Assembly (NCBI GenBank): GCA_009103225.1
Contig: RHPI01002491.1
Coordinates: forward strand, 62,001 to 126,000
Direction of reading: 5' to 3'
Length of the DNA stretch: 64,000 nt
Source: Chlorokybus atmophyticus
Taxonomy: Eukaryota; Plantae; Mesostigma and Chlorokybus algae
The notes under the pieces are model-generated. The model saw only the letters and a list, made by a program, of their open reading frames with translations, did not search any database and was not told the DNA's origin. Below, piece by piece: positions 1 to 64,000 of the stretch. The translations under genes and the position numbers were made by a program. Position 1 is the stretch's first letter, and each line of letters opens with the position of its first letter.

Positions 1-1452
1 TGCTTGCCATAGTAGTTCTGTGCCATAACATGGTTGTCCTTATAGATTGATGTGATGCTAGTCTAGCCCTCCTCGGGAATTTAAAGTTGCAATTGACAAT
101 CACTTGTAACACGAATATCCGCCGGCCACCCTGGTACCTCGATTCCCTCTTCAACTCAAGTTGCCACCACGGGTCCCGCGCCCAGCAATCAATTGGTGTC
201 CACTTTACCACACGCTGCACCAGGCATGTCACTTGGCCTGTGGCAGTATCGATGGCGTGCAGCATCATACTTTTGGGGCGCACACACATGCTCTCCGAGA
301 CGTCGAGCACTATTGCTTTCATGCCCGTGATGCGATTTCTGTTTATGGCAAACTCCCCCCCTGCGTCTGCTTTGATAAACCTGGACAACGTGCCGGCCGC
401 TGTCTCCATCGTCAGCATGCAGGTGATGGCGGGAGCTAAGATCGAAGCCACTTTGTGCGTGTTCACAGGGGTGGGCTGCTCAAGATTGCATACAGCTGAT
501 TGGCGGTGGCTGCAATAGACGGCTGGTCATCCTGCGCGCAAACAGCTTTACAAGTACACGTATTGAGAAACAGATGACGACCATCACGCACAGTGCACGA
601 GTCAGTGAAAACCACATAGGTCATGCAGTTGTTCAGCCATTATTTGGCAGCTTGGAAGGGTTTGCCATAAACGTGTGACAGCAGCACTCTACCAATGATT
701 TGCAGTCAACATCTTAGAAACTCAACCTAATATGCCAGACCTGGCGAGCATTGTACCTTGCCGGGTTTTTATGCAAGTGAGACGCGCAATGCACAAGGCC
801 GAAACAGGATATACAACAGTCAGATTGTAGCAGACAATACACAAAGCTGAAGCGTGCAGTGTGCTACACAGGCACGCGCGAACATGGCAAAAATGAATAG
901 ATAGGTGTAGGGAGGATAGTGCAGTGTGCCACTATGCATTGCCACTGCAGCCAGTCACACTGGATTCAGGTGATGCCATTCACAGAGCTTGCTCGTCAAC
1001 TTGTAGAATAGTTGACCTGCAAGCTCTTTCAATCAGTCACACACTGCGCAAATAACACACCCACGCACAGATGCTTGCGCTCGCACGCTTGCAACTGACA
1101 AGTACGCACCTCGCTGAAGGCCGGCCATCGGCTGTACAGGAGTGGCCGCCACAATATATCGCAGGCGGCTGCATCGCGCCACTCGCGGCACACGCAGCTG
1201 GCACAGGCTGGGCTCGCTGCGTCCAGCAACTTCAGTACCTCGTCCAGAACATCCTTCGGCAGGTGACTCTCCTTGCTACGCAGGTTTTCTTCTTGCTGCA
1301 GCTGCTGCCGCAGCTGCCACAGCTCCGCCAGCGTGCGGTTCCGCTTCCTCGTTCTGCGCTTCAGCTTCTTCTGCTGCAGCTGCCGCAGCTGCTGCTCTGC
1401 CGCTCGCATGCGCTTCCGTCTCATCCTCAACGGCAGGACGAGGCGACGTCAT
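1..1452 (-). pseudogene. F-box protein paralog A, apparently frameshifted (runs off the window start)
   Basis: Exon 1 (ATG 1452 or 1430 to donor after 1110) encodes the F-box LPKDVLDEVLKLLDAASPACASCVCREWRDAAACDILWRPLLYSRWP. The exon after the acceptor near 531 reads DDQPSIAATANQLYAILSSP, stops at TGA 465-463, and continues in another frame as ...MMLHAIDTATGQVTCLVQRV. Both parts align to paralog B (DRPAVTATSKQLFGRLISP...VMLHAIHLDGSVTCLLHRV). The middle exons are not resolved. Confidence 0.7.
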
Positions 1453-1459
1453 GGCTCGC

Positions 1460-1482
1460 CTCTCTCTCTCTCTCTCTCTCTC
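1460..1482. repeat. (CT)n microsatellite just upstream of F-box paralog A
   Basis: Uninterrupted CT run. Confidence 0.9.
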
Positions 1483-3109
1483 CACCGCCGCCTTCCCGTC
1501 CACCACCTCGCCTCGCTTAAGCTGCCTGCAAACGATGCCTGTGAATTTGTGTCAGCCCCCGAGAAACAGGCGGTCGGACGCATTTTGAAATCTGGAGTGT
1601 TTGAACGCCAACGACAACCTCGAATAAGACTCAGTGAGCACTGAGAGTTTGCTCGTTGCCTATTTTCGTGGTTACGTACCGGTAGGCTTGAACTCCATGA
1701 ACTCGATGTTACATGTATCAACCAACAATTTTGCGAAATGGGTATGGGCACCACCCAATTTGCATGTGGTAATGTGGTAGCAGCAATGTTAGCGTGTTAT
1801 GTTACTACGTTACTACGAGCGGCTGAAGTCAATATTGCAATCCACCTTGATTCATGCATACACTTGGTGTGCAGTGTTTTATGCTATTGCTTTGTTCAAG
1901 ATTGCTTATGTTTCAGGCTTTCATATTCATATTTATATATCACAATTGTATGTCAAAAAGTCTGCATTCTTGCAAGCTATTTGCATATTAAGTGACTGAC
2001 CAGCTGATTATCTTTGGTACATTGATATCCTTATTAAAGCATTTGGAGAGATACAAGCTGCAACACATGATAAAAACGCAATGTTTTGTATCAAAAATTT
2101 CATCAACTCAGTTTGATAATTACAATTATAAGGTAAAATACGGGTTTTTCGTTTAATAACATTTTTCAGCATTGTGCGTAATGCCATTACGTATGCGGCA
2201 AGTTATGACAATCGCAACTTGCAATAAAACGGATTGTCCCATATGTCACTAATGATGTATGTCTTTGTATATACACTTGTCATACTGTGAGTGCAATCAC
2301 TGGGGTAAGGTTGTGTTGTTTGTTGCTTGTGTGACCATGGTCGTAAGTGGCATGGACTCCATCTAGTTGTGTTTCTATGCGACAAGCCATTGTTCATAAT
2401 CATAGATTATGGCAAGTTGGTGCAATGTTGGTGTCTACACATTAGACACTTTCACAATTGTTACAAAGGCTGGCCAGGAGCCTGCCATGTTGATGTTGCG
2501 CATTGGCTTACACTAGTCAGTTCACCAGTTAGGTGGTGGCCACACAAGTGTCAATGTGTGGTACCCATGGGCATGCACCGATCGTGACTGAAATATGCAC
2601 AAATAGCAATCGCACAACGAGCAACATGCCAACAAGCAATATGATTGTTCAAATAAAGCAAGGCATATGAAAGACTGGCCATGGCATGTGCAGGTTGTCC
2701 GGCTCATATGGTACTCTTTGGCGGACTGCATGGCATGCTGGTCAGGATCAGCCTGCTAGGCACGACGGGAGAAGGATACGTCCAGCCAATCACGAAGTCA
2801 CTCAGTCACAGAATACAGCCTGTGCTACATTGTCCAATGTGGCAAGGCTGCCTTACTTGCAAGTGCCAAACATGAAATCAACATAAATCAAAGAAGTAAG
2901 CAGAACAAATGTCCCTGCTAATGCTACAATCTGTGCTACAGCATAAGTTGCTGTGCCATGAAGAGAAATCTATATGTCAAACATTGAATGTCATCGGCGC
3001 CAAATAAGCCCTGGTGTCTACCTGTTGCTGCAACAGCTGTATGTACAGCTGCAGCAGCACAGTGACGCACTCAGCAATGGTTGGCCTTATTGTACAGACC
3101 GTCAGGAGC

Positions 3110-4779
3110 TCAATTGATAGGTATAACAGTCACCAAGGGATGCGCGCTCTGCTCCACGCCAGTCGCCATATCAACGCGCATGGTTATGAACCTGCGCTGC
3201 TGATTGTTGACATTGACATGCAGGGCGGCGCGCACAGCAGGCGCGGCTGCCGCCTGTGTTGCTGTCCCCTGCCGCTGCTCCATGCAGTTCCAGCGCCAGC
3301 GGAAATCCAGCTGCTGGCCCTTCTCGACCACGCAGCCCATGCCATCCTGCGTAGCCATCGCCACGCGGTGCAGAAGGCAGGTAACCGACCCGTCAAGATG
3401 GATGGCGTGAAGCATGACCTCCATGTTGGACTGCGCGCCTCCTGCTTTGCAATGCTGCTCGATCTTTGGGTCCAGTGCGGCTGTCTCCGGCATCATGACC
3501 TCTGCCTGGCCGTTCGTGAACTTGCACAGCACAACGCAGTTCTGGTAAATGACGGTGAGCAGCATGGAGGTTGCCAAGACCTGATTCAGGCCTGTTGCGG
3601 CATCATCAGCACGAGCTGGGCTTATCAGCCTGCCGAACAGCTGCTTTGACGTAGCTGTAACTGCTGGCCGATCCTGCGTGCACACCACGCCTCAGACAGT
3701 CCGCCCGTGCCAGGAACAAAGACGCACAGCATTACACATTGTGCTTTCAGGAATTGCATGTATGTATCCTAGACACAATTCTGCAAGCATATCAGTAGTC
3801 TGCTTGTTGGCAACACGAGAGATTTGAGTAGAGCTTGCAACAACAAACAGCATGATGACCAGTGCAACGCAACTGCAAATGCAAAGCATACGCTCAACAA
3901 GCGTGCAAACACCGGCTTCAGATGAGTTCACATTGCAACTGCTTGATGCAGAGCAGCTTTTTATGTGCTATGCACAAAGAACCCATTGTTGTGCTGTGCC
4001 ATTACTGTACAGCATGACGTGCTGCCACCAGCATTGCTGGTACCAGCACTGTTATGCTGTGCAGCATTATTGACCGTCAGCACAAGTAGCCTGCACCTTA
4101 GAAACACGAGCACTGTGAGTGACGCAGCAACTAGCATGTTGGGGCATGCGCTCAACAAGCACTTACGTCGGCGTCTGTTGAGTTTAGTTTGTGATAGCAA
4201 GTCATTGATGCAGCTTTAGGTGTGCTATGCACGAAGCACCCACTGTGTGCCAATACTGCACAGCATAGCATTGCTGCCACCAGCAATGCTGATGGCAGCA
4301 TTGATCAACATATGCAATAAGGTCCCCCCCTCACATCAAACGCCATACGCTTTCCCCGGCTTATTTGCTGTCGGTGCACCCAAGCTGCGAATTGCAGCCC
4401 ACCAGCGCTCACCATGCAGCAACACACATCTTGTGCTGCTCAGAACGCAGCACAAGATGTCTGACAAATGTCAGCGAACATATCACATCAAAGCGACTCT
4501 CTCACTCACCTTCAGGAAAGCAGGCCATCGCTGCTCCAGCAAGGGCTTCCACAGCTCCTCCCCTGTGGCGGCGCGGTTCCACGCCCGAGAGACGCACGCA
4601 GCGCGGGCGAGGCTGCCGGCATCTAAGCGGGAGAACACGGCCGACAACAGCTCCTCAAACAGCACATTATCGTCGTCGACGGTAGTGCCTACGATATACT
4701 GTTCAACATCGTCCACCTCCATTGCCGCCGCCATACCAGCCGCCGCCGCCGCCGCCGCAGGAGCACGCCAATTGTGCAA
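3110..4779 (-). CDS. F-box protein paralog B (multi-exon)
   Basis: Exon 1 (ATG 4779 or 4734 to AAG|gtgagt at 4510) encodes LFEELLSAVFSRLDAGSLARAACVSRAWNRAATGEELWKPLLEQRWP. A large open exon starts at 3673 (cacgcag|GAT) and runs to a stop at 3110. Any middle exon and the true 3' end are uncertain. Confidence 0.75.
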
Positions 4780-5468
4780 AGCTGGTGCTTAGCCGTTGCG
4801 GTGATTCTGGCGAATCACCATCAACTCAAGTGATTCAATCAGATTCCCGTAGGGCGATTGAACCACCGTCAACAATCAATGCATTGAGTCCAACTATTAG
4901 GTCCGTAGAACCTAGAACCTCAGAAGCCCTCATCAAGTACTACTCGCGCACGCCGAAACAGTGATTCACTGCCAGTGTTTACTGGGCTCAGCCCAGTGGG
5001 CTGCCCTGCCCTCTTCGTTTATGTACATTGATGATTCACTTCACTTGACACATTCTCCGTACGAGTCCTGCCAACGCTCCTGGCAACCACTGCAGCCAGG
5101 AACACTGGCAGCAAGTGGCTGTTGGCGGCGGCGGCGGCGACGAGGCCGTTGTTGTGCTTGCTGGAGGGTCGCGGCGTAAGAATCTTGCAACAACGGCTGA
5201 AACACGTTGTTTAAAAGCTGGCACCGGGCGACAGATCTGAAGGAGTGGTTGAATGCGGGGCGCAGCTGCAGCATGCCTCGCAGTTGGTTTCGGCTGATAG
5301 CTTGCTTCAGGTTGAAGCTAGTGCACGGCTGTTGAGTGCTGAGGTTAGAAATCTGCAGGGCTGTCGTAAGCAGGAGCTGGTTTGCTTGCTTGCCGTAAAA
5401 GCGCAGGGCGTAGCGTAGTCACATGGCTGATAGGAGGAGCGGACAGTGCTGCCCGCCTGGTCACCACC

Positions 5469-7413
5469 ATGAACGGGGTGATGGTGGTGTCGCTGAGGGG
5501 CGGGGCCTGCCTGTTCAGCAAGGCTCATAAGCCCAACTTTGGGCTGCCGTCAGGAGGAGGGCGGCGCGGAGAGGCGGGCGCAACAGCAGGTAGCAGCGAG
5601 CAGCAGGAGGATGATAAGGCGCCGGCTGCCCTGAACCCGGCTCTGGATGCTATGGGTCTCAGCGGGCTGCTGTATGCTCTCAGCTTGCATGCCGCAGAAG
5701 CCATTGTCGACGACGATGTCGCAGAGCAGCATGCGGATCAGGCGTCATCCTTGGGACCACCTGTGACAGGTGCGGTGCATTGTGTGGTACAGCGCAGTGG
5801 CTGTCGTGGGCAAGCAGTGGCATGCTGGGCTAGCGCGTTGTAGCAAAAACACCAATGAGTCCCCATTTTTCCACATTTCCTCTCATACCATCACAGGATC
5901 CTCCAGTGTTGTCGAGGTGGTTGCTTCGGCCCTCATTGTGCACGTGTGAACGCCAGCCTCATACTGTATACTTCTCGCAGGTGCGGCGATTCAGCGATGG
6001 CACTGCGGAGAGGCTGTCCTTCACATGCGTGCCGATGTTCCTGCTGGGGTCATAGCAGTCATCATTGCTGACGCAACTGTCAGCTCTGTGGTTGCCAACT
6101 TCATTGTGGAGCAGGTGCTGAGAACGTAAGTCATGCTTGCCTGAGCACCCCCATTGTTATCATGTGGGGGATGGAAAGCTGATGAATTGGGACTTGGAAG
6201 CTGCAGCCATTTGTATTTCTAACCCGTGCATGCAGGTTCTGTAACAAGTTTGGAAAGGTGCTGACGAAGTTGACTGTCAGTCGAGCGTTCAGTGGTTTTA
6301 CAACTGCACTTCTACGCGTGTATCAACAGGTATCTTTTTGCACATGACATGCAGGCATCACATGTTGAAATCTGTGTCTTGCCAAACAGAACACCAAACG
6401 TTGCGTGATTTGCAGGTCCCGGAGCACTTGATGGGTTCTCTCGTTGAAAGATTAGGGCCTGACACTTCGTGGATGTACGTTGCACATTCCTCGAGCTTTT
6501 CACATGGATTGGACCGCCAGCAAGGTGCTGCAGATGGTGCAGCTAGTCTGGTGAACTCTCGTGCATTCTCAAGACCCAGCAGGTAACTTGCATACTTTAT
6601 TATAGCAGTTGCCTGGCACCAGTCTCAACAGCTGCCAGGCTCACAACTACTTCGCCATTGTTGCAGGTACAAGTCTCAACCAACACCATTTCGCAACCCA
6701 GCGCGTAGACGGTGGCACATGACAGCAGAAACAGAGGAAGTGACACATTCTTGGCGCGAGGTGCTCTGCTCTGTCTCAGTCACCCTTGCCAACGTGGCGC
6801 ATCTTGTCAATCCACAGCATATGTACGCTGTGCACAGCAGCGGCTTGCTAAAGCACCTTATTGCAGGTTGGAATGTTTCAGTACTTTCATCGTCAGCCCA
6901 AACCTGCCAAGGCAGCTGCCGTGCCTTTCGACAGTGGGGTACTGGACAGTCTGCTAAGTACTATACACAATGCTGCGGAGGTGCTTGCTGCTTCTGGCAA
7001 CACACCAGACTCGTTGCACTCGTTAGAGATCTGCATCCATCTGCCTGCATCTCAGGTAAGACCACAGCAATCCGCACTTGCATGCTGGATTGCACACAAT
7101 TGCACATTGTGTTTTGCGCATGGATGTAATGACTGGCGTAGTATTTGATTGTGTCGTGTTGCCACAGTCAGCGCGCACTACGGTGGACAATCCTGCCGAG
7201 CAAGTGCAGCTGCTGGTCCAGCGGCAGGGTGCCTTCTTGCTTGCAATGCCCTTGCTTGGCAGCGGCATTGGAGGAATCGGCCCAGTGCTCTGGCATGAAC
7301 TCTGTCACGATATCACACAGCTGCGCGTCTATTGCGAGTTTCTGGCACAAGTTGTACCGGTATCTGATGCCCCTCTCAACTTGTTCCATCAGTCAGCTTT
7401 GGCGCAGACATGA
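5469..7413 (+). CDS. Uncharacterised protein with a probable N-terminal longin-like fold (7 exons)
   Basis: Six GT-AG introns join in frame: MNGVMVVSLRGGACLFSK...MGLSGLLYAL...GAAIQRWHCGEAVLHMRADVPAGVIAVIIADATVSSVVANFIVEQVLRTFCNKFG...SALAQT*. The longin call is inferred from secondary-structure pattern only. Confidence 0.65.
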
Positions 7414-8582
7414 TGGCTGCATACCAGATAAGCTCGCCATTGTCCGGCCTTGCCAGGTGATACATGGTCAACTACCGTTGACCAAAGCAACTGAATTGTA
7501 GCGCTGTTCTTGTGAGCAGGTATTGACTTGTACAGATGTACAGATGTACAGATTTCGTTCAATTATAATGTGTGAAAAGAGCTTGCACTGGTAAACTTAC
7601 CCCCGTGCCATAATCTTTGCTGAAATATACTGCTGAGTATCCTTGATTGCTGTTGGGATGAACTATCTCAGTCCTGCTGGACGGGCTTGCAGCAAGTCGG
7701 TTTCATAAGCTAGCAGGAAGTGTTGCATGTGTCAGAGACAAATCAATGCAGACTTGTAAAGCGGAGCAGGCAAGCAGATGGTGTGCAACTATTGCATCGT
7801 GTGCAGACAACAATTCTCCAAGCCCTTTGTTGCGACATTGCTGTATTTGGCTTGAGTTTGATTGGCACTATAGCGAAACCAATCACTGCTGGCTGATTGC
7901 CACAAATGCGGTTCGCTTGGAAAGAAGAGCTGCAACATCCCAATGACGTGTATGTCCAAAGTCAACGATACAGCAGAGAGACAACGACTTCGTTGAACAC
8001 AGCAGGTGGTGCACAGCAGCATGGTAAAAGCATACAAGTGACTCGCTTTTGACTTTGACATCTGCAAACTAGGAGACGGAAAACAAAACCATACAACCCG
8101 TTGACCTTGAAAGTCGACGGAAACAGAATAGGTTGATTGCAAGGTTGATTGTAATTGTTGTGGCATACAACCCTAGCACACTCCGGTTGTTTCAAAGTCT
8201 GCAAACACGTGTGGCGTAGTCGCCGCGTATTGAGAGATGAGCACAGGTGTCTCTTTACATGCGTAGTGTACACATCTTACACCTCGCATCAAGCACTCGT
8301 CGTGAGACAGGGGACATGTATTGCATGTTACAAACACGTGCTTAGCTTTGCAGCGTGCAAACCACCAAAGCTGCACTGCAACAGTGAGTCCATGCAAGCT
8401 GCATGACGGTGCCAACACGGTGTCTTCCCCCCAACTCTGAGTGTGAAGCTTCATATAGCAGTTTGAGCATGCACACAGCTCCAACTGCAGCTAACAGCTT
8501 GACTGACAGAAAGGCACCAACGCTATGTGCCGTTTTGACGGCGGACGACCCACTACTCAACCTCGATTATCTTCCTCACTGT

Positions 8583-11440
8583 ATGCGACTCTGTGCAAGC
8601 CTGGCACTACCGTCACCGCCGCCCGCCCATCTCCGCCCAAGCCCAACTTTGGTGCAGCGAGAGCACAACGGCCAGCTTGAGGAGGTGGCGGCGGAGGAGG
8701 CGGCGGAGGAGAGACGCCACAAGCAAGTGAGTGACATGGGCAGGCAAATAGCTAGTGACGGTGAGGACAACTACCGACATAAGCATGAGGATGAGGACGA
8801 GGAGAGGGAGGAGGAGCACGATTTGGAGTTGCCGACCACGGCGCCGCTGCTCTCACCACGACGACGGCACAGCAGTAGTGGTCGACTACGAGTAAGTTGC
8901 CCTTTTTGCATGCTTGGAGCTGATCGTTGAAGAAGCACTTTTGAAACAAGTGCTTGTGCTGGGGGCCTGTCTCAGATCCGTTTCTCCCTTTCTCCTCTAG
9001 TCGTTGAACGTCGTCATGCCTACAATTGCTCAGTTTCGTATGCTTCGCTGCAAATTACCGACTACTTGGCCACTGAGCATTGACAATTCACCCTGTTGAT
9101 TTATTCCTGCCATATTGCCATCGAGCGGGATAATATTAATGGTAATAGTAACAATAGCTTATAACCCCCAGTTATTATAAGCAAAGGAAATGTTTGCCCT
9201 CACCACTGCTTCGTCATCATGGCAACATAGTTGTTTCCCCTCTTCCGGCTCCTCACTCCTTCATTCTTTCGGCGACGCGTTACCATAGCATTGCTGGCTG
9301 TTGATAGCTTCAGCATTGGTTGCGTGAGCCGCCATTGTACACACAGGATGACGGCGACGAGGAGGATGAAGCCAGGCGTGGCAGTGCCGCTGCTGCTTCT
9401 GCCAGCGACATCGACGCCGAGAACGAGCTTTCTTTGAGCAGCGCCACGCGGAGGAGGCTTGCGCTGGGATCATGCTTAATCCTCATGTGCGGCACTGCCA
9501 TGATGTTCAGCATAGTCCCGCCGTTCTTCACACTGATGGCCAGAGAACGCTACAGCGCCCCACCCGAACTCACAGGCAAGCGCGACAACATCTCATCATC
9601 ATCTTTGTTGTTATTGTTTGTATTGTTGATAAAGTGTTTTCGCTGATGTTGCCAGGGGTGGTGTTGTCGGCGTTCCCGTTGGCGGTGACGTTGGCGTCGC
9701 CTCCGGCTGGCCCGCTGACGACGCGTTTCGGCCGCAGACGCACGCTCGCTTTCGGGGTGGCGCTCGAGTGTGTTACAATGGTGCTGTTCGGCCTCGTGCC
9801 CACAATGCTGGGATCCTTCGCCTCCACCACTGCCGTCTTCTCAACCTTCATCATGTATGTACACATTGTATGTGCACAAACAGCACATGCACAACACTTT
9901 GGTGTTGCCTTTACTCATTGACATGCATGCTTACACTGTCATGTGCAATGACAGGCTTCGGTGCGTGCAGGGTGTGGGTGCTGCAGCGGCCGAGACAGCG
10001 TCCCTCGCGATCATGACCGAGCTATACCCCGACAATGTGGCTTCTGTGATGGTAGGAACCCATTGGTTGCACTCCACATTCTGCATTATACTGTTGTCTT
10101 ACGCATGCATGTATGTGTGTGCTTCGCAGGGATTCTCTGAGACGGCATTGGGATTCGGTTTCATGATTGGTGCTCCCCTCGGTGGAGTACTATACCAGTT
10201 CGGTGGTTTCCTGCTCCCTTTCATTGTGATGGGCGCCATGCCATCCATTGTCTTGGCCTTAACGTACTCCTATCTACCTGCATCGCCGATATCGGCGAGC
10301 TCGGGCCCGACAAAGGATGAACAACGGGCGGTGAAGGCGACAATCAAGGCTGCGCTCGCTGAAGGCCCCGCTGCCTCCGCCCTCGCATCAGCGTGCGCAG
10401 TGTCCATTGTGTTCGGTGCGACCGACGTCATACTTCCCCCGCAGCTTGTTGATGTTTTCGGTCTCAAGCCGTCCATCCTTGGCGTGGTATGTTGTATTGA
10501 CTTTGCGTTGTGGTATCATCTTGACTGGCAGTGTGCTTGCTTGTGTTGTGGCGAGTAAGCTGATACGTACCATGCAGGTGTTTGGTGTGGGTGGGATCTC
10601 ATACACGCTCTCGTCACTGCCTTTGGGCGCGATGATGGATGCAGTGCGGTTGCCGCACCTGATCACAATGGCCACGGGGCTGCTCGTGCTGGGAGCGTCT
10701 ATGTGGGGGATTGGCATTACTTGCCGCCTCGCGGCACCCTCACTGCCGGTACACATGATATGTGTTATGACATTTACTGCCGGCAGCATCCACAGTCACT
10801 CTATATATTTGTTGCTTGATTGAAGCTCAGTGCTTCTGTTGCTCTTGTTCGTTGGACAGGGCTTGCTGGTGGCGGAAACATTGCTCGGCGTAAGCTCTTC
10901 ATTGGCAATGGTATGGCCATCGTTGTTTGGTGTTGCCATGTCACACACAGACTTGTTCAAGACACGCTTATGAATTTTGGACAAGGACCGTGTATGGATC
11001 AACAGGTGCCTATCATCCCTTTCGTGCTGGAGTGCTGCGCAGCAGTGCACGGCGGAAGTGCGGTGGAAGGTGGCGTGGTGGACGCGGTCTCTTCCCTATT
11101 CTCAGCGGCGTTCTACCTTGGCGCTTCCATTGGACCGCTTCTTGGCTCCGCTCTCGTCCACCTCATTGGCTTTCTTGGTGCCAACGTCGCTATCGCCCTC
11201 ATCTGCGTTGCAGGCAAGCCAACCTTGAACCAAGGCTATCAATGCTACCGATGCTTTTGTCACTGACAGAGAGTGTGTGTGTGTTGGTGGCCAGTGGCAA
11301 TTGCGCAGCTGTTGGTAGCATGGGTATCCAAGTCTCGTTGTTGTGTGGAGCGGAGACAGGCATGTGAAGAGGAATCGCGCATCGCTAGCCTGGAGTACGA
11401 GGAGAAGAAGTCGCTGCTCTCAATCCGGTCAAGCAGTTAG
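8583..11440 (+). CDS. MFS transporter, SLC18B1/VMAT-like (DHA1 type), with a long acidic N-terminus
   Basis: Spliced exons give TGVVLSAFPLAVTLASPPAGPLTTRFGRRR, GVGAAAAETASLAIMTELYPDNVASVMGFSETALGFGFMIGAPLGGVLYQFGGF and VDAVSSLFSAAFYLGASIGPLLGSAL. Stop TAG 11438-11440. The start is uncertain (8403, 8583 or about 8737). Two introns need GC donors (9576, 11214). Confidence 0.85.
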
Positions 11441-12066
11441 TCTTCACGGATCGCGAAGGTTGGTAGTGATACTATTGTCAACTGCTAGGTTTGAAGGCGT
11501 TGACAGTAGAAAGTGCTTGTTGGGCATTGAAAGGTGCTGGCAGATGCTGCTAGTCACATGACTTGTTGGCACATGCGGACATTCTTGTTCATCAATAATA
11601 CCGTTGATGCTGGCTACCAGATTTGTAGCCGAGAACAGTTGCTTCCAGCCTGCAACTCCTGGTTGTGTCTCTGGTTTGGCCATTTAACTACTGTGCTCTC
11701 AAACTGCGCATGATATTGTGAGGACTGGTGCTGCTGTTGTTTTTTGCACCAGTACTACTTGTTGCCATAGTTGTTGTGTTTGAACCAGGTGCGCTACCCG
11801 CATGTTTGCTGCTGGCCCTCAATACGATAGAATCTGGTTTCTGACCGTTACAGATGGCTTGCAGCACAATGCCAATGTGTATGAGTAGAAGGAGCAGGGT
11901 GAGTAGTATGCAGTAAAAGGCTGGTATGTTTGTCTTGCTGATGCTGTTTACCACGCGTGCAGCTACATGTAAGCAGAATTTGTGCATGTTGGCATAATTA
12001 CAGTGAGCTGCAACCAACTTGACGTAAGACCTCAGTGGCAGCTTCAGCAAGTTTTCACTGTACACA

Positions 12067-15000
12067 TCACGCCGTTCTTGACGTGGCACTACCACCAATA
12101 CCCCTAGATCTGTTGAGGATTCCGCGGCCAAAGTAGTCGGCGACAACAGAGAACCCGTCATCGGAGTTCTGCAAGTGCTTGAAGAATGAGTCGTGATCGC
12201 CAACGCTGTGCTCCAGAGTACGCTTGAACTCCAGTACGGTGCGGTTCTCCGCAGCGCACTTGGGGCACTCGCGCTCGTTGTCGCCCAAACATCGCTGATG
12301 GTAAGAGTGCATGCACAAGAAGTGAACAGCTGGCAGGTCCAAGGCTGCGCCACACCACGGCGCTTCGCATTTGCTTCTCTGGAAAAGAACTGCTTTTGTC
12401 TTCAGGTCTTGAACCTGAGAGCATGAGAGTGCGGTGAGCGCTTCACAAACAATGAGCCAGTGCTATATTATACAAGTATTGCCTTACTGTTTAGCAAGCA
12501 GTCCAATACCAACCTGAGAGCGCATGCGCTCGGTTTCAGTCTGATACTCATTGATCATTCTTTGATCTTCTTCAATAAGCTTGTTCTGTTCGTGCAACTT
12601 GCGCACGACGTAGTCCTTGACCACAGCGAGCGTGAGCTGTGGGTTCTTGGCAAGGGTCTGCAAGACCACGAGGGGCGGCAGCAACTGGTCTTTCTCTATG
12701 TGGTACAGCACCTCTTTGACCTGCACCGCACAGTCTCTGTCCTTGCTGCCAAAATAAGTAAGAACGTCCACCCAAAGCACAGGGTTCCCTCCTCTGCTGT
12801 CGTCCGCAAGACGCTTACAGGCATCCACCAAGCCAGCGTAGTCCTCCTCTTGCATATAGACAGCCAGAGCCTCTTTGTGAAGCTTCATCCTCTCATACAG
12901 GTACAACACACCATCCTTGAACGCGTGCATCTGGCAGATAAAGGTGATGCTAAGTAATAGATAATGCTTACGCAGCGCCTGATTGCGTAAGAGACAATAG
13001 GGCAAAAGCATGTACCTGGCACAGCATGAGAGCATGATCCGTGTCGTACACTGGAGGCTCGTTGTAAGACCAGCCGTCTTTCAACAGCTGCATGGCCTTT
13101 TTCCTTCTGTCCAAGTCCAGTGCAGACAGCGACTTCTGCGCGTGCTCAACCTGGCCACTTGGTTTCTGGCTTGCTGAGCTCGATGGGTCCTCCTGCTTGC
13201 TGCTAAGGTACAGCTCCAGCAATGTGTTGTACAACGCGCCATCAACCTTCTGACCCTGAACGTGAATAAGTACAACAATGACAACCCAACATGCTCAATC
13301 ACACAGCCACACAAGTTGCTCAAAGCAAAGGCCGCTACCTTAGAGGCCTCTAGGTGCTGCTCAAGGAACGCCATCAGGGCGTGCGGCTGATCCACGAACA
13401 TGTCAACAAACTGCATCGGGGACGCGCCCTTGCGCACATGCTGTCCGGTGTTGTTGGGGGCAGATGTCGACTCTGTGCTGGGTTTGCACAGCTTCTGGAG
13501 CACAGCCATTGTTGCGTCAGGGAGGTTTGTGACAAGGGTTTTGCCATACTTCTGCAAAGCCTTTTCCGCCTGCGAGTGAGCAACACATCACCAAACAGTG
13601 TCAAGGTATGCAAATCGTATCCGGCGTCACAACGAAGACAGTGCAAGACACTGCCGGCCCATACCTCAAACAATGGCAGCTCAGAGATGTACTTGAGGGC
13701 GTCATCGTATCTTTGCACATCCTCAACCAGAATGCTCAAGTGCGCACCATGCTCTCCAGCGTTACGCGCCACGTAAAGTGCGTGTTCAAAGTATCCAGCG
13801 GCCCGGCAGACACGCACTGCTGTGTCAGCATCAAAGCTGCCTCACACAAAGATGCCAGATGTTGATACTTATACACATGCTTGTCCAGCAACATAAGTAG
13901 ACACGTCAATGACTAAGCATCAGGCTCAAACTTGGTGCGTCCATACCTGTACACACCGCTGTTGGTGTCTGGTTCCGCCAGGAGGAATGCGTCCAGCTTT
14001 GCGACGTCCTTCAACTTGGTGTAGCAATTGAGCAAAAGAGTGGTGTGGTCCGCCGTTGCGAGGCCCCTCTCGTGCAGTCTTTCAAGGTACAAGGTCAGGT
14101 TGTGAATGCGTTGCGCATCCAGAAACTTGCGAATGACATACGATGGCTCCAGCCACCCAATCGTCCGTAAGTACTGGGCCATTGCGCCATCATAGTCCTG
14201 CATGTTGACATGAAGTGTCACTGGCTACCCTTACCGATTGAATCTCATGCTGGCTTAGAATGCACCACTGCTTGCCTGTTTCTCATATAAGTGATCACCA
14301 TACTTGTGCAACACCCCAGCTGTTGCAGCCATGTCGCCACCCTGCTGACTTTGTGTCAGATTGATCGCGACAGGATACAAGTTTTTCTTGTAAAGCATGT
14401 TGAGTTTCGTCTGAAGGTCCTTCTCCATGAGCGAGAACACTTGCTTGTCTTCCGTGATGACAATAATGGCGCCCCACTCGCACAGTAGATGGCGTATGTC
14501 CCCAAACTGTCCACTATATGCAATTAACTTGTTCTTCAAGTCGTAGCTGGCACACAACACACGTGCGATTAACTCATTTGCAAACGCACGTGCAATAGGC
14601 ATAAGCAGCTTGCCTGGACTTACATGTTCAGTGTGCAGCGCGCGCGGTTGTTGTTAGCAGTGGTGACTGTCAACAAGTGGCCTCTAAACCTGTGCATGTG
14701 AGCACACGTCAACACATGACACTAACAATGGCTTACACGATGAGCTGTGCTGCACTTCCAAAAACGCATGACACCGAAGCTTTGCTCACCAGGCCATCAG
14801 CACCTTGTGTCCCTCAAATACAAAGCAAGGCCCGCGGTCGTCAACCTCAAAGAAATAAACGGCCTCATCACGACCAACAACCAACTCCTAAGCCGATTGA
14901 TCATGTGAGCAGGCAGCAGTGACAAACATGCGAGATCTTGTACCAAGCACTCAATCGCACATACCTGTGCTTCACTCACGACAGCACAGTGGCGTTGAGC

Positions 15001-16267
15001 GCCTGCTTCGTCCAGCACACGCTGCACACACATACCAGCCATGTTTAAACAAGGACAACAAACACTGTATAGGTTGTTACCGTCACAGTTTGTTCACCTT
15101 TGTTGAGTTGGCATTGTGCATTGCAAACACCACTGTCTGTGACAAAGTGGTGGCGAACAGGTGCACAGAGCCTGATTCAAAGCGGAAGGCAAGATTCGTC
15201 ACTGCCATTTCAGTAGCATCATCTGTTTCAGCTGCCGGCACGGTCAAATGGCTTCGCACAACACGCTCTCGCACGAAGTCCCCCCGAATCACATAAACCG
15301 CACCAGATCGCAGTCCCAAAGCAACACTCAAGTTTGGGAATGCCTCTTCGTAGATTGAGCAGCATGTCACCTGCGCAGCGCGAAGCAAAGCAAATTAAGC
15401 ATAGCGCAGACAGCGATGTACATTGTGATGTTGGTGCTTGCCATGGCCTCACTCACCTTGGAAACAGGAAACTTGCCGGAAAAGAGCGTCACTGTGCGCA
15501 TGCATGAGGGGGCAGTCTTCGGTTGGGCAGGATCGCGAGGCACTTTCTCAAAGTCCCACAGCTTTATGCATGTTGAAGCAGCTGCACCGGCAGCAGGCTC
15601 ATCCTCCCCAACAGTGACCAGAATGTTTTTTGCCTAACACAATGCCCCAGGTTAGACTCTGGACGCTCTAAGTATTAGTATGCATGAAACAGTAGCTTGT
15701 CCATCGCCGTGCCTTCAGTTGCTGAACATGCAGCACATTCGTGCCATGTGCAGGATAGGAAGCAATCAGCCGGAAATTGCGGTCGGCGACGTGCACTCCA
15801 CCGTCCGATGTACCCACTGCCAGCTGGCCCCGCCCACTCGTGCTGCATGTCACGTCTGATTGCTGAAGCTCAGCAGGCAACTCCTGAACCTGCCAAGATC
15901 CACGTTAACAAACACTGGACTTGCCCTACAAGCACCGTTGATGCGGACTTGTTGGCTCCCTTCAGTCACAACACAGTTTCGCTTGCTGAAAGCATTCAAG
16001 CAACAGGCAGCATTCGCTTTCCTCCGGCATGCCTAGATGCTTTCTGCAAGCGAACTATTGTTGAATTGCTTGGCAAACATAGCTGTCTGACATGGGGCGA
16101 CTGACTGGCATGGCATTGCGTAGCTGCCGCTGCTGTGCCATCAAGTCAGGCGTTTGAAAGCAGCACGTTTAAGTTGAAAAGTGACAACCTACAGCAGCTT
16201 TACCAACTAGTTGTGCGCCCCTCACCTGCGTGCGGTCAAAGAACTGGAAGGTGCGCCACTTGTACAT
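12067..16267 (-). CDS. VPS11: Vacuolar protein sorting 11 (HOPS/CORVET class C core subunit)
   Basis: Starts MYKWRTFQFFD (16267). Contains ILVTVGEDE, YDLKNKLIA, KYGDHLYEKQDYDGAMAQYLRTIGWLEPSYVIRKFLDAQRIHNLTLYLE, clathrin-repeat-like helices, and a C-terminal RING (CGAALDLPAVHFLCMHSYHQRCLGDNERECPKC). About 15 exons. Confidence 0.97.
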
Positions 16268-16523
16268 CTCTCCTTTCACGCAACCCTCTCCGCCTCTATC
16301 TCCTCAAACTCCTGCCCATGCAATCAAGTGTACCCCGCAACGTGCCGCCGCTGCCCACGCCAACGATGGCAGCAATGTCCCCCTAGGGTGCCGCCTGACC
16401 TGGATACCGTCATACTTTACGGGCTTACTATAAGCATGGTCTCTCTGCCTTGTAACAAGCTTAACATGAATGTGTTGTACATAACAAGGAGAGTGGACAC
16501 CAAGCGGTGGCATACGTGGCGCA

Positions 16524-18145
16524 ATGGCCTCCGCTATGCCGGCAGCGGCGGTAGTCGCCTTCTCCCCCGTGTGGAGGAGGCCGTCGTCGGTGGTGTGCGG
16601 CAGGTTGGTTACAGGGAGGGTTTTCCCTCAGTCAGGCACGTCAGTCCCAGCCGGAAAGTGCGTTCTTGGCGCTCGCGGGCTGGCCTGGAAGCCTGCTGTG
16701 AGCGGGTCACAGCGGTCCAGCATGGGCCAGAGGCAGTCAGCCATGGCGGGGTTGTCCACTGCAGTATCATACGAAGAAGAGATTGCACAGGTGTGTATGT
16801 GTATCTGATGTGGTTTCAAACTTGTCCTTGTTAGTGCACGAAAGTGTTTGCACAGAACTGCTGCACATGCACGCGCTTTGTGCATGCACAGAGACGTGTC
16901 ATGTGTACAGGTGATGCCTGACTTGGCAAACGTCTCCGTTTACCGGCCTGATGGATCGACAGTTCGTGTTGGAGAGCTTTGGGACCAGCAGAAGGTGATT
17001 GCTAGTATACATCAACTCAACCTTTGCCAGCCTCTTGCATGTTGCAGTGTAGCATGCAGCGTCAGCTGACAGTCATGCATGTACTCTTTGTGCAGGAAAA
17101 AGTGGTGTTTGCACCTTTGCGCCATTTTGGATGACGTAAGCAGCTGGCCGCAGTGGTCGAAATAAAGTAGCATGTGCTCGGTGTCGTGGTTATGCTCATT
17201 TGTGCGTCTGTCCTTCCAGCCTTCTGCTGGGAGCTGGCATCATCTCTTCTGAAGGTCAAGCCTTTGTTGGATGACGCCGGCGTCAAGCTGGTGGTTCTGA
17301 GCGTGGGCAAGCCAGAATCTGCCGTCACATTCTGCGAGCGGGTATGCGCTTCTTTATCTCTGCATACTCCTTCTGCACTGCACTGAGTGTCTGAGTGGCC
17401 TGCTTGAAGCGAGACTGGCATGGTTGTACTTCGAAGCATTGCAGAGCATCAGACTTCCCAGTCATAGCTGCAGTGTGCGATGTGTAAATGGCACTGGTTG
17501 GCTCAGGTCTGAAGCTAACAGTCCTTCTGGTAGGTACCATTCCCTACGGAGCACCTCTATGCAGACCCCGACAAGAGTGTGTATGATACGCTGAAGTTGT
17601 ATCGCTCACTAGGTCGGACGTTTGCAAACCCAGCAACGGTATGTCCCACACTTTGCGCGGCATGCATCTGGTTTAGTAGCAGCTGTTGCCTCTCGTCTGA
17701 GTGTTTGGCTGACATTTGTTACCTGCCAGCCAAAAGCGCTGCTGCAACGCGGTTTGAAGGCTGTTAGCGAAGCAGCAAAGAACTACACTTTGATCATGCC
17801 TGCGCAAAGAGATGACGCTTTCCAGCAGGTAACTTTCGCATGTGTGTGCTAAACAAAAAGGCATGTTGTACATGCTTGGACAAGCAGATCGAGCAGAGGG
17901 AAGCTAGCACAAAGCACGTATTGACTGCCTCGTCACTTTCTGCTGTACGCGTCGGCTGTGATTTACATATGGTGCGGCATTGTGATCCTGACGTTTGTGT
18001 CTGGCAGGGAGGCATGTTTATCTTTGAGGGGCAGAAAGTTCTCTTTGCGCACCGTGACGAAGGCACTGCAGACCATGCAAAGATGAAGGACATCCTGACA
18101 TACTGCTGCGGTGCCGAAACATACTCAAGGTCCCCTGTAAAGTAG
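16524..18145 (+). CDS. SELENOU: Selenoprotein U / PRXL2A-AAED1-like peroxiredoxin-fold protein with probable chloroplast transit peptide; Sec codon at 17132-17134
   Basis: Exons join as EKVVFAPLRHFG-TGA-C|CC TTC TGC TGG GAG CTG GCA = RHFG-U-PFCWELA. Later exons give HLYADPD...QQGGMFIF...FAHRDEGTADHA (AhpC-TSA_2 family). The N-terminus is Ser/Ala/Arg-rich and poor in acidic residues. Confidence 0.93.
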
Positions 18146-18211
18146 AAGTAGTAGTTGTAATTGCTTGTTGGTGCTGTGAGTCGGGCCAAGTTTGTCTCTC
18201 AGCATGACATC

Positions 18212-18277
18212 ATCAGCGCCTCCGTGACGCAGCTGTTGCCAAAGCTAGAAGTGCAGCAGCTGCCGAGCAAGGACCTG
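18212..18277 (+). promoter_or_regulatory. Eukaryotic SECIS element (type II-like) in the SELENOU 3'UTR
   Basis: G-UGAC (18224-18228), 11-bp helix GCAGCUGUUGC/GCAGCAGCUGC (18229-18239 / 18253-18263), apical loop CAAAGCUAGAAGU, then CGAG (18264-18267). It lies about 80 nt after the stop. Confidence 0.9.
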
Positions 18278-19780
18278 CCCAGTCCTGCGCTTGATGTTGT
18301 GTTGGTGACAGTTGGCTCCGTTGTAGCTGGCACAGATTGGCATAGTCATGACATTGGCGGTATTAGCGCTGTCAAGAATGACTGCCTTATGTTTAAGGGG
18401 TTGTCCGCAGACATTTGTCCAGTGATCAAGCGTGTTGAACCTTTCGCAGCAAAGCTCACATCATCAGCTTTACTGCAATCGATTATAGCAATGGTTTACA
18501 TCCAGACTCAATGTGATGCATGCACCCCTATTGACTGTATTCACATGCAGGGCACTGTTTGCCTCAGGCAATGCGAGGTAAGTGTTGAGATGGGATGCCT
18601 GCCTGCCTTCGGTTATGGTGAGAAAATATTATGTTGGTCCGTCATTCTCCATGATGCGTCAGTCGGGAGAGCACTTGCTGAAGGTAAATGACACAGTGTG
18701 CAGTACCCATACAAAGGCAGTGTGCAATACACGTGCTGTTGTTTGTGTTGTGTACTCGGTTGCTGCATGCTTCCTTCACAATTTCTCATATTGGTCTTGT
18801 CGCCTGTGGCTTGTTAATGACTTGGCCTGTGCTTGTGTGATTGCGGACTGCTTGGTTTGCACATGCAGGCATTTCGCATTCGTCAGCTTGACACAATGTG
18901 TTTGCATATGTGGGCAAGGTAATTCACACACCACTAGCTATGCGGCCCAGTCTTCAGGTTCCGTTGCCTGGAGCTCTTTCAAAACGCGCTGCAATGTGTG
19001 TTGTCTGCATGGGTTGCATGCTGAAGTGTACCTGTATGCCAGCGCGCCTGCATCATGCAAGTTACTCAAAGCCAAAAGTACAAATTCAGTAACGCAGGAG
19101 TGTTCTACAATGCAAAGCACCAGCTACCATCCTGCGTGCGCGTAATGCAAGGTCAACGTGTCCTACAGTGTGGTCGCTAGCCGCCAATCCCCCAGCAGCA
19201 GTGTGACCATGACGGTCTGTGCCACAGGTCTAAGCACGGTCTGAGCACGGCCCAGCAGCTGTGTCGTATAAGCAGTGATAGGCGGCGGCGGCGGCGGTGG
19301 TGAATTGGCTGCTGCGCTACCCTTTCACAAACAGGCCAAGAACCTGGCAACCCTGGTCTTCACCTTTAGCGCCCGTGCGGCTGTTCTCAGGTTCGGGCAG
19401 AGCTCAGCGCTGTGCAACCTTTGAAGTTGCGAGCAAAGCTTGTGGCGTCTGTCTGTCTGTCTGTCTGTGTGTCTGTGTGTCTGGCTTGGCTTGGAACCAG
19501 ACAAAGTTGGATGCGCATGGGTGGAAATCGTTGCGTTGCCTGGCGTCATGCGTTCCTCGAATTGCTGTGTTGTGTTATATTGTGCTTACATTGTGTGGCA
19601 TCATGCATACTCCGGCTTTATGCCACGCACACAAGGCTTGGCATTGCGCAGCTTGTTGCTTACCAACTGAAAGCATGCAGCTAAGCCTTCAGTTAGTTGT
19701 GTATGCTGTCAGGTATGCTTGCTCGCCGTTAATCGGTTTTACGCTCACTGTTCTCTCGCTTCGCTGCACGGCATGCAGGA

Positions 19781-21501
19781 ATGCGGTTGGTGTCCTACAA
19801 CGTCGCTTCCTGGCCGCCTCTCAGCAAGGAACTGTGCTTCCGTTTTGGCTCGCTGGACGGCTTTTTCGAGGACTATTTGCAGGCCGACATTGTCTGCCTC
19901 CAGGTGACCAGCACTGAACGGTGTTCAAGTGTTTTGTGTGACAACCCCAATCAATGTATGCACAACACCACACCATGCCATACGCACAACAGCACCATCT
20001 CAAGCAGCCAGTTCACGTTGATAGGAGGTGAAGCTGCAGGAGGAAAACTTGGATCGGGCGCTGGCGTGTGTGCCAGGTTACGAGTCCTTTTGGGCCTTCA
20101 GTCAAGTAAAGCGCGGGTACAGTGGTGCGGTTTTGCTGCTGCTGTTGCATGCATGTGTCTGCAATGTGCAATCTGCTCTCTTTGCAACAAAGATTGCTTG
20201 CTTGGCGACTCACATGCCTTCGCTTGTTCAGGTGTCACAACGTATGTGAAGGACAAGTACTCACCGGTTGACGCTCGCGTGGATTGTTTGGACTCCGAGG
20301 ATGAAGAGTTACAGAATGAGGGCCGCTTGGTGCTCACCGACCATGGCACCTTTGTTCTCATCAATTGCTACGTGCCAAATGCTGGTCCAGCGCCCACCAG
20401 GCCACGACTGCGACAGAAGACTGCTTTCCTTCGTGCTTTGCATGAGATGGGTGAGTTATCTGATACAAGATGGATAGCCTTGAAGCCTGTATCAAGTGTT
20501 GCTCTGTGTAGCTTTGCGCTTGGAAGGTGAAGGGCGCAATATCGTGATTGCCGGCGACCTCAATGTTGCGCATCGACAAGTAGACCTGCACCCAGGTTTC
20601 CACTTGGAAGCCATATATTGCGAAGGTAGTATTCGGCATGCGCCCAGTTGTCAGTGAGTGTAACTGAGTCCATTTGGGTTGAACCTGCTTGTGCCATTGT
20701 GCAGAGGAGCTGCAGGCGATGAACATGCTATGCACAGACTTTGTGGACTGCTTTCGGCGGTTTCATCCTGACAAGGTTGATGCGTACACCGTTTGGGACC
20801 AGCGCAAGAATTACCGTCTTAGCAATCGAGGGCTCAGGTAGGAGCTGTGCGTCGCATCATGTTCATGTGCTCGCATGCTCACGCCATGGTCATGCAGGCT
20901 GGATTATTTTCTGTGTAGCAAGAATCTGGTGGAGAACGTCACTGCCTGTGACATCATGGACACATCGGCAAGGTGGAGCGACCATGTTGCCATCACGCTG
21001 GATTTGCGGCCGCAGCAGGCACCTCCACCGCACTCACCGGCGGCCTTGTCATCGAGGCGGATGAAGCGGTTTCAGGCGACCTCAGCACAGCAATGCATCG
21101 CCGCCATGTTCGGTGGCGCTGCGCGCAAAGGCTCGCCAACAACAGGGCGCAAGAAACGCCCTGCCGATGCGGGTAATGGTGAGGACACCTTGGAACCCAC
21201 CGCGGCCTCTGAGATGATGAAGAGGCCGAAGACTGAGAGCGACGTGGCATGCGATGGCAAGGAGCAGTCTGCGCACATTGCATCCTCTGATGTACGCTCT
21301 CATGAGCAGCAGGAGGTAGATAAGGAAGTTCTCAAAGCTGAGGAGAGTTTTCTGGAAGCAGCAAGCGCCGACAACCAAGGTGCGCTTGAAACAAGCCCTG
21401 CACCTGCGCACACCTCAGGCCCCGGTAGCAAGCAATACAAGTCCGCCAGTAAGCAGCTGAATCTGCAGGCGTTCTTCAAGTCTGTTGATAAGGGTGCTTG
21501 A
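19781..21501 (+). CDS. APE2: ExoIII-family AP endonuclease, APE2-like (6 exons)
   Basis: Motifs MRLVSYNV, ADIVCLQEVKL, GYSGV, EGR, NCYVPN, IAGDLNVAH, YTVWDQRKNYRLSNRGLRLDYFL and WSDHVAI. C-terminal PIP-box-like QLNLQAFF. Confidence 0.88.
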
Positions 21502-23255
21502 CAATCTGGTCTCTGATTTGTGAGTTGATACCGTCACAACCATCACTCATAAGTCGTGCTTGCAGTTGTCTGTATGCGTGGCAACTAATTCTTCCGGGCG
21601 GCTGCCACTGCCTTTGTAAACTGTTGTACAAAAGGGGTATGCCACAAACCCCACATGCATGGTGTGCTGGCGATCACGCTGACATGCTCGCAATACTCAT
21701 CATATCACTCACCACCGGGCTAGCACCAAGTCTACTTTCTACACTACCCCTATCAGCCTGCCTGTGTTTGGCAGCGGCTGCATATGCTGGCAATACTGTA
21801 ACACTCAAGTCCGGAGTTATGCGTGATACAAGTGCCCATACACAGTCCTGTGCGGACCACATGTATTCTGGAACCGAACAGCACATGCAGCGTAGGTATT
21901 ACTCATGTGTCTCGCAGCCAATTTGGGGACTTGCTACACTGTACACAAGGACGGTGCCATGTGGCACAAGGAACGTGGGATGCGACACATAAGACCACAG
22001 GATAGTGGGAATGCAATGTGCACGCACATGCATGGGGAGCAGGCTGGTGGTAGTACAGCTCGCCCATGCTGCGGCAACGATACGCCAACCTCAACACCCA
22101 ACCAAGCTGGCTACACCCAACCGGCGCATGCAACACCTGCTGCGGGAGCAACACGCGCAGACCAGCGCCGAAAGGGCAGGGCAGAGAGGCGGGGCAGAGG
22201 GGCCCTCAGCAAGGGTTACAGCATGAATCTGAGCACTTGAGGGGCCAGGTAGCAAGTAGTAGGGGCCAGGTGGTGTGCAATGCAGTGCTCTCTAGTACAC
22301 ACCCATGCACATGCCACGCTGAGCGGGAAGGGCGGGATTGAGGCTGTGGATGAAGGAGCACGGGAGAGTGGGAGAGGGAGTCCATCTGCTACTGCTGATA
22401 CCTTTTGCTGCTGAAGAATCGGAAGACTAACTGACTGCGCACGCGTGCAGGTAATGGACAAACACGCATGCATGTATGTCGAACGGGGGTTTGAGGCAGT
22501 AGTGGGAGTAGCTAAGTTGTATAGATAAACCCCGGTGGTGCCTAAACTGCATGATGGCGAGCATTATGCGCAATGCATGTATCGTGCATGTTACATGCAT
22601 CACTTGCATTTTCTGTACACATAGAGCATACCATACCGAGACACAATAGGGCAAGACTGCAGGTGGTCCGTCAGCAACACAGTAATAATAGTTTCCATCA
22701 CATCACAAACAAGTGAGGGGCGAATGTGCACACTTTCGCGCACAATAGCATTCGATTTTGTGTGCACTTGCGCACGTGCTATACATCCATGAGCATACAC
22801 TAGCATGCACAAAGCAACACCAGGCATGCACACAATGTTACCTACCCTTCACGATAACAAGCGCGAGTGAAAGCTCCCTTGCTTGTTAACAATCGATTTA
22901 GCCACAGGCATACAGGTTCAGCATAAAAACCGGAGTTACTAAGTACAGCACCTCTCAGTAAGTCGAGTCCCCTTTGTCCATGCAGTGTTCACATGGCAAT
23001 GACAAATGCCTATCCCATCATGACTACATACAATGCATGGCACTTTGCATAGTCAAGCCAACGCACACCAGCGACGTAAATAGAAAAGAAATGCAGGCTA
23101 CAAAGCCTAGCTCATAAATTTTTCTGCAACGGAACTAAGCAAGCAACAGCACAGAGATGTGCACAGTACTAAGTCTCTGGCGTAAACTAAGAAAGCAACT
23201 AAGTTACAATCAGTGCTAAACAAACTACAGCGGCGCTTGAAGGAATTTACACTGG

Positions 23256-26200
23256 TTAGCATCCATTGTCATTGGGAACCAAGATGGTCAAGGCACCCAG
23301 GTTAACATCTCCTTGGTTGAAGGAACCTACAAACAGGGTGCCATCAGGACTTTGTCGAATGGGCAAGGGATCTTGGAACCCTGTAGCTATCACTGTGGTT
23401 GATTCCACAGTGGTGCCATCGGCGGAGAGCGCCAGAGACAATACGTTGTCGTACAGTGAGTAACCAGTAAAGAGAAGATGGCCCTTCAATTGACCTGTGG
23501 CAAATCTGATGTTAGCAGCTTTTATGTCGCGCACAGCACAGCTCACTCAATCCAGATGTCAACAGGACTCACCGCAAAACTTGTCTGAAGTATACTCTAT
23601 AACTCCATCTGGAGAAATATGATTGCCCATGACCTGCATGGGTGGTGTGTAGTTCGCATTGGTGTAGGACACCTTTTGAAAGCTCCCATCATAGAAGACG
23701 CAGTTACCAAGGGCAGGGTTGGGGTGTCCATAGTTGGCGCCACGCACGATGTCGTGCAGCAGGTCTGGTTGATCACCAGGGTCCAAGGGGTCCTTGGGCA
23801 TCTGATAATGTTCAAGTCCTTGACACGTAGCTACTGTCTGACTCGGCACAACACCAGCAACACCCTTGCCATTGTCTCCACCGTAGATATGCCCATTACT
23901 GTGAAACACGAAATCAAACATGTTCCGGATGCCATTGGCATATTTAGAGACCTGGCAGGTTGCTGAGTTGGCAGTGTCAGCGATGCCAGTGGTGTCGTCA
24001 ACTGCAGAAGAACATGCGCCCCAGGTGGAAGGGTCCCAGCTGGGGTTGAGGACATCAGCATAGAACAGTCCTCCGCTGAGGACTTGCTCCGGTCGACTGA
24101 GAAAGGCACCTGGGTAGTCGTTCGCACCCCCAGCATTGGTATTGCTGCCAATGGCAAAGTAGAGTAGGCCATCAGGTCCAAAGTGCAGATTGTTCACAGC
24201 GTGATCCGCCATGGATCGTGGCAACCCAGTGATGTAGTCATTTCGCGTGGCAAAATTTGCACCAGACAACTTCGTTATCACTCCACTGTTTGCCAACCCT
24301 GCATCCCCTTTCCTCCCAGTGCCAACGGAAGATGAAACCCACAGCATGACATTGGTATCGGTCGACGAGGGATCAACCTCAATGCCCAGTGTCAGTCGCC
24401 CATACAGGGTGCCAACAATCTGTTCGCTCGAAATGTTCCAGTTGCTGTCGAACGTATAGATATGGATGTTGCCGAAGTACTCGCAGACATACAGCTTGTC
24501 ACTAAAGAACACCATTCCAGTTGGCGAATATGTGAGTGGAATATCAGTGCGCGAAAACTGGACAGGTGGCGGTGGCGAAGGTGGCGTAGGATTGGGCAAA
24601 GTATCCAGAGTGTAGCTTAGAAACTGGAACTGAACTGCAGTGGTGGCCGTAGAGTGCGTACCATATATTCCACCAAAAGTTGTCGTGCCAATTGTTGGGT
24701 CAATGATAGCACCATCAAAAGAAAAGAGGCGCGGGTCAGCAGGGATGACTGCCACTTGCACAACAGTAGGATCTGCTGACGTCCAGTAACTGCACAAAAC
24801 CACATACTGTAAGTCCTGTGCTAGCCTTAGTGAAGTAGCTGCAGGTGTGCCGCACTTCAATGGGACTGGCTGCAACATGCTCCCATACCTTCCAGTGACA
24901 GTCTGTGCAAAGGGGTTGGCGAGCAACTCGAGTGTAATATCCACACTCGTGAAATCGGATGAAGCTGAGACTGCCTTCTGTTGCAAAGTACCACCCAGCT
25001 CCGAAAGGATTTCTACAACTTGCCCACTTGAGGTGCTCACAACCTGCAACCAATCAGGTCAGCAGACAAGTCAAACATGACACTCTTATAAGTAAATTGG
25101 TTACTTACATTCACTTTGATGTAATTGTCTTGATCTACACCAAACCAAAGACCCGCTTGCTCGTAAGCTTGCTCTCCAACTGGAGGATTCCTGATGATCG
25201 TCCGTAACTGCACCAGCGAATCTGGCGGCGCAATACCATAACCTAGTCTGTTGTCTTGGCTGTTCAGCGCCTGCCGAGACCATATATTGTTACATAAAGT
25301 CTCAGCCAGCAACACCGAACACTACCACATCACAAGAATAACATGCCAAAATGTTGACAATCCTTGCAACAGACAAGCATCCCAAAGTCAAGCTGTACCT
25401 CGTAGGCATCGCCAGCAGTAGTGGTGTATACCAAAGCGCCAGATGTTCGATCTACCAACAAGTTGTTTTGTAGATACTGGCCGTACTCTTCGTTTTCTAC
25501 AATGAGAAAGCCCAGACCAAGGCCGCTCTGGTCTTGAACCTTGCCCGCGCGATCCTGACTCCAATCCAAGTAGAGCGGCTCTGGAGCAATCAGCCCAGGG
25601 CATCCTGCTGGTGGGACTTGAACAGGTGCACAATATCGCACATTTCCTCGCACAATATTGAACGACGCTTGCACTTGAATCTGTGCCAGCCGCGTCGCTG
25701 TGGACACCTCGGTTGTGGTAACCACTGCAGAGGCAGTATGTCCACCAGCGTACACACCATCCGCATCAAATGGGTAAGCATATCCAGCATCCAACGGATC
25801 AACTCCAGCGAAGTCGAAGGGTACTGTGGTCACATTCTGGGATGGCGCATATGGCACTGCCTCGTTGTTGAGCATGTACTGCACACTTTGGACGTATTCA
25901 TATGCAGCTGCCAAGAAAATGTACACCTTCCCAGACACCTGGGCACCTTCGAGTGGCAATGCGCCAGACCTATCACTAGCTGTGCTGTACAGCAGACTGT
26001 ACGTGCCAACTGGCGCAGGTGCTATGATTGGCGATAAAGCTGGTGCAGAGATTCCTGGTGTGGGAGCGCTGGGTACAAAAACAGGGGGTGCTCGCGGTTG
26101 AGGTCCTCCTTGAGGTGAAGTACCTGGTGACGAAGCTGGCCTTGGAGCTGGCGGCGCGCTGCCCCCAGAGCCACTTCCAGGTGAAGAACTGGCTGAACCG

Positions 26201-27142
26201 CCACTTGCAGGATCAGAACTACCCTTCAATTTTACAGCCAGAACAACCGCAACGGGGACCGCAACAAGTACGAGAAGCAGGAGCAGCAAACACAGCAGTC
26301 GCTTTCCAGCAAACCAGCTCTTCCGCTCCTCCCGACTCTGGAGATCACTGCAAAAAGCATGCAAACGGTTAATGCAGAAACGCAGAACATGCCTCGACCC
26401 TTCACCCCAACGAATCATGGTGACTATGTACAAGACGACCTACGAGCTGTGAGGCAATGGCGCATACCGCACCTCCCCCAGCCGTACGCAACAACCGTCT
26501 ACAACACCAGATACCATGCTCACAAACTCTGCTTGAATGCAAGCAAACAGCTGTCATGCTTGAAATGCTGCATGTAGCCTAGTCCTGCACGCCAATGTAG
26601 GGTGTTTCCAAGCAACTCTGCTGTCAGTGACCTCTGACAGCACGGCGGGCCATGACGGCATTGATGATCTCAACGATGTGCACGCCAACAACGACACAGC
26701 CAACCATGCCATGTAAATCCGCACAGACGAGAACCGACCGGCGCACGAGCTGGTACTGGGCACCGGCTGCGTACCTAGAATCAGGTGACAGCGGGACGGC
26801 CGTTGCAGCGCCATGGCTGGCGGCCTTGGGACTGTAAGCCGGGCGCTGTGCAACAAGGGGTTCAGCTGAAGCAGCAGCAGGTGTCTCGCGTGCGGGTGCG
26901 GATGGTGCGGCAACTGCGCCGTAGGCACCGGCGCCGGCAAACAGGTCGCGGCTGGCGGAGGCAGGGGCGGGAATGCCATGGACTGGCAGCCTCCGTGAAG
27001 TGACCGGCGTCAGCGTCGCCGGCGACGGCGATGGCACAGGGCTTGGAGGAGGAGGAGGAAGTGGTGGAACGGGAGCGAGAGCTGAAGGCGGCGACGGCGA
27101 CGATTCCACCTGAAGCACCCGCCGCTTGGCAGGGGTGGCCAT
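23256..27142 (-). CDS. Type II membrane protein with a bacterial-type ectodomain: Ig-like module, ConA/lectin-like module and glucose/sorbosone-dehydrogenase-like beta-propeller (5 exons)
   Basis: Exons 27142(or 27166)-26775, 26347-25399, 25270-25109, 25043-23573 and 23494-23256 join in phase. One transmembrane segment (LLCLLLLLLVLVAVPVAVVLAV) and a Pro/Ser/Gly linker. Propeller motifs: HAVNNLHFGPDGLLYFAIGSNTNAG, GIRNMFDFVFHSNGHIYGGDNG, YGHPN. Confidence 0.85.
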
Positions 27143-29289
27143 CCCACCCCAAAATCTGCCACGCACCGCCCCTAGCGGGGCACTTCGTCAGATCCGCCCC
27201 TAACCCTGCATGCACACAACCAGCAACCCAGTGCTAGGACCGGCGGCTACTCCGCCGCCGCCGGCAATGACGCCACCACCAACACCAGCGCCGCCACCAC
27301 TGCTACCGCTGTAGCGACACGTTTGCCCGATTGCACCGTTAACCTACAGCACAGTCTGCCGCGCAAAGCAATTAATGCCAGCGAGCCACTTTGCATGTGG
27401 CGCAATGCATGCGGCCGTCCGTGCGCTGCACGTAGCGATTGTGTACTAGCACTTTGCCAGTGGCAATGCTCAGCAATCATGAAGATCAACGCAAGCATTG
27501 ATGAGTTCCAGGATCAGGCCAGTTTGGCGGCAAACGAGGAAGTGAGAGGGGCCTTTCGTTATAAGCACCTTGTCATTTTGCTCAGAGCCAGTAGAGGCTG
27601 TGCTGTCTCAACGAACGCAACGGAACAGTACGGTGCCCACCATCTAGGCTGCAGTCCCTATATTACCTCTACATGCGTCCGTCTACGCGTTGACACGCGT
27701 TGATCATGTGATCCTCTTTCGCGGCTGCGCATGCGTGCGGTTGTCATCGATTATTGCTTTTGCTCCCCCACCGCCCGTGCGCCGGTTCTTCAATAACGGA
27801 TATGTGCGCCCGTGTCGAGCATCAAGTGCAGTGTCATTTCCCGCTGCGCTTGGGCTGGCCCAGCTCAGCGCCTGCAGCGGGCGAGCCGAATCTATCAGGT
27901 CACTTTTGCCTATCGTCCCTCCCGCCATGTTGAGATCCATTGAGCTAGGGCGCGACTTTCCGCTCGCATCAGCAGGATTGGATTTTCAAGTCAGCCGGCG
28001 ACGGTGGTTTTACGGAACACGACACACACGCAGTCGCCGGTACACACTAAATCAGTAATACCAGTGTTAACGGTGCTTCTTCGGACTTTCGCCAATGCGT
28101 CATTTTCGCTTAAGTTGCACCAAAGGGGTGGGTCCGTCGCCATTGGCGAAACCCCCCTGTTCCCGCCAAATTCGACTAAGTATAGGCATTGCATTTTACG
28201 ATAAACGAAGTGTTCCGGCCAAGTGAGCAAATCTATGAGGGAAATCATGTTACGCATGATTCATATACCATATGTATATAGCAATATATGATATAGGCTA
28301 TTTTAAATGGCCAATATTGTGCAATATAGTAAGAATAGTATGCATATAATATATATTTAAATTAAAAGAACATAGTCTCAGATTTAACAATTATACAAAA
28401 CGTATAGAACATACGTGCGATAGTGTCGCAATACTAACTTATGAATAGCAAATTTGCAAGGTTTCACATTACAGCATGGTCACAAACGTGTCAATTGCTC
28501 AGCAAATCAAGGGCAAATGCTATTGCTATTACACACACAGCTGCTAGCAGGCTTTGCCAGGTTTTGCTGGCATTCGCCAGACGCACCAGAAGACATGCAC
28601 CACTCGCCAAGGGCCCGGAGGAAGCACCGTTAACACTGAGTATTACTGATGCCTTTTTGCCCGACAGCGGCTGCTTGAGCGCTCTCGCGACGTGGCTGCT
28701 TGTCGCCGTGTTGCCGAGTTGGCACTCTCACACTCTTTGACCGCCTTAACTGCATGGCCTCGTGGACCACGAGGCATGAGTTATTTAACACGCAATAAAT
28801 GTAACGGTATGTGTCTCGTGCTCTGTGCTTTGCGATATTGCGCTAAATACAACTGCCCACCCGCGAGCGGCCGCACCGGTGAGTGTGCGCACGAGCCATG
28901 AGTCATGAAGCACGAGCTGGGACTCCTCCCAGCCTGGGAGGCACGAGTTGTGTCCCGCTCCGCGATTAGCGAAATAGGCCTAGCGATCTCAACCAAGGCC
29001 TTCATGTCATGTAGAGAATCTGTGGGCGCGCCACGACAACTTCAGATTGCTGGTTGACTACGGTAGTTAATTGGTTACGACGCTCGGTCGGAAGGACGCG
29101 GCAGTTCACCGTCCACCTTGCTTGCGCATGATGAGCGGGCCCGTACAGGTCGCTGTAAAGTGCAACACCGAGGCAGGGGAAAAGTGCACTGCAGTGCACT
29201 CACAGATGAACGGCAATGTCGCGTGGCAAAATGCGATTGCACGCGCATCACGAAGCCAAACACAGTCTTATTCTCCTAAGGGGGCACGG

Positions 29290-29578
29290 TCATGGGTCAT
29301 GACTCGTGACTCATGAAGCTGTAGCTGTTTCTGTGCATAAAAAATTGGCTCCATGTTAGCTTCGAAACATGTACTAGGGTATTCGTTTGCAATGTCGGAT
29401 AGTTACCTAATTTCGGATAGCTCGCACGTAATGATCATGGGTCATGAGTTGTGACTCATGAAGCTGTAGCTGTTTCTGTGCATTTAAAATTGGATCCATG
29501 TTAGCTTCGAAACATGTACTAGGGTATTCGTTTGCAATGTCGGATAGTTACCTAATTTCGGATAGCTCGCACGTAATG
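29290..29578. repeat. Tandem duplication, 145-bp period, 2 copies
   Basis: TCATGGGTCATGA...GATAGCTCGCACGTAATG occurs at 29290 and at 29435 with few mismatches. Confidence 0.92.
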
Positions 29579-32333
29579 GTGTTTTGAGCGCAATGGCTGT
29601 TGCAGTTGACGGTCAATACGAGTGCTTGTGGTTATGGCGCGTAGCTAAGAGCCAAACAAGTGCGCTCATTAAGTTTCAACCCCAATGAACGCATTGCCTC
29701 AATGCGGTGTGTGAAGTTGTTGATTGTATGCTGCAGCACGGTTTAAATCACTCTGAAATCATCTAGATAGGTGTTACATAATGGAGGTAGAGGGCTCTAT
29801 GTAATGCATAATAATAGAAATGGTTGAATTAGTGTCGTGCTTGCACAAGCTTGCATACCACGAGCAAGCACACACACCGCCACAGCAAGCGCAACAAGCG
29901 TATGCACGTGCAGCATCATTAACTGCATGTTGACCGCTATATAAGGCGCAACCCAACCCAATATGTTAGCCAGCAATACTAAAAAAGACCAGCTGGAAAG
30001 TAGACCTTGGTAAATGTCTGTAGATATGAACATGAGGTATGCCTAGTTGTGGAATTAGGGTAAACCCTAGTTCCCCAGTCTAACTTTTCCAAAGCCCTAG
30101 TTGAAAATGCAGTCTATGTATGTGATCAGATAAAATTGAACTGCACCAGAGTACCCCGCAACTTTACTCAATTAATTGCTGAACGAAGAAAAGAGATAGA
30201 CATTAGGCATAGCTAGTCCCACAATCAGATATGCGACAGGTTGCATAGGTAATGATCAGAGTTGATAGAGTACTTAGCTTACAAGACCTACTGTCAACTT
30301 GTTGAACACTAGATAGTCCAGCTTTCACACTAGCTCATGACCAGCCCTAATACAGAGCAATCTAATGGTGATGTACACATGCAAAATAGTCATGGTAGAG
30401 CTGCAAGAGCAGGCGCTAGCCGTACCAGCATAACCATCAGCATATGCACAGCAACAATGAGCAACAACAACAACGATAACGACAACAATCACGACAACAC
30501 ATGCACATGCAGGCGTCTCTGAAGGGGGGAAGGGTTAGAACTGCGCGCACCCACAATAACAATTAGCAGGTTCAGACTCAACATTAGAGTTGAGAAGGGC
30601 AAAAGGCACAACCAATGATCTGGTGGGGAGGGTGCTTGGGCACACGCGCAGCGGGGAAAGGGACAAGCACACACTTTAACCTACGTTTGTGTAGGTCATG
30701 GTGGTGGGTGCGTGAGTTTGAGTACAAATCTGAGCGGGTGAGAGAGAAAGATGACAATACACACGAGCGCTTGCATGCATGCCAGTGCGCGCGCGGGTTG
30801 TGTCCACATGTGCGACCTCACCTTAAGGTGAACGCTTGTGCAAGGGTTTAGCGACACGCAGTTACATAAAGGAGCTGCAGCCGTCCCAGCCATGAGGAGT
30901 GTAAGAGCAACAGGTAGCAGAAGCATGCAGCCCGCACAAGCGCAAACACTCATTTACAAACACACGCGCACACACACGGCGCTGACGCATGCGCATCAGC
31001 GTACGCTCCCACAACCTTATCGTGAGTTTGTGTGAGCGTGCGCTGATGCGTACGCTCGCTCTATTGGTGACCCCTGAAGAAACGCAGGCTCTATCAAAAC
31101 CTCATTAAAGTGTGGACGCGCACGCATGCGAAGAGTCCAAAGACACCCACTAGACGCCAATGCAACCGAGGGATGCAGTAAAGACACGCATTGACATCCG
31201 CAAAGCAGTTTATGTTCATGGCATGCGTCCAATCATACAAGAAACAAATAATTCGCACACTGTGACATTACTAACACGCACGCACAAGCATGCAGCACGC
31301 ATTCAGACATACATGCATGCAGTACAAAGATGACGCTGACAGCTGTGCACCTTAGCCTCAAGGAAGCAAAAGGGATTGTGATGATGGGCGTGAGGGGCCC
31401 AGGAGAGAGAGGGCGGAGGGAGGCAGAGGGGGAAGAGAGGCAGAGGGTGAGGCGATATGTCATGCCAGCGGTCCAGGAGGGGCCAACTTCCTCGTTGATG
31501 CCTACAGCCAGGCGTCGTTCCCGTGCTACCAGCATTGACAATCCTTTTTATCAGTCATGCCTACGGTCAGACATTGACCCCGGCTACCAGCATGAGTCCC
31601 ACGCAACACGAAGCAGTTGTCACTTAGTCTTCATAGATACCTAGTATAATCCGTGCTAGCTGCTCCGTTGCGAACTCTGACTTGGGCTTGCGCTACGTCA
31701 TTTCGTAAACTAGCCGTTATCATAGGACTGAACAGATGTCACTTGACTATAAGAGCTTAGGACTTAGTCTCTATACGTTAATGACACTGTAAGTGAGAAG
31801 TGAAAGACTTGAAACTAAAAAGTACGAATGTTGATATTTACAGCGCTCGGGACTTGCTCTCTGAAGGTTGTGGCTTGATGTGACTGCATCACCTCACCGT
31901 CCCGGCCAACACACATCTACACGTGAGAGAATGCAGTGGATGCACACGTGCATTGCTTGTCACTTGATGTAATTGTGGTTTTGTGGGTGCACGTTGTGTG
32001 GTCCGCATCAGAGTGTGGTATCCACGAGTTGCCGCATTTATACACCTCACTTAACAGTGGAATTATCTTGACCTCATTCAAGGAACTGTATAAGCAGCAC
32101 TACCTCTAGTAGTGGCTTGTTGACTTACAGTGTCATCCCCTTGTACAAGTGAGTGTCGTGCATCAGCGTGGCTTGCATTATTTCAGCGGCGTTTGTTGCA
32201 TCAGTGTTGTGTTATCATTGCCAGCACATAGTGCATTTGCAAGTACTAGTGTGTTTAGTGGTAGCATTGGGGGAGCACCAGTAGAGCACACACATTTTGC
32301 CTTGCTTTCTCATGCGCTCACCGTGCAACTTGC

Positions 32334-33327
32334 ATGAGTGAGTTTACACCAGTTAGAGAGTCCACTCATCGGTACGTGCTTTCCCCTGTGGCCGAGGAGA
32401 CCACCAGCGACTTTGACAGTTTATTGGGCTCGAACTTGTCATACGGACGATACGATGAAGAAGAGGGCGACGACATAACAGCGACAGCCCTCGATTTTCA
32501 CCAGTATTCCGTTCCAGCGTACTCAGCCTCGTCATCAAGTTGAAAGCTTTATCGATCAGCTCGACAGCGAAGACATGGAAGCATCCGGCTCCACTCATGG
32601 TCTCACTTTCTCCGAATGTCCTGGCACAAAACCACCGGACGAATGGATCATCAAGTTCGACTCCAGGATGAGCTACCATGCGATCAAGACTCCCAGCTGG
32701 TCAGATGTAGTGTCTTTTTGCATGGCTGCAACTTGCTTCGACCACGAGGCACATGAGGTGTATATGTCAGTTGCTGCACAGCATGAGATTTGAGGATACG
32801 GAGTTCTTGCCGGCACTGGAGTCCTGCCCATGGAAGCATCAACTCCTGGCTTCCCTGCCACGCCCATTGTTCCAGCTGCCCGACTGCAAGGCCCTACTCT
32901 TACGGAAGCTTTCGCCGCAGCACAATTGACAGCTGAAGCAAATATACCAGTAGTTGATCCTGCATTGGTCGACCGCGAGTTGGCAGCAGAGCAACAAGCA
33001 CGCCGGTCCTAGGTGCAACTGGGCGTTCAAGCTAATGGCAGAATAGCAAACTGCGCTTGAGGAAGCACAAGCACGATAGCGCGTCACCACACCCGGTACT
33101 CCAATCCGGACAAGGACTCAGGGAACCCGAGACACGGCTGAAGGCAGCACACTGACTTCAGGCTCGGTCAGCATGTAAGAACCCGCTCTCACCGTCAGGG
33201 TGGACCGCACGTTGTCACCCTTGCAGGACTTGTATCTGGCGCTTCGGCGCACATTCCCACCGCAGACCAGTCAGAAGGTGGAGGAGTTGCGTCACTTTAG
33301 GCGCAAGGCAGGGGAGGATCCTCTGCG
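32334..33327 (+). mobile_element. Ty3/gypsy element A, 5' part (degenerate gag, interrupted)
   Basis: Broken ORFs end in LRRTFPPQTSQKVEELRHFRRKAGEDPLR, which joins in frame to TYTRMVKLLKD at 42835. No 5' LTR was recognised. Confidence 0.7.
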
Positions 33328-33486
33328 TGTTGAGGATATTCTTATATCTAGTCAGCTTGCCCTGTGGATACAAATAGCCACGAGAAGATTCAGGCGCGAG
33401 AAGGTGCCCGTCGAGAAAGGTCCGGGCGAGGACTTCAGTCTAGAAGGTTCCAAGCGCGGATTCGAGTACGGAGTCTGGAGACTTCC
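33328..33486 (+). mobile_element. Solo LTR B, left part
   Basis: Begins TGTTGA exactly at the gag-A breakpoint. Left TSD candidate CTGCG (33323-33327). Confidence 0.6.
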
Positions 33487-33827
33487 TGTAACGGAGTGCT
33501 ACCGCTATGCGGTTCCCCGCCCTTATTTACTTAGAAATAAGGGTCCCAACGGGATAAACCGCCATTAAAGTCGTATTAGGGCCTTTATAGGCCCTAATAA
33601 GGTGTTATGTTATTTAACACCAATATGAACTTGAGACATGAGTTTCAAGTCAATATCGGCCGCATGGCGGCGCTACTAACGCTGCGACCGCCATAGCCAG
33701 GGGATCTTTCGATCCCTTGGCTGCCAGCGGAGGCGGAGGCGGCGGCAACGTGGCTGTTGGTGGTGGTGTTGGGGTAGGGGATTACTAGGGGCGGTAGCCC
33801 CCCCCTCGCCATTGGCGAAACCCCCCT

Positions 33828-33936
33828 NNNNNNNNNNNNNNNNNNNNNNNNNNNNNNNNNNNNNNNNNNNNNNNNNNNNNNNNNNNNNNNNNNNNNNNNN
33901 NNNNNNNNNNNNNNNNNNNNNNNNNNNNNNNNNNNN
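33828..33936. other. Assembly gap (N run) inside or at the end of the 5' LTR of element C
   Basis: Run of N. Confidence 1.
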
Positions 33937-36900
33937 AGAGGCGGCAGTCGGCACTGCTCGGTGCCGACGTCAGGCCGGCGACCTGACAGCGGCGGCAGCG
34001 GCGGCAGCTAGCAGCCGCTACCCACTAGGGTGGGTAGTGGTAGTTGTTAGCTAGTTGTCGTTGTTGTGTAGTTGTATAATTGTATAGTTGCTGCTGTTTG
34101 TGTAGCCTAGCCTAGCCTTGCCTTGCCTTGCTTGCTTAGCCTAGCCTAGCTTGTTAGTGTGAAGGGGAGGCGGCCACTCAGGCAGCCTCACCTCAAGTAT
34201 TGCATCTCCAAGATGCAATACTGAGTCAGCACATCACATGTAACTAAATCACATTATTACTTGTGACTGTGCTAGTGGTTGGGGCTGCCACCACGTGGCT
34301 TCATAGTGGTGTAAGGGGGGGTTGTGATTGTTTACACTTCTCCCACCCCAAGAAAGCAATCTAACGCGTACTTGGGCTGTTTTGACAGCCATTCAGTGCG
34401 GTAGGGCCGCCAGATTCATTCTGAGCGGTCGATATCAAACCCTCGACTCACAACTTGTTGATATTGGTCTGTAGGGGTGATTCAACGAGAGTTTGGCACC
34501 TTTTGTGTCATTTACAATTGTGAGTTGAGCAGGGTTGTACAAAGTGAAAACTTTGAGTTGTTGTAGCTCGTGAACCGTCGCGTGGATTCGCGTGCGGTTT
34601 GTTTACAAGCGAGTGTCTTGTTGAGAGGTGTTGGGCAGTCATTTTACGGGATATTTAACCCAAGTATAGCACCTTGAAATCGACGAGAAAAAACAAACAA
34701 ATTTTGTCACTTTCAGAGTGCACAACACTGTGCTTGTGCACTCGTGCACTTGCAAACTTCTTGACGGCTTGTCTCCTTGGGCAGATGTTTCACCAAGGAG
34801 AGGAAGGAGGGATGTATCCCGTACCTGAGGATTCATCATATGAGCCATTAAGTGATGAGGAAGTGAAGCACTCAGAAACGAGTGGTGGTTACAATGTCAG
34901 TGAGGAGGAAGAAGCCAAGTCTAAGAGTGGTGAAGCTTCTTCAAAGAAGTCCTCTCATAATGACCAACATATGGACGCTCAGAGCATCATCGGGGCAGCC
35001 ATAGCGAAGTACACATCAGAGCGCGAAGCTCTTCTTGCTGCACACCCCCAGCTTCGCAAGGAAATTTGGGATGAGTGGGCGCAGCAAGTGCGTAATGCAT
35101 ATCAGACGGACTTCACGGCACTCCCGCGCGCAAGCAGGAGATGGTGATTCGCATGATCGAGCGCGAGTTGACGCGCAATGTACCGCAACTCATGCGCACA
35201 GATCTGCCAGTGGCCACTCTTATGGCTACTTATGACAAACCAGGCCCGTATCCAGGCCAAAGGATGGCGTTCGAGGCTCTCACCTTATTGACGGTGGAAA
35301 CTCAGAAGCGTTGCAAGGACCTCTTCTGGTACTTAGGGCCTGAGCTGGAGGAGAAGTTAGCTCGAGAAGAGCGCTTGACTGCACGCCTCAATGCTATGCC
35401 GTCCGAGTTGGTGGCATTACGCCAGCAGGTGGCAGGGGCTACTACTACTGTAGCAGGGACATTAGTTGGCCTGCACGTCACAGCGCTGAACAAGCCCGAG
35501 AAGTTCAAGCCCAATGGGGCTGTAAACATTCATGATTGGGTGGTGAATGTAAAGCGCTACTTGGTTGCACTTCAGCGACCAGTTAGTGAGCATACATCTG
35601 TGGCTAAGTTACTCATGCCACCTGACGCTTTGGCCGAGTGGGCGCGTCAAATAAAGGATGGTGCTTCAAGACTGTGGAGGCATTGTTTTAGTTCTTGGTG
35701 GAGCGTATGGTGGCATGGACCCGGCTACTGCTGCTCGCAATAAGCTTACCAAGCTATGACAGAATGGTCGGGCGGCTTCAGTGTACTTGCAAGAGTTTCA
35801 GGCACTTGTTGGCCGTGTTAACAGTGGGCTCATGCCCATGGACAAGGCTGAGCAGTTTGACCTGTACAAGCGTGGCTTTGATGCGCGCTTACGCGACCAG
35901 TTGCAGTACAACACGTCAACGGGGCAACCGTGGGTTCCTGCGGACCTCGCAACCTTGCAGAGGTTGAGTGTGTATCTGTTCAATGACGATGCTGCAGCTG
36001 TGCAGGACAAGTCACAGGTGGTGGCTTCAATCAAGCCACATGGGGGAGGGGGGAAGCGGTTCCCTCCACCAAGTGCGCATGCGGCAAAAAAGGCCAAAAC
36101 CTCATACGCACCTGCGAGTGGTGCTACCTATTGCAGCACGCGCCTGCTACGTGTGCCATCAGCCAGGTCACATTGCGAAGAACTGCCCAACCAAGGGAAA
36201 GGGCAAGGAAAAGAAGGTTGAATAGGATGACGTCGTGACTGATGTACCTTCATCTAGTGGCCAGTTGCTAGTGTTAAATGCAGCAAACTGGTTTGATGAT
36301 TTGTCTCGTGTACATGTAATGACACATGCATGGCAAGCACATGATAAGCTGCCACTTTTTGATAGTGAAAAAGTGGATGCCCAGGCTTGTATGTTAGTGC
36401 ATGTAGAATTTAACATGCTAACAGAAGTTTTGCGCACATTGTGTGGGTTACAAAATAAACACACGACACTGAGTGTGGTTGTCATGGTGTCGAAGTATCA
36501 TGGACCGTGGCTAAAGCATACTCGAGGGGGAACTGTGTTGCAACAATTCACAAAGCGTGAGACGGGGATAGTGCGGTTGTCAGCAATATTGATTAACCTG
36601 CGCATCATTCACGGAATCTTGGCTACCTTTCAAGGGTGAGTAGTACCTTTATTGTGAACCTTCACAGGCACGGCACAAAGTATCACTAGCTCGCTCTTGG
36701 TTGACACCGGGGCAACGCATAACTTCGTCGAAGAACAATGGGTTATAAGCAATAAGATAGCGTGTAAATCCTCAGCAATTTCAGCTGCTGGTGCTGGGGG
36801 TATGTTATCGGTAAAAGGTGAAATCAAGTTGAAAGTTAAGATTGGTAGTTATCAAGCCAATTTAACTTTCATTGTAGTACCCATTGACATAGTTGGTGTT

Positions 36901-37568
36901 GATGTGGTATTTGGCTAAGAATGGCAGAATCAAGTGTCTATGACATTAGTTACTGCTGCACGGCTGTGCACAGTAAAGAAGGGGCGTATGCGCATCAAGC
37001 GTGCGTTACGTTAACACACACCTGCTTTTCTCATGCACTTAACGTCGAGTGATGATGTAGTGCCCGGCAATACAGAAGGTGTGGCGGACATCATTAAGAA
37101 ATTTCAGGATGTGTTCTCAGATGAGTTGCCGGGCTTGCCCCCTGATCGAGGTGTCGGACACACATTACCTTTGATTCCTGATAGTGAGCCTCCATTTCGG
37201 CCTATATATAGGTTGAGCCCTCGTGAGAGGGGGGACATGGAAACACAGATAAAAGAGTTATTGGAAAAGGGATTGATTGAACCAAGTTCTTCACCCTCAA
37301 GGTGAAGAACTTGGTGCGCCAAAAGCTTTGGCGCACCCTTATTGTTTATTATGAAAAAGAATGGGAAGTTATGCATGTGTGTGGATTACCATGCTCTAAA
37401 CAAACAAGACCACGGTAAAGAACAGATACCCGTTGCCAAGGATTCATGATGTGTTTGACAAGTTGTGAGGGAATGCGTACTTTAGTACGCTAGACTTGAC
37501 AAGCGGCTATCATCAAATCCGGATTCATCCTTCGGATGTCTATAAGACAGCATTCAGGACACCTACGG

Positions 37569-38099
37569 TGTCACAGCCCACTCGACCACAAAAGACTTGG
37601 TGCTTTTATGGTCGATTTGTGGTAATTTAATATACCTTCCCGTTACATCCCCCCCCACTTAAGAACGCTGACGTCCTCGGCAGCTGGCGCCCATCAGCTG
37701 GGGAATCTTCCCAGGGGTCTGATTTAGGGTCGGTCACCGGCCCCACCACCCAAGGACAGGCCAATTTAGGCCCATACCGGTCAACGCGCGCATAGCGCAC
37801 CGCTGCCGGCCCCACAAGTCGCATCGCGACAAGCAGGTCGCGTCCTGCCGCGCCGACTGAACTGGTCAGCACGCCGCGACTACCATTAGGCAAGTCGCGA
37901 CCTATCGATGATGACACTTATGAAGTGACCATTTACGATGTTATTGAATCGAGAAACAACGACCGCGGAATTCGTGTGCAAGGCAGGAATCAAACCCGGG
38001 TCTCAAGCTCCTATGATCAATGTCATAGCCCACTCGACCACAAAAGACTTGGTGCTTTTATGCTCGATTTGTGGTAATTCAATGTACCTTCCCGTTACA
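37569..38099 (-). mobile_element. TRIM (non-autonomous miniature LTR element), 531 bp, inserted antisense in the RT of element C
   Basis: 79-bp direct repeats at 37569-37647 and 38021-38099 (4 mismatches) with TG...CA ends. Perfect 5-bp TSD TACGG (37564-37568 / 38100-38104). PPT CTTAAGTGGGGGGGGA on the minus strand (37663-37648). Excision restores the RT frame [10 protein letters not shown]. Confidence 0.96.
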
Positions 38100-39820
38100 T
38101 ACGGGCCATTATCAATACAAAGTGTTACCTTTTGGATTGACTAATGCACCCGCTGTGTTTCAGAAGGAAATGAATAAAATTCTCGCTGACATGCTTGGTC
38201 AACATGTGATGATATATTTGGATGACATCATTGTCTTCAGCAAAAAAAGGGAAGACATAGGCAAAACTTGGAAGCGGTGTTTGCAAGATTGCGCAAGCAT
38301 CGTTTGTCGGCAAACTTCACCAATTGTGATATTTGTAAAACGGAGTTGCCCTTTCTTGGTCACATTATGAGTGGTGCGGGTAATAAACCTGACCCTCGCA
38401 AAGTGCAGATTGTGAAAGAGTGGCCCCAACCTCAGAATATCCATCAACTAAGGTCGTTTATAGGGTTGGCAAACTATTTTCGCAAGTTCATGATGGGGTA
38501 CTCAACAGTTGTCATGCCTTTGACCAAACCATTGCGTAAAGATGCCCCGTTCACTTGGACAACATCACAAGAAGCTGCTATGCAAAACGTGAAGTTGGCT
38601 TTAACATCGGCGCCGGTGTAGTACTGCCCAATTGGAACAAACACTTTACAGTGGTCAGTGACGCATCGACACTTGGGTGTGGTGCGGTACTGTTGCAAGA
38701 TGGTAGACCTTGTGCTTATGAGAGTAGGAAGTTCATTCGTACAGAGGTGAACTACACTACGACAGAGCAAGAACTATTGGGTATAGTTCATGCTCTTGAG
38801 ACATGGAGATGTTACTTAAAGGGTGTTCAGTTCACTGTTGTGACTGATCACAACCCGTTGGTGTATTTCTCAACACAGCAAAACTTGTCAAGACGGCAAG
38901 CGCGCTGGAATGAGTTTTTGTTCAGGTTCACCTTTGATTGGGTGTATCGGGCGGGCAGAACCAATGTGGCTAACCCTTTGAGTCGCTGCCCGTCATTACT
39001 GGCGGTGATGCGCGCGCAAATACTCGAGATACGCAGCACATTGTCTCCCAATGATGACTTTATACAAACTGTTGTACAGGGGTACACTGGACCTATGGTT
39101 TTCTAAAGTAGACAACTTACAAAAGTTTGACAAACGTGACAATCTGTATTACATGAACAACAATTTGGCGATTCCTGATCATGCTGAACTGCGTGTAGAA
39201 TGCATAGCGGATGTACGCGTTCCACCTTACGCTGGGCACTTTGATAGTCGCAAGACCACTAAGGCAGCGCAACAGTTGTATTAGTGGCCATCGTTGCCTG
39301 CTAATGTGAAGCAGTATGTGGATACGTGTGACAAATGTCAATGCGACAAACCGTTACATCAAAAGCCCGCTGGGCTACTGCGGCCGTTGCTAGTTTCTGT
39401 CAATAAGTGGGAAAGTGTGAGTATGGACCCTATCATTGAGCTCCCTGAGACAGCGTTGGGTCATACTGCGGTTGCAGTGTTTGTGGATCGTTTGACCAAA
39501 TTGGTTCACATTGTTCCTTGCCGTACGGAGATAGGCTCCCGTGATCAACCGATGGGTTTTGTCGCGTCAGTGTTCTAGTTGCATGGCTTGCCTCGCAACA
39601 TTGTCTCTGACCGTGACCTGAGGTTTGTGGCTCATTTTTGAAAGTCGTTATGCAACTTCCTGCAGATACAGCAGCACATGAGTACCGCTTATTCTCCGCA
39701 GACTGATGGTCAGACTGAACGTGCCAATCAAGTGATTGAGGAGACCATTTGGCATTATGTGAGTCCAAAACAGTCTGATTGGGATATTCATCTTCCAATA
39801 GCTGAGTTCGCGATTAACAA

Positions 39821-40596
39821 CGTCGCAAATTTTACACGGTGACTGTTAAGGGACTGAGGGACTGACGGGTGCCTGCCCCTGCCTGACCCTACCTGACGTA
39901 ACGGATTGGTCCATAAGGGGACTTCTTAAGACGGCCGTTACTATCAAGCAACATATACCGACGGTAAGCGGTCAACCGATAAGTACAATCAACGGCGGCA
40001 TGCCTGTGATGGCAACACCGCACTTTAAGGTGACGGCCGATTGTCGGTCGTTCCATTTGCGCGATGGCGACCTATCTGTATAGCAGATAAGTCACGTTTT
40101 GATCACATACAGTGACGGCCGACCGTCGGTCGTACCCTGATCGTCGACAGTATGCGCGACGGCCTGCCTACTTTGGCAAGCCAGTCACCGTTAGTCCCTA
40201 TCAGGTGACCTTACCGCGTTTATTAAGTGACAGTTGATCGCCAGTCGTGCACTTAACGCGGCGCCGACCTACTTATTGTGTGTGAAGTATGATAAGCAAG
40301 TGACCGCCAGTCCCTAAAAGTCGGCAAGTCGGGACGGTGGTACCGGCCGGCAAGTCGAGACGCTGGTACAATGCAGCCGCCGTACTATATCAATGGTACA
40401 ATCAGTGCCATCGTCGCAATGGCACTATCGTACCATACCAATGGTAAGATAGTGCCATTGCGACAATGGTACTTTCGTACCGTTATAATGATATGTTAAT
40501 GCCGTTGCGAGTCACGTATCGACGACGCGTTCGAATAACTTGGGCTGCCCAAGTTATTCGAACGCTCAACGGCTTCAAGTTGAACAGAGCGTTGTG

Positions 40597-40627
<31 letters not shown>

Positions 40628-41402
40628 GCAACGGCTAACAGTAGGTGAGCTTGGTTGCTGTCTGACATTGTACTACGCGCAACACCGCATGCCATCTAAC
40701 CACCCTCCTTGCCTTAGGGCGGCCAGGCCAGGCCAGGCTAGGCCAAACCAGGCCAGGCGGCGGCAGCGGCGGCGAAGAAGGAACGGCGGCGGCGGAGCTG
40801 GAGCGGGCGGTGCAGGAACCGCAGCTCAGTACAAGGGTAGTACTAGCAGTAGTACCTAACGTAGTAGTAGCAGTAGTGGTAGTGATAGCAGTAGTGGTAG
40901 TCTAGTTGTACTAGCAGTAGTAGTAGTAGCTCAGTATATGACATTGTAATTTATTTTTTTTTCCCTTATTTGTCATGCATTCTTGCACAGCTGATGACGA
41001 CAATCACGTGTGACACCAAATCACGATTGAGCGGTACCAGCAGGTACCTTTTAAGGTACACATTATTTAAGGTACACATTATTAACCGTATGTACCTTAA
41101 GGTACCTGACAATTTCGCTCAGTTAGCGTACAGTTGCCGGTACCTAACCAATAGATATCGGTCAATTACCTGCTAGTTAGGTCAAATCCCCTTTGCTTAA
41201 CTGTTGAGTACCTGACAGGTACCTATTGATTAGGGTCACTCCCTTTATGCGGACGGCCGCCAACCAATGGAGACGGCCGTTATGCTCAGGTCCCTGTATC
41301 GAGGTCGCCGGTAGACTAAACGTCGACAGTCTAAATGAGTATCCTCAGGTGCACGGCCGTTGCCAATGTTCAGTCGGCCGGCAGGGGAAATACTTTGCGA
41401 CG
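39821..41402. mobile_element. Non-autonomous DNA transposon, 1582 bp, TIR CGTCGCAAA/TTTGCGACG, 2-bp TSD AA, inserted in the integrase of element C
   Basis: Removing the insert and one AA restores EFAINNA*QESVQETPFF. Subterminal ACGGCCG and GGTACC motif arrays. No transposase ORF. Confidence 0.85.
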
Positions 41403-42556
41403 AATGCATAGCAAGAGAGCGTGCAGGAAACTCCGTTTTTTTAAAAACTACGGAGTGCATCCACAAAGTCCTGCGAGTATTAGGTTGCCAGCTAACGACT
41501 TGACTTGCGTGCCTGCAGCGCGCGAGATGGCTGCGGCCATGCAAGACAATTTAGCATTGGCAAAGGATTGTCTGCGCGCAGCGCAAGACAGGCAGAAAGA
41601 TCAAGCTGATAAGCATCGTAGGCAGGCTGACTATGATGTGGGCAATTCGGTGTTTTTGAGCACTAAAAACATATCCATCAAGGGAGTGGGTACCCGAAAA
41701 GTTTTCCCTCGCTGGATAGGCCCCTTTAAAATAGCTGATCTGGTCGCGTATCGTTTGGAGTTACCACATTCGATACGTATACATAATGTGTTTCATATGA
41801 GTGTCCTGAAACCGTACCGTTCAGACGGTCGGGTTCAACCTCCTCCACCCCCAGTCGCAGTGGACGGCGATAATACTTTCAAGTATGAGGTGGAAACAAT
41901 CATGAGTCACCGTAAGCCCCGACGCGGACGCGCGCCGACTTACTTGGTGAAATGGAAAGGGTATGGTGTTGAACACAACACGTGGGAACCCGAAAGGAAT
42001 CTTACCAACTGCCAGGAGAATCTTCGGGCGTACTGGAGTGATGTGTTCGCACGCGGACGGTAAAAGGGTGCTGGCAGACATCTTTACCGCTTCGGCCCTG
42101 GTTCTTTTCCCACTCAGGTTTTCAGTGCTCACGGTGGGGCCTTGCTAACCCTTCAATGAGAACATTGAAACCTAAGTGGGGGGGAATGTAACGGAGTGCT
42201 ACCGCTATGCGGTTCCCCGCCCCTATTTAATTAAGAATAAGGGTCCCAACGGGATAAATACAGCCATTAAAGTCGTATTAGGGCCTTTATAGGCCCTAAT
42301 AAGGTGTTATGTTATTTACCACCGATATCGACTCGAGACACGAGTCTCAAGTCGATATCGGCCGCATGGCGGTGCTGCTAACGCAGCGACCGCTATAGCC
42401 AGGGGATCTTTCGATCCCCTGGCTGCCAGCGGCGGCGGCGGCGACGTGGCTGTGGTTGGTGGTGTTGGGGTAGGGGATTTGAGGGGGCGGTAGCACCCCC
42501 CGCCCCTCTTTACCCATCAGACGCTATAGAAGAAACGTTGTAGCTCGGTGGTTACA

Positions 42557-42829
42557 TCATTGTATGGCGCGTGTCATAGCTTGCTGGAAAGCTCTTGAAA
42601 ATAGCTACGTGGTGCAACATAGAGCGCAAAAATCGGTTGAGTGTAAAAGTTGTGGTGACTTCTAGAGTAAACAGGTGCAGAACTGGCGGGTATAAATGCC
42701 CGCGGTGTGACTTTGTTGTTATCCTTAGAAAGCCTTTTTGGATCAGCCTTGTGTGTATGCTTTGGTAGAGTTTGTGTGCTTGTGCTTGCACCAACTCCAT
42801 GCATGATCGGCAGTGTACGAATCTTAACA
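42557..42829 (+). mobile_element. Solo LTR B, right part
   Basis: Ends TTAACA (inverted to TGTTGA) and contains GCGGG-TATAAAT-GCCCGC. Followed by the imperfect TSD TTTCG, after which gag A resumes. Confidence 0.6.
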
Positions 42830-45800
42830 TTTCGCACTTACACCCGTATGGTCAAGCTGCTGAAGGACACCAACTACAAGATCCTCAGCGACGAAGCTGC
42901 CGCCGTGGTGTTTGTCAGCCAACTTGAGCCTCCACTGAACAGAACAGTGGACAACGCTCTCAACAATACCCGACCACAAGGGTATTCGCTGCTTCAAGCC
43001 CTTAAAACAGCCTAGGCAATCCATGACCGCCAGGTGTGGATGAGAGCCGTGCTGGATATGAACTCTGTCCCTCACGTGCTTCTGCCTCTGCTCCAAACCC
43101 CAGCCGACGTGACCGCAAGTCTTATCCCACCAACACACCCCGGTCTCCCGCGAAGTCGGCTCACACTGCACTACCTGCTCCTATCGTCTGCCATCGGTGT
43201 GGTCGACATGGCCATTATCAGAAGGACTGCACGGAGGAGTACGGGAACCTTGTGTGTGACCACTGCCACATGACCGGACACTTGGAGGCAGTCTGCTACC
43301 CTGCTACCCTGAGTTGAGACCCTCAGGCAGTTACGATGGCAGCATCGGTTACAACAACAACAACAACAACAACGGCAACAAGGGCAAGGAGCCAGCCAAC
43401 AACGGCTATCGGGGGAAGAACAACCCGCCGAAACTAAAACAGAACCGTCAGATTGGACCTTAAGTAGGCAACACAGCCCCCAAGGCGCCTGGTGCGGGAA
43501 ACACGGAGGTGGTTGCCGCCCTCACAGCACGGATGGATGAGGTTCAAGCGATGCTTAAAGGCAGAGAGGATGAATATCGCGCATGCTACACGGCATGGTG
43601 GGCAGCAATGGGAGTGAAGCGTAAGGAAGCCACCCCGCCTACGCGCATACAGCCACCACGGCGAACCCGAGGGGACTCCGGGCCATCCTCTAGAGGTGGA
43701 ACAGGTGGTTCTCTCGGCGAACGTGACCGCGTCAGGCAGCGTTGCTAGAACTACCGCTGGGAGGATGGACTCGTCTTCCGGCGTGTCCACATCCATGACA
43801 AGGAGATCCCGGCCCTGCACCGATGCGAGGGCATCATCGCTGCACTTCACACAGAGTTGGGGCACTTCGGCATCAAGCGCACTATCAGCTTGGTAAGTGC
43901 CCAGTTTGGTGGCATGGCATGCACACCGAGGTTCGCACCTTTGTTGCGAACTGCACGCACTGCGACCTGGTGCGTGCCAGCCTCTACACCCGCACTAGCA
44001 TGCTGCACCCACTCCATATCGCCGGCATGTTCTACCAATGGGGACTGAACATCCTTGGAGATCTAGCACCCTCAGCTCGTGGCAACAAGTACATCCTCGT
44101 CATGATCAAGCACTTTTCCAAGTGGGTTGAGCTGGTCCCCCTTTCCGACAAAAGCAGCAGAGGAACCGCTCAGGCTTTCCTCGACCATGTGCTTAGTCGT
44201 TTTGGCTCATGCGCTGAAGTCATCACCAATCAGGGAGCGGAGTTCCGCGGCGAGTTCGACACCTTGCTGGATCGCACCTACATTGACCACCGGCGCATCT
44301 CACGTGACCATCCACAGGCGGATGGGCTTGCGGAACGTACTGTCCAGACCATCAAGAAGGCCTTGCGCAAGTACGTCATCGACTACGAGAAGCGCACCTG
44401 GGATGACTGCCTCCCCTGGATAGCCTTAGGCTATCGGCTGTTCAAGCTAGCTTCCTTGCGCATGTACAGCCCGTATCATCTGTTGTTTGGCAGGGAACCC
44501 TTACTCCGCTTCCGCGCACAAAATGCGGTGGAACGCGTGCTGGACAACCTCGACAACCATGTGGCTATGTTGCACGACATGCAACAGCGCGCCTACCTGT
44601 TCGCACACGTTTTCCCCATGGCCATGGGCAATCTCCGCATCGCTCAGCACCGGGATACATTGCGCTATGAACGCCTCCGCAGTGGGTTCTACAGTCAACG
44701 CAGTTGCCGCTTCAAAGCGGGCAACTATGTCTACCGCATGAACCAAACCAAGGACACCCTTGACATCGGTGTCAAGCGTATCGTCTACAAGGTCTTAAAG
44801 GTACTCCCCTCCGGAGTGCTAGAGTCACTCGGCAACAACGGCGAGCGCCTCAAGGACAGCATGGAGAACTGTGCTCCATGTCACATGCCACACGTTGCAG
44901 GCTTCGACATCATTCAGCACCCTCGACCCAGTCGCAGCAAGCGTTGCGAGAAGTTCGGCAGTGCCGACGACGACGGACTCATGATGTTGTGCGACGGCTG
45001 CAACAACGGTATGCACTGCTACTGCCTCGACCTGACAAAGGACATTGTGCCTCTGGAGGCATATTGGTGTGAGGACTGCCATGTCCGTGGTCCTCCTCAT
45101 TCCCGATGAAGATTGCTCACTGGAGTAGGGACTTCTCCACTTCACCGGGGGGGTGGCTTGTTGACTTGCTCTTATGAGCATTATCGGCCACGCATTTTCA
45201 TCACTCAGGGCGCACAGCACAACATTGTACCACATGTCGTCAACCTCACATGTGTTTCCCCCACAAGTAGGTACAGGCAAGGGGGTATTCTTTGACTTCC
45301 ATACTGTACAGCTACACGACCAACAGTCCACAAGGCTGGCCTCATCCCCATCATGGCAATACGGTTGGGAGCGACCTGGAGACGCACATGTCCCTGCCAG
45401 GCCCGACACTACAGCTAGGGGTCTCCGCTAGCGTTAATGTTGAGGCGGGGAGAGCCAGTGACATGTACATAGCGGCAAGACAGTTTGCATTGCAGTAATT
45501 AAGCCAATCCTGCATGCAATACACAATGTGAATGCATAGCATAATGCAGCTAGCACACAAGTGGCAATGCACCACTCCCCTCTCAATGCAGTGCACATCT
45601 TGATATCCATTTAAAACATGCATACGCACATACAAGCACACACAATCATCAATCTCAGTGGGGGAATGTACATTATAAGCTGGCTATGTATAGGGTGACA
45701 GAGGCTAGGGCACCACAGCTCAGGGGCCACAGTCACAGCTGCCTAGCACATCTTTGTGCTAGGCAGCTGTAATTGTGGCCGTTGTGCTGTCATTGTGTGC

Positions 45801-45980
45801 AAACTATTGTCATGCCATTAACACTCATTGCCATGTGCACTCGACATACATGTAAGGTCACAATTGCAAGCAGCCAGTTAAGAGATATTACACTCATGCA
45901 GGTATGCGCATACGTGTAGAGGAGAAGCTGCTCTATACAACCGGCAGCCTGAAAACACAAGCAGCTTTGCACTATGTACA
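42830..45980 (+). mobile_element. Ty3/gypsy element A, 3' part: gag zinc knuckles, internal deletion of PR-RT-RH, integrase with C-terminal PHD finger, PPT and putative 3' LTR
   Basis: Knuckles CHRCGRHGHYQKDC and CDHCHMTGHLEAVC. Integrase HTELGHFG...WWHGMHTEVRTFVANCTHCD...HPQADGLAER. PHD at 44945-45079. PPT-like AGTGGGGGAA then TGTACA at 45667; possible LTR end TGTACA at 45975-45980 (tentative). Confidence 0.85.
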
Positions 45981-47459
45981 GTCGAGGGCTACTCTACACA
46001 AAAGATGGCATGTCGCACGATCACGGGGGACAAACATCCGTTGACAATGTTGTTTCCAAATTCACAAATGAATACCATGTTACAAACATGCATGTAAGAA
46101 CTCGTTGGATTGCAGCATCATCTACTCGTATGATTTTTAAAATTAACTAGCTTCTAATGGGCTACTAGCGCGCGGATAGCGCGCGGCAGCTGATCCCTCA
46201 GATCATGCGATCGAAACCCGCGTTTTTTGTGTTTGGTAGGTTTTTTTCTCGAAGGTGTTTAATAGGTTTTTATCTCGAAAGCGCGCAAAATGCAGGGGGT
46301 GGGAGCGCTATACTGCATGCTGAGCTTGCAGCTGGCAAATGTTCCCAACACATCAAGTGCAAGACGTCGAATGATGCAACATTCAAATGACAAAAATTAC
46401 TGTATACGTAAAGGGATATATGCGCATGTAATCATCACAACACCTTCGACAAATGTATCATGCTATGCTATGAATAAGCGTAGCTGTAATTGAAAATGTG
46501 AAATTGTGCGCATTGGCGGAATGTTTACCAATGATAAATACTACATTTTATAGAAGGCCATTCAAATATGCACGCCGTAAACAACAGGCTTTATGTGGCA
46601 AAGATTTGACAAGAGCAAATGCACCATCTGAATTGCAAGAGACATCGTGCAATCGTGCCGGAGTATTTGGTGGAGTATTGATACCAACTTGCCCCTCGAG
46701 ATGGCACACACTTGATAACAAGATAATAGCAGTATTAGTTGTTGTCAAATTGCAGAGATAAGAGCATTTCACAAGCAACATCTGTCCACGGTTTGTCCCC
46801 CATGATCGTGCGACATGTCAGATGTGAAGTGGGCTCTATACAGCAGAGCGCCAGTGCAAAGCTGAAAGTCTCCTGGCTTTTCCGAGCATAAGGGAATTTG
46901 AAGCGCAACGCCGTATGCACTTAACCTCATCGCAATATTGGCAGAAGTCGCTCGGGTTGCAGAGAGCGACAGCCCCATGCACACTCTGCTAGGATTGGAC
47001 ATTCAAAGAAGGCTGTGCAACGCGCATGGCACCATCGCTGCTTTGCACCACCCATCCAGACCACAGGGTGTTTTAAGGGAATCTTCCACATAGGCCTACA
47101 TGCACCCAAGCTGTAATGCATCGGTAATGAGCGGCCATGTCGACAAAGAGGAGTCCAAGACTTTTTACCACTGCACTTCCAACCTATCCGCTCCATGCGC
47201 GCGCATCCCTTCCCATTTGCAATGCGAATATGCATACAAGGCCACATTAAACACACCATCAGGAAGCCCATACAGATATACATGTATGATCGAGTGAGGG
47301 GTTCTGCCACTCTACCGCACGCATTTCATACAAAAGCTAGCCAAACCAAAGAAAGTAGGCCACAGCGCCAGTGCATGACGGAGCGATGCTGAGCGGAACA
47401 ATGGCGTTTAAAGCGTGTATGCTCACACAACCAACACCGATGAATCCAACAAGGCTTGC

Positions 47460-49678
47460 CAATCGACAGTCCTCGACTGCCGGCTGACAGTCGAGGACTG
47501 TCGGTTTACAAGCTGTGAAACATACATGTGCAGAGCACATCTGCGTGCACGCGTACTCACACACCCGCATGTTGTCTCAGCAGGTATTGACTACAACTTG
47601 CATGACAACAATCTCAAACAACCGGTGCACTGGAAAGTGCTCATGAAGCTTGGTGTACATATTGGAAAGGTAGCATGGATCATGACGTGTGATTGACATT
47701 GCATATCAAGCGCACGTGTTGTTGTTGTTGCTGCTGTAGCTACAGCTGTGGTTCCAAACAGCTAAACTCTGAGTGGATTTGGTAGCTTGCAAGCTCAATT
47801 GCCTTCTTCTTTCCCCACAAGGAGGAAGCGTGGCTCAGGGTGCCACTACACCACACGGTGCAGATCAGGTCGGCTGCAATTGCAGCTGAGGTTGGCATGC
47901 CTACAGTTCAAGCTCTCAGAAGTGATGCTTCGGCTTCCGGGAGACGCAAGCATAGACATCCTGAGAGAGACACCAAGGCACGGTCATGACTTGCTGGGGG
48001 ATGGGGCGGCTGTTGCAGAGTGGAGCAGCACCCTCCGCTGCTTGAACTAGCGAATAGCGGTTGTAAGCACATGCCTGTGCATGACCGCCTCACCTCAGCG
48101 CGTGGGACACGCACTGAAGCATGGCAGGTGTGTCATCGCCAACTATTTGCGGGCTATTGGTGTGGAGTGTGGCATCACCAGCTTTTTGCTTCACACCTTC
48201 TCTCTCACTAAGCTTTCACAGCAAATTGCGTTTGTTTGTACTGGTGGTCACTAGTACACAGCTTGTTGAAGTAAGCCTGCACCATGATCTATGTAGCAGC
48301 AGCAAAGCTGATTATTCGTTTCTCATGCTTTGGGGATGGGCGTGCACGCACGTGCATGTGCACACGTATTATGCATACCCACACACTGACTGCACCCTTC
48401 TCCTCCACTAGCAGGCCCTTGTCGCACAAAGCATTTGACAGCCCTCAGTTGGACAGTCCCGGACTGTCCAGGGCCCCTTTCTGTCTCAAGAGCTGTTTTA
48501 ATCTCATGCGCGCGCGCTTTGACTCTCGCTTCCCACTCTCTCGTCCTCCCCGCCCCCTTCCCCCCCTTCCCCCTTCTCGCCCAGTAGTCCCCCCCAGCCC
48601 CTTCCCACATCTCCTCAACCTCCAACATTACGGCAGCCCTTCTCTCGACAGCGCTTTTCTCGCAAAGGGCTGTCTTCCGACAGCCTCGACTGTCGACCTT
48701 ATTGAGTGGGTGGGTGTCTTGCAACAGTCGTTTTTGGGCGTGTCCTGCGTAGATATGCACATGTTTGTCAGCAGTTTTAAGCTTGCATTTCAACACGCGT
48801 GCGTGTGCATGCTTGCGTACACGTGCGTGCGTGCTACACGTGTGCGCATGCGCGCACGCGCACACATGCAGCACTTGTTTGCTGCTCGTGTGCATTGCAA
48901 CTCAACTCTCATGTCAGTTGCCTTTGTTCACAGGACGGCAAGCTTGCCGGCTCAAGTTGGTCGGCTGCCTACAGAAGGCCTTGGACCTCAAGCCCTTCCC
49001 GACAGCCCTTGACTGCTGGGAGGCCAGTCCTAGACTATTTGAATTGATAGTCGAGGGCTGTCCAATAGCCCTCCAAACACCAACAATCATGATCCCCCAT
49101 CAATCAGCAGGTGCGCGCAAGGCCTGTTTGCATGCATTCGCCCTGTGTCTTGCATGCATGGTTGCATACTCAGGCGCCCAAGCAAATTTGCTTTGTTTAC
49201 ACATAAACATTGCCACATGTATCACAAGCATGCACGAGTGCGCGCGCACATGTGGACACACGCATGCACACGCACACAGATCATCAGTTATATTTGCCCT
49301 TACCCAGCAGCTGCGCACGCAGACCCCCCACATTCTCAACTTATTCAACTGGTGACAACTGCGCGTTGGGCCTGCAGGTTTAGAGGTCGTTGCTGCGGGC
49401 TCGCAACGCCGTGCCCGCAGCATGGCGTGAGGCTCAATTGGAGCTCGCAGCGGCAATTAAGGTGAGGTGGGGGTGGGCATGTGCCACAAGACGTTGAACG
49501 CAAGTTGGTTGGCCGCTTGCAGCTGGCTGCCTTGGACCTCTGGCCCTGCCGACAGGCCTCAACTACTAGTTTTCAGCGGTTGAGGGCTGTCGGAATATAT
49601 AACAAGGTGCGTGCAAAGGTTTGTCTACCCTCTCTGCCCTCTCTGCCTTACATGCATGCACAGGCGCATAAACAAGTG

Positions 49679-49710
<32 letters not shown>

Positions 49711-50916
49711 CTGGCGCGCACATACTGACACATACACCCACACGCACATGCTGCACAGTAACATGTGCATATGCGCACATGACCTGCAAGTTGCTCTGCA
49801 CTCTGGGTCAACGATGAGCTTCAAGTTTAGGGTGTGTTAGCTTTAGTTAGTTAGTAGCCTACTTGCTAACTTCAGTAATGCAAACATGCTTGTCTTGAAC
49901 GTGCATTGTCGGATCAATGCAGTGCGGCTTGCATGCATGGTGTTTGTGTCAAAATGGAGACCAAGTCTGGTCTCCATGACCCCGCGCATGCGTGGACCAG
50001 CCTTTATTATTGTTTGACGAGTGCAAAGGACCATGCACGGTCCATGCAATCTTACAAGCGTGAACCAGCCTTGATGTAAACTCACATTCATAGTTGCAGT
50101 CGGAGAGCCAATGCCACTTCCTTGCAGCCTGGGAATCGTGGTATGTCGCCCGCATCATCGCGAAGTTGACGCGTGCTGTTTGATTTTGGAGTATGGTAGT
50201 CGACGTTGATTGCGATTTTGTCGATGACAGTGTGTTTGTGTTGTCATCGCTCGTGATCGTTGACAAGTGTGACAAGTCGATGTAAGTGTATCGCGCAGTC
50301 GACGTTTAGTGACGGTAGTTTGCGTTAGTTTTGGACAGTCGCTGCTGCCAGTTGTTTCGGCTATGTGTTTCGAATTTCGTTTCTGGAGGGCGGCAACACG
50401 TCAATTCACGTAAACACTCGTCACAATGCGTCATCAAACGCTGACACAAAACTTTTCAAAGCCATCAACACCGTCACTGTCAACGTCACAGCCTGCCGAC
50501 TGACGACGCTGACAGCGACCCCAGAACGCCGACATGAAAACCGCCTCTCACGACCATCGACGCCGACAGCCATTGAGTCACCGTCGGCTAGCGTCGATGT
50601 GGCGCTACTCCCAGGCTGCAAGGATACCAGGGCAAGTTGCGTTGACTCTCCGACTGGTTGGGCCCATGCATGGTCCACACGATCATCGTGTGGACCATGC
50701 ATGATCGTACTTCACATGACATGATGTCATGTAAAGTACGCACCAGCCATGGTGCCTACCAAAGAACAATGGTACCATTCACGTGAAATTCGGACCATGC
50801 ATGGTCCGACTGTCAATTCAAACAGACCGTGCATGGTCTGACGATTTCAGTTTGCAGGGGTAAATCCCGGTCCGAGGGTATGAACCATTCATGGTCTTGT
50901 GACGTCAAGCGGTGTG
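47460..50916. mobile_element. CACTA-like element 1 (right end present, left end not found)
   Basis: Ends ...GACGTCAAGCGGTGTG at 50916. Block 50768-50916 is homologous to 55051-55200. It shares the GGACCATGCATGGTCC and GACAG..CTGTC motif arrays with element 2. Confidence 0.7.
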
Positions 50917-51074
50917 ATGCAGATGCCATGGGCTTATTACTACTTTTGTAACCTTTGTTGGGTTGGAATGATCGGACAAATTGCTTAAAGTGCATTGAGC
51001 CGGCGAGAAGTATGAGAGTCAACCAGCATGTGCTCGAGCATGAGCTTTGTTGGCTACTTGTACTTCTTCTTACT

Positions 51075-54000
51075 CACACGGCTTGACGTTCAAGGACCAT
51101 GCATGGTCCTTCCACGGACCCCGCGGGCCATACATGGTCCGCGGGGTCGAGGACCACGAGTGCCTGGTCCCCTGGGGACGGACCGTCCATGGTTCTTCCG
51201 ATACCTGGCGCGCAAACACGCACCATGCATGGTTCGCGGCCGGACCAGCTACGATACTGGTCCAATTTTTGGTGGATGTCCGGACCATGCATGGTCCGCG
51301 CGGCCGGACTAGGTGTACGGACCATGCATGGTCCGCGCTCTTACATGGACGGACCGTGCATGGCGCGCTCTTAGGGTCCCTCGTTTCGACTTGGTGCAGC
51401 TGTTCAAACCCTGATGTACGAACCCTGTACATGGTACAGTCTAACCTCGTTAAGTGCATATTCGATTAGTGCATATCCGCGTTTAGTGCATAAATTCGGC
51501 CATCACCGACGTCTTCAGGGGGAAGACCTGTGCGTTAAGAGCATATGCATTTATTGATAAGTGCATACTATGAGACGCCTAACCTTTAGTGTGTCTATGC
51601 ACTTATCAAGGTAGATTACGCTTGAGTTACAGGTAAATTACGATTACAGTGTATTGAAGTTACGGTCGTACACGTTACAACGTAGCTCAGGACTAGGTTT
51701 ACTCAATAAGTGCATAGGTTATGCATTTATGCAAAGCTTACGTGCATTATATATGCATTTAAAACGGGTGCATAATTTATGCACTTAACGAGGATACATA
51801 AAGGCGATAAGTGCATACATATGCCCGTTTCTGATGGTATGCACTTATTGAGGTTAGACTGTATGGGCTCGTACGTAATGTGCACTGTACGGGTGCAAAT
51901 GTGTCATACCCTAACGTATGAACCAAGCATGGTCCCGTATTGGTTACGGGACCATGCATGGTTCGTACATAGAACGAGTGCATGCTGACACAAGGTCAGC
52001 CCAAACCGTACACGTCAGTGTTGATTTCATCTGCGAGTTTGACAGCTGGCAGTGCCAAAGCACTGCAGGACTGTCGTTGTGGCGGCGTATAGCGCTGGAG
52101 CGGCGGCGGCGGCGGCGGCGGACGGTGGGTGTTGCTAGCTAAAGCTAGCAATTGCTGGAGCCAAACAGTTTGCTGTCGTAGTCGTTTTGAGCGAGCAAAC
52201 CAACAACAGCAAACAGCCACACAGCAATTGTCGTATTGTGCATGCACACTGTGGCACATAGCAGTGCTGCTGCAACGGCAAAATGTAACAGCGGCAGCAG
52301 CTGCTACCGTTTGTACGCTTTGCTCGTTGTCACTGTCGTTGTTTTCAACTTCTTTGTTGACCCGTTGCTGCTGCTGCCGTCGTCTGCATGTAGCATGTTG
52401 TTGTAGAGTTTGCTGTTGTGTTTACGACTGCTGCTGTTTCTATTGCACAACAGACAACCTTGCTGTCGTGCTACAAAAGCAGTAGTGACCATGTGAAGCC
52501 GCAGCGACAGCCGCAGCAGCTACAGCCATCGCAGCAGGTACAGCCGCAGTCGCAAGCCTCGACTGTCAATTGGCCCCAACCGACAGTCCTCGACTGTCAG
52601 CCAATTTTGGAGGGTTGGCTGACAGTCGAGGACTGTCGGTTTCAAGGCAATTAACACACATGTCAAGCACACTTGCATGCATGCATACTCATACACATGT
52701 GCACGCAAGCATATGCAAATGTTGTATACACCAGTCCTCGACTATCAGCCGGTTGGCTGATACCCTCCCAGGTTGGCCGACACCCTCCAAGGTTGGCCGA
52801 CAGTCGAGCCAACCATATAGGGTTAGCTGACAGTCGAGGACTGTCGGTTTCAAGGCAGTCAAACCCACATGTCAAGCACACATGCATGCACGCATACTCA
52901 TACACATGTGCACGCAAGCATACGCAGTTGCTGTGTACACCAGTGTTGACACATGGTTGTTACAACAGTTGACAATGTTGATAAAACGAATATGTGTTTT
53001 GGGGCTTCAGCAGCTGATAGACACCACCACATGCTGCCTATGCATAGCTTGATGCCTTGGCTGTCCTGCACAGTCTCCTACTTGGTGCTGCTAACTTACA
53101 TGGTTTCAAACCACCAATTGCAGGCTGCAGCGAGTGGCGACAGGAGCGAATGTGAAGCGGAGCAGCTGTGAATAAGACTTCAACAACTTGGACCGCTTGC
53201 CATTCCTGCAAGTTGCAGGTGAGCATTGATTTGTGTTATGTGTGCGCGCAAGTGTACGCATATGTGTGGCACAAGCACGCCTGTGTGTTTCACACACCAT
53301 GTCTATGTTAGTGAAGACACATGAGCATACACGCTTATGCTCAAGACCGTGCACAGGCGCACAAAGGTGCAGCGCACACAATGACGCATGTATACGCGTG
53401 TGCAGGCCTCAAGCTGTTGAGCCATGGTGTAGCGTTCAAGCGGACATGAGGAGTGGGCGTCTTGCTGTGCAAATGAGTTGTTTTGCTCTCTCCCCCCCCC
53501 CCCCCCNNNNNNNNNNNNNNNNNNNNNNNNNNNNNNNNNNNNNNNNNNNNNNNNNNNNNNNNNNNNNNNNNNNNNNNNNNNNNNNNNNNNNNNNNNNNNN
53601 NNNNNNNNNNNNNNNNNNNNNNNNNNNNNNNNNNNNTTTTGACACGCGCACGTGCGCACATGCATACACACATTGACACGGCCACACACACCTAGACATG
53701 CACGCAGGCGCAGGCGCACATAACTTAATGCAAAGGTGATACACACCATGTGTGTGCCACGCGCGTGCAAGTGCTGCATGAATCAAGATTTCATCAAGGG
53801 TGCACGCATGCGTACACGCACACAACAATAGTCGCACATACTGACACATACATGCACAGGGTTCGTACCTATGTGACAGCCCTGTTGACTGCCTCGACTG
53901 TTGAGTCTCGACAGTCGGATTGACTGTCAAGTTACCACCCGACATGCGCGCAAGCCCTGCACGTGAGTAAGTGTACAATCGGTGCATGTCTTGCAACAAT

Positions 54001-55200
54001 CATATGCATGTGTATGTGTTAACAAGCAAGTGCATACCTTTATCAACAGTCTTGCATGTCAACACGCGTGCGTGCACGTGTGCGCGCGCACACACAGCAG
54101 GGTTGGCTGCTTGCATTGCAACCCACCCAACTCTGATGCCAGCTGCTTCTGTGTTTCACAGGACCTCTTGAAAGCCCTGTCTGACAACCCTCGATTGCTG
54201 ACCCTGGACTGTCCGTTTAACAATCAAGGGCTATGTGACAGCCCTCGATTGTCAACAATCACCGTCAGTCCCACCATTCAGCAAGGTGCGTGCAAGGCCT
54301 GTCTCGTATGCATAGCCACTGATACAGATGCACAAACGAACACATATAGTGCCATGTATACAAATCGGGCATACACTTACACTCACACACACTTGTGTGC
54401 GCACACGCGCACGCACGCATTGCAAAAGGAAAAGTCCGACTGTTCCTCACGGCATGCACGTGCGCGTGCACTTACAAGTAACTGGCAGTTGTGACAAGCA
54501 CAAGCGTGCTTGTCACAACTGCCAGTAATTTGTAAGCTTGTGCGCATGCACATTGCATACACTCACACTCACACATACGAGCGTGCGCACGCGCGCACAG
54601 TCGCACGTGCATTCTCACACACGCTCATGCGCACTTGTCATGTGCAGGCTCTGCGTGAAAGCTTGCAGTTTGTTAGAGACAGAGGTTTACTAGGCTAGGT
54701 AGGTCAGCTACTCAGCTATGACAGAGCTTTGTGAAGTGTGGTGGATGATTGTGAATGTAATATGTACATTCTGACTGCTAGTCTGCTTGTTGCATGCAAG
54801 ATATGCAATCTTTGTTGCCACAGATCGGACCGGAATTGGTCTGAAACACCCCATTATGATTTGCATTTGCTTACAAGAATGGACCAAGCTTGGTCCATGT
54901 TAACATGTAGAATTCGGACCATATATGGTCCACACACACTCACTTATGCATGGACCAACCTTGGTTCGTTTCTGCATGATAAAGTCGGACCATACATGGT
55001 CCACAAATCTCATGCATACTGGCCACCATGCCTGGTGCATCCCAAGGGACAATAGTACCATTCACGTTAAATTCGGACCATGCATGGTCCGACTGTCGAT
55101 AAAAAGCAGACCGTGCATGGTCCACCGATTTCGCTTAGCAGGGGAAAATCTTGGTCCTGCGTCACGGACCATTCATGGTCCTTGAACGTCAGTCGGTGTG
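51075..55200. mobile_element. CACTA/EnSpm-like non-autonomous element 2 with CACAC termini, 4126 bp
   Basis: 35-bp TIR with 31/35 matches (CACACGGCTTGACGTTCAAGGACCATGCATGGTCC), perfect 3-bp TSD ACT, and subterminal palindrome arrays. No transposase ORF is visible; an internal gap is present. Confidence 0.9.
53507..53636. other. Assembly gap (N run) following a poly-C tract
   Basis: Run of N. Confidence 1.
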
Positions 55201-56675
55201 ACTTACTTTCTTAGATTAAGGATGCTCGTCACCTGCTTCCTCTATTGAAGTGCGTAAGTTGACATGGCTGGATATTGGGCTAAGGCGAGTAGCCACATCA
55301 ATAACTACTCAGCTATAGAAAATACAGGCATTAAACTTATGCACTCACTTGAAGTCATTGATAAAAAGTTACAATATACTACAAAGTATTAGTAGCTTGA
55401 AATGAACATAAGCATATGCTTTGCTTAAGCCCTTCACGACCCTCATCCGTGCTACACCTTCAGGTATAGTATGAAGCATTGCTTGCTACCGGTTGGGGTC
55501 TACCTGTCCTTGCACATAGCTACACATAGCATCAAGCCCCTTGCTAACCTAGTTGTGCTATGGTGGTTAGAGTCATTGAGTTTTGTCAGTGCTTGCTTGT
55601 TAGTATCTGCGATGTGAGGTGTACGGGGTGCTGTATCACATGTGCTCCAAGCGTGTTTGCATGCGCGCTTGATAAGTAGATATGTACCTTCACATGCACA
55701 GCAGCCATTCACCATAGCTATCAGCACAATCAAGTCACCACTGTCAGGCTACATGCTTTGTTAACCAAGAAAATCTATCAGCCCACATGCATACCCCCTT
55801 AGCAACAGCCAGGTAAACCTGCCACATCGCCATCTTTGCGTTAGAGCTCGACGCCAACCACGGCAACAACAACCAACGACCGACGGACTCCTCCTCGCCA
55901 CCGCTCCGCTCACCCTCTACCATCGACAACTGCCGCCTTCGTCAATTGCAGGCGTACTTGCCATCAGCGGTAGTGTGTGAGTTTCGGTTTCATCAACTAC
56001 GCCACGTGCACGTTGTCATGTCATGCACTACCTCGACAAAAATGGTCTCGTGTCTACTTAAATGTACAAACAATGCGCAAGAGAATGGGACATGCTCAAT
56101 GGCATACTTAGCAAGCATCGACATGGCGCACACTACATACACTGCGAGGTTTCACCGATCTGCGTCTACTGATACTCTAGGCCGCTAAATTTTAGCCTAT
56201 CCGTGCCCATACCGCTGCACTATCATTGTTGCAAGGTGTATTGACACGTTTGGTGACATGCTGCTGATGTGCTCAGTCAGCAACTTTCATGTTGTAGGTG
56301 TAATGGCGCCAGTGTCTCAACATTGCCTCGTCAGTAGAGCTGCCCAAGCTCATCAAGAAGCTGGTGCCGACATGCGGACAATGTGCGGTCTAAGGGTCAA
56401 CTGCGGTAGTAATCAGTCATTATTGATCGTCTTCACCAAACAGCCAGCCTGTGGCACGTTGGACTAGACTGCGCACTCAATCTAAAGTTCTTTTCGTGTA
56501 CAACTGCGTGGCAGTGCATGACCGTACTGAGCTAGCAGCTTGCTGGCCGCCTTAACCGCTCCGCCATCACATACAAAACCTTACATGGCATGCATACTGT
56601 GGTGAACATGCTGCTTGAGCCGCCATTTTGTCAGTCCAAACTTTCATTGTAGATGCGAGGGGTCTCCATGCAGCT

Positions 56676-58584
56676 TTACACTTTGGGTTCAGTAAGCAGT
56701 GGTGTAGCTTCTACCGGTTGCTGCTTGGCAACGGTTGGTGTAGGGGCAACACCTTTATCCGAGGCCATGACCAAGCCATAATTAACCATGCCAACAACGG
56801 CGATCAAAGAGCCGCCTACGCTCCGAGGAGTGACACCTTGGTCGTACACAGTCCAGCCTAGCAGCAGAACCAACACAGTTTTTGTGTGACCAAGAACCTG
56901 ATACCTGGTGATGTGTCAAGGAGCAGCACGGGAATAGCCATAATCCTCAGCTGGACTCCGTTCAACATGCAATGCACGCAAGCACTTGCAAGCAACATTC
57001 ACTTCAAAGCGCAGCATGGCAAGGATACGAGACGGCATCAAAGCGCCCAATGCACAGGAATTGGCTCCAGTTGCCGAGCACGGCCAGCCCGCAAGAAAAG
57101 GCAATCACAGTCTAAGAGCACAAAGCCCAAAGTCAGCGCACAAAATCAAGGCAATGACAAACTCTCTGTACGGACAGCAACCGAATCATTGAGTTGATTC
57201 AGCTGAACAATGGGTGCTCACCATGGACGGCACACTGTGCTCGTACGCGTCAATACGCTTGCCAGTCAAGAGGTAATCCACAAAAGGGGCCACTGCAGAG
57301 ATTGCAATGGCTTGCAGTGGTGCTGTCTGCCGAATAAGATCAAACGACCCAATGCTGTATGTCTTTTGCAGGTAGCCTACATACTGCAATCAGGCAAACA
57401 ATCAGCAACGCACATTGGTGACTGTGCTTCTGAGTTTTCAGTTGACAAAACTTCACAGATAACAACAGTACAGCAACAAAGTAAAAAAGAATCTTTAGCG
57501 CCCTAGCAGTGCAGCAAACACGAGCACAATCAACAACCAACATACATATGCGGCCATCAAATGCGGATGCACTGATAATCAGCACCCATAGTCATGTTGC
57601 ATGGCATTGTGGTGCAAAGTTGAACAAGCGACACTTACAATTTGTTGTACAGCAGTTGCCAGCACGGCAACTGCAGCTGTGAAAGCACCGCGCGCAGAGC
57701 TGGAGAAGTCAGTTACAGTGGAGATGGCGACGCCTAGCATGACAATGGCTCCCCAGAACTTTGCGCGACGCGAGTACATCCTAGATAGCCAAATGTACTC
57801 CATGAACGCTGTGACTGGTATCATGGACAGCTTGGCTACCTAAAGGCGCAAAGATTGCGTGAGACCTAACAACTCGACCTGCATCCAGTGCTGTGACTAC
57901 GAGCGTTGCAATTGGCTCAACGTGCTTACCTGATAGAAGCCCATTGAGTTCCAAAGCAAGGAAAAGTTCATGCCAATGATTGCACAGGAGGCAGCAGTCG
58001 CATACTTGGCCTTGACAATGAAAGGGACGCCGCCGGGGGTTTCAAAGCCCATCAATTTTGCAGCAAGCCCCGCCAATGCAAGAGTAATAAAGTGGAGAGC
58101 GGACAAACACGTTGCTGCAAAGACACAACTAGTCACAGCAATGCCGCGCACGACGCCTCATTGTCCAACGCTGTACCAACTCGGACTTGGGTTGTGACAC
58201 TCTGTTGGGACGACAACAGTTGCATGGGCCTGCAAATGCATGCAGGAACGCATGCATACGCAGGCTCATGCAACTGGCACTCATGTGAGTGCAAGCAACT
58301 CGTGCAAACATACATCATGATGCGCTATAGCGTCCCATGCTACCAAAGATGAACATGAGCGAGCATGCCCCCGTGCTACAATTGCATGCATCCAACTGGG
58401 GAATGCAAAACTTCTACTCAACAGGTCATTCCAATGCACACAAATCTCTCTCATGATGCTAACCGTAGATGAACTTGTAGTGCGACATGATCTCCTTGTT
58501 GATGAGGATGAGGCCCACCCCAGACGCCACATTGAGCAGCCATGCGGCAATATTCTGCACTCGGCGCTGATCCTCCAGCCCCAT
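56676..58584 (-). CDS. Nucleotide-sugar transporter, URGT/UXT-like (TPT/DMT family), 6 exons
   Basis: [121 protein letters not shown]. Confidence 0.92.
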
Positions 58585-59038
58585 CTTGCTTAAATACAGG
58601 ATAGCCCTACCAGCTGCTCTCACTATCACTCTCTGCTCCCGTTCAAGTCGCCATGCCGCCCAGCTACTGCCACCAGCTGACGCCTATCCAGGCCTCCAGC
58701 TTCGGTCCACACTGGAAGCGCCCAGGATGCCCGAACAACCCAATGCGCCTTGCAGAACTCGAAGCACAGCACACAGCTTGGCCCAGAACACGCGACGAGA
58801 AGCGCAGCCCCGGCCTTCACGCCGCACTCGCCGCCACCACCACCGCCACCGCCGCCCGCCACACGACGACGTTCACACCAGGTTGCAGCTGCACGCTGTT
58901 TGCTGCTTGCTGTCCGGACTTGACAGTAGCAGCAAGCTTGTACGTCGCTGCTTACTTCAAGCACAAATCCCTGTACAAGGCTGCTTGCGGCAGATTGCTT
59001 CATTCAAGTACACTTGTGGGCTACTCCTGTCGCACAGC

Positions 59039-60527
59039 ATGTTGGCGGCAGTGGCGGGGGCGGGGGTGGGGTCGCTGTCAAGGGGGTTGGCGCTGGGAGC
59101 GTGCGTCGGGGTGGCGGCTTCAGCGTGCGCTCTTAATCGCGTGCAGGAGCATCAGCAGCGGCAGCTAAAGACAATGCGGCAGCAGAATGTTGCTGCTGCT
59201 GCTGCTGCTGCCAGTGCATCCTCCGCAGGAATGCCTGGGGAGTGGGCTGTGGTCGCGCAGGAGGAGCCGGCGCTCGTGGAGCGCAAAGCAGCGCTACGCA
59301 AGCATGTCAAGGCGCTTCTGAGGGGCATGCCTCCCGCGCAGATGAAGGCAGAAGGTTCCGACCCTCAAACAGCTGCTTTGCATGCTTGGTTTTGTGAGTA
59401 GCAAGCGTCGGCATGTTCACTTCTTCAAGCCTTTCATGGTTCATGATTCATGGCATTGAGACTACATACTGCCTGACCATTGATGAGAATTCCATATGGG
59501 AGCTGCCGTGCAATTGAATTCGTGCTGTGCACCCGTGCATTGATTACCCGCGCTTGGTGCTTGCAACCCCACTGTCACATATCTGCAACCAGAGCATTGA
59601 AACTGCTGCAGTTGGCGGCAACGGCTTTGCGCAGATGAGGCTGTGGTGCAGCGCGTCCTGGCTTCGGACCTCTACAAAAACAGCGAGCGAGTCGGGGTGT
59701 ACGTGGGCTGTGCGCGGTTGCGCGAGGTCAACTCAGTGCCAATTGTTCAAGATATATTGCAACGCGGTAAGACAACCAATGCTGTTGCAGGCATAACCAG
59801 CAATGCTCATTTGTTGTCATGTCAGGCAAGAAGTGCTATGTGCCACGCGTGATGGAGCAGAAGGCGCACATGCGCATGCTTCGCATTGACAGCTTAGATG
59901 AGTTGGTTGCAAACTCGATGACAATTCTTGAACCTGAGGAGACTGATGCCGCCGCTGCTCCCCGATCTGATGGTATCGCGCATCCTTAACTTCATTAAAT
60001 TGCGTAGGTAGCAAGCTGAACAAAATTGCTGTTGCTGCACAGTGCTGGATGCAGACGAGCCATTGGACCTGCTGCTTATGCCAGGTTTGGCATTCGACAT
60101 GCGTGGACACCGCTTGGGCCGGGGCGGAGGGTAAGCAGGCTTAGCAGCGTCATGTTGCATACTCACCATCATACACAACCAGATGTTGCAATCACTTGGT
60201 TGACATGTAGGTACTATGATGCTTTCGTAGCACAGCTTAAGTCTCGTGCCGCAAGCCAAGGCTGGAGTCCACCTTCGCTAGGTAAGTGCCAGACCAAGCT
60301 TATCAGCTCATCTGCAATCGTATGTTGTCATTGATGTATTTATGAGAGTTGTGTGGTTCAATGGTTATATTGGGTGGTCCAATGGTTGCTCGTCTGCAGT
60401 GGCTCTGGCGTACAAGGTGCAAATTGTTGATGAAGTGCCAGTTGGCCCTCTAGACAAGCCCGTTGATGCCATCTTGACGGCAGACGAACTGCATCCTGTC
60501 ATTGTATCAGATTCTGTTTGTCACTAA
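59039..60527 (+). CDS. 5FCL: 5-formyltetrahydrofolate cyclo-ligase (MTHFS) with an N-terminal extension, 6 exons
   Basis: [83 protein letters not shown]. Stop TAA 60525-60527. Confidence 0.96.
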
Positions 60528-60542
60528 TGACGCGCTGGTGCT

Positions 60543-60760
60543 TGCCGTTAGACAGAGGAATAAGCGAAGCCAACTTGGTTTGCATCGTATTGACCTGTCA
60601 AGGTGACAGCCCGCGCGCTGTAGACTGTTTTGTGTGGTATACCCCATCCTGTGCCGTTAGACAGAGGAAGAAGCGAAGCCAACTTGGTTTGCATCGTATT
60701 GACCTGTCAAGGTGACAGCCCGCGCGTTGTAGACTGTTTTGTGTGGTGTACCCCTTCCTG
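60543..60760. repeat. Tandem duplication, 109-bp period, 2 copies, just after the 5FCL stop
   Basis: TGCCGTTAGACAGAGGAA...CCCC(A/T)TCCTG starts at 60543 and 60652. Confidence 0.93.
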
Positions 60761-60986
60761 ATTTGTCCCCCTTGAACAAGACAGCGTTAGTGCTTGACTG
60801 ATCTTGTCTTCCTTACATCACTGTACTGAACTCACATGGTTTATGCGCTTTGAACTGCTATGTCAGCCATCGAGTTTGTGTATGACAATCTAGAACTTTC
60901 ATTAGAACTAGTGCAAATTTCAATCGCAACTTGATGCAACGGGCGGTTGACGGCCAACAAGAAGTTGGTAGTATTGCTACGCATTG

Positions 60987-61022
60987 CCCCCCCCCCCCCC
61001 CCCCCCCCCCNCCCCCCCCCCC
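60987..61022. repeat. Poly-C tract (one N)
   Basis: About 36-nt C homopolymer. Confidence 0.95.
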
Positions 61023-64000
61023 GTCCCTTTCTGGCAGAAGTACAGCCCCTAGTAGCAAAGAGGGGGTGACTCCGAGGGTGACTCTGACCCCTTGCAGCGT
61101 CACAGGTGGACTCGAACAGCGTAAATATTGCAGCTATATTGGCGATCAGCAGGGAAATGACTCGAATTAGCGACATATGCCTTATTTACGACACGTGTCA
61201 ACTGCGTCGTTTACACGTGTTGCGGGCGCCTCGATCAGTGCGTCGTGTCGCCATTGTTGTTAACATGCGTTCTGCATTATTTTTTGTTGATTTATTGCAT
61301 TAAATAAGGAGTTATTGCATGGTTCATGATTGGCGCTTGGTAAACTGCTAAGCTAGTAAGGGTCATGCATGCAACCCTCACTACCACATATTTCACGCAC
61401 GCACTTCGTGCAGTGGGTTGGTTAGCTGGTTGGCTTAAGAAACTATACCCCCCGGCCAAATTTTGCTTGTCTTGCGTTGCTATGCACTTTAGCATGTTAG
61501 CCTATCGTTTGATCTTGCATCTTTTCTCATACCGTATGCATAACAAGCATAAAACCACAAAGATAACAAGCGCCAACACAGCCAATGGTAGTTAATAGAC
61601 TATACAATACAGTAGTGACACATACATTACCACCCACTCACTTCTGCAAATCGCTTTTGAGTTCAACCTTGTGCTACTGTGACCATAAAAGTCAACGTCA
61701 TGCGTTGATTGATATTATTGACGTTTAGGCCCAAAACACCTTATGGAGCTACAACTCTAGCCATTTTATGATTAGTTTTAGATTGCAATGTATGTGTTAC
61801 CACGATAGTTTGCAATTTATGAGGACCGTTTATTCACTGTTAAACAAGTTATACAAGCCTTATATAGTGTCTGCCTCCAATCAAGCACAGCTTTAAAAAT
61901 TGACAGTGTTTACACATGGTTTGTGCGTGGCCTGCTGTGTGAAACCAGGCTATCTTCTAACCGAGTAACACATGTTCCGTTCTATTCGAGTTTAAATGGA
62001 AGTTTGTGGTTTTTGTTTCGTCAGAAGTAATCGTAATGAAAGTTGTACAATATAATTGTTTCTGAACCTGGTCATTTTTCTACGTGCTTCGTGCAGTAAC
62101 CTTATTTTCATCGCGCAATGCATTAGAGATATTTTAATTCGCGGTGGGGGTGGAGGTAGAGCTTGCCAGCCACTACACTGACAACGAGGATTGCACATTT
62201 TTTCTCTTACAAGTAAAATTAAAAAGATAAAAACCAAAATTTTTTTAGTGATTTTGCAACTTACATTATGCGTACAAATTATTTGTCAGCATAGTTTATG
62301 ACTTAAACATTAAGCTTAACAACATCATGCACCATAATAACATGTTAAATGAACACACAATTGATGATATGAGATGACAGCTTTACACCGCAAACAACGC
62401 AATGGTCAAACGTAAGCAAGCCGTGATTACTCACTTTACACGACCTTACAGCACTTCCTTTCGTAAGCTACAGGCTGATGCGGTGTTTTCAACCTTCGAA
62501 GTTGATGTCTCTTTCGTAACAACGTCATTGTTGTACATTATTGTGAACAAATATTGTGAGATGTAATCACAGCTGTAACTTGCAAAATGGTGCAAATCGA
62601 CCACATTCTCATACACCCTATTTGCTTGCTTGCTTGCTTGTGGCCTGTTGATTGAGTTGAGTGTGCTTAGTGTGTTCCACAACTTTGTACTTAAGCGATA
62701 CATTGTCCAAAAGATTTGACATCGTCAGCATTCAATTGTGGAGTTGATGTGTGGCTAACTGCAGGTGTAGAGGTCGATCAAGCCAGGAATGCTCGTTGGG
62801 TTGCGCTCACGTGGGATGCGTGACATGCTCCTATCCGTCACCGATTACCACATTGTGTGGCGGAGTGGTTGAGCCTACCAGGTAGGCTCAATGATAGATA
62901 TCCGTCATAGACCCGCGGCTCGAGAGCACCGTTAACACCCAATGACTCCTACGCTGTCGCGGTCACGCATGATCGTCATCACGCGAACGACTTGAAACTT
63001 TCAAGTCCCCAGCTGTCCTGATCAACTGCGACCCAACCACGACTGACGACCTGTCCTAGAGCACACTGCGAGCACAGCGAAGAATCTGTGGAGCGGCGGG
63101 GTTGCCGTTAAAAGCGCCCGTTTTACGCTCCATTCACAGTGTGAGCCAGGGTTGTAAGCCAAGCTTCAATTTTCCTTTTGTTTGTTTGACTGCTATCGAG
63201 TCAAGTCAAGCAGCAGTCCAGTTGTCAAGCTCACAGCAGGGAAGGGCAGCGCACGCAGGCGGCGTGGTGTCAGTGGTAGTGGTGAGACTTGGAGCTGCTA
63301 GCAAGACGACAAGGAATAGGCGGCTTCTTCCGCGGGGGGGCGCAGCGGGGCGTTGTGGGGAGGGGTTGCTGGCGTCGTTGGGCGGGGCGGCCGCTTTGCC
63401 GGCCTGCGGGGCGCGCGGGTGGCCCGATCGTGTTCCGCGCGAAGCAACTGGCTGGCCACGAGGATGCTACCGTTGCCACCTTAGCCCTTGCTAGTGCGCT
63501 GCCTGCTCCGGTAAGGCTGCACGCTTGCTTGACCTGACACTGCTTCTTTGCCTTCTGCCCGCGAGCCGCAAGTGTAGCCAGTGATGTGCAGATTTGTGCT
63601 GGACAAAGCTTATCTTGGTTTCATGGCTATATGCCGCATTACATGTGCAGCTTTTCTTGTGGCATTACAGCTGGCCGCTGAACTGCCGCCCTGCGCTACA
63701 TCGCCTTGCTTAACTACTGCATGTGCATGTGCTCCGTGCGTCAGTAGCATTAGATGGTTTGGTGCGACTGCATTTGTCTGCTGGTCAAGCATATGTTGTT
63801 TGCAAAGGGCACAAGCATGTCGAGTCGTCGTTCCCTTAGCTGCACAAGCTCACAGTCCCAGCCTACTTGTCAATGTTTGTCATGCCAAAGTCGCAGGCAA
63901 GCAGTTACAGCCATAATGCACAACCATGTGCACCAGTTCAGTGTTTTCGTGGCAATAGCAGGCCTGCAGCATGCTGCAGGAGCTAGCAGTCACCTGCAAC

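Follow-up and report, generated by a model that had tools for sequence, protein, structure and literature searches.

A probable selenoprotein U gene of Chlorokybus atmophyticus whose selenocysteine codon lies in an exon skipped by the public gene model

Does the in-frame TGA within a conserved redox gene of Chlorokybus atmophyticus encode selenocysteine (Sec), is it a defect of the sequence or of the gene, or does it lie in a piece of DNA that never becomes part of the mRNA? The question was addressed by analysing a 64-kb stretch of genomic DNA that contains the gene (the window). The window has a GC content of ~51%, and 50.3% has been reported for the assembly. Direct reading of positions 16500-18500 revealed a plus-strand gene at 16524-18145 that consists of seven exons, separated exclusively by GT-AG introns with good polypyrimidine tracts. 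The exons sum to 855 nt, equivalent to 284 codons plus the stop codon, and the sole premature in-frame stop of this frame is the TGA at 17132-17134 (codon 130 of 284), located 1 nt 5' of the GT at 17136. Exon 1 (16524-16790) begins with ATG and comprises 89 codons for an N-terminal extension resembling a transit peptide; it is 100% identical to the corresponding part of the public protein P0001 (EukProt/JGI Chlorokybus atmophyticus, jgi Chlat1 7537, Chrsp62S07031). Exon 2 (16911-16994; 28 codons ending in ...VSVYRPDGSTVRVGELWDQQK, with the donor AAG|GTGATT) lines up with the start of the conserved domain in plant and Cyanophora homologues. The 40 nt of exon 3 (17096-17135) encode EKVVFAPLRHFG, followed by the TGA and by the base C as first position of a Pro codon. 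Intron 3 (17136-17219; GTAAGC...CCAG, phase 1), which begins 1 nt past the TGA, splits this codon as C|CC, and the redox site thus reads U130-P-F-C133. Exon 4 (17220-17341) contributes CC and FCWELASS...CER; the Pfam domain begins here, and the second redox Cys is also part of this exon. It is followed by exon 5 (17534-17638; 35 codons), exon 6 (17730-17828; 33 codons that align with homologues), and exon 7 (18008-18145), which encodes a conserved C-terminal Cys-Cys pair and ends with the TAG stop at 18143-18145. All these features are on the plus strand.

The original prediction, made from the letters of the window, had placed the TGA, the U-P-F-C site, and the junction 17135/17220 at exactly these coordinates and had proposed that the open reading frame continues downstream; the frame indeed runs on from exon 4 through exons 5-7 across GT-AG introns. 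It had also drawn attention to the position of the TGA 1 nt before an intron. This position is correct but not special, as the intron follows the site codon after 3 nt in the chlorophyte genes, 5 nt in the metagenomic locus L006, and 8 nt in mango, and is absent from the metagenomic locus L002. Within the locus as read, no other GT was found near the TGA that would spare the conserved strand and yet avoid the stop.

The affiliation of the gene was determined by family searches that used single exons or public proteins as queries. Exons 4, 5, and 7 matched PF13911 (AhpC-TSA_2) collinearly at positions 2-32, 36-65, and 95-114 of the domain, respectively. With 19.2 bits for exon 4 and 22.4 bits for exon 5, every single exon stayed below the cut-off of 27 bits, whereas the sum over the three exons (55 bits) exceeded it, and the same domain is also precomputed for P0001. 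A phmmer search of 1.84 billion proteins with exon 4 recovered eight homologues, the best of which was P0001 (100% identity). Searches of PDB sequences with exons 4 and 5 singly gave no match, and a word-index protein search with exon 4 gave no candidates, as expected from the length window of that index. Membership in the SelL-related redox proteins (NCBIfam NF040769) was considered and rejected, since P0001, P0006, and P0122 scored 62-85 bits, below the 120-bit cut-off of that model. The PF13911 matches, together with the alignment of U-P-F-C to the CxxC of homologues, bear out the proposed assignment to the SelU/PRXL2 (AhpC-TSA_2) family with a UxxC site. With selenoprotein U (SELENOU/SelU) the gene shares PF13911, Sec as first residue of the CxxC motif, and a eukaryotic SECIS element in the 3' untranslated region (UTR), but it differs from this family by its long N-terminal, targeting-like extension. 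We consider it highly probable (about 0.88) that the gene is the functional, Sec-encoding C. atmophyticus member of the selenoprotein U/PRXL2 family. Fish, birds, Ostreococcus, and diatoms have SelU in a Sec-containing form (PMC2375036), and across 36 algal genomes SELENOU was one of the four Sec proteins with the widest distribution (PMC7539508). Given this known wide occurrence of SelU in algae, the gene is a new but mis-annotated member of a known family. No published record of a SelU gene in Chlorokybus was found; the species is absent from PMC7539508, and no families are named in the available part of PMC6627142.

The identity of the residue at the TGA codon was examined by comparison with relatives. 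The peptide encoded by exon 3 aligns with EGVAVVALLRHFG of land plants and with VIVLALMRHLG of Cyanophora, each of which is directly followed by Cys. Since exon 3 thereby corresponds to the strand that precedes the CxxC motif of the Cys homologues, the position of the TGA is that of the first Cys in this motif. The site itself is occupied by C-P-C-C in plants, C-P-F-C in Cyanophora, and C-V-V-C in human prostamide/prostaglandin F synthase (PGFS). For the algal matches lacking the first Cys whose loci were checked, all were found to carry an in-frame TGA at that codon. In total, six homologous genes share the TGA at this codon, and they come from no fewer than five other algae (loci L001, with two copies, L002, L003, L004, and L006). 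The pattern LRH[FL]G-TGA followed by x-[FL]-C-W-E/Q, with intact downstream frames, is present in both genes of Chlamydomonas incerta, in Haematococcus lacustris, in Coccomyxa elongata, and in L002 and L006. The two tandem genes of C. incerta (L001) read LLRHLG-TGA-CCT and -TGA-GTG, respectively, each followed by an intron and FCWEQ. The H. lacustris gene (L003) has LLRHLG-TGA-CCT, an intron, and LCWEQ, and the C. elongata gene (L004) LLRHLG-TGA-CCG, an intron, and FCWQQ. On the metagenome contig L002 the sequence FLRHFG-TGA-GTG-TTT-TGC is uninterrupted by an intron, and on the metagenome contigs L006-L008 LLRHFG-TGA-CCC-TT is separated from C-TGC by an intron.

Among the relatives retrieved, the closest full-length ones are the land-plant AAED1-like proteins (~40% identity over the domain), which are named 'thioredoxin-like protein AAED1, chloroplastic' in NCBI and UniProt. 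They share with the Chlorokybus protein the motif ...LLRHFG-x-P-x-C-W-E-L-A, an N-terminal extension, the C-terminal Cys-Cys pair, and an intron only a few bases from the redox motif, although this intron follows the site codon after 8 nt in the plant gene and 1 nt in Chlorokybus. They differ in having Cys (C-P-C-C) where Chlorokybus has Sec, and the expectation that the land-plant chloroplast homologue carries Cys thus proved correct for the proteins listed under the chloroplastic AAED1 name. To our knowledge, land plants lack the machinery for Sec insertion. As judged from these sequence comparisons, the Chlorokybus gene is likely orthologous to the AAED1-like chloroplast proteins of plants, and it is the putative Sec-using counterpart of the land-plant AAED1-like chloroplastic protein.

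A search for SECIS candidates, based on (A/G)UGA...GA pairs and thermodynamic folding, identified as its highest-ranking candidate a hairpin in the 3' UTR of the gene at 18197-18308 (plus strand) that is composed of a long helix I, the core, helix II, an apical part, and a side hairpin at 18270-18286. In the core (18224-18267), GUGA at 18224-18227 lies opposite GA at 18265-18266. Helix II comprises 11 uninterrupted base pairs (18229-18239 with 18253-18263), within the ~9-12 bp usual for eukaryotic SECIS elements, and the apex consists of the unpaired CAAA at 18240-18243 and a 3-bp mini-stem. The fold of 18197-18308 has a free energy of -50 kcal/mol (z = -3.6), and none of 200 shuffled sequences was as stable. 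The element starts 79 nt 3' of the TAG stop and, counted along the mRNA, 543 nt 3' of the UGA. A strict pattern (the quartet, at least nine contiguous pairs, AA at most 4 nt from the end of the 9-13-nt arm, and GA), which was written after the candidate had been seen and follows the textbook SECIS consensus, matched the plus strand of the window once, at this very core; in shuffled sequence the expectation is 0.04 per 128 kb. A minus-strand match of the pattern at 54568-54628 is located inside a GT/GC-rich repeat and was regarded as a chance hit.

Comparable hairpins were found 45-70 nt past the stop codon in L002 (GUGA; 10 bp with one bulge; CACAA; mini-stem; z = -3.1), in Coccomyxa (AUGA; AAA; 7-bp mini-stem; z = -4.5), and in L006 (AUGA; AA; 6-bp mini-stem). 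Typical features of green-algal SECIS elements are a mini-stem and, 5' of the quartet, an unpaired G (PMC2375036). A search with Rfam cmscan (SECIS, E <= 10) gave no match in positions 15500-20500, in the whole window, or in loci L001-L007. Because it equally missed the canonical AUGA-type elements of the Coccomyxa and L006 orthologues, as well as the L002 element, the silence of Rfam carries little weight. In the C. incerta and Haematococcus loci no SECIS was located; a candidate at 5964-6023 of the Haematococcus locus was discarded as unsupported by its fold (z = -1.4). The otherwise diverged 3' UTRs of the two C. incerta paralogues contain a 365-nt block of ~97% identity, which may hold the SECIS. 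When the orthologous elements were aligned with MAFFT, their 3' halves were aligned inconsistently. Taken together, the collinear Pfam matches, the Cys column, the TGA in six other algal genes, and the SECIS 3' of the stop indicate that the pattern at this locus reflects more than chance. As far as the available part of PMC6627142 covers the species, eEFSec, PSTK, SBP2, and SecS were detected in the Chlorokybus genome and SPS in the transcriptome, the machinery was called complete, and only three selenoproteins were reported. No tRNA genes were found within the 64-kb window.

The public protein P0001 offers a different view of the locus. In a tblastn search against the window it showed 100% identity across exons 1, 2, and 4-7, which identifies the window as the locus of this Chlorokybus model; exon 3 is missing from it. 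Its sequence ...ELWDQQK-VIAT-FCWELASS... reads 10 nt past the exon-2 donor and would join the GT at 17005 to 17220, which corresponds to a plus-strand intron at 17005-17219 that includes exon 3. In the alignment this shows as 10 empty columns, exactly those filled by the VVALLRHFGC strand and the active site in all homologues. The public and automatic models of the algal TGA homologues are likewise all broken at the TGA codon: KAG2441545.1 and KAJ9517083.1 are mis-spliced there, Coccomyxa g163 and its upstream neighbour represent one gene split in two, and further homologue models begin just 3' of the TGA. The anticipation that automated annotation would truncate the gene or splice around the TGA was thus confirmed by the skipped exon of Chrsp62S07031 and by the cut or mis-spliced models of four other algae. 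If the Chlorokybus model were nevertheless right, exon 3 would lie outside the mRNA or be a decayed relic, the TGA would remain untranslated, and the product would be a protein of 274 residues without the first redox residue. This explanation profits from the fact that P0001 stays in frame with the GT at 17005, a TGA-free alternative to the donor used here. However, the piece that would be lost specifies the LRHFG motif and its strand, which hardly vary within the family and in the structural model make up a core strand bearing the active site, and a SECIS sits 3' of the stop. Furthermore, in the four other algae the models fail at this TGA in different ways, and this varied breakage at one codon points to an annotation artefact. 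We therefore regard omission of exon 3 from the functional mRNA as very improbable. Equally small is the probability that the site is really a TGC or TGT codon misread in sequencing or assembly, or one turned into TGA by a nonsense mutation confined to this strain; the gene would then encode an ordinary Cys enzyme, as in plants, or be a fresh pseudogene. A single base change suffices to turn either Cys codon into TGA, and both land plants and Cyanophora have Cys at the site. Such an accident would, however, have to coincide with the TGA at the same codon in the six homologous genes of at least five other algae, with a well-formed 3' UTR element of the kind expected only 0.04 times per 128 kb, and with a remaining frame and splice sites that are all intact. 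Hence the reading of the gene as a Sec-encoding member of the SelU/PRXL2 family is preferred over both alternatives.

For the putative Sec enzyme, structural comparison was based on a plant homologue. This homologue matched human prostamide/prostaglandin F synthase (PRXL2B, PDB 9us9) with E = 1.5e-8, and LLRHFGCPCCWELA was aligned with GLRRFGCVVCRWIA. PDB 9usa is the PGFS double mutant C44S/C47S, in which exactly the two positions matching the Sec and the Cys of U-P-F-C are replaced. In the model predicted by AlphaFold for the Vitis homologue, pLDDT is ~85-97 over most of the domain and residues 1-60 are disordered; a strand (97-103) leads into a helix (109-127), at the start of which the first Cys (108) is located. 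Foldseek ranked 9usa and 9us9 highest for this model, followed by Bcp/PrxQ peroxiredoxins. The location of the first Cys at the helix start, together with the fold matches to PGFS and Bcp/PrxQ, suggests that the Sec, as modelled, is placed where enzymes of the thioredoxin fold and the peroxiredoxins hold their attacking residue. Human PGFS is the best match among solved structures by both sequence and fold, and its catalytic C44-x-x-C47 aligns with U-P-F-C, but it is a Cys enzyme of 198 residues with ~24% identity and no presequence. Prostaglandin-like substrates are a feature of PGFS, to which the algal protein is likened by sequence and fold. The Bcp/PrxQ atypical 2-Cys peroxiredoxins have in common the peroxiredoxin-like thioredoxin fold and a reactive residue that starts the same helix, although their identity amounts to only 11-17%.

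According to the mechanism that we propose, the seven exons would be joined in the mRNA and the UGA of exon 3 would be recoded to Sec by the GUGA-type SECIS 3' of the TAG, presumably via the SBP2, eEFSec, and tRNA-Sec machinery of the alga. The predicted product has 284 residues and a peroxiredoxin-like thioredoxin fold whose first long helix carries U130-P-F-C133 at its N-terminus, and the predicted Sec peptide is ...LRHFG-U-PFCWELASSLLK. By analogy with human PGFS (C44-x-x-C47) and Bcp/PrxQ, the Sec could act as attacking residue and reduce a peroxide, endoperoxide, or disulfide substrate. A selenenylsulfide between Sec130 and Cys133 would be the expected oxidised form, which might then be reduced by a thioredoxin-type reductant.

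The original prediction had assumed that the selenoprotein is imported into the plastid. The first acidic residue of the protein is found at position 84, and the 83 preceding acid-free residues are rich in A, S, V, G, and R. In all Archaeplastida homologues examined, the domain is preceded by an extension that comprises 60-100 residues and is not conserved, whereas human PGFS has just 13 residues before the aligned region and no such extension. The Cyanophora protein starts with MAFV, and a Phe close to the N-terminus is characteristic of plastid transit peptides in glaucophytes. These features of the extension and the names of the plant proteins make import into an organelle likely, with the plastid as best guess, and plastid targeting is somewhat favoured over any other destination. 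The competing view that the protein is a genuine selenoprotein of the mitochondrion, of both organelles, or of the cytosol appears unlikely but retains appreciable weight. Abundant Arg, Ser, and Ala without acidic residues would suit a green-algal mitochondrial presequence as well as a plastid one, and TargetP assigned a chloroplast transit peptide to none of the Ostreococcus selenoproteins (PMC8834552); against it stand the chloroplastic designation of the land-plant homologues and the occurrence of the extension in all Archaeplastida homologues examined, including the MAFV start of Cyanophora. Regardless of where the Sec protein is located, its UGA lies 327 nt of mRNA 5' of the last exon junction. 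By the mammalian NMD rule, a stop so far upstream of the last junction renders an mRNA NMD-sensitive, and it is plausible that the Chlorokybus SelU mRNA would be NMD-sensitive when its UGA is read as a stop.

In the broadest interpretation, the Chlorokybus and chlorophyte genes would form a lineage of plastid-imported selenoenzymes, the Sec-using form from which the AAED1-like chloroplast proteins of land plants directly descended, with a transcript level possibly tied to selenium via NMD. We put forward this scenario tentatively and rate its probability slightly below even. Correction of the gene model would raise by one the number of Chlorokybus selenoproteins, given as only three in the available part of PMC6627142, and it exposes a wider annotation problem, as this codon also disrupts the public models of C. 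incerta, Haematococcus lacustris, and Coccomyxa elongata. The protein is, moreover, a candidate plastid selenoprotein, a class of which TargetP gave no example in Ostreococcus (PMC8834552). Algal Sec and land-plant chloroplast Cys at one and the same site make a clean pair that could serve as a tool for determining the cost and effect of Sec loss at the transition to land. If the lineage indeed consists of plastid selenoenzymes, the early streptophyte plastid redox network would have depended on selenium, and Sec would have been replaced by Cys in place during the move to land.

The TGA that is the probable Sec codon of the Chlorokybus selenoprotein U gene is also the point at which the public gene models of Chlamydomonas incerta, Haematococcus lacustris, and Coccomyxa elongata are in error. 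The end of the Sec-containing exon is omitted from model KAG2441545.1 of C. incerta (JAEHOC010000005.1) and likewise from KAJ9517083.1 of H. lacustris (JASKMD010000018.1), which is additionally joined to a ribosomal L24 gene. For C. elongata (CAXVQD010000001.1), model g163 represents the 3′ half of the gene alone, and the 5′ half is found upstream as a separate model of 80 residues. The mango model XP_044470429.1 (364 residues; Mangifera indica CM021852.1) appears to be a fusion of pieces from two tandem AAED1-like genes; two copies of the RHFGC exon are present at the locus, approximately 14 kb apart.

In most relatives an intron adjoins the redox motif, but its distance from the Sec or Cys codon differs among them. 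The offset after the Sec codon is +1 in Chlorokybus (window position 17136), +3 in the tandem C. incerta genes (L001 positions 3840 and 162), Haematococcus (L003 position 3148), and Coccomyxa (L004 position 2425), and +5 in the alga represented by metagenome contig L006 (position ~151); in mango, the intron lies at +8 after the Cys codon (L005 position 2689). The homolog on metagenome contig L002 has no intron at the redox motif. These differing offsets could have arisen by intron sliding or by repeated intron gain.

The two tandem C. incerta paralogs have in common a block of ~365 nt with ~97% identity (L001 1866–2230 and 5424–5788), outside of which their 3′ UTRs have diverged. This block may hold their SECIS elements, the exact position of which was sought in both paralogs and could not be pinpointed. 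Within the Chlorokybus window, a second match to the strict SECIS pattern (quartet, helix II, AA, and GA) was obtained at 54568–54628 on the minus strand, but a 32-nt loop, its location within a GT/GC-rich simple repeat, and the lack of any gene context mark it as probably a chance match. A near-perfect hairpin at 54467–54540, which is flanked by GT/GC-rich repeats, gave a MIR7125-like Rfam match below the cut-off (40 bits, E = 1.7e-5). Another hairpin of ~100 nt (15964–16070), situated ~450 nt 5′ of the selenoprotein U start codon, showed weak plant miRNA-like Rfam matches far below the cut-off (MIR173, 27.9 bits) and is possibly a small inverted-repeat element. The next gene on the plus strand (19781–20530) starts ~1.6 kb downstream of the selenoprotein U gene, and we take its first exon, judged by eye, to resemble the exonuclease III/AP endonuclease family. 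Retrotransposon ORFs occupy 41335–45109, one with a chromodomain and a Tf2-type SH3 domain and another with an integrase core and a C-terminal PHD finger.

Chlorokybus (YCCGA; exon 7, 18101–18106), chlorophytes (SCCVA, ACCQK, ACCGA), and land plants (ICCKV) share a conserved Cys-Cys pair close to the C-terminus, at columns ~348–350 of the homolog alignment, in which the Cyanophora protein has no such pair. The two cysteines could constitute a second redox-active site located on a flexible tail.
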